33,352 nt of DNA from Candidatus Velthaea sp. (GTDB lineage Bacteria > Vulcanimicrobiota > Vulcanimicrobiia > Vulcanimicrobiales > Vulcanimicrobiaceae): positions 1 through 33,352 of the forward strand of contig JBEKHC010000054.1 in the NCBI GenBank assembly GCA_050012475.1, written 5' to 3'. The notes beneath the pieces were generated by a model, which saw only the letters and a program-made list of their open reading frames with translations, had not been told where the DNA came from and did not search any database. Positions 1 through 33,352 of the stretch are shown one piece after another. The position numbers were made by a program, and so were the translations under genes. The first letter of the stretch is position 1. Every line of letters starts with the position of its first letter.

Positions 1-4
1 GCCC

Positions 5-114
5 AACGCCACGGCTTCGGCGCAGCCGAACGCAAATGCCATCTGCGGCTCGGCCAAATGCCATCTGCGGCTCGGCGCGAAGCGCCGAACGCCACGGGTT
101 CGGCGCAGCCGAAC
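5..114. repeat. REP-like palindromic repeat cluster
   Basis: 27-nt repeat AACGCCACGG(C/G)TTCGGCGCAGCCGAAC at 5-31 and 88-114 (1 mismatch); exact 22-nt tandem duplication CAAATGCCATCTGCGGCTCGGC at 33-54 and 55-76; hairpin TCGGCGC-GAA-GCGCCGA at 72-88. Confidence 0.75.
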
Positions 115-188
115 CCTGCAGGGTGAACGCCTGTTTTCGCCGGAGAAAGCTCTCATAATCCGTGTTGGATTCTGGTGAAAGGTTTCTT

Positions 189-1193
189 ATGACTGGACGT
201 GCTGGACTTCTACGCACCGCTGCTCGGATCGGCGCGGGTGTCACCGCTGCCGCATTGTTATCCTCGAGCAGTTTGTTTCTGCCTCATCCCGCGGCCGCTC
301 AAAACAAAGTGTCCGTCGCTCTCATCGTCAAGACGCTGAGCAATCCGTTCTTCGTCGCGATGGGTGCCGCTGCAAAAGACGAAGCGGCGAAGAAAAACGT
401 TACCCTGATCTACGAGGCCGGCAAATACGACGGCGACAACGCGACGCAGATGTCGGAGATGGACGATCTCGTGACCCGCGGCGTCAAGACGATCGCGCTG
501 GTGCCGAACCTTTCGGCAGGCATCGTGCCGGCGGTCAAGCGCGCCCAGGCTGCCGGGGTGCGGGTGCTGGCCATCGATACGGCGCTCGATCCACCCGATC
601 TCAGCGACAGTTTCATCGCGACCGACAACTTGAAGGCCGGAATTCTCAACGGCAAATGGGCGAAGGACGCGCTGGGAACGCAAACCGCGAAGATCGCTTT
701 GCTCGAAGGGACGCCGGGCGGCGAAGTTAACTCCGACCGCATGAACGGGTTTCTCCAAGGCTTCGGCGACCCCGGTCGCAAGCTGGTGGTAGCCGACGAG
801 ATCACCAACGGCGACCAAGGCAAAGGCCAAACGGCGATGGAGAACGTGCTCAACGCCCATCCCGACGTCAACTTGGTCTGGACGGTCAACGAACCGGCCG
901 CGCTCGGCGCCGCGACGGCCATTCGGGCCCGCGGCTTGGGCGGCAAGATCAAGATCGTTTCGATGGACGGCGGCTGCCGCGGCGTCAAAGCCGTGCAGGA
1001 AGGGCTCATCGACACCGACGTGATGCAATTCCCGAAAAAGATGGCAGTAACCGCCGTCGACCTGGCCGTCGACGTAGCGGCCGGTAAGACCGTTCCCAAA
1101 CGCGTCGACACGGGTGAACTGCTCGTCACCAAGACGTCGACCGAGGGCGACGGCACCGAAACGCTGGACTTCGGACTCGCGAACTGCTGGTGA
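189..1193 (+). CDS. frcB: Sugar ABC transporter substrate-binding protein (FrcB-like, fructose/ribose/mannose class)
   Basis: Signal peptide ending AAA-Q; KTLSNPFF, AGKYDGD, IATDN, DGGCRGV motifs and C-terminal GLANCW resemble FrcB. ATG 189 chosen for upstream GAAAGG. Confidence 0.8.
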   Translation: MTGRAGLLRTAARIGAGVTAAALLSSSSLFLPHPAAAQNKVSVALIVKTLSNPFFVAMGAAAKDEAAKKNVTLIYEAGKYDGDNATQMSEMDDLVTRGVKTIALVPNLSAGIVPAVKRAQAAGVRVLAIDTALDPPDLSDSFIATDNLKAGILNGKWAKDALGTQTAKIALLEGTPGGEVNSDRMNGFLQGFGDPGRKLVVADEITNGDQGKGQTAMENVLNAHPDVNLVWTVNEPAALGAATAIRARGLGGKIKIVSMDGGCRGVKAVQEGLIDTDVMQFPKKMAVTAVDLAVDVAAGKTVPKRVDTGELLVTKTSTEGDGTETLDFGLANCW

Positions 1194-2182
1194 GCGAAAC
1201 CGCGAGCGTCGCGCGCCCGGGCGGTCTGTCGGCGATCGGCAGCATCCGCGGCGCGCGCACGCTCGGGCCCCTCGTTGGACTCATCATCTTGTGCATCATC
1301 TTCGGATCGTTTGCGCCGGTCTTCTTGACCCCGCGCAACCTCATCCAAATCGTGCAGCAAGTGATGGAAGTCGGCACGCTGGCGGTCGGGCAGACGCTCA
1401 TCATCCTGACCGCCGGCATCGACCTCTCCAACGGCGCGATCATGGTGCTCGGCTCGATCGTCATGGCCAAGCTCGCTGTTGCGGCGGGCGTGCCCGCGCC
1501 GCTCGCGATTCTCGCCGGTCTGCTCGTTACCACGCTGTTGGGCTTGCTTAACGGCTTGATCATCGCGCTCTTCCGGGTGCCGCCGTTCGTCGCGACACTC
1601 GGGATGCTCAACCTCGCGTACGCGACGACGCTGCTCTACAGCGGTCAGGCGTCGGTCGACAACCTGCCGCCCGGACTGCTCATCCTCGACGCCCACATTT
1701 CGATCGGAACGTTTTTACTGCCCATCGGCCCGCTGGTGATGCTCGCCGTCATCGCGGTCATGTGGTATTTGCTCAACCAAACCGGTTGGGGTCGCCACAT
1801 CTACGCGTTCGGCAACAACGTCGAGGCGGCGCGGCTCACCGGCATCAACGTCACCCGCTTGCAGATCTCGGCCTATCTTTCCGCGGGCATCATCTACGGC
1901 ATCGCAGCGCTGCTGGTTCTCGGACGAACGACGGTCGGCGACCCCAACGCCGGGCAAACCGACAATCTGGACAGCATCACCGCCGTCGTCATCGGCGGGA
2001 CGAGCCTGTTCGGCGGACGCGGCGGCGTGATCGGCACGCTCATCGGCGCACTCATCGTGGGCGTGCTGCGCAACGGATTGACGCTCGTGGGCGTCGAGGC
2101 GCTGTGGCAGACCTTCGCCACCGGCATCATCGTGATCGTCGCGGTTGCGGCCGACGAAGCGACGCGGCGCAAACGCGCATGA
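1190..2182 (+). CDS. frcC: Sugar ABC transporter permease (FrcC-like)
   Basis: Hydrophobic; GQTLIILTAGIDLS, GDPNAGQTDNLDSITAVVIGGTSLFGGRG; GTGA overlap with the previous stop. Confidence 0.85.
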   Translation: MSETASVARPGGLSAIGSIRGARTLGPLVGLIILCIIFGSFAPVFLTPRNLIQIVQQVMEVGTLAVGQTLIILTAGIDLSNGAIMVLGSIVMAKLAVAAGVPAPLAILAGLLVTTLLGLLNGLIIALFRVPPFVATLGMLNLAYATTLLYSGQASVDNLPPGLLILDAHISIGTFLLPIGPLVMLAVIAVMWYLLNQTGWGRHIYAFGNNVEAARLTGINVTRLQISAYLSAGIIYGIAALLVLGRTTVGDPNAGQTDNLDSITAVVIGGTSLFGGRGGVIGTLIGALIVGVLRNGLTLVGVEALWQTFATGIIVIVAVAADEATRRKRA

Positions 2183-2994
2183 GCGCTTCGGCGAACGGCC
2201 GCGTCCCGGTCTTGTCCGCGCGCGGCTTGGTGAAACGCTACGGGCACGTCGTGGCGCTCGACGGCGCCGACTTCGAGATCTACGACAACGAAATCGTCGC
2301 GGTCGTCGGCGACAACGGGGCCGGAAAATCATCGTTGATCAAAGCGTTGTCCGGCGCGTTGATCCCCGACGCGGGCGAAATCCGGGCCGGCGACGACGTG
2401 ATCCACCTGCGCGGCCCCAAGGACGCGCGCCGGCTGGGCATCGAGACCGTGTACCAGGACCTCGCCATGGCGCCCGCGCTCGACATCTCGACCAATCTGT
2501 TCTTGGGCCGCGAGATCCGCCGCCCGGGTTTGTGGGGCAGCCTGTTCCGCGCGCTCGACGCGCCGCGCATGCGCAAAGAAGCAGCGGAACATCTGAGCGG
2601 GCTCAAGATCGGCATTCGTTCGATCCGGCAAAGCGTTGAAACGTTGTCGGGCGGTCAGCGTCAGGGCGTGGCCGTCGCGCGCGCCGTCTCGTGGGGCACG
2701 CGCTGCGTCATCATGGACGAACCGACCGCGGCGCTGGGCGTCAAAGAAACGGGGATGGTGCTCGAGCTCATCCGGCACGTCAAGGCGCGCGGCGTGCCGG
2801 TCATTCTCATCAGCCACAACATGCCGAATGTGTTTGAAGTCGCCGACCGCATCTCGGTGATGCGGTTGGGCAAACGCGTCGGCATCGCGCGCCCCGGCGA
2901 GCAGACGATGCAAGACGTGGTCGCGATGATGACCGGCGCGTCACGTGAAAGCGTCGCCGAACTCACCACCGAAGGCACGACGCATAACGCCTAA
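2179..2994 (+). CDS. frcA: Sugar ABC transporter ATP-binding protein, single domain (FrcA-like)
   Basis: Walker A GDNGAGKS, signature LSGGQRQ, Walker B IMDEPT, H-loop ISH; ATGA overlap at 2179-2182. Confidence 0.85.
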   Translation: MSASANGRVPVLSARGLVKRYGHVVALDGADFEIYDNEIVAVVGDNGAGKSSLIKALSGALIPDAGEIRAGDDVIHLRGPKDARRLGIETVYQDLAMAPALDISTNLFLGREIRRPGLWGSLFRALDAPRMRKEAAEHLSGLKIGIRSIRQSVETLSGGQRQGVAVARAVSWGTRCVIMDEPTAALGVKETGMVLELIRHVKARGVPVILISHNMPNVFEVADRISVMRLGKRVGIARPGEQTMQDVVAMMTGASRESVAELTTEGTTHNA

Positions 2995-3147
2995 CGCAGA
3001 CGGGCTCCGATGAACATGAGATACGTCGTAGCGCGGACCACGCTACATCTCGGTTCGCGGTCATCTTCGTTGACGTTGAGCGACTTCGATGTTTTTGCCT
3101 TGCACAGATTCGGGAGCGGCGAGTCGGGTGGCCGAAGCCGGCTCAAG

Positions 3148-3306
3148 TCAGGAATTCGAGATCGAAAAGTCGCGGTCAAATGCGGCACTCGACGCCGCGG
3201 ATTGCGCGCGGCTGCGGTGACGGTCGCAGCGAACCCAGGCGAATGGTCCGACCTCGGCGTCGATGTAGTCGACGGTGCAACCGCACGGCCACGTCCCACG
3301 GAACAT
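3148..3306 (-). CDS. Possible small Cys/His protein (52 aa), not in ORF track
   Basis: Manual translation MFRGTWPCGCTVDYIDAEVGPFAWVRCDRHRSRAQSAASSAAFDRDFSISNS; frame is open upstream to a TAG at 3382-3384. Confidence 0.3.
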   Translation of the reverse strand: MFRGTWPCGCTVDYIDAEVGPFAWVRCDRHRSRAQSAASSAAFDRDFSISNS

Positions 3307-3532
3307 GAACGGCGTATTCGGCGACAAAAGCGGCGTTCGATCCTGCGCAGGTCCGAGGACGCGAAAGATATCGTCGATGTGCTAACTCCGTGGAACGAGC
3401 CGAAAGGGACGGTCGTCCGCACCCAATAGACGCCGCACGGCCAAGAGCCGGTTCCCACACCCACGAGACTGTCCGGCTTGTCGGACAAACGACGACAGGG
3501 CCAAACGCGAAGGATGCGCGTAGCGCAATCTG

Positions 3533-4891
3533 TTAGCGCTCGACGCGAGGCGGCCGGCGCCGGCGCCGAACCAGCACCACCACGGCGGCGACGACCGCGC
3601 CCAGGACGACGATCGTGGCCGCCGCGGCGGCCCCGACCACGGCCACGCCGCGGCGGGTGAGAAAGCTGAACCCGCCTTCATCGAGACAGTCGCGAAACGC
3701 GGTCGAACTGTACTCCGTCGCTGCGCACCAATACGAGCGCCAATTGCGTTCGTCGACCTCGTGATACGGAGCGTCGCCCATATACAACAGCGCATATTTC
3801 GCGCGCAGTTCTGGTTCGCGCTCGAGGCGCCGCTGCAGATTCACCAGCGCGGGACCCGAAAACTCGCTGACGCCCAACGTTCCCAAGCCGCCGATGTCGC
3901 GCCAATGCCAATTGACGAACGAGTGTTCCTCGAGGTTGCGAATCACGCCGTTGGGAGCGACGTCGGCGCTCAAAAACGACGGCAGATTGCCCAGCACCGG
4001 CGAGATGGCCGGTGAGATCAGCAGCGGCACCGGCGCCGCGCCTTTGCGCTCGACAAGACGATAGGCGAAGCGATGAACGTGTCCGGTGATGACGACTTCG
4101 ATCCGCCGGGCCGGATCCGCGATCAGCCGCAGCACGGCATCGCGCGGCCCCGGCCGCAAGAACGGCACGATTGCCAGCCGGTGCGCGCGGATGTTGGTAG
4201 ACTGGACGTCGATCCCCGGCGGGATGTGCATGACGAGCCAGCGCCGCTCGGTCGCGCCGCGGGTCAGAGCCCGGCCGAGTTCCGCCAACGATTCAGAGCT
4301 GGGCCGGCCGCCCACGCCGCAGCCGTCATGATAGAGCGCCGACCAAAATGCGTTGTCGACGACGACCGCCCGGACACCCGCAAGCGGCAGCTTGGCCGTA
4401 TAAAATCCATAGTGCGGGAACGTGCGCAGGAAATCGGGAGCCGCGCCGTTGCGGTCGACCAGCGGGGCCCACGCTTTGGCGACGGCGAGCAGGAAGCTGG
4501 AGTTCGCCGCGACGCCGTAGTCACCGCAGGGCGAGTCTTCGTTGCCCAGCGCCATGACGAACTGCGCTCGGGGAAAGCGGCGGTTGAAGCGCGCCGCCAA
4601 GTCGATCATCGTCGGCACCGCGCTCGACCGCCGGAAATGGTGCGAGAGAAAATCGCCCGGCATGACGATGACCGGCGGATCGGGAGCGAACCGGTGCATC
4701 TCGTCGAGCAGCGAATCGAGCAGCGCCTTGTCGGTATCGCCGGTGTAATTCGGCGCCCGGTCGCGCGAGCGCGGGTCGAAGTGGACGTCGTTCACGAACA
4801 GCCACGGCTGGGCGGCCTGCGCGCAAGGCGGGAAGACGAGCGCCCCGAGCAGCATGACCAGCGCTCCCGCGGCACGCGCAATCGATCGCAT
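3533..4891 (-). CDS. Exported calcineurin-like metallophosphoesterase (acid sphingomyelinase/SMPDL3-like) with C-terminal membrane anchor
   Basis: Motifs DVHFDP, GDFLSHH, GNED, MHIPPG, GHVH; N-terminal signal peptide (AQA); C-terminal hydrophobic helix followed by poly-Arg. Confidence 0.8.
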   Translation of the reverse strand: MRSIARAAGALVMLLGALVFPPCAQAAQPWLFVNDVHFDPRSRDRAPNYTGDTDKALLDSLLDEMHRFAPDPPVIVMPGDFLSHHFRRSSAVPTMIDLAARFNRRFPRAQFVMALGNEDSPCGDYGVAANSSFLLAVAKAWAPLVDRNGAAPDFLRTFPHYGFYTAKLPLAGVRAVVVDNAFWSALYHDGCGVGGRPSSESLAELGRALTRGATERRWLVMHIPPGIDVQSTNIRAHRLAIVPFLRPGPRDAVLRLIADPARRIEVVITGHVHRFAYRLVERKGAAPVPLLISPAISPVLGNLPSFLSADVAPNGVIRNLEEHSFVNWHWRDIGGLGTLGVSEFSGPALVNLQRRLEREPELRAKYALLYMGDAPYHEVDERNWRSYWCAATEYSSTAFRDCLDEGGFSFLTRRGVAVVGAAAAATIVVLGAVVAAVVVLVRRRRRPPRVER

Positions 4892-4949
4892 TGCCGACTG
4901 ACTTGCGCGACGACGGCTGCGGTCTACTCCCGCGCACGTTGGTCCGCGG

Positions 4950-5909
4950 TTAAAACTCGTTGCGCTGGCGGCCGTACAGCAGGAGCGCAATCAAGATCAC
5001 GACGCCCGAAGCGATACTGCGTCCGGCCTCGCCGATGTTGTATTCCTGCAGCACCGAACGCAGAACGATCAGAAAGATCGCGCCGGCAACGCTGCCCCAA
5101 TAGTTGCCTTTCCCGCCCAGGATGGAGGCGCCGCCGATCACGACGGCCGCGATGCTGTCGAACAGAAACGGATCGCCCATCCCCAGCGTCGCCTGTTGGC
5201 CGAACGCGGCCAAGCCGAAGCCCGCCACCGCCGCGAAGAAGCCGCTGAGCGCGTACACGATGATGGTGACGGCGCGCGTGTCGATCCCCGACAGATAGGT
5301 TGCCAGCGCGTTGTTGCCCAGCGCGTAGATGCGCCGGCCCAACAGCGTCATGCTCAAGACCACGCCGACGCCGGCCGCAACGAGCGCCCACACCAGCAAA
5401 CCGTTAGCGATGCCCGGCAGCAGCTTACCGGTAAACAGCCAAACCACGGCGGGCGGCGCGTACGAATTGCACGCACTGCAAGTGAAGCCGCCGGTCAGCC
5501 CGAGCACTAAGCCTTCCATGATTCCATTCATCGCCAGCGTCATGACGACGGGCGGGATATCGAACAACACGATCCCCAGGCCGTTGAGCGCGCCGACGGT
5601 GATGCCGGCCGCGAGCGCCAGCGGCACCGCCCACCATGCCCGAGCGTTTTCGCCCAACGACATCGTCGTGAGCAGAATCGCCATTGCGTTGAGCACCCAG
5701 GGCACGGACAAATCGATCCCGCCGATGAGCACGACGAAGGTTTGGCCGGCGGCCGCGATGCCGATGAACGAAGCCAGCAGCAGCAGCGTGGCGAGATTTT
5801 CGGGCTGCACGAAACTGGGCCGATAGATGCCGCCCGCGATCACCAGCGCGATCGCCGCTGCGAAAGCCAGGAGCGTTCCGCGCTCGGCGCGCAAGGCGGC
5901 GAAATTCAT
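4950..5909 (-). CDS. Sugar ABC transporter permease
   Basis: GQTFVVLIGGIDLSV, SIAAVVIGGASILGGKG; ATG 5909 overlaps the upstream stop (ATGA). Confidence 0.9.
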   Translation of the reverse strand: MNFAALRAERGTLLAFAAAIALVIAGGIYRPSFVQPENLATLLLLASFIGIAAAGQTFVVLIGGIDLSVPWVLNAMAILLTTMSLGENARAWWAVPLALAAGITVGALNGLGIVLFDIPPVVMTLAMNGIMEGLVLGLTGGFTCSACNSYAPPAVVWLFTGKLLPGIANGLLVWALVAAGVGVVLSMTLLGRRIYALGNNALATYLSGIDTRAVTIIVYALSGFFAAVAGFGLAAFGQQATLGMGDPFLFDSIAAVVIGGASILGGKGNYWGSVAGAIFLIVLRSVLQEYNIGEAGRSIASGVVILIALLLYGRQRNEF

Positions 5910-6901
5910 CGGACGCGCTGCAGCGACCGGCGCACGAGCGTGCTCGCGACCACCGCAATGATGAGAAACAAGCCCTGAAAAAACTCTTGGAGCTGCGTGT
6001 TGACGCCGGCAAAGAAGAGGACGTTGAGCAGCAGCGTGAGGATAAAGGCGCCCGCGAGGCTGCCGATCGCGCTGCCCCGGCCGCCGGCAAGGTTCACGCC
6101 GCCCAGCACGACCGCGGCGATCGACGTGAGCGTAAACGGCGTCCCGCTCGTTGCATCGCCCGAGGTGTTGGCGGCCGCGAAATACAGCCCCGCAGCGCCC
6201 GAACACAGACCGGCGAGCGTGTAGGCGCTGAGCTTCGCACGCGCGATCGGGATGCCGTTGGCGCGTGCCGCGCGCTCGTCGTTCCCGATCGCATAGACGG
6301 TGGTCAGAAAGCGCGTGCTGCGCAACAGTTGCCAGCCCACCACGAACAGCACGAGGAGAATGACGCTGTTCGGCAGCCAGCTCGCAAACGGCAGGGTGCC
6401 GGCCAGAATTGCGGTCAGGACGGGCGGGATCGTGCCGCCCTGTTGCGGCAGCACCAGGAGCGCAATGCCTTCCCAAATCGCCAGCGTCGCCAACGTGACG
6501 ATGATGGGCTGCAGCCTGCCGTAGACGACGAGCAGACCATTGGTAAACCCGGCAAACGCGCCCACGGCCAGCGCCAGCATGCTGACCAGCACGATCGACG
6601 CCGGCGAGTCTTGCATGTAGCGCGCAGCGACGCTATTGGTGACGTCGACGATCCCGCCGACCGATAGATCGATCCCGCCGGTCAGGACGACGAAGGTTTG
6701 GCCGACGGCCGCGAGCCCGACGGACAGCGTGTTGTTGACCGTGGTGAGCAACTCGAAACTGCCCGGCAACCGGCTTTGCTTGACCGTGAAGAGGACCACG
6801 TACAGCACGACCATCGCGAAAAACGTCCCGACGCTCAAGAGCAGCGGCACGTTTTGCACGACGTAGTAGCGCAGGCGCGTCTGCGCCGGCGTGCGACTCA
6901 C
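5906..6901 (-). CDS. Sugar ABC transporter permease
   Basis: GQTFVVLTGGIDLSVG, SIAAVVLGGVNLAGGRGS; GTG 6901 overlaps the ATPase stop. Confidence 0.9.
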   Translation of the reverse strand: MSRTPAQTRLRYYVVQNVPLLLSVGTFFAMVVLYVVLFTVKQSRLPGSFELLTTVNNTLSVGLAAVGQTFVVLTGGIDLSVGGIVDVTNSVAARYMQDSPASIVLVSMLALAVGAFAGFTNGLLVVYGRLQPIIVTLATLAIWEGIALLVLPQQGGTIPPVLTAILAGTLPFASWLPNSVILLVLFVVGWQLLRSTRFLTTVYAIGNDERAARANGIPIARAKLSAYTLAGLCSGAAGLYFAAANTSGDATSGTPFTLTSIAAVVLGGVNLAGGRGSAIGSLAGAFILTLLLNVLFFAGVNTQLQEFFQGLFLIIAVVASTLVRRSLQRVR

Positions 6902-8397
6902 AACGCGACCGGGACGCGAATGGCCGCCGCGACGATCGCTTCGGGCGTCAAGCTGTCGCGCAACTCGCTCACGATCCGGCCTTCGCGCATGATGAGCACG
7001 CGATGACACAAGTGCGCGATCTCTTCGGTGTCGGTGGAATAGAACAAAATCGTCCGCCCTTCTTCGCTCAGCCGGCGGATCAGCCCGTAGATATCGCGCT
7101 TGGTCGCGACGTCGACCCCGCGGGTGATGTCGTAGAGCAGCAACACGCGCGCGTCGGTAAGCAGCCAGCGGCCGATCAACACCTTTTGCTGATTGCCGCC
7201 GCTGAGCGCGCCGACGCGCTGGCCCGGCGTCGGCGTCTTGATCGCCAGACTCGTCACCATCGAATCGACGAGTTCGTCTTCTGCGGTCCGGCGCACGAAG
7301 CCGCCGCGCGACAAGCGTCCCAGCACCGCCAGCGCTAAGTTTTGCCGCACCGAGAGCGGCAGCAGCAGCCCTTCGGTTTTGCGGTCCTCGGGGATGAGCG
7401 CAATTCCGGCCCGGATGGCGTCGTGCGGCGTGCGGATCTTCGTCTCGCGACCGCCGACCCGCACGGTACCGCCGGCGCGCGGCGTCACGCCGAACAAGGT
7501 GAGAAACAACTCGCGTTGGCCCTGGCCGGCCAATCCGCCGATGCCGAGCACTTCGCCGGCGCGGGCCTGAAAAGAAATCGCCGGCACGCCTTTGGCGCTC
7601 AGTCCGTCAACGGCCAGCGCGTCGACCTCCGATCGTACCGGCGTCGGCTTCGGAAACAGCACCTCCAACCGTTGACCGGTCATCCGCTCGACGGCTTCGC
7701 CTTCGCTGAGATCGACGGCGTTGGAGGTGGCGACCCGTTCGCCGTTGCGAAAGACCGTGATGCGATCGGCGATCCCCTTGATCTCGTTCCACCGATGCGA
7801 CGTGAACACGATGCAGACGCCCTCGCTGCGCAGCTGTTTGATGAGCCCGAACAGCCACGCAACACTGTGCTCGGCGAGCGCCGAAGTCGGTTCGTCCATG
7901 AAGACGATGCGCGGCCGGCGTGAAACGGTTTTCACGATTTCCACGATTTGCTGGCGCGCAAGCGACAGATTCCCGACCAATTCGAGCGGCTCGATGCCCG
8001 CGTCGGCACCGATCCCCGCCGCGACGAACAGCTCGCGCGCGCGTTCGGCTACTTTGTTTCGCTGGATGAACGGACCGCGCAGCGGCTCGCGGCCGAGCAT
8101 CACGTTCTCCGCAACCGTCATATACGGCAGCAGCGTCAGCTCCTGAAACACGGTGCCGATCCCGGACGCCAATGCTGCCTGCGGCCGCGCGAACGTCACC
8201 GCCGCGTCGTCGACGCGGATCTCGCCCGAATCCGGCGGGTACAGACCGCTCAGCAGCTTGATGAGCGTGCTCTTCCCCGCACCGTTTTCGCCGACGAGCG
8301 CGTGCACTTCGCCGCCGTCGGCGGCGAACGAGGCACTCCGCAGTGCCTTGACGCCGCCGAACGACTTCGAGAGCGCGATCCCTTCGATCGCCGGCAC
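6898..8397 (-). CDS. Sugar ABC transporter ATP-binding protein, tandem domains (RbsA/MglA family)
   Basis: GENGAGKST, MDEPTSAL, PEDRKTEGL, LSGGNQQKV; GTG start 8397 just after the binding-protein stop. Confidence 0.9.
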   Translation of the reverse strand: MPAIEGIALSKSFGGVKALRSASFAADGGEVHALVGENGAGKSTLIKLLSGLYPPDSGEIRVDDAAVTFARPQAALASGIGTVFQELTLLPYMTVAENVMLGREPLRGPFIQRNKVAERARELFVAAGIGADAGIEPLELVGNLSLARQQIVEIVKTVSRRPRIVFMDEPTSALAEHSVAWLFGLIKQLRSEGVCIVFTSHRWNEIKGIADRITVFRNGERVATSNAVDLSEGEAVERMTGQRLEVLFPKPTPVRSEVDALAVDGLSAKGVPAISFQARAGEVLGIGGLAGQGQRELFLTLFGVTPRAGGTVRVGGRETKIRTPHDAIRAGIALIPEDRKTEGLLLPLSVRQNLALAVLGRLSRGGFVRRTAEDELVDSMVTSLAIKTPTPGQRVGALSGGNQQKVLIGRWLLTDARVLLLYDITRGVDVATKRDIYGLIRRLSEEGRTILFYSTDTEEIAHLCHRVLIMREGRIVSELRDSLTPEAIVAAAIRVPVAL

Positions 8398-8402
8398 GCG
8401 AG

Positions 8403-9515
8403 TTAAGGAAGACGAACGGCGAGCGTGCCCGGGCAAGGCGTGCCGTGGAGAACGGCGTCCTTGCAGATGATGACCGACGCGTTCGGTCCGCTGTCGGTGA
8501 AATCGACGAAGTAGCTGCCGGGCAAATCTTTGAACGTCGTGAGACCTTCCTTGACCGTGTCCTGCGTGACGAACGGGAACGGGATGGTCACATCGGTCTT
8601 GGGATGTTTCCCCTGCAGCACTTGGGTGGCGAGATACAGTGAGATGATGCCCAGGAACGGCGGCTGCCCGATGGATAGCGCCTTGAAGCCTTTGTCTTTG
8701 TACTCGAGCATGTATTGGCGGAAGGCGTTCTCGGCCTCGCCGGCGACCGGAATCGGGAACGGACGTTTGGCGTCCAGCAGCGCGCGAATCACGCCGTCGG
8801 TGCCGCCTTGACACCAGATGCCGTCGATTTTGCCCAGTGACGGCAGCTGCTGGACGGTCGCGCGCTGCGCGACGTCGGAGGCCCATTGGCCGGAGTATTT
8901 GGCGACGATCTTGATGTCGGGATATTTGGAGAACACCTGATCGGCGCCCTTATTGCGATCCTGGTCGACGCCGGTGCCGGCCACGCCGGTCACTTCGATG
9001 ACGTTGCCCTTGCCGTGCAGATTGTCGGCCACGAACTGCGCTAATTTCGCCCCGAACGCGACCTGGTCGGTATTGACTTTGAGCGCGCACGGGTTGGTGA
9101 CGACGGCATCGAACGATACGACCAGAATTCCGGCGTTGCAGGCTTGCGTGATGACGCCGTTGAGCCCGGTGGGTGATGCCGCGTTGAGAACGATCGCATC
9201 GACATGCGACGAGATCAAGTCGTCGATCTGCGCCGTTTGCTTGGAGACGTCGTTGCCCGAACTATATTCGGTGCAGGTCGCGACCGATTTGAGCGGTTCC
9301 ATGGCGCACGCCGCCTTGAACTCGTTGACCATTTCGACGCGCCAGGTATTGCCGATATAGGAATTGCTCAGCGCGATTTTATACGGCGGCGCATGCGTCT
9401 GGGCAATTTGCTGCGGTGCCGCCGATGCACGCGACGATGCCACGAACGTTCCGGCGGCGACGCTCACGGCCAGCGCCGCGGCAATAGCAAGTGGACGGAC
9501 GACCGATCTTTTCAT
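8403..9515 (-). CDS. Sugar ABC transporter substrate-binding protein (periplasmic binding protein type 1)
   Basis: Signal peptide ending ASA; IALSNSYIGNTWR, Q..QIDDLI...VDAI, VVSFD; first gene of the ABC operon. Confidence 0.9.
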   Translation of the reverse strand: MKRSVVRPLAIAAALAVSVAAGTFVASSRASAAPQQIAQTHAPPYKIALSNSYIGNTWRVEMVNEFKAACAMEPLKSVATCTEYSSGNDVSKQTAQIDDLISSHVDAIVLNAASPTGLNGVITQACNAGILVVSFDAVVTNPCALKVNTDQVAFGAKLAQFVADNLHGKGNVIEVTGVAGTGVDQDRNKGADQVFSKYPDIKIVAKYSGQWASDVAQRATVQQLPSLGKIDGIWCQGGTDGVIRALLDAKRPFPIPVAGEAENAFRQYMLEYKDKGFKALSIGQPPFLGIISLYLATQVLQGKHPKTDVTIPFPFVTQDTVKEGLTTFKDLPGSYFVDFTDSGPNASVIICKDAVLHGTPCPGTLAVRLP

Positions 9516-9764
9516 TCGCTCTCCCCCAGTGCTCGAAGACGTCGAGCGGTCAGCGCGAAATTATCTCTTTTTCGACTGCTTCCTATGGTTCTCGCGCTTT
9601 CGCGTACGATTCAAACGCGGCACGTTTCGGAAGCCGCGCGCAGCCTGCGGAAAACACGCATTTTCGCGCACCGCTGCAGCGCGTACCAAGCGCGAGCCGT
9701 GCCGACGGCTCGCTTCCTTCACCCGCGATGGTGCACGTTCGGCGCGAGGCGCCGAATCCTGCAG

Positions 9765-11186
9765 TTAATGCGGTGCGTAGGGGTCCGTAGCGTAAACGGC
9801 GCTGACGTCGACGGCGGGGATCGAGGTGCCGAACGCCGCGTCGAGCGTCTTGATGAAGATGTTGGCGATCACGGCGTATGCGGTGTTCGACGGATGGAGG
9901 CCGTCGAGGCTAAAGATACCTTCACCGTAGAGAATGCCGCAGCACTTTGCCGAAATCGGGATGCCGCCCGCGGCAAACACGGCATCGATGGGCGTGCGGA
10001 CGTCCACCAGCGTGGCGCCCGTTTGCGTGACCGCGGCGCCGATCGCTGCGTTGTACGCGCTGTTCAGCGCCGCGATCTTGAGCGCGACGGCATCGGGAAT
10101 GTAGTCACCGCCGCCCAATTGGGGCAGCGTTTGTCCCTTGGCCACGGCGCCCAGCACTTTTGTCAAACCGCTCACGGTCAGATACCCGTTGCTGCCCAGA
10201 CCGTACGCTGCATCGACCTGCGCGGCTAACTGCGGGCCCGCAACCGCCGCCGCGGCGGCGCCGAGCACCGGCGTGAGCCGGGCGGTAAACACTTGGGGCA
10301 ACAGCGGTTGGGCGACGTAGAACGCGGCGTGGAGAACGTCGAACAAATTTGCGACGGCAACTTTCGCACCCGATGCCTGAAGCGCTTTAACGATCGCGAC
10401 AACGTCGGTCTGTAATGCCGCCGGATCGGTCGGCGGCAACGCGCCGAGCCCATCGCCATATTTGATGAGGTCGTTGAAACCGAGCCAGACCGTGTCGATC
10501 GATCCGTGCAGGCCGGCAGCGGCCGCAACTTGCGTCGAATTCCGCGGAAAGTTCCCGAGTATGGGATAGAACGTATTGCTTTCCGAGCCGACGATGTTGG
10601 CCAAGCCGCCGAACACACCGGCGTTGACGGGCACGCCGCAACCGGCCTGCGGCCCGATTTGGTAGAGCGCCTCGTGCACGGTTTGGCCCGGAATCGCCAC
10701 GTCGTAGGGAACGACGTTGGGCGCCAGCCGTGTCCCCAGCGCCGTGGAGTACGCGTACGCGATTGCGTTGTTCGCGCCGCACGCTGTGGTGATGCTGGTG
10801 AGGTCCCCGGCGGCATCGGCCGGCGCGAGAATTTGGCCCAAGCCGGGGGGTGCGATCAACGGCAGCGGCGAGGTCGCCGGAATATTGACCGCCGCGCCGT
10901 TGGCTTGCGACCACAACAGCGCCCAGAAGCCGTGGGTCTGCGTGGCCTGGACGAACCCCAGCGGCAACGCGCTCGCAGCGACATCGCTACCCATGAGCCC
11001 ATTGGACTGCACGCCCGCCGTCAGACTGTCGCCGACGCCGACGAGCTTGAGCACCGGGACGGCCGCCGGAGCGCCCGTCGTTGCCGATGTCGCGCTTCCC
11101 AGCGGCGGAATCGTCCGGCCGCCGCCGCCTGAACACGCGGCCAGCGCAGCGGCCAGCGAGAGCGAAAGAACGGCGCGCATGCTCAT
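9765..11186 (-). CDS. SGNH/GDSL hydrolase lipoprotein
   Basis: Lipobox LAAC-SGGGG; block I GDSLTAG, block III LGFND, block V DGLHP. Confidence 0.85.
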   Translation of the reverse strand: MSMRAVLSLSLAAALAACSGGGGRTIPPLGSATSATTGAPAAVPVLKLVGVGDSLTAGVQSNGLMGSDVAASALPLGFVQATQTHGFWALLWSQANGAAVNIPATSPLPLIAPPGLGQILAPADAAGDLTSITTACGANNAIAYAYSTALGTRLAPNVVPYDVAIPGQTVHEALYQIGPQAGCGVPVNAGVFGGLANIVGSESNTFYPILGNFPRNSTQVAAAAGLHGSIDTVWLGFNDLIKYGDGLGALPPTDPAALQTDVVAIVKALQASGAKVAVANLFDVLHAAFYVAQPLLPQVFTARLTPVLGAAAAAVAGPQLAAQVDAAYGLGSNGYLTVSGLTKVLGAVAKGQTLPQLGGGDYIPDAVALKIAALNSAYNAAIGAAVTQTGATLVDVRTPIDAVFAAGGIPISAKCCGILYGEGIFSLDGLHPSNTAYAVIANIFIKTLDAAFGTSIPAVDVSAVYATDPYAPH

Positions 11187-12301
11187 AACGGAAGCACCGA
11201 CGGCGAACCGATGCCGAACTGAATTTGAACTTGTGAGGCGTGCAGACCGCCGATCGCGGCCGCGCTCAGCGCGCAGGCGCCCGAAGCGCTAATTTGCTGA
11301 CACGTCAACGAGGTGATTCCCGGGTGCTGCCGGTTCGATGCGCCGCCGGTCGAGCCGATCACCTGCACGAAGGTTTGCTTCGTAAAGCGGTGCGAGATCC
11401 CGAACACCAATGTCGGAACGTACTCGGGATCGGGGTCGATCGCAAAGTACTGAACCAGTCGCGACGGTTGGGCGAAGATCGTCGTCGAGCGGCTGGCCCG
11501 ATACTCGAGATACAACAACTCGAAAATCTGCGCGTGGTTGGGTGCGGCATTGGCGCCGTTGAGGTTAACGTTCCACTGCGCCGCCGCGGTCAGCGTGCCG
11601 AAGAAGCGGGACGACGCCACGAACGGTATGGTCAGCGGCAAGAGGTACTCTTCCGAAGATCGCAGGTGCACCGTTTGCGGCAACCCGTCGACCTCGATGA
11701 GCGCCGTATCGCCGTGACCGCCGACATTCGCCGTTCGCGCTAAGTATGTCGGCGAGATGATGATCGGGAACTTTCCGCCGATGGTGAACAAATTTTGCGA
11801 GACCAGCGTGAGGATCTTATTCTTGGTCGTCACGTCGATGGACTGCGAGCTTAAATTCGTCAGACCGACCGGAGATGACAGACCTTGCAAATACACCGGG
11901 ACGGTGCCGGTGTTGAAGCCGAACGGATACTCTTGGAACTCGTAGTAACCGGCCTGCAAGCGATTATGCTTGGTGAAGCCATAGCTTACCACCGCGTCGA
12001 TCCCGCCGGGCAATTCACTCTTCGATCCGGTTTGGCCGTACGGATACGCGATCGAGGCATCGAGCGTGTACGACAACCCCGTCGGCAAACCAGGCGAACT
12101 CAACGGGCGTTTGGGCGAACCAACCGGTAGCGCTTGGGCCATGACCTGGCGCAACTCCGCCGCGCTGGGCATCACCAGAGCAGAGTTCAGCGCGTACGCT
12201 GCAGCATCGTCGGCGCGGGCCAAGGCGGGCAGCACTGCAAGCGCGCACGACGCAAGCGTTGCCCACAACAAACGAAGACGAAGTCTCATCGCGTGGGCCA
12301 T
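11183..12301 (-). CDS. Exported protein, probable outer-membrane beta-barrel
   Basis: Signal peptide ending ARA-DD; alternating beta-strand segments (LSYTLDASIAY, LYLEYR, QVQIQFGIG); ATGA coupling to the GDSL gene. Start may be 12289. Confidence 0.55.
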   Translation of the reverse strand: MAHAMRLRLRLLWATLASCALAVLPALARADDAAAYALNSALVMPSAAELRQVMAQALPVGSPKRPLSSPGLPTGLSYTLDASIAYPYGQTGSKSELPGGIDAVVSYGFTKHNRLQAGYYEFQEYPFGFNTGTVPVYLQGLSSPVGLTNLSSQSIDVTTKNKILTLVSQNLFTIGGKFPIIISPTYLARTANVGGHGDTALIEVDGLPQTVHLRSSEEYLLPLTIPFVASSRFFGTLTAAAQWNVNLNGANAAPNHAQIFELLYLEYRASRSTTIFAQPSRLVQYFAIDPDPEYVPTLVFGISHRFTKQTFVQVIGSTGGASNRQHPGITSLTCQQISASGACALSAAAIGGLHASQVQIQFGIGSPSVLPL

Positions 12302-12349
12302 TAGCAATCCCGAGAAGAAAGTTCCTACTAGCTGGGTAATATCTGCGCG

Positions 12350-14128
12350 ATGACCGCGAGGCCGCAGACGCTCATCGCCCTGTTTGCCGACGTTTCGAGC
12401 GGTCCGGATCGTGCGATGCTCGCCCAGCGCGATGCCGACGGTATTTGGGTAATCACGGGCTCGCATGCTTTGCGCGAACGCGTTGCGGCGGCGGCGCTGG
12501 GTTTGCGTCAAGCCGGCATCGGGCGCGGCGACCGCGTTGCGATCATGTCGCCGAACCGGGTCGACTGGATCGTCGCCAACCTTGCCATCATCCACGCCGG
12601 TGCCGTGGTGGTGCCGCTGTATGCAACGCAAGCGCACGATCAGGTGCGCCATATCCTCGATAATAGCGAAGCACGCTTGATGTTCGTCGACTCGACCGCG
12701 ACGTGCGCCGCCTTGCGCGCTGCGGGCATCGAGCTGCCGCACTGCATTTCGTTCGATCCCGACGGCAGCGAGGATCTGGCGATGCTCGAAACCGCCGGAC
12801 GCGAGGCGCTGGTGCGCGAACCGGAAGCGCTCGCCGTCGTCGCCGCCCAAGCCGAGCCCGACGAGTTAGCGATGCTGATCTATACCTCAGGAACGACCGG
12901 CCAGCCCAAAGGCGTCATGCTCAGTCATCGCAACATCGCTTCCAACGCGGAGGATGCGTTTGCGATCTTGCGTGACATCATGCACCCCGGCGACGCGGTG
13001 CTCTCGATCCTGCCGTACGCGCACATCTATGAAAGCACGAACGTCTACGGCTATTTTTTGCGGCGTTCGGTCGTGTACGTCAACACCAATCTCGATCGCC
13101 TGCTCGAAGATCTGCGCTCCGTTCAGCCGGTGATGGTGCTGGCCGTGCCGCGGGTCTTCGAGCGCGTCCTCGTTGCGCTCGTGTCGAAAGCAAAGCAAGC
13201 CGGGGGACTGCGGGCGCGCGTGGTGCCCTGGGCGCTGGCCACCGGCCGCGACTACATGCGCATGAAAGCCGCCGGCAAAGCGGTGGACGCCCCGCTCGCC
13301 TTGCGCTACCGGGTCGCATACGCTTTAGCACTCGGGAAGATCCGGCCAGCGCTGGGGCTGCAGCAACTCCGGTTCTTCGGCAGCGGCAGCGCGCCGCTGC
13401 ATCCCGACACCGCCTTGACGTTTCTGGGCTTCGGCGCCCCGATCACCGAAGGCTATGGGCTCACGGAATGTTCGCCGGTCGTGACGACGAACTCGCCGCG
13501 CAACCCGCGCATCGGAACGGTCGGCCCGGCCATTCGCAACGTCGAAGTCAAACTCGCCGAAGACGGCGAGTTGCTGGTGCGCGGCCCAGGCGTGATGAAG
13601 GGGTATTACCACGATCACGATGCCACCGCCCGCGCGATTACCGACGGCTGGCTGCACACCGGCGATATCGCCACGATCCGCGCGGACGGCTGCGTGCGCA
13701 TCGTCGACCGCAAGAACGAGTTGTTCAAAACGTCGGGCGGAAAATTCATCGCGCCGGGGCGGATCGAGTCGGCAATGCTGCGCTCGATCTATTTCAATCA
13801 AGTCATGGTTTTCGGCGCTGGCCGGCCGCATCCGGCGGCGCTCGTTTCGCCGAATTGGAACAGCGTGCGCAGCGAACTGCATCTGTCGCCGGAGATCCGC
13901 CCGGTCGAGTTGGCGGCGCGGCGCGACGTGCTGCAGCTGCTGCAGCGCGAAGCGCAGGTGCACACGAGCGATCTCGCGCCGTTCGAGCACATTCGCACGA
14001 TCGGCGTTCTGCCGCGCGACCTGACCATCGAGGCCGGCGAACTTTCGCCGACGCAGAAGATCCGCCGGCGCGTCGTCGAGCGCTTGTACGCCGGGCTAAT
14101 CGAAGCGGTGATGCCGGCCGTCGCTTAA
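12350..14128 (+). CDS. fadD: Long-chain fatty acid--CoA ligase (AMP-dependent synthetase)
   Basis: YTSGTTGQPKG, EGYGLTE, GWLHTGD, DRKNELFKTSGGKFIAP, ELSPTQKIRR. Confidence 0.85.
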   Translation: MTARPQTLIALFADVSSGPDRAMLAQRDADGIWVITGSHALRERVAAAALGLRQAGIGRGDRVAIMSPNRVDWIVANLAIIHAGAVVVPLYATQAHDQVRHILDNSEARLMFVDSTATCAALRAAGIELPHCISFDPDGSEDLAMLETAGREALVREPEALAVVAAQAEPDELAMLIYTSGTTGQPKGVMLSHRNIASNAEDAFAILRDIMHPGDAVLSILPYAHIYESTNVYGYFLRRSVVYVNTNLDRLLEDLRSVQPVMVLAVPRVFERVLVALVSKAKQAGGLRARVVPWALATGRDYMRMKAAGKAVDAPLALRYRVAYALALGKIRPALGLQQLRFFGSGSAPLHPDTALTFLGFGAPITEGYGLTECSPVVTTNSPRNPRIGTVGPAIRNVEVKLAEDGELLVRGPGVMKGYYHDHDATARAITDGWLHTGDIATIRADGCVRIVDRKNELFKTSGGKFIAPGRIESAMLRSIYFNQVMVFGAGRPHPAALVSPNWNSVRSELHLSPEIRPVELAARRDVLQLLQREAQVHTSDLAPFEHIRTIGVLPRDLTIEAGELSPTQKIRRRVVERLYAGLIEAVMPAVA

Positions 14129-14129
14129 G

Positions 14130-14173
14130 TGGATTCGACTTCGTCGAATCCATCGCGTTTGCGCTTCGCGCAA
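14130..14173. repeat. Two adjacent hairpins between convergent genes (REP-like or terminator)
   Basis: TGGATTCGAC-TTC-GTCGAATCCA (14130-14152) and TTGCGC-TTC-GCGCAA (14159-14173). Confidence 0.55.
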
Positions 14174-14199
14174 GCCGCCCGTCGCCTATCGGCTTTAGG

Positions 14200-14982
14200 T
14201 TAGGAACCTGGGCGCCGAAAAGCCGCGGCCGCGCGCGCGAAATCTTCGGACTGCAAGAACGCGGCATTCCAGGCCGCGACGTACTGGAGGCTGTCGGCGA
14301 TCGGTTTGCCTTGCCCGGCGTTCATGACGTGCTTGATGCCGGACACCGTCGCCGGCGCGTGCGCGGCGATGGAGCGAGCGATCTCGACCGCGTGCGCGAT
14401 GACTTCGGGAACGACGGCGTTGACCAAGCCGATCTGCGCGGCCCGCTCCGCGCCAATGTCCGCGCCGGTGAGCGCGAGTTCGCGCGCGTGCCCTTCGCCC
14501 ACGATTCCCGGCAGACGAGCCAAGCCGCCAAGATCGGCGACGATCGCGAGCCGCACTTCGCGCAGCGAGAACCGGGCACCCGACTGGGCGTAGCGCAGGT
14601 CGCACGCGCACGCAAGTTCGAGCCCGCTGCCGATGCACCAGCCGCGAATAGCCGCCACGACGGGCAACCGCGACGTCTGGATCTGATTGAACGCACGCTG
14701 CATGCGCTCGATGAGCGTCAGCAGTTCGCGTCGCGCGTTCGCGCCGCGGTCGCTGGCAAGATCGTACGTTTCGAGCATGCGGCCGACATCGAGTCCAAAC
14801 GAAAAGTGCTCGCCGTTTCCGCAGATCACGACCGCACGAATCGCCGGGTCGGCCTCGAGTTCATCGAACGCCGCCGGGAGTTCGCTCCATGTCGCGGGGC
14901 CCATCGCGTTGCCTTGCCCCGGTCCGAGCAGCACGATGAAACCAACCGCCCCGTCTCGTTCGACACGCAGCGAATGCCGCAT
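14200..14982 (-). CDS. Crotonase/enoyl-CoA hydratase family protein (dienoyl-CoA isomerase ECH1-like)
   Basis: HFSFGLD, PVVAAIRGWCIGSGLELACACDLR, FSLREVRLAIVADLGGLARLP. Confidence 0.85.
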   Translation of the reverse strand: MRHSLRVERDGAVGFIVLLGPGQGNAMGPATWSELPAAFDELEADPAIRAVVICGNGEHFSFGLDVGRMLETYDLASDRGANARRELLTLIERMQRAFNQIQTSRLPVVAAIRGWCIGSGLELACACDLRYAQSGARFSLREVRLAIVADLGGLARLPGIVGEGHARELALTGADIGAERAAQIGLVNAVVPEVIAHAVEIARSIAAHAPATVSGIKHVMNAGQGKPIADSLQYVAAWNAAFLQSEDFARAAAAFRRPGS

Positions 14983-15103
14983 CAGCGCGTCCTCCGCCCG
15001 GAAAGTTCGCCGAGCGCGCCTTGCGGCGCAAAGCCGTGGGACATTGAAGTGCCTCCGAGAATGAACGAGCGACGAGACTCTTCTTCGACGAGGAGGTTCA
15101 GGA

Positions 15104-16756
15104 ATGACTTCGATCTTCCGCGCCGAGCCGGCCGTCGCAACGCTACCCGGGCTGATGATGGATATCCCGCTGACCATCACCGGCATCCTCGACCACGCGC
15201 TGCGCAATCACCCGCGGCGCGAGATCGTTTCGCGCGACGGAGCGGGATTGGTTCGCCAAACATACGCGCAATTCGGGCGTCGCGTGGCGCAGCTTGCGCA
15301 CGCGCTGCAGCGGCTGGGGGTGCGCGCCGGCGACCGGGTCGGCAGCTTCGGCTGGAACACCCACCGTCACCTGGAGCTCTATTATGCCGTCCCGTGCAGC
15401 GGAGCGATCCTGCACACGGCCAACATTCGCTTGTTCCCCGAGCAAGTAGCGCAGATCATCGAGCACGCCGGCGATCGCGTGGTCTTCGTCGACGGAAATC
15501 TGGTGCCGGCGATGCAAGCCGCGATCGCCGCCCGACCGGCGTTGGCCGACTTGACGTTCGTCGTGATGGGCGCGGCCGACGCGACGCTCCCCAACGCCCG
15601 CGACTACGAAACGTTGTTGGCAGCCGAACGCGAGCAGTACGACTATCCGGCTCTGTCCGAGTACGCCGCCGCCCTTTTGTGTTATACGTCGGCCACGACG
15701 GGCGAGCCGAAAGGGGCGCTCTATTCACATCGCTCGCAAGTGTTGCACGCGTTCGCGACCGGGCTCGTCGACGCGCTCGCGCTGTCGCAGCGCGATGCCG
15801 TTCTGCCGATCGTCCCGCAATTTCACGTCAACGCCTGGGGTCTGCCGTATTTGGCGCTCGTGGTCGGCGCGAAGATCGTGATGCCGGGCGCGCGTCTCGA
15901 TCCGGTCAGCGTTTGCGAACTCATCGAAGGCGAGGGCGTCACCGTTTCCGCCGGCGTTCCGACCGTTTGGCTTGCGGCGCGCGATTATCTGCTCGAAACC
16001 GGACGTGTGCCGCGCACGCTGCAGCGGATCGTCATCGGCGGCTCGGCCGTTCCGCCCAAACTGTTCGACGACCTCGAAGCAATGGGCATCCGCGTGCTGC
16101 ACGCATGGGGGATGACCGAGATGAGCCCGGTCGGCACGGTCTCGGTCGTCAAGGGCGAACTCGACGCGCTCTCGCCCGAGGCACGGCGGCTCAAACGGCT
16201 AAAACAGGGCGCGTTTTCGCCCATCGTGCAATGGAAAGTGCTCGACGACGACCATCGTGAGGTCCCGCGTGACGGGGTCACGCGCGGCGAACTGTACGTG
16301 CGCGGCCACTCGGTCGCCTCGGCATACTATGAAAACGCAGCCGCTACCGAAGCGGCCTTTCTCGACGGCTGGTTTCGGACCGGCGACATCGTCACGGTCG
16401 ACGAGGACGCTTACATGGAAGTCGTCGATCGCTCCAAAGACATGATCAAATCCGGCGGCGAGTGGATCAGCTCGGTCGAACTCGAGAACACGCTTATGGG
16501 GCATCCCGATGTCAAGGAAGCGTGCGTATTCGCCGTCCCGCACGACAAATGGATCGAACGTCCGGTCGCGGCGGTGGTTCTGCGCGCCGGCGCCCATGAC
16601 GACGAGCGGGCACTGCGCGATTGGCTTGCCGCGCGCGTCGCAAAGTGGTGGCTGCCCGACCGCATCGTGTTCGTCGATGCGATCCCGCGCACCGGAGTCG
16701 GAAAATTTCTCAAGCGCGCGCTGCGCGAGCGGTACGCGGACCTGCTGCGCCGCTAA
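15104..16756 (+). CDS. Fatty acid--CoA ligase (AlkK/DmdB-like family)
   Basis: CYTSATTGEPKG, FHVNAWGLPY, HAWGMTEMSP, DRSKDMIKSGGEWISSVELEN; upstream GAGGAGG. Confidence 0.9.
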   Translation: MTSIFRAEPAVATLPGLMMDIPLTITGILDHALRNHPRREIVSRDGAGLVRQTYAQFGRRVAQLAHALQRLGVRAGDRVGSFGWNTHRHLELYYAVPCSGAILHTANIRLFPEQVAQIIEHAGDRVVFVDGNLVPAMQAAIAARPALADLTFVVMGAADATLPNARDYETLLAAEREQYDYPALSEYAAALLCYTSATTGEPKGALYSHRSQVLHAFATGLVDALALSQRDAVLPIVPQFHVNAWGLPYLALVVGAKIVMPGARLDPVSVCELIEGEGVTVSAGVPTVWLAARDYLLETGRVPRTLQRIVIGGSAVPPKLFDDLEAMGIRVLHAWGMTEMSPVGTVSVVKGELDALSPEARRLKRLKQGAFSPIVQWKVLDDDHREVPRDGVTRGELYVRGHSVASAYYENAAATEAAFLDGWFRTGDIVTVDEDAYMEVVDRSKDMIKSGGEWISSVELENTLMGHPDVKEACVFAVPHDKWIERPVAAVVLRAGAHDDERALRDWLAARVAKWWLPDRIVFVDAIPRTGVGKFLKRALRERYADLLRR

Positions 16757-17538
16757 CGGTAGCAGTGCGCCGCCAACGCTTCGAGCGCCGCGGTCGTGGC
16801 GGCGGGTGCCTCGAGCATCGGCAGATGGCCGACGCCCGCGAGCCGTTCGACGCGGCAATCGGCGAGCGCCGCAGCGACGGGTCCGGCTGCAGCGGCGGGA
16901 ATCCACGGGTCGTCTTCGCCGGCGATCAAGGCGACGGGAACCGCGAGATCCTCGAGCAGGTCGCCCGAACCGACACGCTCCTTGATGCCGATGAGCTGGG
17001 CCGATGCGCCGGCCGCAGATTGGCGCGCGACGACGGCGCGCACGCGCTCGCGCACGTCGCCGGCGGCGTTCGCCGCGAGCGCGTGCGGAAGATAACACGC
17101 GAGCGCGGCAGCAATTCCGCGCGTTTCGAGTTGGGCGATCAGCGCATCGCACTGCGCCGAACGCTCGGCTGAATTTGCCTCGATCTCGCTCGCGATGAGC
17201 GCGATTCCGGCGACCCGTTCGGCATACATTCGAAAGAACGCCAGCGCGGCGAAGCCGCCCATGCCGTGACCGGCGATCACCGCCCGTTCGACGCCGAGCG
17301 CATCCAAGAGGCCGAACACGTCGCCCGCGAGCGACTCCATGAGCGCCGGTCCTTCGCCGCACGCCGACTCGCCCGATCCACGCAAATCGATCCGAACCAC
17401 GCGCCGGCGCGCGGCGAGCGCGACGTATTGCTGGTCCCACACGCTGCGGTCGAGCGCGAAGCCGTGCAGAAGAACGATCGGGTCGCCGCGGCCGCCATCG
17501 TCGTACGCCAAGCGAACCCCATCGATCATCCGGTGCAT
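16753..17538 (-). CDS. Alpha/beta fold hydrolase with nucleophile Ser replaced by Gly
   Basis: LLHGF, DLRGSGES, GHGMGG (canonical GHSMGG), GEDD, GHLPMLE. Confidence 0.85.
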   Translation of the reverse strand: MHRMIDGVRLAYDDGGRGDPIVLLHGFALDRSVWDQQYVALAARRRVVRIDLRGSGESACGEGPALMESLAGDVFGLLDALGVERAVIAGHGMGGFAALAFFRMYAERVAGIALIASEIEANSAERSAQCDALIAQLETRGIAAALACYLPHALAANAAGDVRERVRAVVARQSAAGASAQLIGIKERVGSGDLLEDLAVPVALIAGEDDPWIPAAAAGPVAAALADCRVERLAGVGHLPMLEAPAATTAALEALAAHCYR

Positions 17539-17641
17539 GCAGCGCCCTTCACGCCCGCTGCCCGGTCTTCTTCTCGCCGGTGAAAAAGGTTGCGCGCACC
17601 ATCGACGGGGTATGCATGACTCACGAGGAGGTGTGTATTTA

Positions 17642-18187
17642 ATGAAGTACGCGAGCGCGGCGCTTATTCTCACCCTGTTGCTCTGGGCGCCGGCGACGGC
17701 CGGCTGGAAAGGTCCGACGATGTACGACGGAACGCCCGACTTGAAATTGACCGCCGAGATGGTCGCCGCCGGCGGCGGTCCGGCACATTTCGATTCGAAG
17801 AAGCTCGTCGGCGTCATGGCGGGCAAAGGCGCGCCCGCGGCGTTGGCCTATTTGACGAAAACCTACGGTGCGGCCGACGTCGATGGGTTTTTTCGGACGT
17901 TCACCTACGCGGTCAACGATTCGCTCAAATACGCGACGGCCAAAAAAATCGCCCTGCCGGCCGTGACCGTGCCCAGCGGCGCGGTGCTCACGCAACAACT
18001 CTACAAAGCGGGTACCCTGCCTAACGGGCAATACGATCCCGGCTACATGCTCGAGAAGCTGGTCTCGCACCCGATCCACATGTGGGTGATGTGGGATATC
18101 AACCGCCAGCCCGACCTCGGCGCGAAGACGGACGAGACCTTCCACATCATCCTGACTGATGCGATGCATAAACTGGCGAATCATTAG
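17642..18187 (+). CDS. Exported hypothetical protein, predicted helical, His-containing C-terminus
   Basis: GAGGAGG before ATG 17642; signal peptide MKYASAALILTLLLWAPATA; GC3-biased codons. Confidence 0.75.
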   Translation: MKYASAALILTLLLWAPATAGWKGPTMYDGTPDLKLTAEMVAAGGGPAHFDSKKLVGVMAGKGAPAALAYLTKTYGAADVDGFFRTFTYAVNDSLKYATAKKIALPAVTVPSGAVLTQQLYKAGTLPNGQYDPGYMLEKLVSHPIHMWVMWDINRQPDLGAKTDETFHIILTDAMHKLANH

Positions 18188-18671
18188 CCTGATCGCGGCG
18201 ATCGCCGGCGGCGCGGGGAGACCCGGCGCCGCCGACGTTGTCGTGGGTACGCCGCCGCACGTCACGGTCGTCGACGACGCCGCGGTCGGCAAAGCGCTGC
18301 TGGGGCGATTCGACTATGTCGGCAGCTGGCAGCACGTTCGGGGGAAGAACGACGGCCGAACCAACGGAACGAGCACGCGCAGCACCCGGACCGGCGACGT
18401 CGCGATCTTTCGCTTTACCGGAACGCGCGTGCGGATCTACGGCGTGCTCGGGCCCAGCGGCGGCCGGGCCGGAATCGCGCTCGACGAAGCGTCGACGGGT
18501 GGCCGGCCGATCGAATTCTACGCGCCGCACCTGCGAACGCACGCGCTGGTGTACCAGAGTCCGGTGCTGCCCTGGGGCGTTCACACCGTTTCGATCGCCG
18601 TCTGGGGAACGCGCGACGTGCACGGCCGCTACTATTACGTGAACATCGACGGAGCCGAGTTCGAGTCGTGA
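18159..18671 (+). CDS. Exported protein, galactose-binding-like beta-sandwich
   Basis: N-terminal hydrophobic stretch; pattern YVGSW...GD.A.F.F.GT.V..YG..GP..G.A.I.LD...H.V.I resembles jelly-roll carbohydrate-binding modules. Confidence 0.6.
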   Translation: MRCINWRIISLIAAIAGGAGRPGAADVVVGTPPHVTVVDDAAVGKALLGRFDYVGSWQHVRGKNDGRTNGTSTRSTRTGDVAIFRFTGTRVRIYGVLGPSGGRAGIALDEASTGGRPIEFYAPHLRTHALVYQSPVLPWGVHTVSIAVWGTRDVHGRYYYVNIDGAEFES

Positions 18672-18728
18672 GCGCGCCTTGGCGGGGGCGAAAATGAACG
18701 CGGTGCCCCAAACGCAAACGCAGGACGC

Positions 18729-20618
18729 ATGCCAAACACCGCTCGCGCCGCATATATCCCGTTTCCGTTCGTCGCCATCGTCGCACAGGAAGAGCCAAAG
18801 CTTGCGCTGACGCTCGCGGCGATCAACCCGCGCGTCGGCGGCGTCCTCCTGACGGGCCCCAAAGGGACTGGCAAAACCACGCTGGTGCGTGCCGCCGGAG
18901 AATTACTGCCGGTCCTCGAGCGCTCGACGTGCGCCTACGGCTGCGACCCGCACGGCTCGAACCTGTGCGCGGCATGCGCCGACCGCCGCGACCGCGCGGA
19001 AAAAGTGCCGTCGCGCAAATCGCGGGGCGAGATCGTCGAGCTGCCGGCCAATGCGCAGCTCGACGACGTCGTGGGCGCGGTCGACCTGCGCGCCGCGCTC
19101 GAGCGCAGCAGCGTCGCTTTCCGGCCGGGGCTGCTCGCGGCTGCGAACCGCAACATCCTCTATGTGGACGAGATCAATCTCCTCGCCGACGTCGTCGTCG
19201 ACGCGCTGCTCGACGCCGCAGCGCTTGGCGTCGTGCACGTCAAACGCGGTCAGCACGCGATCGACTACCCTTCGCGCTTCACGCTGATCGGCACGATGAA
19301 TCCCGAGGAAGGCGAGCTGCGCCCGCAGATCACCGACCGGATCGGATTGCGCGTGTTCATCGCCGCCGAGAACGATCGCGCGCAGCGATTGGAAATCTAC
19401 CGGCGCAACGCACGGTTCGCGCGCGATCCGCACGGCTTTGCCGCGCACTACAGCAAGGCAACAGCCAACTATCGCGCGCGTTTGGCGCGGGCGATCAAAC
19501 TCTTACCGGACGTCGGCGTGAGCGAAAATGCCGAACGCGTCGCGATCGAGGGCGTGACCCGGTTGGGGATCGACAGCCACCGCACCGAGATCGTTACCCT
19601 CGAAGCCGCGGCGGCGCTTGCGGCCTGGGAAGGCCGGCGCGAAGCAACCGACGAGGATGTCGCGCGGGTCTTTCCGCTCGCCGCGCGGCTGCGCCGTTCG
19701 CGGCTCAAAGTCGAGGCGCTGTCCGAACATCTCGCCGAAGATGCCGCCATTCAAAACGCCCTCGACCAAACGTTCGCGTCGGACGACGAGTCGGCGGCCG
19801 AAGACGATCCGCCGCCGCCGTCAGGCTCGGCGACGATCGTCTCGCCCGAACTCACGCAGCGCCCGGTGCGTAAAAAGCAGCCGCAGACGGCCGCGGAAGG
19901 CCAGCCGATCGCGACCCGGCCGCTGCAGAACGGGCGGCTCGACATCGGCGCGACGATCTTGGATCGCACGGTCGCAACCAAAGCCGGCCTCGCACCCGAA
20001 CCGCAAGAACGCGTCGAAGTCGCGACGCCGCCGCGCCTCAACATTCTCGTCGTCGACGCCTCGCTGTCGACCAAAGATGCCGCCGAATACGTCCGCGCCG
20101 CGTCGCGCGAGCTGTTGCGGCCGATCTACACCGAGCGCGAACGCGCCGCGCTGGTATCGTGCTGGGGCGCCCGCGCGGAGGTCGTCGTCGATGAAAATAC
20201 CGGCCGCAACGTCGATCTGGTCGCATCGCGGTTGCTCGAGCTCGAGCCCGGAAATGTAAAGACATTGACACCGCTGGCCGGCGCGCTCGAACACGTGCGG
20301 CGCATCGCCGACCGCTTCCGGCGCGCGAATTCGGGTGCGCTGGTCGAAGTCGCGATCTTCTCCGACGGTCGCGCGAACGTACCGCTCGGCGATGAAAGCG
20401 CGGTCGCCGCGGCCCTCGCAGCGGGCGATAGCAAGGCGCTCATGGAGGTTGCCGCCGAGCAGTGCCGGGCGTTAGCGGCAACGATCGCGGGTCGCGCGAC
20501 GATGACCTTCATCAATCTCGATGCGTACGAGGCCTATCCGCTGATGCGCGAACTCGCCGCGATCGCCAAGGGCCGTTACTTCGCGCTAACGGATGTTGTT
20601 GCGAAAATCCTTCCTTGA
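18729..20618 (+). CDS. bchD: Class I (Mg/Co) chelatase ATPase subunit, BchI-like AAA+ domain plus vWA domain (BchD architecture)
   Basis: FPFVAIVAQE, Walker A GPKGTGKT, PGLLAAANRNILYVDEINLL, GTMNPEEGELRPQITDR; acidic/Pro linker DDESAAEDDPPPPS; vWA VVDASLS...TPLA...SDGRANVPL. Confidence 0.75.
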   Translation: MPNTARAAYIPFPFVAIVAQEEPKLALTLAAINPRVGGVLLTGPKGTGKTTLVRAAGELLPVLERSTCAYGCDPHGSNLCAACADRRDRAEKVPSRKSRGEIVELPANAQLDDVVGAVDLRAALERSSVAFRPGLLAAANRNILYVDEINLLADVVVDALLDAAALGVVHVKRGQHAIDYPSRFTLIGTMNPEEGELRPQITDRIGLRVFIAAENDRAQRLEIYRRNARFARDPHGFAAHYSKATANYRARLARAIKLLPDVGVSENAERVAIEGVTRLGIDSHRTEIVTLEAAAALAAWEGRREATDEDVARVFPLAARLRRSRLKVEALSEHLAEDAAIQNALDQTFASDDESAAEDDPPPPSGSATIVSPELTQRPVRKKQPQTAAEGQPIATRPLQNGRLDIGATILDRTVATKAGLAPEPQERVEVATPPRLNILVVDASLSTKDAAEYVRAASRELLRPIYTERERAALVSCWGARAEVVVDENTGRNVDLVASRLLELEPGNVKTLTPLAGALEHVRRIADRFRRANSGALVEVAIFSDGRANVPLGDESAVAAALAAGDSKALMEVAAEQCRALAATIAGRATMTFINLDAYEAYPLMRELAAIAKGRYFALTDVVAKILP

Positions 20619-20640
20619 TGTTATAACATTAGCAACATCA
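20599..20640 (+). promoter_or_regulatory. Candidate promoter with nested palindromes upstream of the histone-like gene
   Basis: TTGCGA-N17-TATAAC; perfect palindrome ATGTTATAACAT (20618-20629); TGATGTT/AACATCA inverted pair (20616-20640); AT-rich patch in GC-rich DNA. Confidence 0.45.
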
Positions 20641-20704
20641 GCCGGCAGTGGATGCCGGTCGCGTTCACCGCTCGCGCGGTGAGAGAAAGGATCATTGCTA
20701 CCGT

Positions 20705-21061
20705 ATGGCAGTGAAACGTACCGCAAAGAAGGCCGGCGCCAAGAAGACGGCCCGCAAGAAGACATCGACGCGCAAATCGACGAGCGCGAAGAAGACCGTC
20801 CGCAAAGCCGCTCCGCGGAAAAAGACCGCCGCCAAGAAGACGGCCGCGAAAAAGACCGGCGCCCGCAAGAAGACTTCCGTCCGCAAGTCGTCGAGCGCCA
20901 AAAAGACCGTTCGGAAGAAAGCCGCCGGATCGCGCAAAAAGACCGCGGCACGTAAGCCGGCCGCGCGCAAAACCACGCGCAAGAAGGCCGGCGTCAAGAA
21001 GTCGGTTCGCAAAACGGCCGGTCGCAAAGCTAGTCCGCGCAAGGCCAAAGCCGCGGTTTAA
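20705..21061 (+). CDS. Histone H1-like Lys/Ala/Arg-rich protein (118 aa)
   Basis: MAVKRTAKKAGAKKTARKK...; repeated (A/R)KKT units; no acidic or aromatic residues; upstream GAAAGGA; followed by a terminator. Confidence 0.85.
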   Translation: MAVKRTAKKAGAKKTARKKTSTRKSTSAKKTVRKAAPRKKTAAKKTAAKKTGARKKTSVRKSSSAKKTVRKKAAGSRKKTAARKPAARKTTRKKAGVKKSVRKTAGRKASPRKAKAAV

Positions 21062-21081
21062 TACCGGCGCGGTGAAACCGG

Positions 21082-21116
21082 GCGAGTCGCGGTAACGCAC
21101 GACTCGCTTTTTTTTT
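21082..21116 (+). terminator. Intrinsic terminator
   Basis: GCGAGTCG-N10-CGACTCGC followed by T9. Confidence 0.9.
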
Positions 21117-21321
21117 CAAGTGAGAGCGGCGTTCTCGAGCGGTGCGATGTCGTGGACACGTCGTTACCGCACGGTCCTCTTGGATCGCCGGAGCAACGAC
21201 GCGGCTTGCACGCGCAGCCGGGTGCGGGTGCGCCGAAGGACGGCGGGTCCGGGTCGGCTTGGCCGCAGCCCCCACAGCGGCGGGGGGCCGGCGACGATGG
21301 CTGCGCCGTGGGCCCGGTAGG

Positions 21322-21364
21322 GGTGACCCCTATCACCGAGGCGGGCGGCTCGGCAGCGTAGCGT
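21322..21364 (+). promoter_or_regulatory. CRP/FNR-like palindrome plus -10 element (bchH promoter)
   Basis: GGTGA-CCCCTA-TCACC (21322-21337), 21 bp, TAGCGT (21359-21364); centre is -41.5 and hexamer is -12..-7 from ATG 21371; same module upstream of bchL. Confidence 0.75.
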
Positions 21365-21370
21365 CAGACT

Positions 21371-24300
21371 ATGAAGGTCGTCGGCTATTCGTCTTGGGCC
21401 CCGGATGAGCGCGCGAACGCGATGCGCCTTGCCTTTCGCGGACTGCGCGAGAAGACCGGGCAGCCCTGGGAGCTGGAGCACTTCGGCGCGTCCGATTTCA
21501 ACGATCCCGCCGCCTTGGGCCGGCTGCGGACGGCGATCAAGGGCGCCGACGTCGTGATCGGCTGGCAGTCGATGACCAACGACACGGTCGAGCGGATGGC
21601 CTTGCTCATGACCGACATGGATCGCGCCGGAGAGCTCGACCACGTTAAATTCTTATGGTACGACATCCCCGATCCGCGCTTGCAGCAATTGATGTTCAAG
21701 ACGCTCGGCTTCCGTTTCGACATGAACAAGTCGAACCCGATGCGCGAGCTGTCGATGGCGATCAAACGCTATCAAGCCAAATCCAAACACGAAGCAATCG
21801 ACGAGTTATGGGAAGCCCGCGAAGGCTTCCTGGGCATGCAGAAAATGGTCGGGGCGGCGCCGCTCATGGCCAAGATCATGAAGAAGCCGGTCTTCAAATC
21901 GCTGGTCATGATCGGGTACTGGAACAACCGCAGCGTCAAGAACATCGAGAACATGTTCTTGTATCTCATGAAGCACTTCATGAACAACGCCTATAAGAAG
22001 GACGTCGAGCCGCCGGAAAAAGTCGAGAACGAAGGCATCTACCATCCTGCCCACAAGGGCTTGTTCGCAACGCCCGAGGCCTACTTGGCCTGGTATGAGC
22101 CGTGGTACCAAAAGACCTACGGCCGCAAAGCGTGGGAGCGCGTGGGCTTCATCACCCACGACCTCTTTCTGGTCGAATGGAATCATCCGACGCTCAACGC
22201 GGCCATCGCGGCCTGGGAGCAGCGCGGCGTCGGCGTGATCTGCTCGATGACGGCGGTCTTCAACGCCCACATCGTTTCGCGCCGGCACCTGCTGACGACC
22301 AAGACCAAAACACCGCTCGTCGGCGCCGTCTATCACAACGTTCCGCTGTATTTGGCCGGCTCGATGTTCGCGGGTTCGCCCGACGCGACGATCGACCTCA
22401 TCCACGACCTGGGTGATCCCCGGGTGTATACCTCGCCGGTCAACGCCGCGATGTCCAAGGCCGATCTGGCCGCCTCGAAATTCGGCGTCGCCTCGCTGGA
22501 ATATATCGGCAACGTCGTTACGCCCGAGACCGAGGGCATTCAGCCGTTTCCACCGATCTGCTCGCGCGAGCAGACAAGCGTCGACGTCAGCGCGCTCGAG
22601 CCGATCCCCGACCGGGTCGAGCTGATCGCGGAAACGTCGACCCGGTGGCTCAAGCTTCGCACGCTCGAGAACGCGTCGAAAAAGATTGCGATGTTCGTCT
22701 ACAACTTCCCGCCGGGCCCGGGAAACGTTGGCGTCGCGCTGTTTCTCGATGTCGCCGCGTCGGTGCGCTCGGTGCTCGAAGCGCTGCGCGACGACGGCTA
22801 CGCCGTCGGGGAGATCGACGACAGCGACGCCGCGATGTCGCAAAAACTGCAAAGCATGTACGCCGGATACGAGACGGTCGGCGCGGTCTCGAGCGCCGAA
22901 ATCCGCGATTGGGTTCACGATCTGCCCGTTGCGCATGAATCCCTGTTCTACGAGGTCTGGGGTCAGCCGCCCGCGACGATCCCGATCAAAGGCTTGCGCT
23001 ACGGCAACGTCCTGGTGCTGCTGCAAGACATGCGCGGGATGGAAGACCTGACCGCCGTTCACGACAAGAATGCGCCGCCGTCGCCGTGGCTGTTGGCTTC
23101 GTACCGTTACGCCACCCGGCGCTTCAATGCCGATGCGATGATCCATGTCGGCACGCACGGGCTCGTCGAGTGGTCCAAGGGCAAAGAGTGGTGTCCGGCC
23201 GCCGGCGACTATCCCGAGTTCCTGATCGACCGCACGCCGCACGCGTATATTTTCAACATCGTCGATCCGGTTGAAGCCTCGATCGCCCGGCGGCGTTCGT
23301 ACGCTACGATCCTCTCCCACTTGTGTCCGCCGCTGGTCGCAGTCGAAGGCAGCGAGGACCTGCGCAATCTGCACCGGCTGGTGCACGATTACTACAATAC
23401 CAATTCGGGCGAGCTCGAAAAGCGCGGCGACATCGCCGCCGAGATTCACGAGGTCATCGACCGCTCGGGCCTGCGCATCGAATCGCCGGGTGAAACGTAC
23501 GCCGACGAGCGCGCTTTCGTTTCCCGCGTCCACGACGAACTCGTTTCACTCGAAGGCGAATTCTCGCCCGCCGGGCAGCACGTGTTCGGCCGCGATTTGA
23601 GCGCGGACGACCGCCGTTCGACCTTCGAGGCCTGCCTGGAATTCTGCGACGTCGATTTGTACCGCTTGATCGCACACTGTTACGGAATCGATTACGACCG
23701 GATCAAACGCAATCCCGAAGGCCGGGATGCGGACGGCACCTATTATCACGATCTGCTCGACGGCCTGCGCGACGCGGGGCGCGAGATCATTGCGGCCGAA
23801 GTGCTGCGCGGCGGATCGCTCGGCCGGTCCGCGATGCTGGGCATTTTGCAGACGCGCCCGATCGGCTCCTACAAACTTGTGAAGAGCCCGTATGACGCCC
23901 AGGAACTCGCGGCGTTCGTCGAACGGGCGCGCGAGCTCTACGCGCAATTAGGCAGCGTCGGCACCCACGAACGCCAAGGGTTGCTGCGCGCGCTCTCGGG
24001 CCGCTACCTCGAGCCGTCGCTGGGCGGAGAGGTCGTCGGCGATTGGAACGTCCTCCCGACCGGCCGCAACATGGCCTCCACCGACGTGCGGATGCTGCCG
24101 CGCGAAGCCGCGCAACGGTATGGCAAGCGGACCGTCGAGCAAATTCTCGAAGCCGCCGTCGCCGAACGCGGCCACTATCCAGCCGCCGTCGGTATCGTGC
24201 TGTGGGGCTCCGAGGTGCTCGAAAGCGACGGCGTCGGCATCGCTCAAGCGCTCGACCTCATGGGCGCGCGCGTCCGCAAGGACCGCTTCAATCGCGCCGA

Positions 24301-25270
24301 AACGGTCGAACTCATCTCGCTCGATGAGCTCGGCCGCCCGCGCATCGACATCCTCGGCAACACCTCGGTCGTTTTCAAGAACACGTTTCCGGGCGCGATC
24401 CGGCTCATCCACGAGGCCGCCGAACTTGCGGCCGCCGCCGACGAACCGTACGAGTGGAACTACGTGCGCCGGCACACCGACGAGCTCATCGCGAACGGGA
24501 TCGCGCCGCATTTAGCGCGCGCCCGCTGCTTCGGGATGGGCGAAGATGCGTTCATGGGCCAAGTCGGCGCAATGCTCGACACCGGCAAGTTCGGCGACTT
24601 CACCGACATCGGCAATGCGTGGATGAGCGACAACAGCAACGCCTACCTTCCGCAATACCAGTCGATCATCGTCGAACCGGCCGCCGACGTCCAGCGGTAC
24701 CTGGTCGGCAAGGTCGAGGTGATCCAGCAGCCGCTCGTGCAGATGGCGGCCGGCGGACCGGTCAAAGAAGACATGTTCGCCTCGTTTACGTCGGCGTTCG
24801 GCGCGGCGAAGCGCACGATGGGTCACGAGGACACGATGATTCTGGTGAGTGATTTGACGCGCCGCGAGCCCAAGGTCCGCAACTTCCGCAACGTGGTGGT
24901 CAACGGAGTGCTCACGCGTTTCCATTCGCAAGCTTGGCGCGACCGGATGATGCAGCACGGCTATTCGGGCGTGATGGAGTTCGGCGACATCTTCAAAGCG
25001 ATGCGCTCGACCGAAGCGGCGCTTGGCGCGACGATCACGCCGGAGCTCTGGAAGCGAACCGTCGAGGTCACGCTGACCGAGTGGGATCGCATTTCCGATG
25101 CCAATCCGCACAAGACGCGCGACCTGGGCGAGATCTTGCTCGACACTCAGCGGCGCGGGATGTGGGAAGACCGCGACCTCGAGCAACAGCTCAAAGACAA
25201 GCTCAACGAACTCGATGCCGATGTCGAATTGGCGACGTATCGTCGTCAATTGACGAAAAACGACGCCTGA
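21371..25270 (+). CDS. bchH: Divergent magnesium chelatase subunit H (BchH/CobN family)
   Basis: 1299 aa; GIYHP, RWLKLR..KKIA.FVYNFPPGPGNVG..LDV (BchH-type), HVGTHGLVE, EASIARRRSYA, VLPTGRN, VLWG, LGRPRID, HGYSGV. Confidence 0.75.
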   Translation: MKVVGYSSWAPDERANAMRLAFRGLREKTGQPWELEHFGASDFNDPAALGRLRTAIKGADVVIGWQSMTNDTVERMALLMTDMDRAGELDHVKFLWYDIPDPRLQQLMFKTLGFRFDMNKSNPMRELSMAIKRYQAKSKHEAIDELWEAREGFLGMQKMVGAAPLMAKIMKKPVFKSLVMIGYWNNRSVKNIENMFLYLMKHFMNNAYKKDVEPPEKVENEGIYHPAHKGLFATPEAYLAWYEPWYQKTYGRKAWERVGFITHDLFLVEWNHPTLNAAIAAWEQRGVGVICSMTAVFNAHIVSRRHLLTTKTKTPLVGAVYHNVPLYLAGSMFAGSPDATIDLIHDLGDPRVYTSPVNAAMSKADLAASKFGVASLEYIGNVVTPETEGIQPFPPICSREQTSVDVSALEPIPDRVELIAETSTRWLKLRTLENASKKIAMFVYNFPPGPGNVGVALFLDVAASVRSVLEALRDDGYAVGEIDDSDAAMSQKLQSMYAGYETVGAVSSAEIRDWVHDLPVAHESLFYEVWGQPPATIPIKGLRYGNVLVLLQDMRGMEDLTAVHDKNAPPSPWLLASYRYATRRFNADAMIHVGTHGLVEWSKGKEWCPAAGDYPEFLIDRTPHAYIFNIVDPVEASIARRRSYATILSHLCPPLVAVEGSEDLRNLHRLVHDYYNTNSGELEKRGDIAAEIHEVIDRSGLRIESPGETYADERAFVSRVHDELVSLEGEFSPAGQHVFGRDLSADDRRSTFEACLEFCDVDLYRLIAHCYGIDYDRIKRNPEGRDADGTYYHDLLDGLRDAGREIIAAEVLRGGSLGRSAMLGILQTRPIGSYKLVKSPYDAQELAAFVERARELYAQLGSVGTHERQGLLRALSGRYLEPSLGGEVVGDWNVLPTGRNMASTDVRMLPREAAQRYGKRTVEQILEAAVAERGHYPAAVGIVLWGSEVLESDGVGIAQALDLMGARVRKDRFNRAETVELISLDELGRPRIDILGNTSVVFKNTFPGAIRLIHEAAELAAAADEPYEWNYVRRHTDELIANGIAPHLARARCFGMGEDAFMGQVGAMLDTGKFGDFTDIGNAWMSDNSNAYLPQYQSIIVEPAADVQRYLVGKVEVIQQPLVQMAAGGPVKEDMFASFTSAFGAAKRTMGHEDTMILVSDLTRREPKVRNFRNVVVNGVLTRFHSQAWRDRMMQHGYSGVMEFGDIFKAMRSTEAALGATITPELWKRTVEVTLTEWDRISDANPHKTRDLGEILLDTQRRGMWEDRDLEQQLKDKLNELDADVELATYRRQLTKNDA

Positions 25271-25356
25271 CCCGAACCGTCTGCTATCCCGGGCGTACGC
25301 GTACCCGGAAAGGGCCGAACGTGGCGGGCACTGTCGCCGCGAACTTCGGGCGCGGG

Positions 25357-26619
25357 TTAAATCGCGCGCAGCCGCGGGTGCGCGGCATAGGTCCAAAGCG
25401 TGCAGAGCGCTGCGACGGCTCCGCCGGCGATGAGCGCTTCGCGCAAACTCAGCACCGACGCCAGCGAACCGAGCAGCAGCGTGCCGCCGGGCACGAAGCC
25501 GAGCACGATCATCGAGTAGATCGAGATGACGCGGCCGCGCATGTCGTCGGGTGCCAGCGTCTGCAGCATGATGTTCGATGAGCCCAAAAACGTCAACGTT
25601 CCCACGCCCATCGCGCCGAGCACGGCGAGCGCGATCGGCATCGACGCCGTGCTGCCCAAACCTATCGCGCCCAACGCCATGACGAGCGCCGACAGCGCCC
25701 AGAGCGCAGAGCGGCGCTCCGGGACAAACGCCGCGGTCGTGAGCGCGCCGCCCATCGCTCCGATGCCTGTGGCCGCCATGAGCACGCCCAGCCCGCGCGC
25801 ATCGGTGTCGAGCACGTGGGCGGCATACGCCGGCAGCAAAAAATTGTAGGGCCGAACGAGCAGCGAGTTGACGATCAGCAACACGATGACCCAGCGCAGC
25901 ACGGGATGCCGGGCGATGAACGTGATGCCGTCGCGAATCGACGCCCACACGTTTTCACGCCGCACGGAACTTGCCGGCACTGGCTGCATGAACGCAAGCA
26001 CGACGACCACCGCGAGCGTGAGCACGGCGTTGGCGAACATGCACGGCGCGACGCCGAGGCCGGCGATGATCAGGCCCGCGATCGGCGGACCGACGACGGC
26101 GGGCGCGTTGAACGCCAAGCTATTGAGTCCGATCGCGTTACTCACGAACTCACGCGGGACCAGAATGGGCACCCAACTCTGGCGCGCCGGAGCGTCGAAA
26201 GACTGCGTCGCCGCCAGCAATGCGCTCAAGAGCATCAACAGTCCGATCGTCGCGCTTCCGCCGGCGATGACGACGGCCAGCACGAGCGACAGCGCGGCCT
26301 GTGACGCGTTGGTCACGACCAGCACGCGCCGGCGCGGAAAACGATCGGCCACCACACCGGCAAACGGCGAAAAAACCAAGACCGGAAGTGCCCGCGACGC
26401 GCCGATGAGTCCGACATAGAAGGCGGCGAGATGAGCGTTCGGTGCCAGATGGACGACTTCATATCCGAGCGCCGTGAACTGCATCCAGGTGCCCAGGTTG
26501 CTGATCAACAGACCGCCCCACAACAGCCGGAAATCAAAGAAGCGCAGCGCACCCAAGAAGCCCGGACGGCGGCCGGAAAAGCGCGGTTCGGTGGCGCCGC
26601 TTTCCGGCGGCGCTCTCAT
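25357..26619 (-). CDS. MFS transporter (DHA3/EntS-like)
   Basis: FRLLWGGLLISNLGTWMQ, motif A GVVADRFPRRR, FDAPARQS, PDDMRGRV; ATGA overlap at 26616-26619. Confidence 0.9.
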   Translation of the reverse strand: MRAPPESGATEPRFSGRRPGFLGALRFFDFRLLWGGLLISNLGTWMQFTALGYEVVHLAPNAHLAAFYVGLIGASRALPVLVFSPFAGVVADRFPRRRVLVVTNASQAALSLVLAVVIAGGSATIGLLMLLSALLAATQSFDAPARQSWVPILVPREFVSNAIGLNSLAFNAPAVVGPPIAGLIIAGLGVAPCMFANAVLTLAVVVVLAFMQPVPASSVRRENVWASIRDGITFIARHPVLRWVIVLLIVNSLLVRPYNFLLPAYAAHVLDTDARGLGVLMAATGIGAMGGALTTAAFVPERRSALWALSALVMALGAIGLGSTASMPIALAVLGAMGVGTLTFLGSSNIMLQTLAPDDMRGRVISIYSMIVLGFVPGGTLLLGSLASVLSLREALIAGGAVAALCTLWTYAAHPRLRAI

Positions 26620-27236
26620 CCCGGCTTGGCCGCGCTCACCGCGCAGGCGATCACCTCGGCCGCACCCTCGATGCCGTAGCGGGCCGTATCGACGGCCAGA
26701 TCGTAGTTGCGCACGTCGCCCCACGCCATCCGATATTGGTCGCGCGCATACGCGCGACGCGCTTCGTCGATGCGCGCGATCTCGCTGCGCGCAGCGCTTT
26801 CGGAGCAGCCAAACGACGCGCTGACATACGCGATGCGCCAAACCAGCGGCGCATACACGAAAACCCGCACGAGGTCGGGGCGCGCACCCAAAATAGCGTT
26901 CCCCAAGCGACCCAGGATGACGGCGTCACCTCCCGCCGCAGCGTCGCGGATCACCCGCTCGGCTTCGCGGCGGTACGCGCCCACGAGATTCTCCTCCGGA
27001 AGAGCGGCCGGTTGCGCGATCTCGGGGACGGCGCCGGTAAGGCCGGCCAGTAGGCGCTCGCCAAAGCCCGGCACCCGGTTTTCGATGCTCTCGACAACGT
27101 CGGCCGGCATGCCCAGCCGGGCCGCAATCAGCCGCGGCAGTTCCTCATCGACGAGTCGATACTGCAAGATCGCCGCGAGCGTACGGGCTACCGCTTGCGC
27201 GGCCGCGCCGTACTCTCGCGAAACCGTGACGATCAG
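26616..27236 (-). CDS. Cytidylate kinase-like family protein
   Basis: IVTVSREYGAA, VILGR, RVFVYAP, DEARRAY, YDLAVDT; most plausible start is CTG at 27236 (uncertain). Confidence 0.75.
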   Translation of the reverse strand: MIVTVSREYGAAAQAVARTLAAILQYRLVDEELPRLIAARLGMPADVVESIENRVPGFGERLLAGLTGAVPEIAQPAALPEENLVGAYRREAERVIRDAAAGGDAVILGRLGNAILGARPDLVRVFVYAPLVWRIAYVSASFGCSESAARSEIARIDEARRAYARDQYRMAWGDVRNYDLAVDTARYGIEGAAEVIACAVSAAKPG

Positions 27237-27370
27237 AACCCGAAGATTCCAACCTTTCCAACCCGGTCGATCCGATCGAGCAGGGGCGGCAGGACGAAGA
27301 ACGCGCCGACCGAGCCGATTGCCATTGCGATCAGGATGACGAGAACGGGGATGTAGACGGGTGAATCCAA
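27233..27370 (-). CDS. Small single-pass membrane protein (45 aa)
   Basis: MDSPVYIPVLVILIAMAIGSVGAFFVLPPLLDRIDRVGKVGIFGF; TTG start 6 nt after AAAGAGG; stop overlaps the next gene's start. Confidence 0.6.
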   Translation of the reverse strand: MDSPVYIPVLVILIAMAIGSVGAFFVLPPLLDRIDRVGKVGIFGF

Positions 27371-27474
27371 GGTATGCCTCTTTCTCGATGACCGGGAGCA
27401 AGCCGCTACTTGCGACGTTCTCTTCGTCACGCGTCGTGCAAAGCCCGACTCGCTTTTGAGGGTGATTTCCCCCC

Positions 27475-27517
27475 GGTGATGGTTATCACCGTTCGGGACG
27501 GGGTCCCGGAGTAGCGT
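27475..27517 (+). promoter_or_regulatory. CRP/FNR-like palindrome plus -10 element (bchL promoter)
   Basis: GGTGA-TGGTTA-TCACC (27475-27490), 21 bp, TAGCGT (27512-27517); extra GGTGAT half-site at 27461-27466. Confidence 0.75.
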
Positions 27518-27572
27518 TCTTTCCAAGGCCGGCAGCGGCGCGCTGGGGCCAGTGGTGGCGTCCGGAGGTAGT

Positions 27573-28409
27573 ATGCTCAAGCTTGCGGTGTACGGCAAGG
27601 GCGGGATCGGCAAAAGTACCTTTTCTTCGAATCTCTCGGCCGCGTTCGGCCGGATGGGCAAGAAGACGATCCAGGTAGGCTGCGATCCCAAGCACGATTC
27701 GACGTTTACCCTCACCGGAAATCTCATCCCGACCGTGGTCGAAGTGCTCTCTTCATACAAATTCAAGACCGATGAGATCGAGCGCGACGAGATCATCTTC
27801 AAAGGCAAATACGAGGTCGATTGCGTCGAAGCCGGCGGACCGCCCGCGGGCGCCGGCTGCGGCGGATACGTGGTCGGCGAGACGGTGAAATTGCTCGAGA
27901 AATTCGGCGTCTACAAAGACTACGAAATCATGGTTTTCGACGTGTTGGGCGACGTCGTATGCGGCGGTTTCTCAGCGCCGCTGCAGCATTCCGAGCAAGT
28001 CATCATCGTCGCCACGAACGACTTCGACTCGATCTTCGCGGCGAATCGCATCGCGACCGCGATCGGCATCAAGCAGAAGACGGGCGGCGGATTGCTCGCC
28101 GGACTTGTGGCGAACCGCGCCAGCGACGCGGAACTCGTGGGTCCGTACGCTGCCCGCATCGGCTCGGTCTGCCTGACGACGATCCCGGAAAACGACGGCG
28201 TGCGCAAGAGCCGGCTCACGGCACAAACCGTCTTCGAACAGGATCCCACCGGCTTTATCGGCCAGCCCTGGACAGATCTTGCCGTTCGGTTGCTCGCGGG
28301 TGTGCCGCTAACCGTTCCGACACCAATTCCCGAGCGCGAATTGTTCGCTCAGCTTGGCGCCGACTACGTCCGCGCCGCCGATATCCCGGCTCCCGCGATG
28401 GCGGTCTGA
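27573..28409 (+). CDS. bchL: Dark-operative protochlorophyllide reductase iron-sulfur ATP-binding protein
   Basis: [64 protein letters not shown] are BchL/ChlL-type; GGAGG at 27564-27568. Confidence 0.92.
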
Positions 28410-28423
28410 TCGACGGAAGCGCA

Positions 28424-28461
28424 AAGCCGGCGAACCGAATGGATCGCCGGCTTCTTTTCTT
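28424..28461 (+). terminator. Intrinsic terminator after bchL
   Basis: AAGCCGGCGA-N10-TCGCCGGCTT followed by CTTTTCTT. Confidence 0.75.
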
Positions 28462-28503
28462 GGCTGCTGCTAATGGTCGCGGCTTTGCGGGGGGCTCCGG
28501 CGA

Positions 28504-28875
28504 CTAGCTGTGCAGTTTCTTCATTGCGACGTTCGAGTCGTTGAGGATCAGGACCCGGTCGGCGTGCGGTCGCCCGAGGAACTTCTGATCGTAAAACACC
28601 TTCACGTATTGGCCGTTGTGCAGTGACCCTTGCTGCATGGTCTTGCCATGGCTCTTGAAGACCTTGTTGAAGCGCGGGACGAGCAGGAAGCTCAAAGTTT
28701 TTTTCGACTTGGGGTCGGTTACTTTGAGATTGTCCGACGAGACGTGATCGACGAGTCCTTGAAAAACCTCGGAGCCCGCCTTCTCAGCGGCTGCCGCGGG
28801 CGCAAACGGCAAGCTGAGCAGTACCATCGAACTGGCGAGCGCAGCGATTTTGGCGCGATATAAGTGCTTCATCAT
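28504..28875 (-). CDS. Small exported basic hypothetical protein
   Basis: Signal peptide ending AAA; FQGLVDHVS...LHNGQYVKVFY...ADRV pattern suggests an OB-like beta fold. Confidence 0.7.
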   Translation of the reverse strand: MMKHLYRAKIAALASSMVLLSLPFAPAAAAEKAGSEVFQGLVDHVSSDNLKVTDPKSKKTLSFLLVPRFNKVFKSHGKTMQQGSLHNGQYVKVFYDQKFLGRPHADRVLILNDSNVAMKKLHS

Positions 28876-28935
28876 GCCGGCCGTATACCCAGGTTGAAGC
28901 AGCCAGCCAACATTTTTGAGCGACCGAGCGGTCCA

Positions 28936-29694
28936 TCACTGCCGTAGAAGGACTTTCGATCGCCTCGCCCCGCCGCAGCACCTCACGAACGCGGTCGGCT
29001 TTAGCGCGGATTGCGGCGCGCCGCTCCGCCGCCGGCCTCGCCAGCTGCGAACGATGACCGCCAAGCGCGGATTGCGCGCGAACCGTTCTTCGAGCCGACG
29101 ATAATGTCCCAGTACAGCGAATTGAACGGGCAGGCATCGCCGGTATCGATGGTCGTATCGATCTCGTTTGCCGACGCACAGTAGGGATTCGTCTCGAGAT
29201 AGCCGCCGTCGGCAGGGCGCCATTCCGATCACGTTGGGCACCATCAGCCAATCGTACCCGTCGACGAAGATCGCCCGGAACCAATCGTTGATTTCATTCG
29301 GATCGAAGCTGGGCGCAAGGCGAATTCCGCAAGGCCCTCAAGCGCAGGATAGGGTGGGCATAACCCGTCTTGACGCACATGGTCCACGAACATCCCCGAA
29401 CGCGCAGATTCGACCAGTCCGATTGGTGCATCATGCGTACGTGCGCCGGGCGGTAACGCGCGCGAAGTCTTCATGCTCAGCGTACGAATCGACCGTCCAG
29501 CCGGCGACACGCAAATCGTCAGTACAATGGCGCATCACCGCGTACACCAAAACGAGCTTGCGCGTGTGATATGCGATGCGCTTGGCGCGCGGGATCGATT
29601 CGATCATGCGCACGACCGCGTTTGCCGGATCGATGCCGCCCAGAGCGGAATGGTGCGGCGTATATCGGCTACAACCCAAACGGTCGCGAGGCAT
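28936..29694 (-). pseudogene. Degraded CryB/PhrB-type (FeS-BCP) cryptochrome/photolyase
   Basis: Ordered fragments in different frames: HSALGGIDPANAVVRMIE..YHTRKLVLVYAVMRH; GYAHPILRL; INDWFRAIFVDGYDWLMVPNVIGMA; ADGGYLET; PYCASAN; ACPFNSLYWD; RFARNPRL. Only ~0.76 kb remains. Boundaries approximate. Confidence 0.85.
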
Positions 29695-29723
29695 CTGCAG
29701 GGCCCCGGCCAGGTCGCCCGGGA

Positions 29724-30302
29724 TTAGGGGATCTTGACGATGAGCTGCTGGTGGGCGGTACGGGTGAAATCGCCGGGGAAGTTCCCGTGGTCCTGGTCGT
29801 CACTATGATAGATCGTGACGATCCAGGTGCCCGACGTAATGTGCTGCGGCGCGCTGACGGCGACGCTGGCCGAGCCGTCCTGATGGGCGTCGAAATTGTT
29901 GGTGATCCCGCTTCCGTCGATGGGGACGAAGTGCTGTCCGTCGGAATCGTCCGTTCTCAGGAAGACGCTGTAGTGCCCGAAGGCGATGAGCCGGCGCAGG
30001 CTGAGGGTCACCTGATCGCCACCTCCGTCGTTCTGAGGAACGACGTCGAGGGTGCCGTTCGCGGCACGCCACTTCTCGAGCGTAAAATAGAGCGCATCGC
30101 CGGTCGCGTCGAACAGCGGCAGGCTCGGATCGTCGTCCGGCCGGGCCCCGCGCAGCGCGTCGCCGGCGTGGACGAAGACCTGCGGCGGCGTCTGCGTCGT
30201 CTGGACGTCGACGGGCTGGAGCGACAGATTCGTCACCGCCGCCGCCGCCGGACGCAGGCAAGCCACGATGGCCGCAATCGTCAGCACGGTCCGTAGATTC
30301 AT
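29724..30302 (-). CDS. Exported hypothetical protein
   Basis: Signal peptide MNLRTVLTIAAIVACLRPAAA; beta-rich; C-terminal YHSDDQDHG...AHQQL. Start could be 30320. Confidence 0.75.
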   Translation of the reverse strand: MNLRTVLTIAAIVACLRPAAAAVTNLSLQPVDVQTTQTPPQVFVHAGDALRGARPDDDPSLPLFDATGDALYFTLEKWRAANGTLDVVPQNDGGGDQVTLSLRRLIAFGHYSVFLRTDDSDGQHFVPIDGSGITNNFDAHQDGSASVAVSAPQHITSGTWIVTIYHSDDQDHGNFPGDFTRTAHQQLIVKIP

Positions 30303-31134
30303 GTCCGTCCAACGCATCATCTACCCGCCGCGTTCCGTCGTCAGCCGGCTCGAACCCTACGTCGAGTTTGCCAAAAAAGCGTTTTCGCGCGAGGCGACGT
30401 ACCGGCTCGAGGTCTTCACGAACTTGGGCAGCCTGCTCGTCCGCGTGTACCTGCTGCGCATGCTGTGGACCGCCCTCTACGCGCAAAACGCCGCTCCCGC
30501 GGGTGTTCCCCTGCATGCGATTCTGACCTATTCGGCGGTCGCACTGCTGATGTCGCTGGTCCTCGAGGTCGACGGTACGCGCATGATCCGCGAGAAAATT
30601 CGCGAAGGAACGATCGCAACCGACCTCATGAAGCCGATCAGTTTGCCGCTTTATTTTTTTAGCGATGGTTTTGGACAAACGCTGTTCCATGCGATGTTGA
30701 TCGTGCCCGCGATCGCGCTGGCGTTGCTGCTCGTCCATATCGACGTTCCGAGTTCCGCCGTGCTGGGTGCGTTTGCGTTGAGTTTCGCGCTGGGCTATTG
30801 CGTTAATTTTCTGCTGAATTTTCTGATGAACTCGATCGCCTTCTGGACCCTCGAAACGTTCGCCATCCAAATGATGGTGCGCTGGATCTCCGATCTGCTC
30901 AGCGGACAGATCGTGCCATTGATCTTCTTCCCCGGGATTTGGCAAGCCCTGATGCTCGGGCTGCCGTTCGCCGCGATCTATTCGACGCCGCTGTTGATTT
31001 ACGTCGGAACGATCGGACCCGAGCGCTATGCGGCCGTACTGCTGCTGCAACTCGTTTGGCTGGGCGTCTTCGCGGTTGCTGCCGCGCTGATGTGGCGCGC
31101 GGCGCGGCAGCGCGTCGTCGTGCAAGGCGGCTGA
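30301..31134 (+). CDS. ABC-2 family transporter permease (DUF990 type)
   Basis: FSREATYRLE, IREGTIATDLMKP, LLSGQIVPL.FFP, LPFAAIYSTP, C-terminal VVVQGG. Start uncertain. Confidence 0.85.
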   Translation: MSVQRIIYPPRSVVSRLEPYVEFAKKAFSREATYRLEVFTNLGSLLVRVYLLRMLWTALYAQNAAPAGVPLHAILTYSAVALLMSLVLEVDGTRMIREKIREGTIATDLMKPISLPLYFFSDGFGQTLFHAMLIVPAIALALLLVHIDVPSSAVLGAFALSFALGYCVNFLLNFLMNSIAFWTLETFAIQMMVRWISDLLSGQIVPLIFFPGIWQALMLGLPFAAIYSTPLLIYVGTIGPERYAAVLLLQLVWLGVFAVAAALMWRAARQRVVVQGG

Positions 31135-31135
31135 C

Positions 31136-31897
31136 ATGGACGCGCTGCTGTTTGATTTCGACGGCACGATTGCCGAGACCGAACGCTTGGGCCACCGCGT
31201 CGCCTACAACGCCGCGTTCGCGCAACTCGGCCTCGACTGGACGTGGGATACCAAACTCTACGGCGAGCTGTTGGCGATCGGCGGCGGCAAAGAGCGCATC
31301 GCCCACTACCTCGATCGCTACCGCAACGGCGGCCGCGTTTACGGCGACCGTGCCGAACTCATTGCAGCGATCCACGAACGCAAACAGCAGCTCTTCAACG
31401 CGCTTGCTCCTTCGATCGCGATCCGGCCCGGCGTACGGCGCGTCGTGCGGGAAGCGCGTGCGGCGGGCGTGCGTCTGGCAATCGTGACGACGGCCGCGCG
31501 CGCCGGCGTCGATGCCATCCTGGCACGCGAACCCGAGCTGCGCGACGCTTTCGATTTCATCGCGGCGGGTGATGTCGTGCCGCACAAGAAGCCCGCGCCC
31601 GATATCTACGTCTACGTGCTCGCTGCGCTCGGGCTGCGCGCCGAGCGTTGCGTGGCCCTCGAGGATGCCGCGATCGGGCTGCGCGCGGCCCGCGCGGCGG
31701 GGATTGCTACGCTGATAACGGTCAGCGAGTACACCCGCGACGAAGATTTCAGCGGCGCCGCCGCCGTCGTCAGCGACCTCGGTGAACCAGCCGCACCGCT
31801 CCACCTGCTCGCCGGCGCGCCGCCACCGGAGGGTTTCGTCAACCTTGCCTACTTGCGGCGGCTGCTCGCGATCGGTCCAACTCATCACCCAGCGTGA
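31136..31897 (+). CDS. cbbY: HAD hydrolase, CbbY family
   Basis: FDFDGTIAETERLGHRVAYNAAF..GLDWTWD..LYG.LL.IGGGKERI, KKPAPDIY, LEDA.IGL.AA. Confidence 0.8.
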   Translation: MDALLFDFDGTIAETERLGHRVAYNAAFAQLGLDWTWDTKLYGELLAIGGGKERIAHYLDRYRNGGRVYGDRAELIAAIHERKQQLFNALAPSIAIRPGVRRVVREARAAGVRLAIVTTAARAGVDAILAREPELRDAFDFIAAGDVVPHKKPAPDIYVYVLAALGLRAERCVALEDAAIGLRAARAAGIATLITVSEYTRDEDFSGAAAVVSDLGEPAAPLHLLAGAPPPEGFVNLAYLRRLLAIGPTHHPA

Positions 31898-31912
31898 TCG
31901 ATCCAGACGTCG

Positions 31913-32179
31913 CTATTCCCAGCCGATATCGTCGATATAACACCACTTCCAGTCTTCGCCCCGCTCGAGCGACGAAATGATCGGATGCTCCGTCGCGTGA
32001 TAGTGCTTGGTCGCATGCTTGTTCTTCGAGGAATCGCAGCAGCCCACGTGCCCGCAGTGGGTGCAAAGGCGGAGGTGAACCCAGGTGTCGCCGAGTTTGA
32101 GACATTCTTCGCAGCCCTTGGTGTGCGGCTGCACGTCGCGGATCGTGTCGAGATGCGAGCAGTGTACCGATGCCGTCAT
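31913..32179 (-). CDS. UBP-type zinc finger domain protein
   Basis: CSH...GCEEC...WVHLRLCTHCGHVGCCDSS..KHATKH...W.WCYID. Confidence 0.92.
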   Translation of the reverse strand: MTASVHCSHLDTIRDVQPHTKGCEECLKLGDTWVHLRLCTHCGHVGCCDSSKNKHATKHYHATEHPIISSLERGEDWKWCYIDDIGWE

Positions 32180-32239
32180 GACGTTATCGTTCCCATTACG
32201 GCGCGCCGCCTATCGCGGACGAGCGCGAACCGGCCCTAT

Positions 32240-33136
32240 TCACAACGCGATTTCTCCGCGCGCGGCCAACCGGCCAATGAGCAAGTGATAATACAGCATG
32301 CCGCGCTGCGGACCCAACGCCGCGAGCAGCGTGTGCACGTCGATCGCCGGTTCGCCCGAGAGATCTTTGAGGCTGCGCGCCACCCCCGAATCGTTGAGCG
32401 GGAAGGTGTCCAGCCGGCCGAAGCCGCGTAGCGCGATGACCGCCGCCGTCCACGGACCGATGCCTTTGAAGGTGACCAATCGCGCCGCGAGTTCACCCGT
32501 TTCGAGCGGTTCGAGCGCGTGTGCATCGAGCGCGCCGTCGAGCACGGCGCGCGCCAACGTTCGCAGCGCGACCACCTTGTTCACGCTCAATCCGACCGCG
32601 CGCAGATCGAGCGGATCGGCATCGGCGACCGTTCGCGGCTGCACGAACGGTGCAAGAGCGACGGCATCGACGACGTGCAGCGGTTCGTAGCGTTCGATCA
32701 AACGGCGCAAGATCGCCGCGGCCGCATGAATGCTTACTTGCTGAAAGACGACCGCGTTGACGATGGCCTCCCAGAGCGTCGGATAGCGCGGCGGCTTCAC
32801 GCCGCGGGCCGCCGTCACGATCCGGTCGAGCCACGGAAATCGCGCCGCGACCGCGTAGAAATGAGACAGATCGACGTCGGCGCCGAGCATTCGGCCGGTC
32901 AGCACGGCGATATCAATGTCCGTTGTGCCGGTGACCCGAAGGGTTAGCGCATCGGGCGCCGACTGGGAAACCTCAACCAACACCGGTTGCATGCTCTCGC
33001 CGAGCATCCGCCGATAAACGCAACCGTCGAAGACATCCACGACGTTGGTCGAGAGCCGACGCAGCGCGGTCGCGGTGAGGTCGAGCCGGTAGGGCGGCCG
33101 CACGGGGACGGTCCAGACACGAACGGAATCATCCAT
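32240..33136 (-). CDS. alkA: DNA-3-methyladenine glycosylase II family (HhH-GPD)
   Basis: WEAIVNAVVFQQVS, GLSVNK, LVTFKGIGPWTA, FPLND. Confidence 0.8.
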   Translation of the reverse strand: MDDSVRVWTVPVRPPYRLDLTATALRRLSTNVVDVFDGCVYRRMLGESMQPVLVEVSQSAPDALTLRVTGTTDIDIAVLTGRMLGADVDLSHFYAVAARFPWLDRIVTAARGVKPPRYPTLWEAIVNAVVFQQVSIHAAAAILRRLIERYEPLHVVDAVALAPFVQPRTVADADPLDLRAVGLSVNKVVALRTLARAVLDGALDAHALEPLETGELAARLVTFKGIGPWTAAVIALRGFGRLDTFPLNDSGVARSLKDLSGEPAIDVHTLLAALGPQRGMLYYHLLIGRLAARGEIAL

Positions 33137-33138
33137 CG

Positions 33139-33352
33139 ATGTACCTCGATACCTACGTGCAGTATTGGCGGATCAATCTGCTCACGATGCTCGAGTACCG
33201 GGCGAATTTTCTCATGTGGTTCGGTTTCACCATCGTCTACCACGCGACCGCCGTGATTGCCCTGTGGGTCACGCTCAACACGTTTCCTTCGCTCAACGGT
33301 TGGGATTTCCGCGAAACGGCGTTCATGTACGGCTTGTGGATGCTGGGGCACG
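33139..33352 (+). CDS. ABC-2 family transporter permease (DUF990 type), 5' part, runs off the window
   Basis: Manual translation MYLDTYVQYWRINLLTMLEYRANFLMWFGFTIVYHATAVIALWVTLNTFPSLNGWDFRETAFMYGLWMLGH; EYRANF and P.L.GW match the second permease of DUF990 pairs. Confidence 0.8.
   Translation, partial: MYLDTYVQYWRINLLTMLEYRANFLMWFGFTIVYHATAVIALWVTLNTFPSLNGWDFRETAFMYGLWMLGH

Follow-up and report, generated by a model that had tools for sequence, protein, structure and literature searches.

Five bacteriochlorophyll operons in a phototrophic Eremiobacterota/Vulcanimicrobiota MAG (5.36 Mb, 93.8% complete) are each preceded by a shared promoter module, consisting of a palindromic box and a -10 hexamer at a nearly constant distance. 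To judge from sequence, these boxes are probably class II activator sites for a dimer of Reg1, a CRP/FNR-family protein whose gene closes the reaction-centre operon, so placed that pigment synthesis would be switched on together with the reaction centre.

Two of the modules lie in the window, the whole stretch of DNA analysed (33,352 nt, contig C54), upstream of bchH (21322-21364) and bchL (27475-27517), where the initial annotation had placed them. The relevant features of the window are as follows.

18729..20618, + strand: Mg-chelatase D/I-like gene, upstream of bchH (Pfam Mg_chelatase and AAA_lid_2; NCBIfam matches below their cut-offs)
21322..21337, + strand: bchH operator palindrome GGTGAC-CCCT-ATCACC (GGTGACCCCTATCACC), core GTGA-N6-TCAC at 21323-21336; 34.5 bits
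21359..21364, + strand: -10 box TAGCGT of bchH, 22 nt past the core palindrome
21371..25270, + strand: bchH, Mg-chelatase H subunit (Pfam CobN-Mg_chel, 705 bits; best NCBIfam match BchH, 594 bits, cut-off 829)
27475..27490, + strand: bchL operator palindrome GGTGAT-GGTT-ATCACC (GGTGATGGTTATCACC), an exact match in the genome-wide search; 31.1 bits
27512..27517, + strand: -10 box TAGCGT of bchL, 22 nt past the core palindrome
27573..28409, + strand: bchL, DPOR iron protein (NCBIfam DPOR_bchL, 352.5 bits, cut-off 345)

The elements GGTGA, TATCACCG and GTAGCGT have the same letters and the same spacing in both modules and the intervening 19 nt are unrelated, as first described; no other copy was found in the window at up to one mismatch. 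The Mg-chelatase D/I-like gene carries no box, no weight-matrix match of at least 12 bits occurs elsewhere in C54, and this gene was left out of the regulon count. The BchH ATG (21371) is the same base as the predicted transcription start, and lies 6 nt past the -10 box in nine genomes and 7 nt past it in one; because of this short distance, the mRNA for this first committed enzyme of the pathway likely starts at its own ATG and is leaderless. For bchL, the corrected ATG position is 27573, with GGAGG at 27564-27568, and a transcription start near 27524 would give a leader of about 49 nt.

In the window's genome, GGTGAYNNNTATCACCG occurs exactly three times in 5.36 Mb, at the two window sites and at C88:8303. 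A weight matrix for the box and -10 hexamer scored these three sites at 31-38 bits, compared to 20.2 bits for the next best site and a maximum of 14.3 bits in the reversed-sequence control. The first matrix and the TANNNT patterns overlooked the bchM site, which has a 23-nt spacer, and all bchN sites, which have a cAnnAT hexamer; these were recovered otherwise, giving five operons in this genome.

C54 (window), 21322: module before the bchH operon
C54 (window), 27475: module before the bchL operon
C52:551: module before bchM-acsF, with a 23-nt spacer
C97:12967: module before bchN-bchB, with a -10 box of the bchN class, cAnnAT
C88:8304: module before bchF-C-X-Y-Z

The bare core is not enriched (52 exact copies, against roughly 59 expected from base composition by a rough estimate), and the bch promoters are the only five among these 52 that combine GTGAY..RTCAC with a -10 box. 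No PpsR/CrtJ was found in this 93.8% complete genome (TIGR02040, best score 35 bits, cut-off 275.4), and the box, GTGA-N6-TCAC, is not that of PpsR/CrtJ, in agreement with the initial annotation.

The module is kept before bchH, bchL, bchM, bchN and bchF/C in this genome and in nine phototrophic relatives, representing seven genera in all. Strict-pattern searches gave 27 matches with a 22-nt spacer (two in the control; eight relatives) and ten with a 23-nt spacer (one in the control; ten genomes), and 36 of these 37 matches, set against three control matches, directly precede bch genes (bchF 6, bchC 2, bchH 8, bchL 8, bchM 9, bchX 3). The exact core is present before bchH and before bchL in all ten phototroph genomes, and a site is present at all nine bchN loci that have upstream DNA. 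Among 66 non-redundant sites compiled, the box and -10 hexamer are common and the spacer sequence is not; T-A-n-n-n-T lies at 22-23 nt in all except the bchN class, and the conserved core is GTGAY-N4-RTCAC, with weaker outer G/C positions. The palindrome and its set distance from TANNNT, as originally proposed, are thus conserved across the seven genera, but the specificity is better written as this core than as GGTGA-N6-TCACC, and the spacer may be 22 or 23 nt. The puf genes have a different box. In those relatives whose contigs are long, the target genes, first described as scattered, are contained in about 72-136 kb, and are therefore loosely clustered rather than dispersed genome-wide.

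These data bear on whether the two window modules could reflect chance likeness, promoter DNA that was duplicated recently, or a hairpin in a leader RNA. The window alone is not significant, as the bare 10-base pattern gave at least two matches in 22 of 100 window shuffles. However, the blocks are fixed while the spacers are unrelated, as the initial annotation had argued against duplication, and nearly all matches in relatives precede bch genes. A hairpin is opposed by half-sites that are conserved as sequence across the 66 sites, without compensatory change, and by the position of the bchH box upstream of the likely transcript. Conservation across genera already contradicts this group of explanations, which can hardly be correct.

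The arrangement of the module suggests how it functions. The box centre is separated from the -10 box by 7 + 22 nt, which places it at -41.5 if transcription starts 7 nt past the hexamer; on such predicted starts, the distance would fit -41.5 at 47 sites (22 nt) and -42.5 at 19 sites (23 nt). In class II CRP and NtcA promoters, the activator site is likewise centred at -41.5 (PMC3898017). At 16-18 nt from the -10 box, the 66 sites read CCGnnn and share no conserved -35-like hexamer, and no sigma-70-like -35/-10 pair was found in locus L003. The boxes before bchH and bchL thus likely resemble class II activator sites, centred at -41.5 and lacking a -35 box. The same operator and Reg1 could instead form a repression system, with Reg1 covering the -35 region as PpsR/CrtJ does, given that the box extends over the position where a -35 element would be and that purple-bacterial pigment genes are mainly under repression (PMC12654162). 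Against this stand both the absence of a conserved -35-like hexamer and the fixed 22-23 nt distance, which is the geometry of class II promoters, and a repressor whose gene belongs to the puf operon would stop pigment synthesis just as the apoproteins are made; we consider repression quite improbable.

RNA evidence is limited to assembled contigs, which cannot show transcription starts: two metatranscriptome sets (shares 0.06-0.08) contain 11 short pieces over 20900-28500, some inside bchH, and one contig of a relative (21197-21493; six other letters, ten gaps) spans the predicted bchH start. In cultured V. alpinus, bchM and pufL were upregulated in light by 2.9-fold and 1.86-fold, respectively (PMC9758169). 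The supplementary gene tables of that study include bchM and pufC and contain no Crp/Fnr or 'transcriptional regulator' entry (PMC9758169), and thus speak neither for nor against the presence of the regulators in that strain.

The candidate cognate regulator is encoded beside the third exact copy of the motif.

C88:7443-8123: Reg1, CRP/FNR protein of 226 aa, right after pufC and 180 bp before the bchF box

The first base of Reg1 directly follows the pufC stop codon in the window's genome; at 19 of 27 further loci, too, no more than 1 nt separates the end of a tetra-haem PufC ORF from the start of Reg1. Both the HTH and the sensor domain of the CRP/FNR superfamily were found in Reg1: a C-terminal Crp-type winged HTH (Pfam HTH_Crp_2, 73.9 bits, cut-off 27; Crp, 39.3 bits, cut-off 21) and an N-terminal cNMP-binding-like β-roll (cNMP_binding, 33.7 bits, cut-off 27.5), with residues 28-204 aligning with NtcA chains. 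It scores below the curated NCBIfam cut-offs of CRP, NtcA, FnrL, FixK, LdrP and PtrA, the best being NtcA (76.6 bits, cut-off 244.95). The recognition helix is CRP-like (RETVSR), TARETVSR is invariant in 23 orthologs and aligns with TRVTVTR of NtcA, and the Glu/Val position in this helix discriminates CRP from NtcA (PMC11850224). One cysteine (C51) is conserved in the 23 orthologs, and there is no FNR-type cysteine cluster. Orthologs of Reg1 are present in nine of ten BchL-bearing genomes sampled, counting the window's own, and in none of 51 genomes lacking BchL, with 68-96% identity in eight of nine BchL-bearing relatives. The module lies within 700 bp downstream of Reg1 at 25 of 28 orthologous loci, and farther on at the other three. 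Helix type, adjacency and co-occurrence together suggest that a Reg1 dimer would bind the 14-16 bp inverted repeat. The CRP/FNR-family activator envisaged in the initial annotation is largely supported by this CRP-helix protein, which adjoins a motif copy and co-occurs with phototrophy; its 'scattered' targets are not.

It is also conceivable that the boxes are CRP-type sites read by another protein (the C127-type paralog, which is kept in many genomes, Reg2, or the Reg1 copy on contig C19), with the targets of Reg1 lying elsewhere. The window's genome contains eight CRP-family ORFs, three with an R-E-x-x-x-R helix; the C127 paralog has the CRP-like helix RETVNR, and the C19 copy is 82% identical to Reg1. 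A relaxed pattern gave 79 matches in 51 non-phototroph genomes and 49 in ten phototrophs, so GTGA-type sites are generic in this class, and GTGAY-N4-RTCAC modules occur in non-phototrophs that lack Reg1. In one relative, boxes are present and no Reg1 ortholog was found, but that genome is just 80% complete. Adjacency to the box and the tracking of phototrophy, however, single out Reg1, whereas paralogs of about 28% identity are found in most non-phototrophs, and the helix of Reg2 is that of NtcA, fitting GTA..TAC rather than GTGA..TCAC. A different reader thus appears unlikely, and Reg1 remains the favoured one.

The reaction-centre genes carry a different box, for which a second regulator is a candidate.

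pufBALMC promoter: box GTAG-N6-CTAC (equivalent to GTA-N8-TAC), unlike the bch box
Before bchM: gene for Reg2, a second, NtcA-like regulator with the helix RVTVTR

The helix of Reg2 is identical to that of NtcA, and the substitution V187E in NtcA abolishes binding to the NtcA box (PMC11850224), which together match Reg2 to GTA..TAC. Reg2 has an additional N-terminal domain of about 150 aa, which belongs to no Pfam family and gave no usable match in the protein Atlas, and an invariant C-x-C at 222/224, located in the β-roll rather than in an N-terminal cluster. Its best NCBIfam score (70-72 bits) is below the equivalog cut-off. The GTAG box is supported by positional conservation only, the pattern being no more frequent genome-wide than in the reversed control (17 and 22 matches, respectively). 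It was not found before Reg1 at three loci where Reg1 is not fused to puf, and at seven loci the DNA upstream of Reg2 showed no box of either type.

In the mechanism favoured here, a Reg1 dimer would, like CRP, use its R-E-x-x-S-R helix to recognise GTGA and, bound to GTGAY-N4-RTCAC centred at -41.5, would recruit RNA polymerase to promoters without a -35 box, with the bchH mRNA beginning at its ATG. Since pufBALMC ends with the Reg1 gene, and its promoter carries the NtcA-type box that fits Reg2, expressing the reaction-centre genes would also produce the protein that activates the pigment pathway. A more tentative proposal, possible but doubtful as a whole, is a two-tier CRP-family cascade free of PpsR, in which the NtcA-like sensor Reg2 would act on the GTAG-N6-CTAC box to fire the reaction-centre operon, and Reg1 would then turn on all five bacteriochlorophyll operons, so that apoprotein transcription licenses pigment synthesis. 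The invariant Cys51 of Reg1, with the N-terminal MDxFWSLP and the W-S-D-R...G-Y-W stretch, may make up a pocket for sensing a tetrapyrrole or the redox state, closing a feedback loop.

Eremiobacterota is the most recently recognised chlorophototroph phylum, and no description of this bch regulon or its regulators was found in the literature searched. The analysis offers a concrete answer to how dispersed pigment genes may be coordinated without PpsR, in that it names the binding site, the five promoters targeted, a candidate for their activator and another regulator for the reaction-centre genes, together with a predicted leaderless mRNA for the first pathway enzyme. Because site, targets and regulators are conserved across genera, the proposal is open to testing in cultured species. 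Reg1 and Reg2 form a natural paralog pair whose DNA specificities appear to differ by the classic Glu/Val helix position.

Several known systems offer comparison. E. coli CRP binds TGTGA-N6-TCACA centred at -41.5 in class II promoters. Reg1 shares its two-domain fold families and R-E-T-V-x-R helix, and the sites share the GTGA-N6-TCAC core, being 14 bp long, with 22 nt between them and the -10 box and no -35 box. Unlike CRP, the box is flanked by G (GGTGA) instead of T, the cAMP pocket of Reg1 is not evidently kept, its scores are low (about 48 bits to CRP chains; 55 bits against the CRP equivalog cut-off of 266), and its putative regulon comprises five pigment operons rather than being global. 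Cyanobacterial NtcA, a 2-oxoglutarate sensor, binds GTA-N8-TAC at -41.5. Among solved structures and NCBIfam models alike, NtcA is what both regulators match best; the promoter geometry is the same, and the Reg2 helix and puf box are of the NtcA type; scores of 70-77 bits against a cut-off of 245 indicate that neither is an NtcA equivalog. Reg1 differs from NtcA in having Glu in place of the discriminating Val, Reg2 in its extra N-terminal domain, and both in their predicted targets, which are photosynthesis rather than nitrogen genes. The functional counterpart in purple bacteria and Gemmatimonas is PpsR/CrtJ (with AerR), a PAS-HTH repressor with the box TGT-N12-ACA, which likewise coordinates bch, crt and antenna promoters through one DNA-binding protein and a repeated palindrome; Reg1 belongs to a different protein family and has a different box. 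LdrP of Thermus thermophilus, a CRP/FNR activator of light-induced carotenoid genes acting under the B12 photoreceptor LitR, is similarly a CRP-family activator dedicated to pigment genes, and how active it is depends on its own expression within a cascade. It differs in phylum, in controlling carotenoid rather than bacteriochlorophyll genes, in the photoreceptor upstream, and in score (28-34 bits, cut-off 300). FnrL senses oxygen with an Fe-S centre and has a broad anaerobic regulon, unlike Reg1 with its single conserved cysteine, narrow putative pigment regulon and score of 36 bits against a cut-off of 300. In Rhodobacter sphaeroides, FnrL and CrpK, both of the CRP/FNR family, exert direct control over photosynthesis genes (PMC4263372), and Reg1 resembles them in family and in its putative photosynthesis-gene targets.

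The modules that the initial annotation had placed upstream of bchH and bchL are both present where it located them, each comprising a palindromic GTGA-N6-TCAC box, a spacer and a -10 box. Its reading that the window holds no other copy was borne out by a search at up to one mismatch. The features concerned are as follows.

21322-21337: palindrome of the bchH module, GGTGACCCCTATCACC, followed by 21 nt, the -10 box TAGCGT (21359-21364) and the ATG at 21371
27475-27490: palindrome of the bchL module, GGTGATGGTTATCACC, with TAGCGT at 27512-27517
21371-25270: bchH, ORF of 1299 aa (Pfam CobN-Mg_chel, 705 bits; best NCBIfam match BchH)
27573-28409: bchL, ATG at 27573 with GGAGG in front (above the NCBIfam cut-off)
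18729-20618: Mg-chelatase D/I-like ATPase gene
bchH-bchL interval, minus strand: MFS transporter gene and cytidylate-kinase-like gene

Two ORFs with coding-like GC3, at 18159-18671 (plus strand) and 20698-21048 (minus strand), flank the Mg-chelatase D/I-like gene and have no Pfam or NCBIfam family; the second, on the opposite strand, separates that gene from the bchH box. At least two matches to the bare 10-base pattern occurred in 22 of 100 shuffles of the window, so two copies are not rare, and the significance of the modules rests on the whole genome and its relatives, not on the window.

The genome to which the window belongs as contig C54 (G000; 5.36 Mb, 204 contigs, 64% G+C, 93.8% complete, 5.3% contamination) contains exactly three copies of the extended motif GGTGAYNNNTATCACCG: the two window sites and a third at position 8303 of contig C88, with the same geometry and the -10 box TACGAT. 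The gene order on C88 is pufB, pufA, pufL, pufM, pufC, a 226-aa ORF, the box, bchF, bchC, bchX, bchY and bchZ, with pufB, pufA, pufL and BchC identified by NCBIfam, PufC and BchF by Pfam and NCBIfam, and PufM, BchX, BchY and BchZ from their translations. An eleven-site matrix gave 38.1, 34.5 and 31.1 bits for the three G000 sites with the extended motif; the runner-up, inside coding sequence, reached 20.2 bits, and the maximum in the reversed-sequence control was 14.3. G000 also carries the following sites.

C52:551: bchM-acsF site, 23-nt spacer, -10 box TACCAT
C97:12967: bchN-bchB site, perfect palindrome, -10 box GACAAT

Exact GTGA-N6-TCAC cores number 52 in G000, about as many as expected from base composition, and only five of these have GTGAY..RTCAC together with G/C flanks and, 22-23 nt on, a -10 box; these five are bch promoters. 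The motif precedes five bch operons of G000; the puf promoter has GTAG-N6-CTAC instead.

Enrichment upstream of bch genes, for which the initial annotation proposed a test, is evident in the relatives (36 of 37 strict matches; three control matches). With a 22-nt spacer, the strict pattern gave 27 matches in eight relatives vs two in the reversed-pattern control, and with a 23-nt spacer ten matches in ten genomes vs one. The genes 3' of the 37 strict matches are bchM (9), bchH (8), bchL (8), bchF (6), bchX (3), bchC (2) and a 78-aa ORF without assignment in G025 (1); five BchM and the two BchC-position ORFs were confirmed by Pfam, the others being assigned from coordinates or from the match of their N-termini to the G000 proteins. 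Once upstream DNA was fetched where the strict pattern missed, the exact core was found before bchH and before bchL in ten of ten genomes each, and the perfect bchN-bchB palindrome and its type of -10 box are kept in all nine loci with upstream DNA, the tenth ending at a contig end. The consensus of 66 non-redundant sites is sG-GTGA-Y-N4-R-TCAC-CG, with a spacer of 22 nt in 47 and 23 nt in 19, and TACGAT, TAGCGT and TAGCAT as the most frequent -10 boxes.

The three closest relatives have an additional module of this type between bchC and bchX (loci L046 in G001, L155 in G002 and L156 in G003); in G000, bchC continues directly into bchX, without that internal promoter. In G001, identical GTGATAGCCATCACGG modules, both ending in GACAAT, lie on separate contigs (C7:33405 and C19:19647). 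A relaxed pattern also occurs in non-phototrophs (79 matches in 51 genomes vs 49 in ten phototrophs). Conserved GTGAY-N4-RTCAC modules, e.g. ...GGTCACTTCGTTACATCTCATAT..., are shared by the non-phototrophic G047 and G056, and by G051, G053 and G057, of the same class. The non-phototroph modules suggest another CRP-type regulon, read by a widely kept paralog.

The -10 box begins 7 + 22 nt from the centre of the 14-bp core, and a start assumed 7 nt after the hexamer therefore puts the core centre at -41.5, the class II position of CRP. PMC3898017 gives the same position, -41.5, for the activator site of canonical NtcA-activated promoters. The sites read CCGnnn where a -35 box would be expected, and a search around the bchF site found no sigma-70-like -35/-10 pair. 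The bchH start codon is ATG throughout, at a distance of 6 nt from the -10 box in nine genomes and 7 nt in one, and no Shine-Dalgarno sequence precedes it in these ten genomes; because of this spacing and this lack, the bchH mRNA is likely leaderless. The remaining target genes have leaders with GGAGG. One metatranscriptome contig from a relative spans the predicted bchH start, such contigs being uninformative on starts.

The CRP/FNR-family regulator postulated by the initial annotation has a candidate in the ORF beside the third box. This protein, Reg1 (C88:7443-8123, 226 aa; Pfam HTH_Crp_2, Crp and cNMP_binding), falls below every NCBIfam equivalog cut-off, the best being NtcA at 76.6 bits vs 245; its nearest solved structures are NtcA chains (E = 1e-20), then CooA, mycobacterial Crp and E. 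coli CAP. BchL scores above cut-off in ten of 61 genomes of the class (G000, G001, G002, G003, G007, G017, G020, G025, G027 and G033), and Reg1 orthologs (68-96% identity) occur in nine of these, none being found in G020 (80% complete), vs none of the 51 genomes without BchL, where the best matches are about 26-34% identical; the 51 include six unpublished genomes (G022, G024, G031, G032, G048 and G059). Public genome contigs hold 28 orthologous Reg1 loci (57-96% identity) from Vulcanimicrobiota/Eremiobacterota, Candidatus Velthaea and Candidatus Lustribacter, with a few bins labelled otherwise, after which identity falls to 32% or less (Rubrobacteraceae). The module lies within 700 bp downstream of Reg1 in 25 of these 28 loci and further on in the other three. 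Downstream of Reg1, all nine loci of the first search have GTGA-N6-TCAC separated by 22 nt from TAnnnT, and their spacers are unrelated to one another.

The predicted recognition of the bch boxes by Reg1 draws on its helix TARETVSR, which is invariant across 23 orthologs and is aligned by HMMER with TRVTVTR of NtcA. In the NtcA-DNA structure, as described in PMC11850224, base contacts are made by R186, V187, T190 and R191; Val187, whose counterpart in CRP is a glutamate, is important for discrimination, and with V187E the NtcA box is no longer bound. Set against these contact residues, Reg1 therefore has a CRP-type Arg-Glu...Arg set, which by sequence fits GTGA. Paralogs might compete for or co-regulate the bch boxes: one on C127 of G000 has the CRP-like helix RETVNR, and a second Reg1 copy (C19:35155-35835, 82% identity) has the helix unchanged, with one change just behind it. 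The C19 copy is surrounded by housekeeping genes in a non-photosynthetic context, and no counterpart was seen in the eight relatives with Reg1; it could represent either a genuine paralog or strain mixture (contamination 5.3%).

A second CRP-family protein, Reg2, of about 361 aa, has a 150-aa N-terminal part with no Pfam family, an invariant C-x-C (222/224), and a helix, NRVTVTR, identical to that of NtcA. It is encoded immediately upstream of bchM in seven of seven loci examined; in G000 the gene runs across the end of two contigs, with one part at C20:1-996 (minus strand) and the other at C52:2-184. The puf promoter of G000 (C88:4087-4129) carries GTAG-N6-CTAC, that is GTA-N8-TAC, an NtcA-type palindrome, 23 nt before TATAGT. 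This pattern, with a -10 box at 22-23 nt, was found in 19 of 28 public loci and, in 17 of those 19, where the puf promoter would be expected, and the ORF downstream is LH-beta-like in six of six genomes checked. The simplest assignment is that Reg1 would read the bch boxes and Reg2 the puf box.

A similar GTAG box with a 24-nt spacer lies at C103:8781 in G000. A GTAG box also lies ahead of the gene for a small membrane protein (about 88-108 aa; ...YYYSGYPGPPTWFW...) at loci L163, L168 (G007), L172 (G017), L176, L178 (G033); G007 and G033 each have two copies of this protein. Upstream of Reg2, neither a bch-type nor a GTAG box was found in the loci examined. The interval from Reg2 to a divergent helicase-like gene contains the palindrome CGAAC-GTAC-GTTCG (about C20:1100 in G000; also at loci L154, L042 and L161), which resembles a Gram-positive-type LexA box; it is present in G000 and G001-G002, and in G025 with one base altered.

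The Reg1 start codon directly abuts the pufC stop in G000, and in 19 of 27 loci a tetra-haem PufC ORF stops no more than 1 nt from where Reg1 starts, the distance being 5 nt in one further locus. Judged from this arrangement, Reg1 is the terminal gene of the puf operon in most genomes. In G033, where Reg1 is not fused to puf, it has a GTAG box with TACTAT 291 nt upstream; no GTAG box was found before Reg1 in three other unfused loci, and in one locus Reg2 lies directly 5' of Reg1. A G+C-rich hairpin in the interval between Reg1 and the bchF box has a terminator-like score on the minus strand only. Reg2 would thus act on the puf operon, including its terminal gene Reg1, and Reg1, supplied via puf transcription, would act on the bch operons. 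This cascade is likely in the genus, but may not be universal.

PMC9758169 reports increases in the light of 2.90-fold for bchM and 1.86-fold for pufL, a response compatible with the cascade but no test of it. The words 'Crp', 'Fnr', 'PpsR' and 'promoter' did not turn up in a word search of PMC9758169 and PMC6664022, and the supplementary tables of PMC9758169 have no Crp/Fnr or 'transcriptional regulator' entry. No publication connecting a Crp/Fnr regulator, an operator or a promoter with Eremiobacterota or Vulcanimicrobium was found in a search whose coverage largely excluded subscription journals. PpsR/CrtJ was not found in G000 (93.8% complete). The module that five bacteriochlorophyll operons share is a real, conserved cis-regulatory element, and is most likely a class II site, as predicted from its sequence, of a new CRP/FNR subfamily member. 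In the literature searched, no description was found of this regulator clade, of its regulon or of how it is coupled to the reaction-centre operon; the kind of mechanism is already known.
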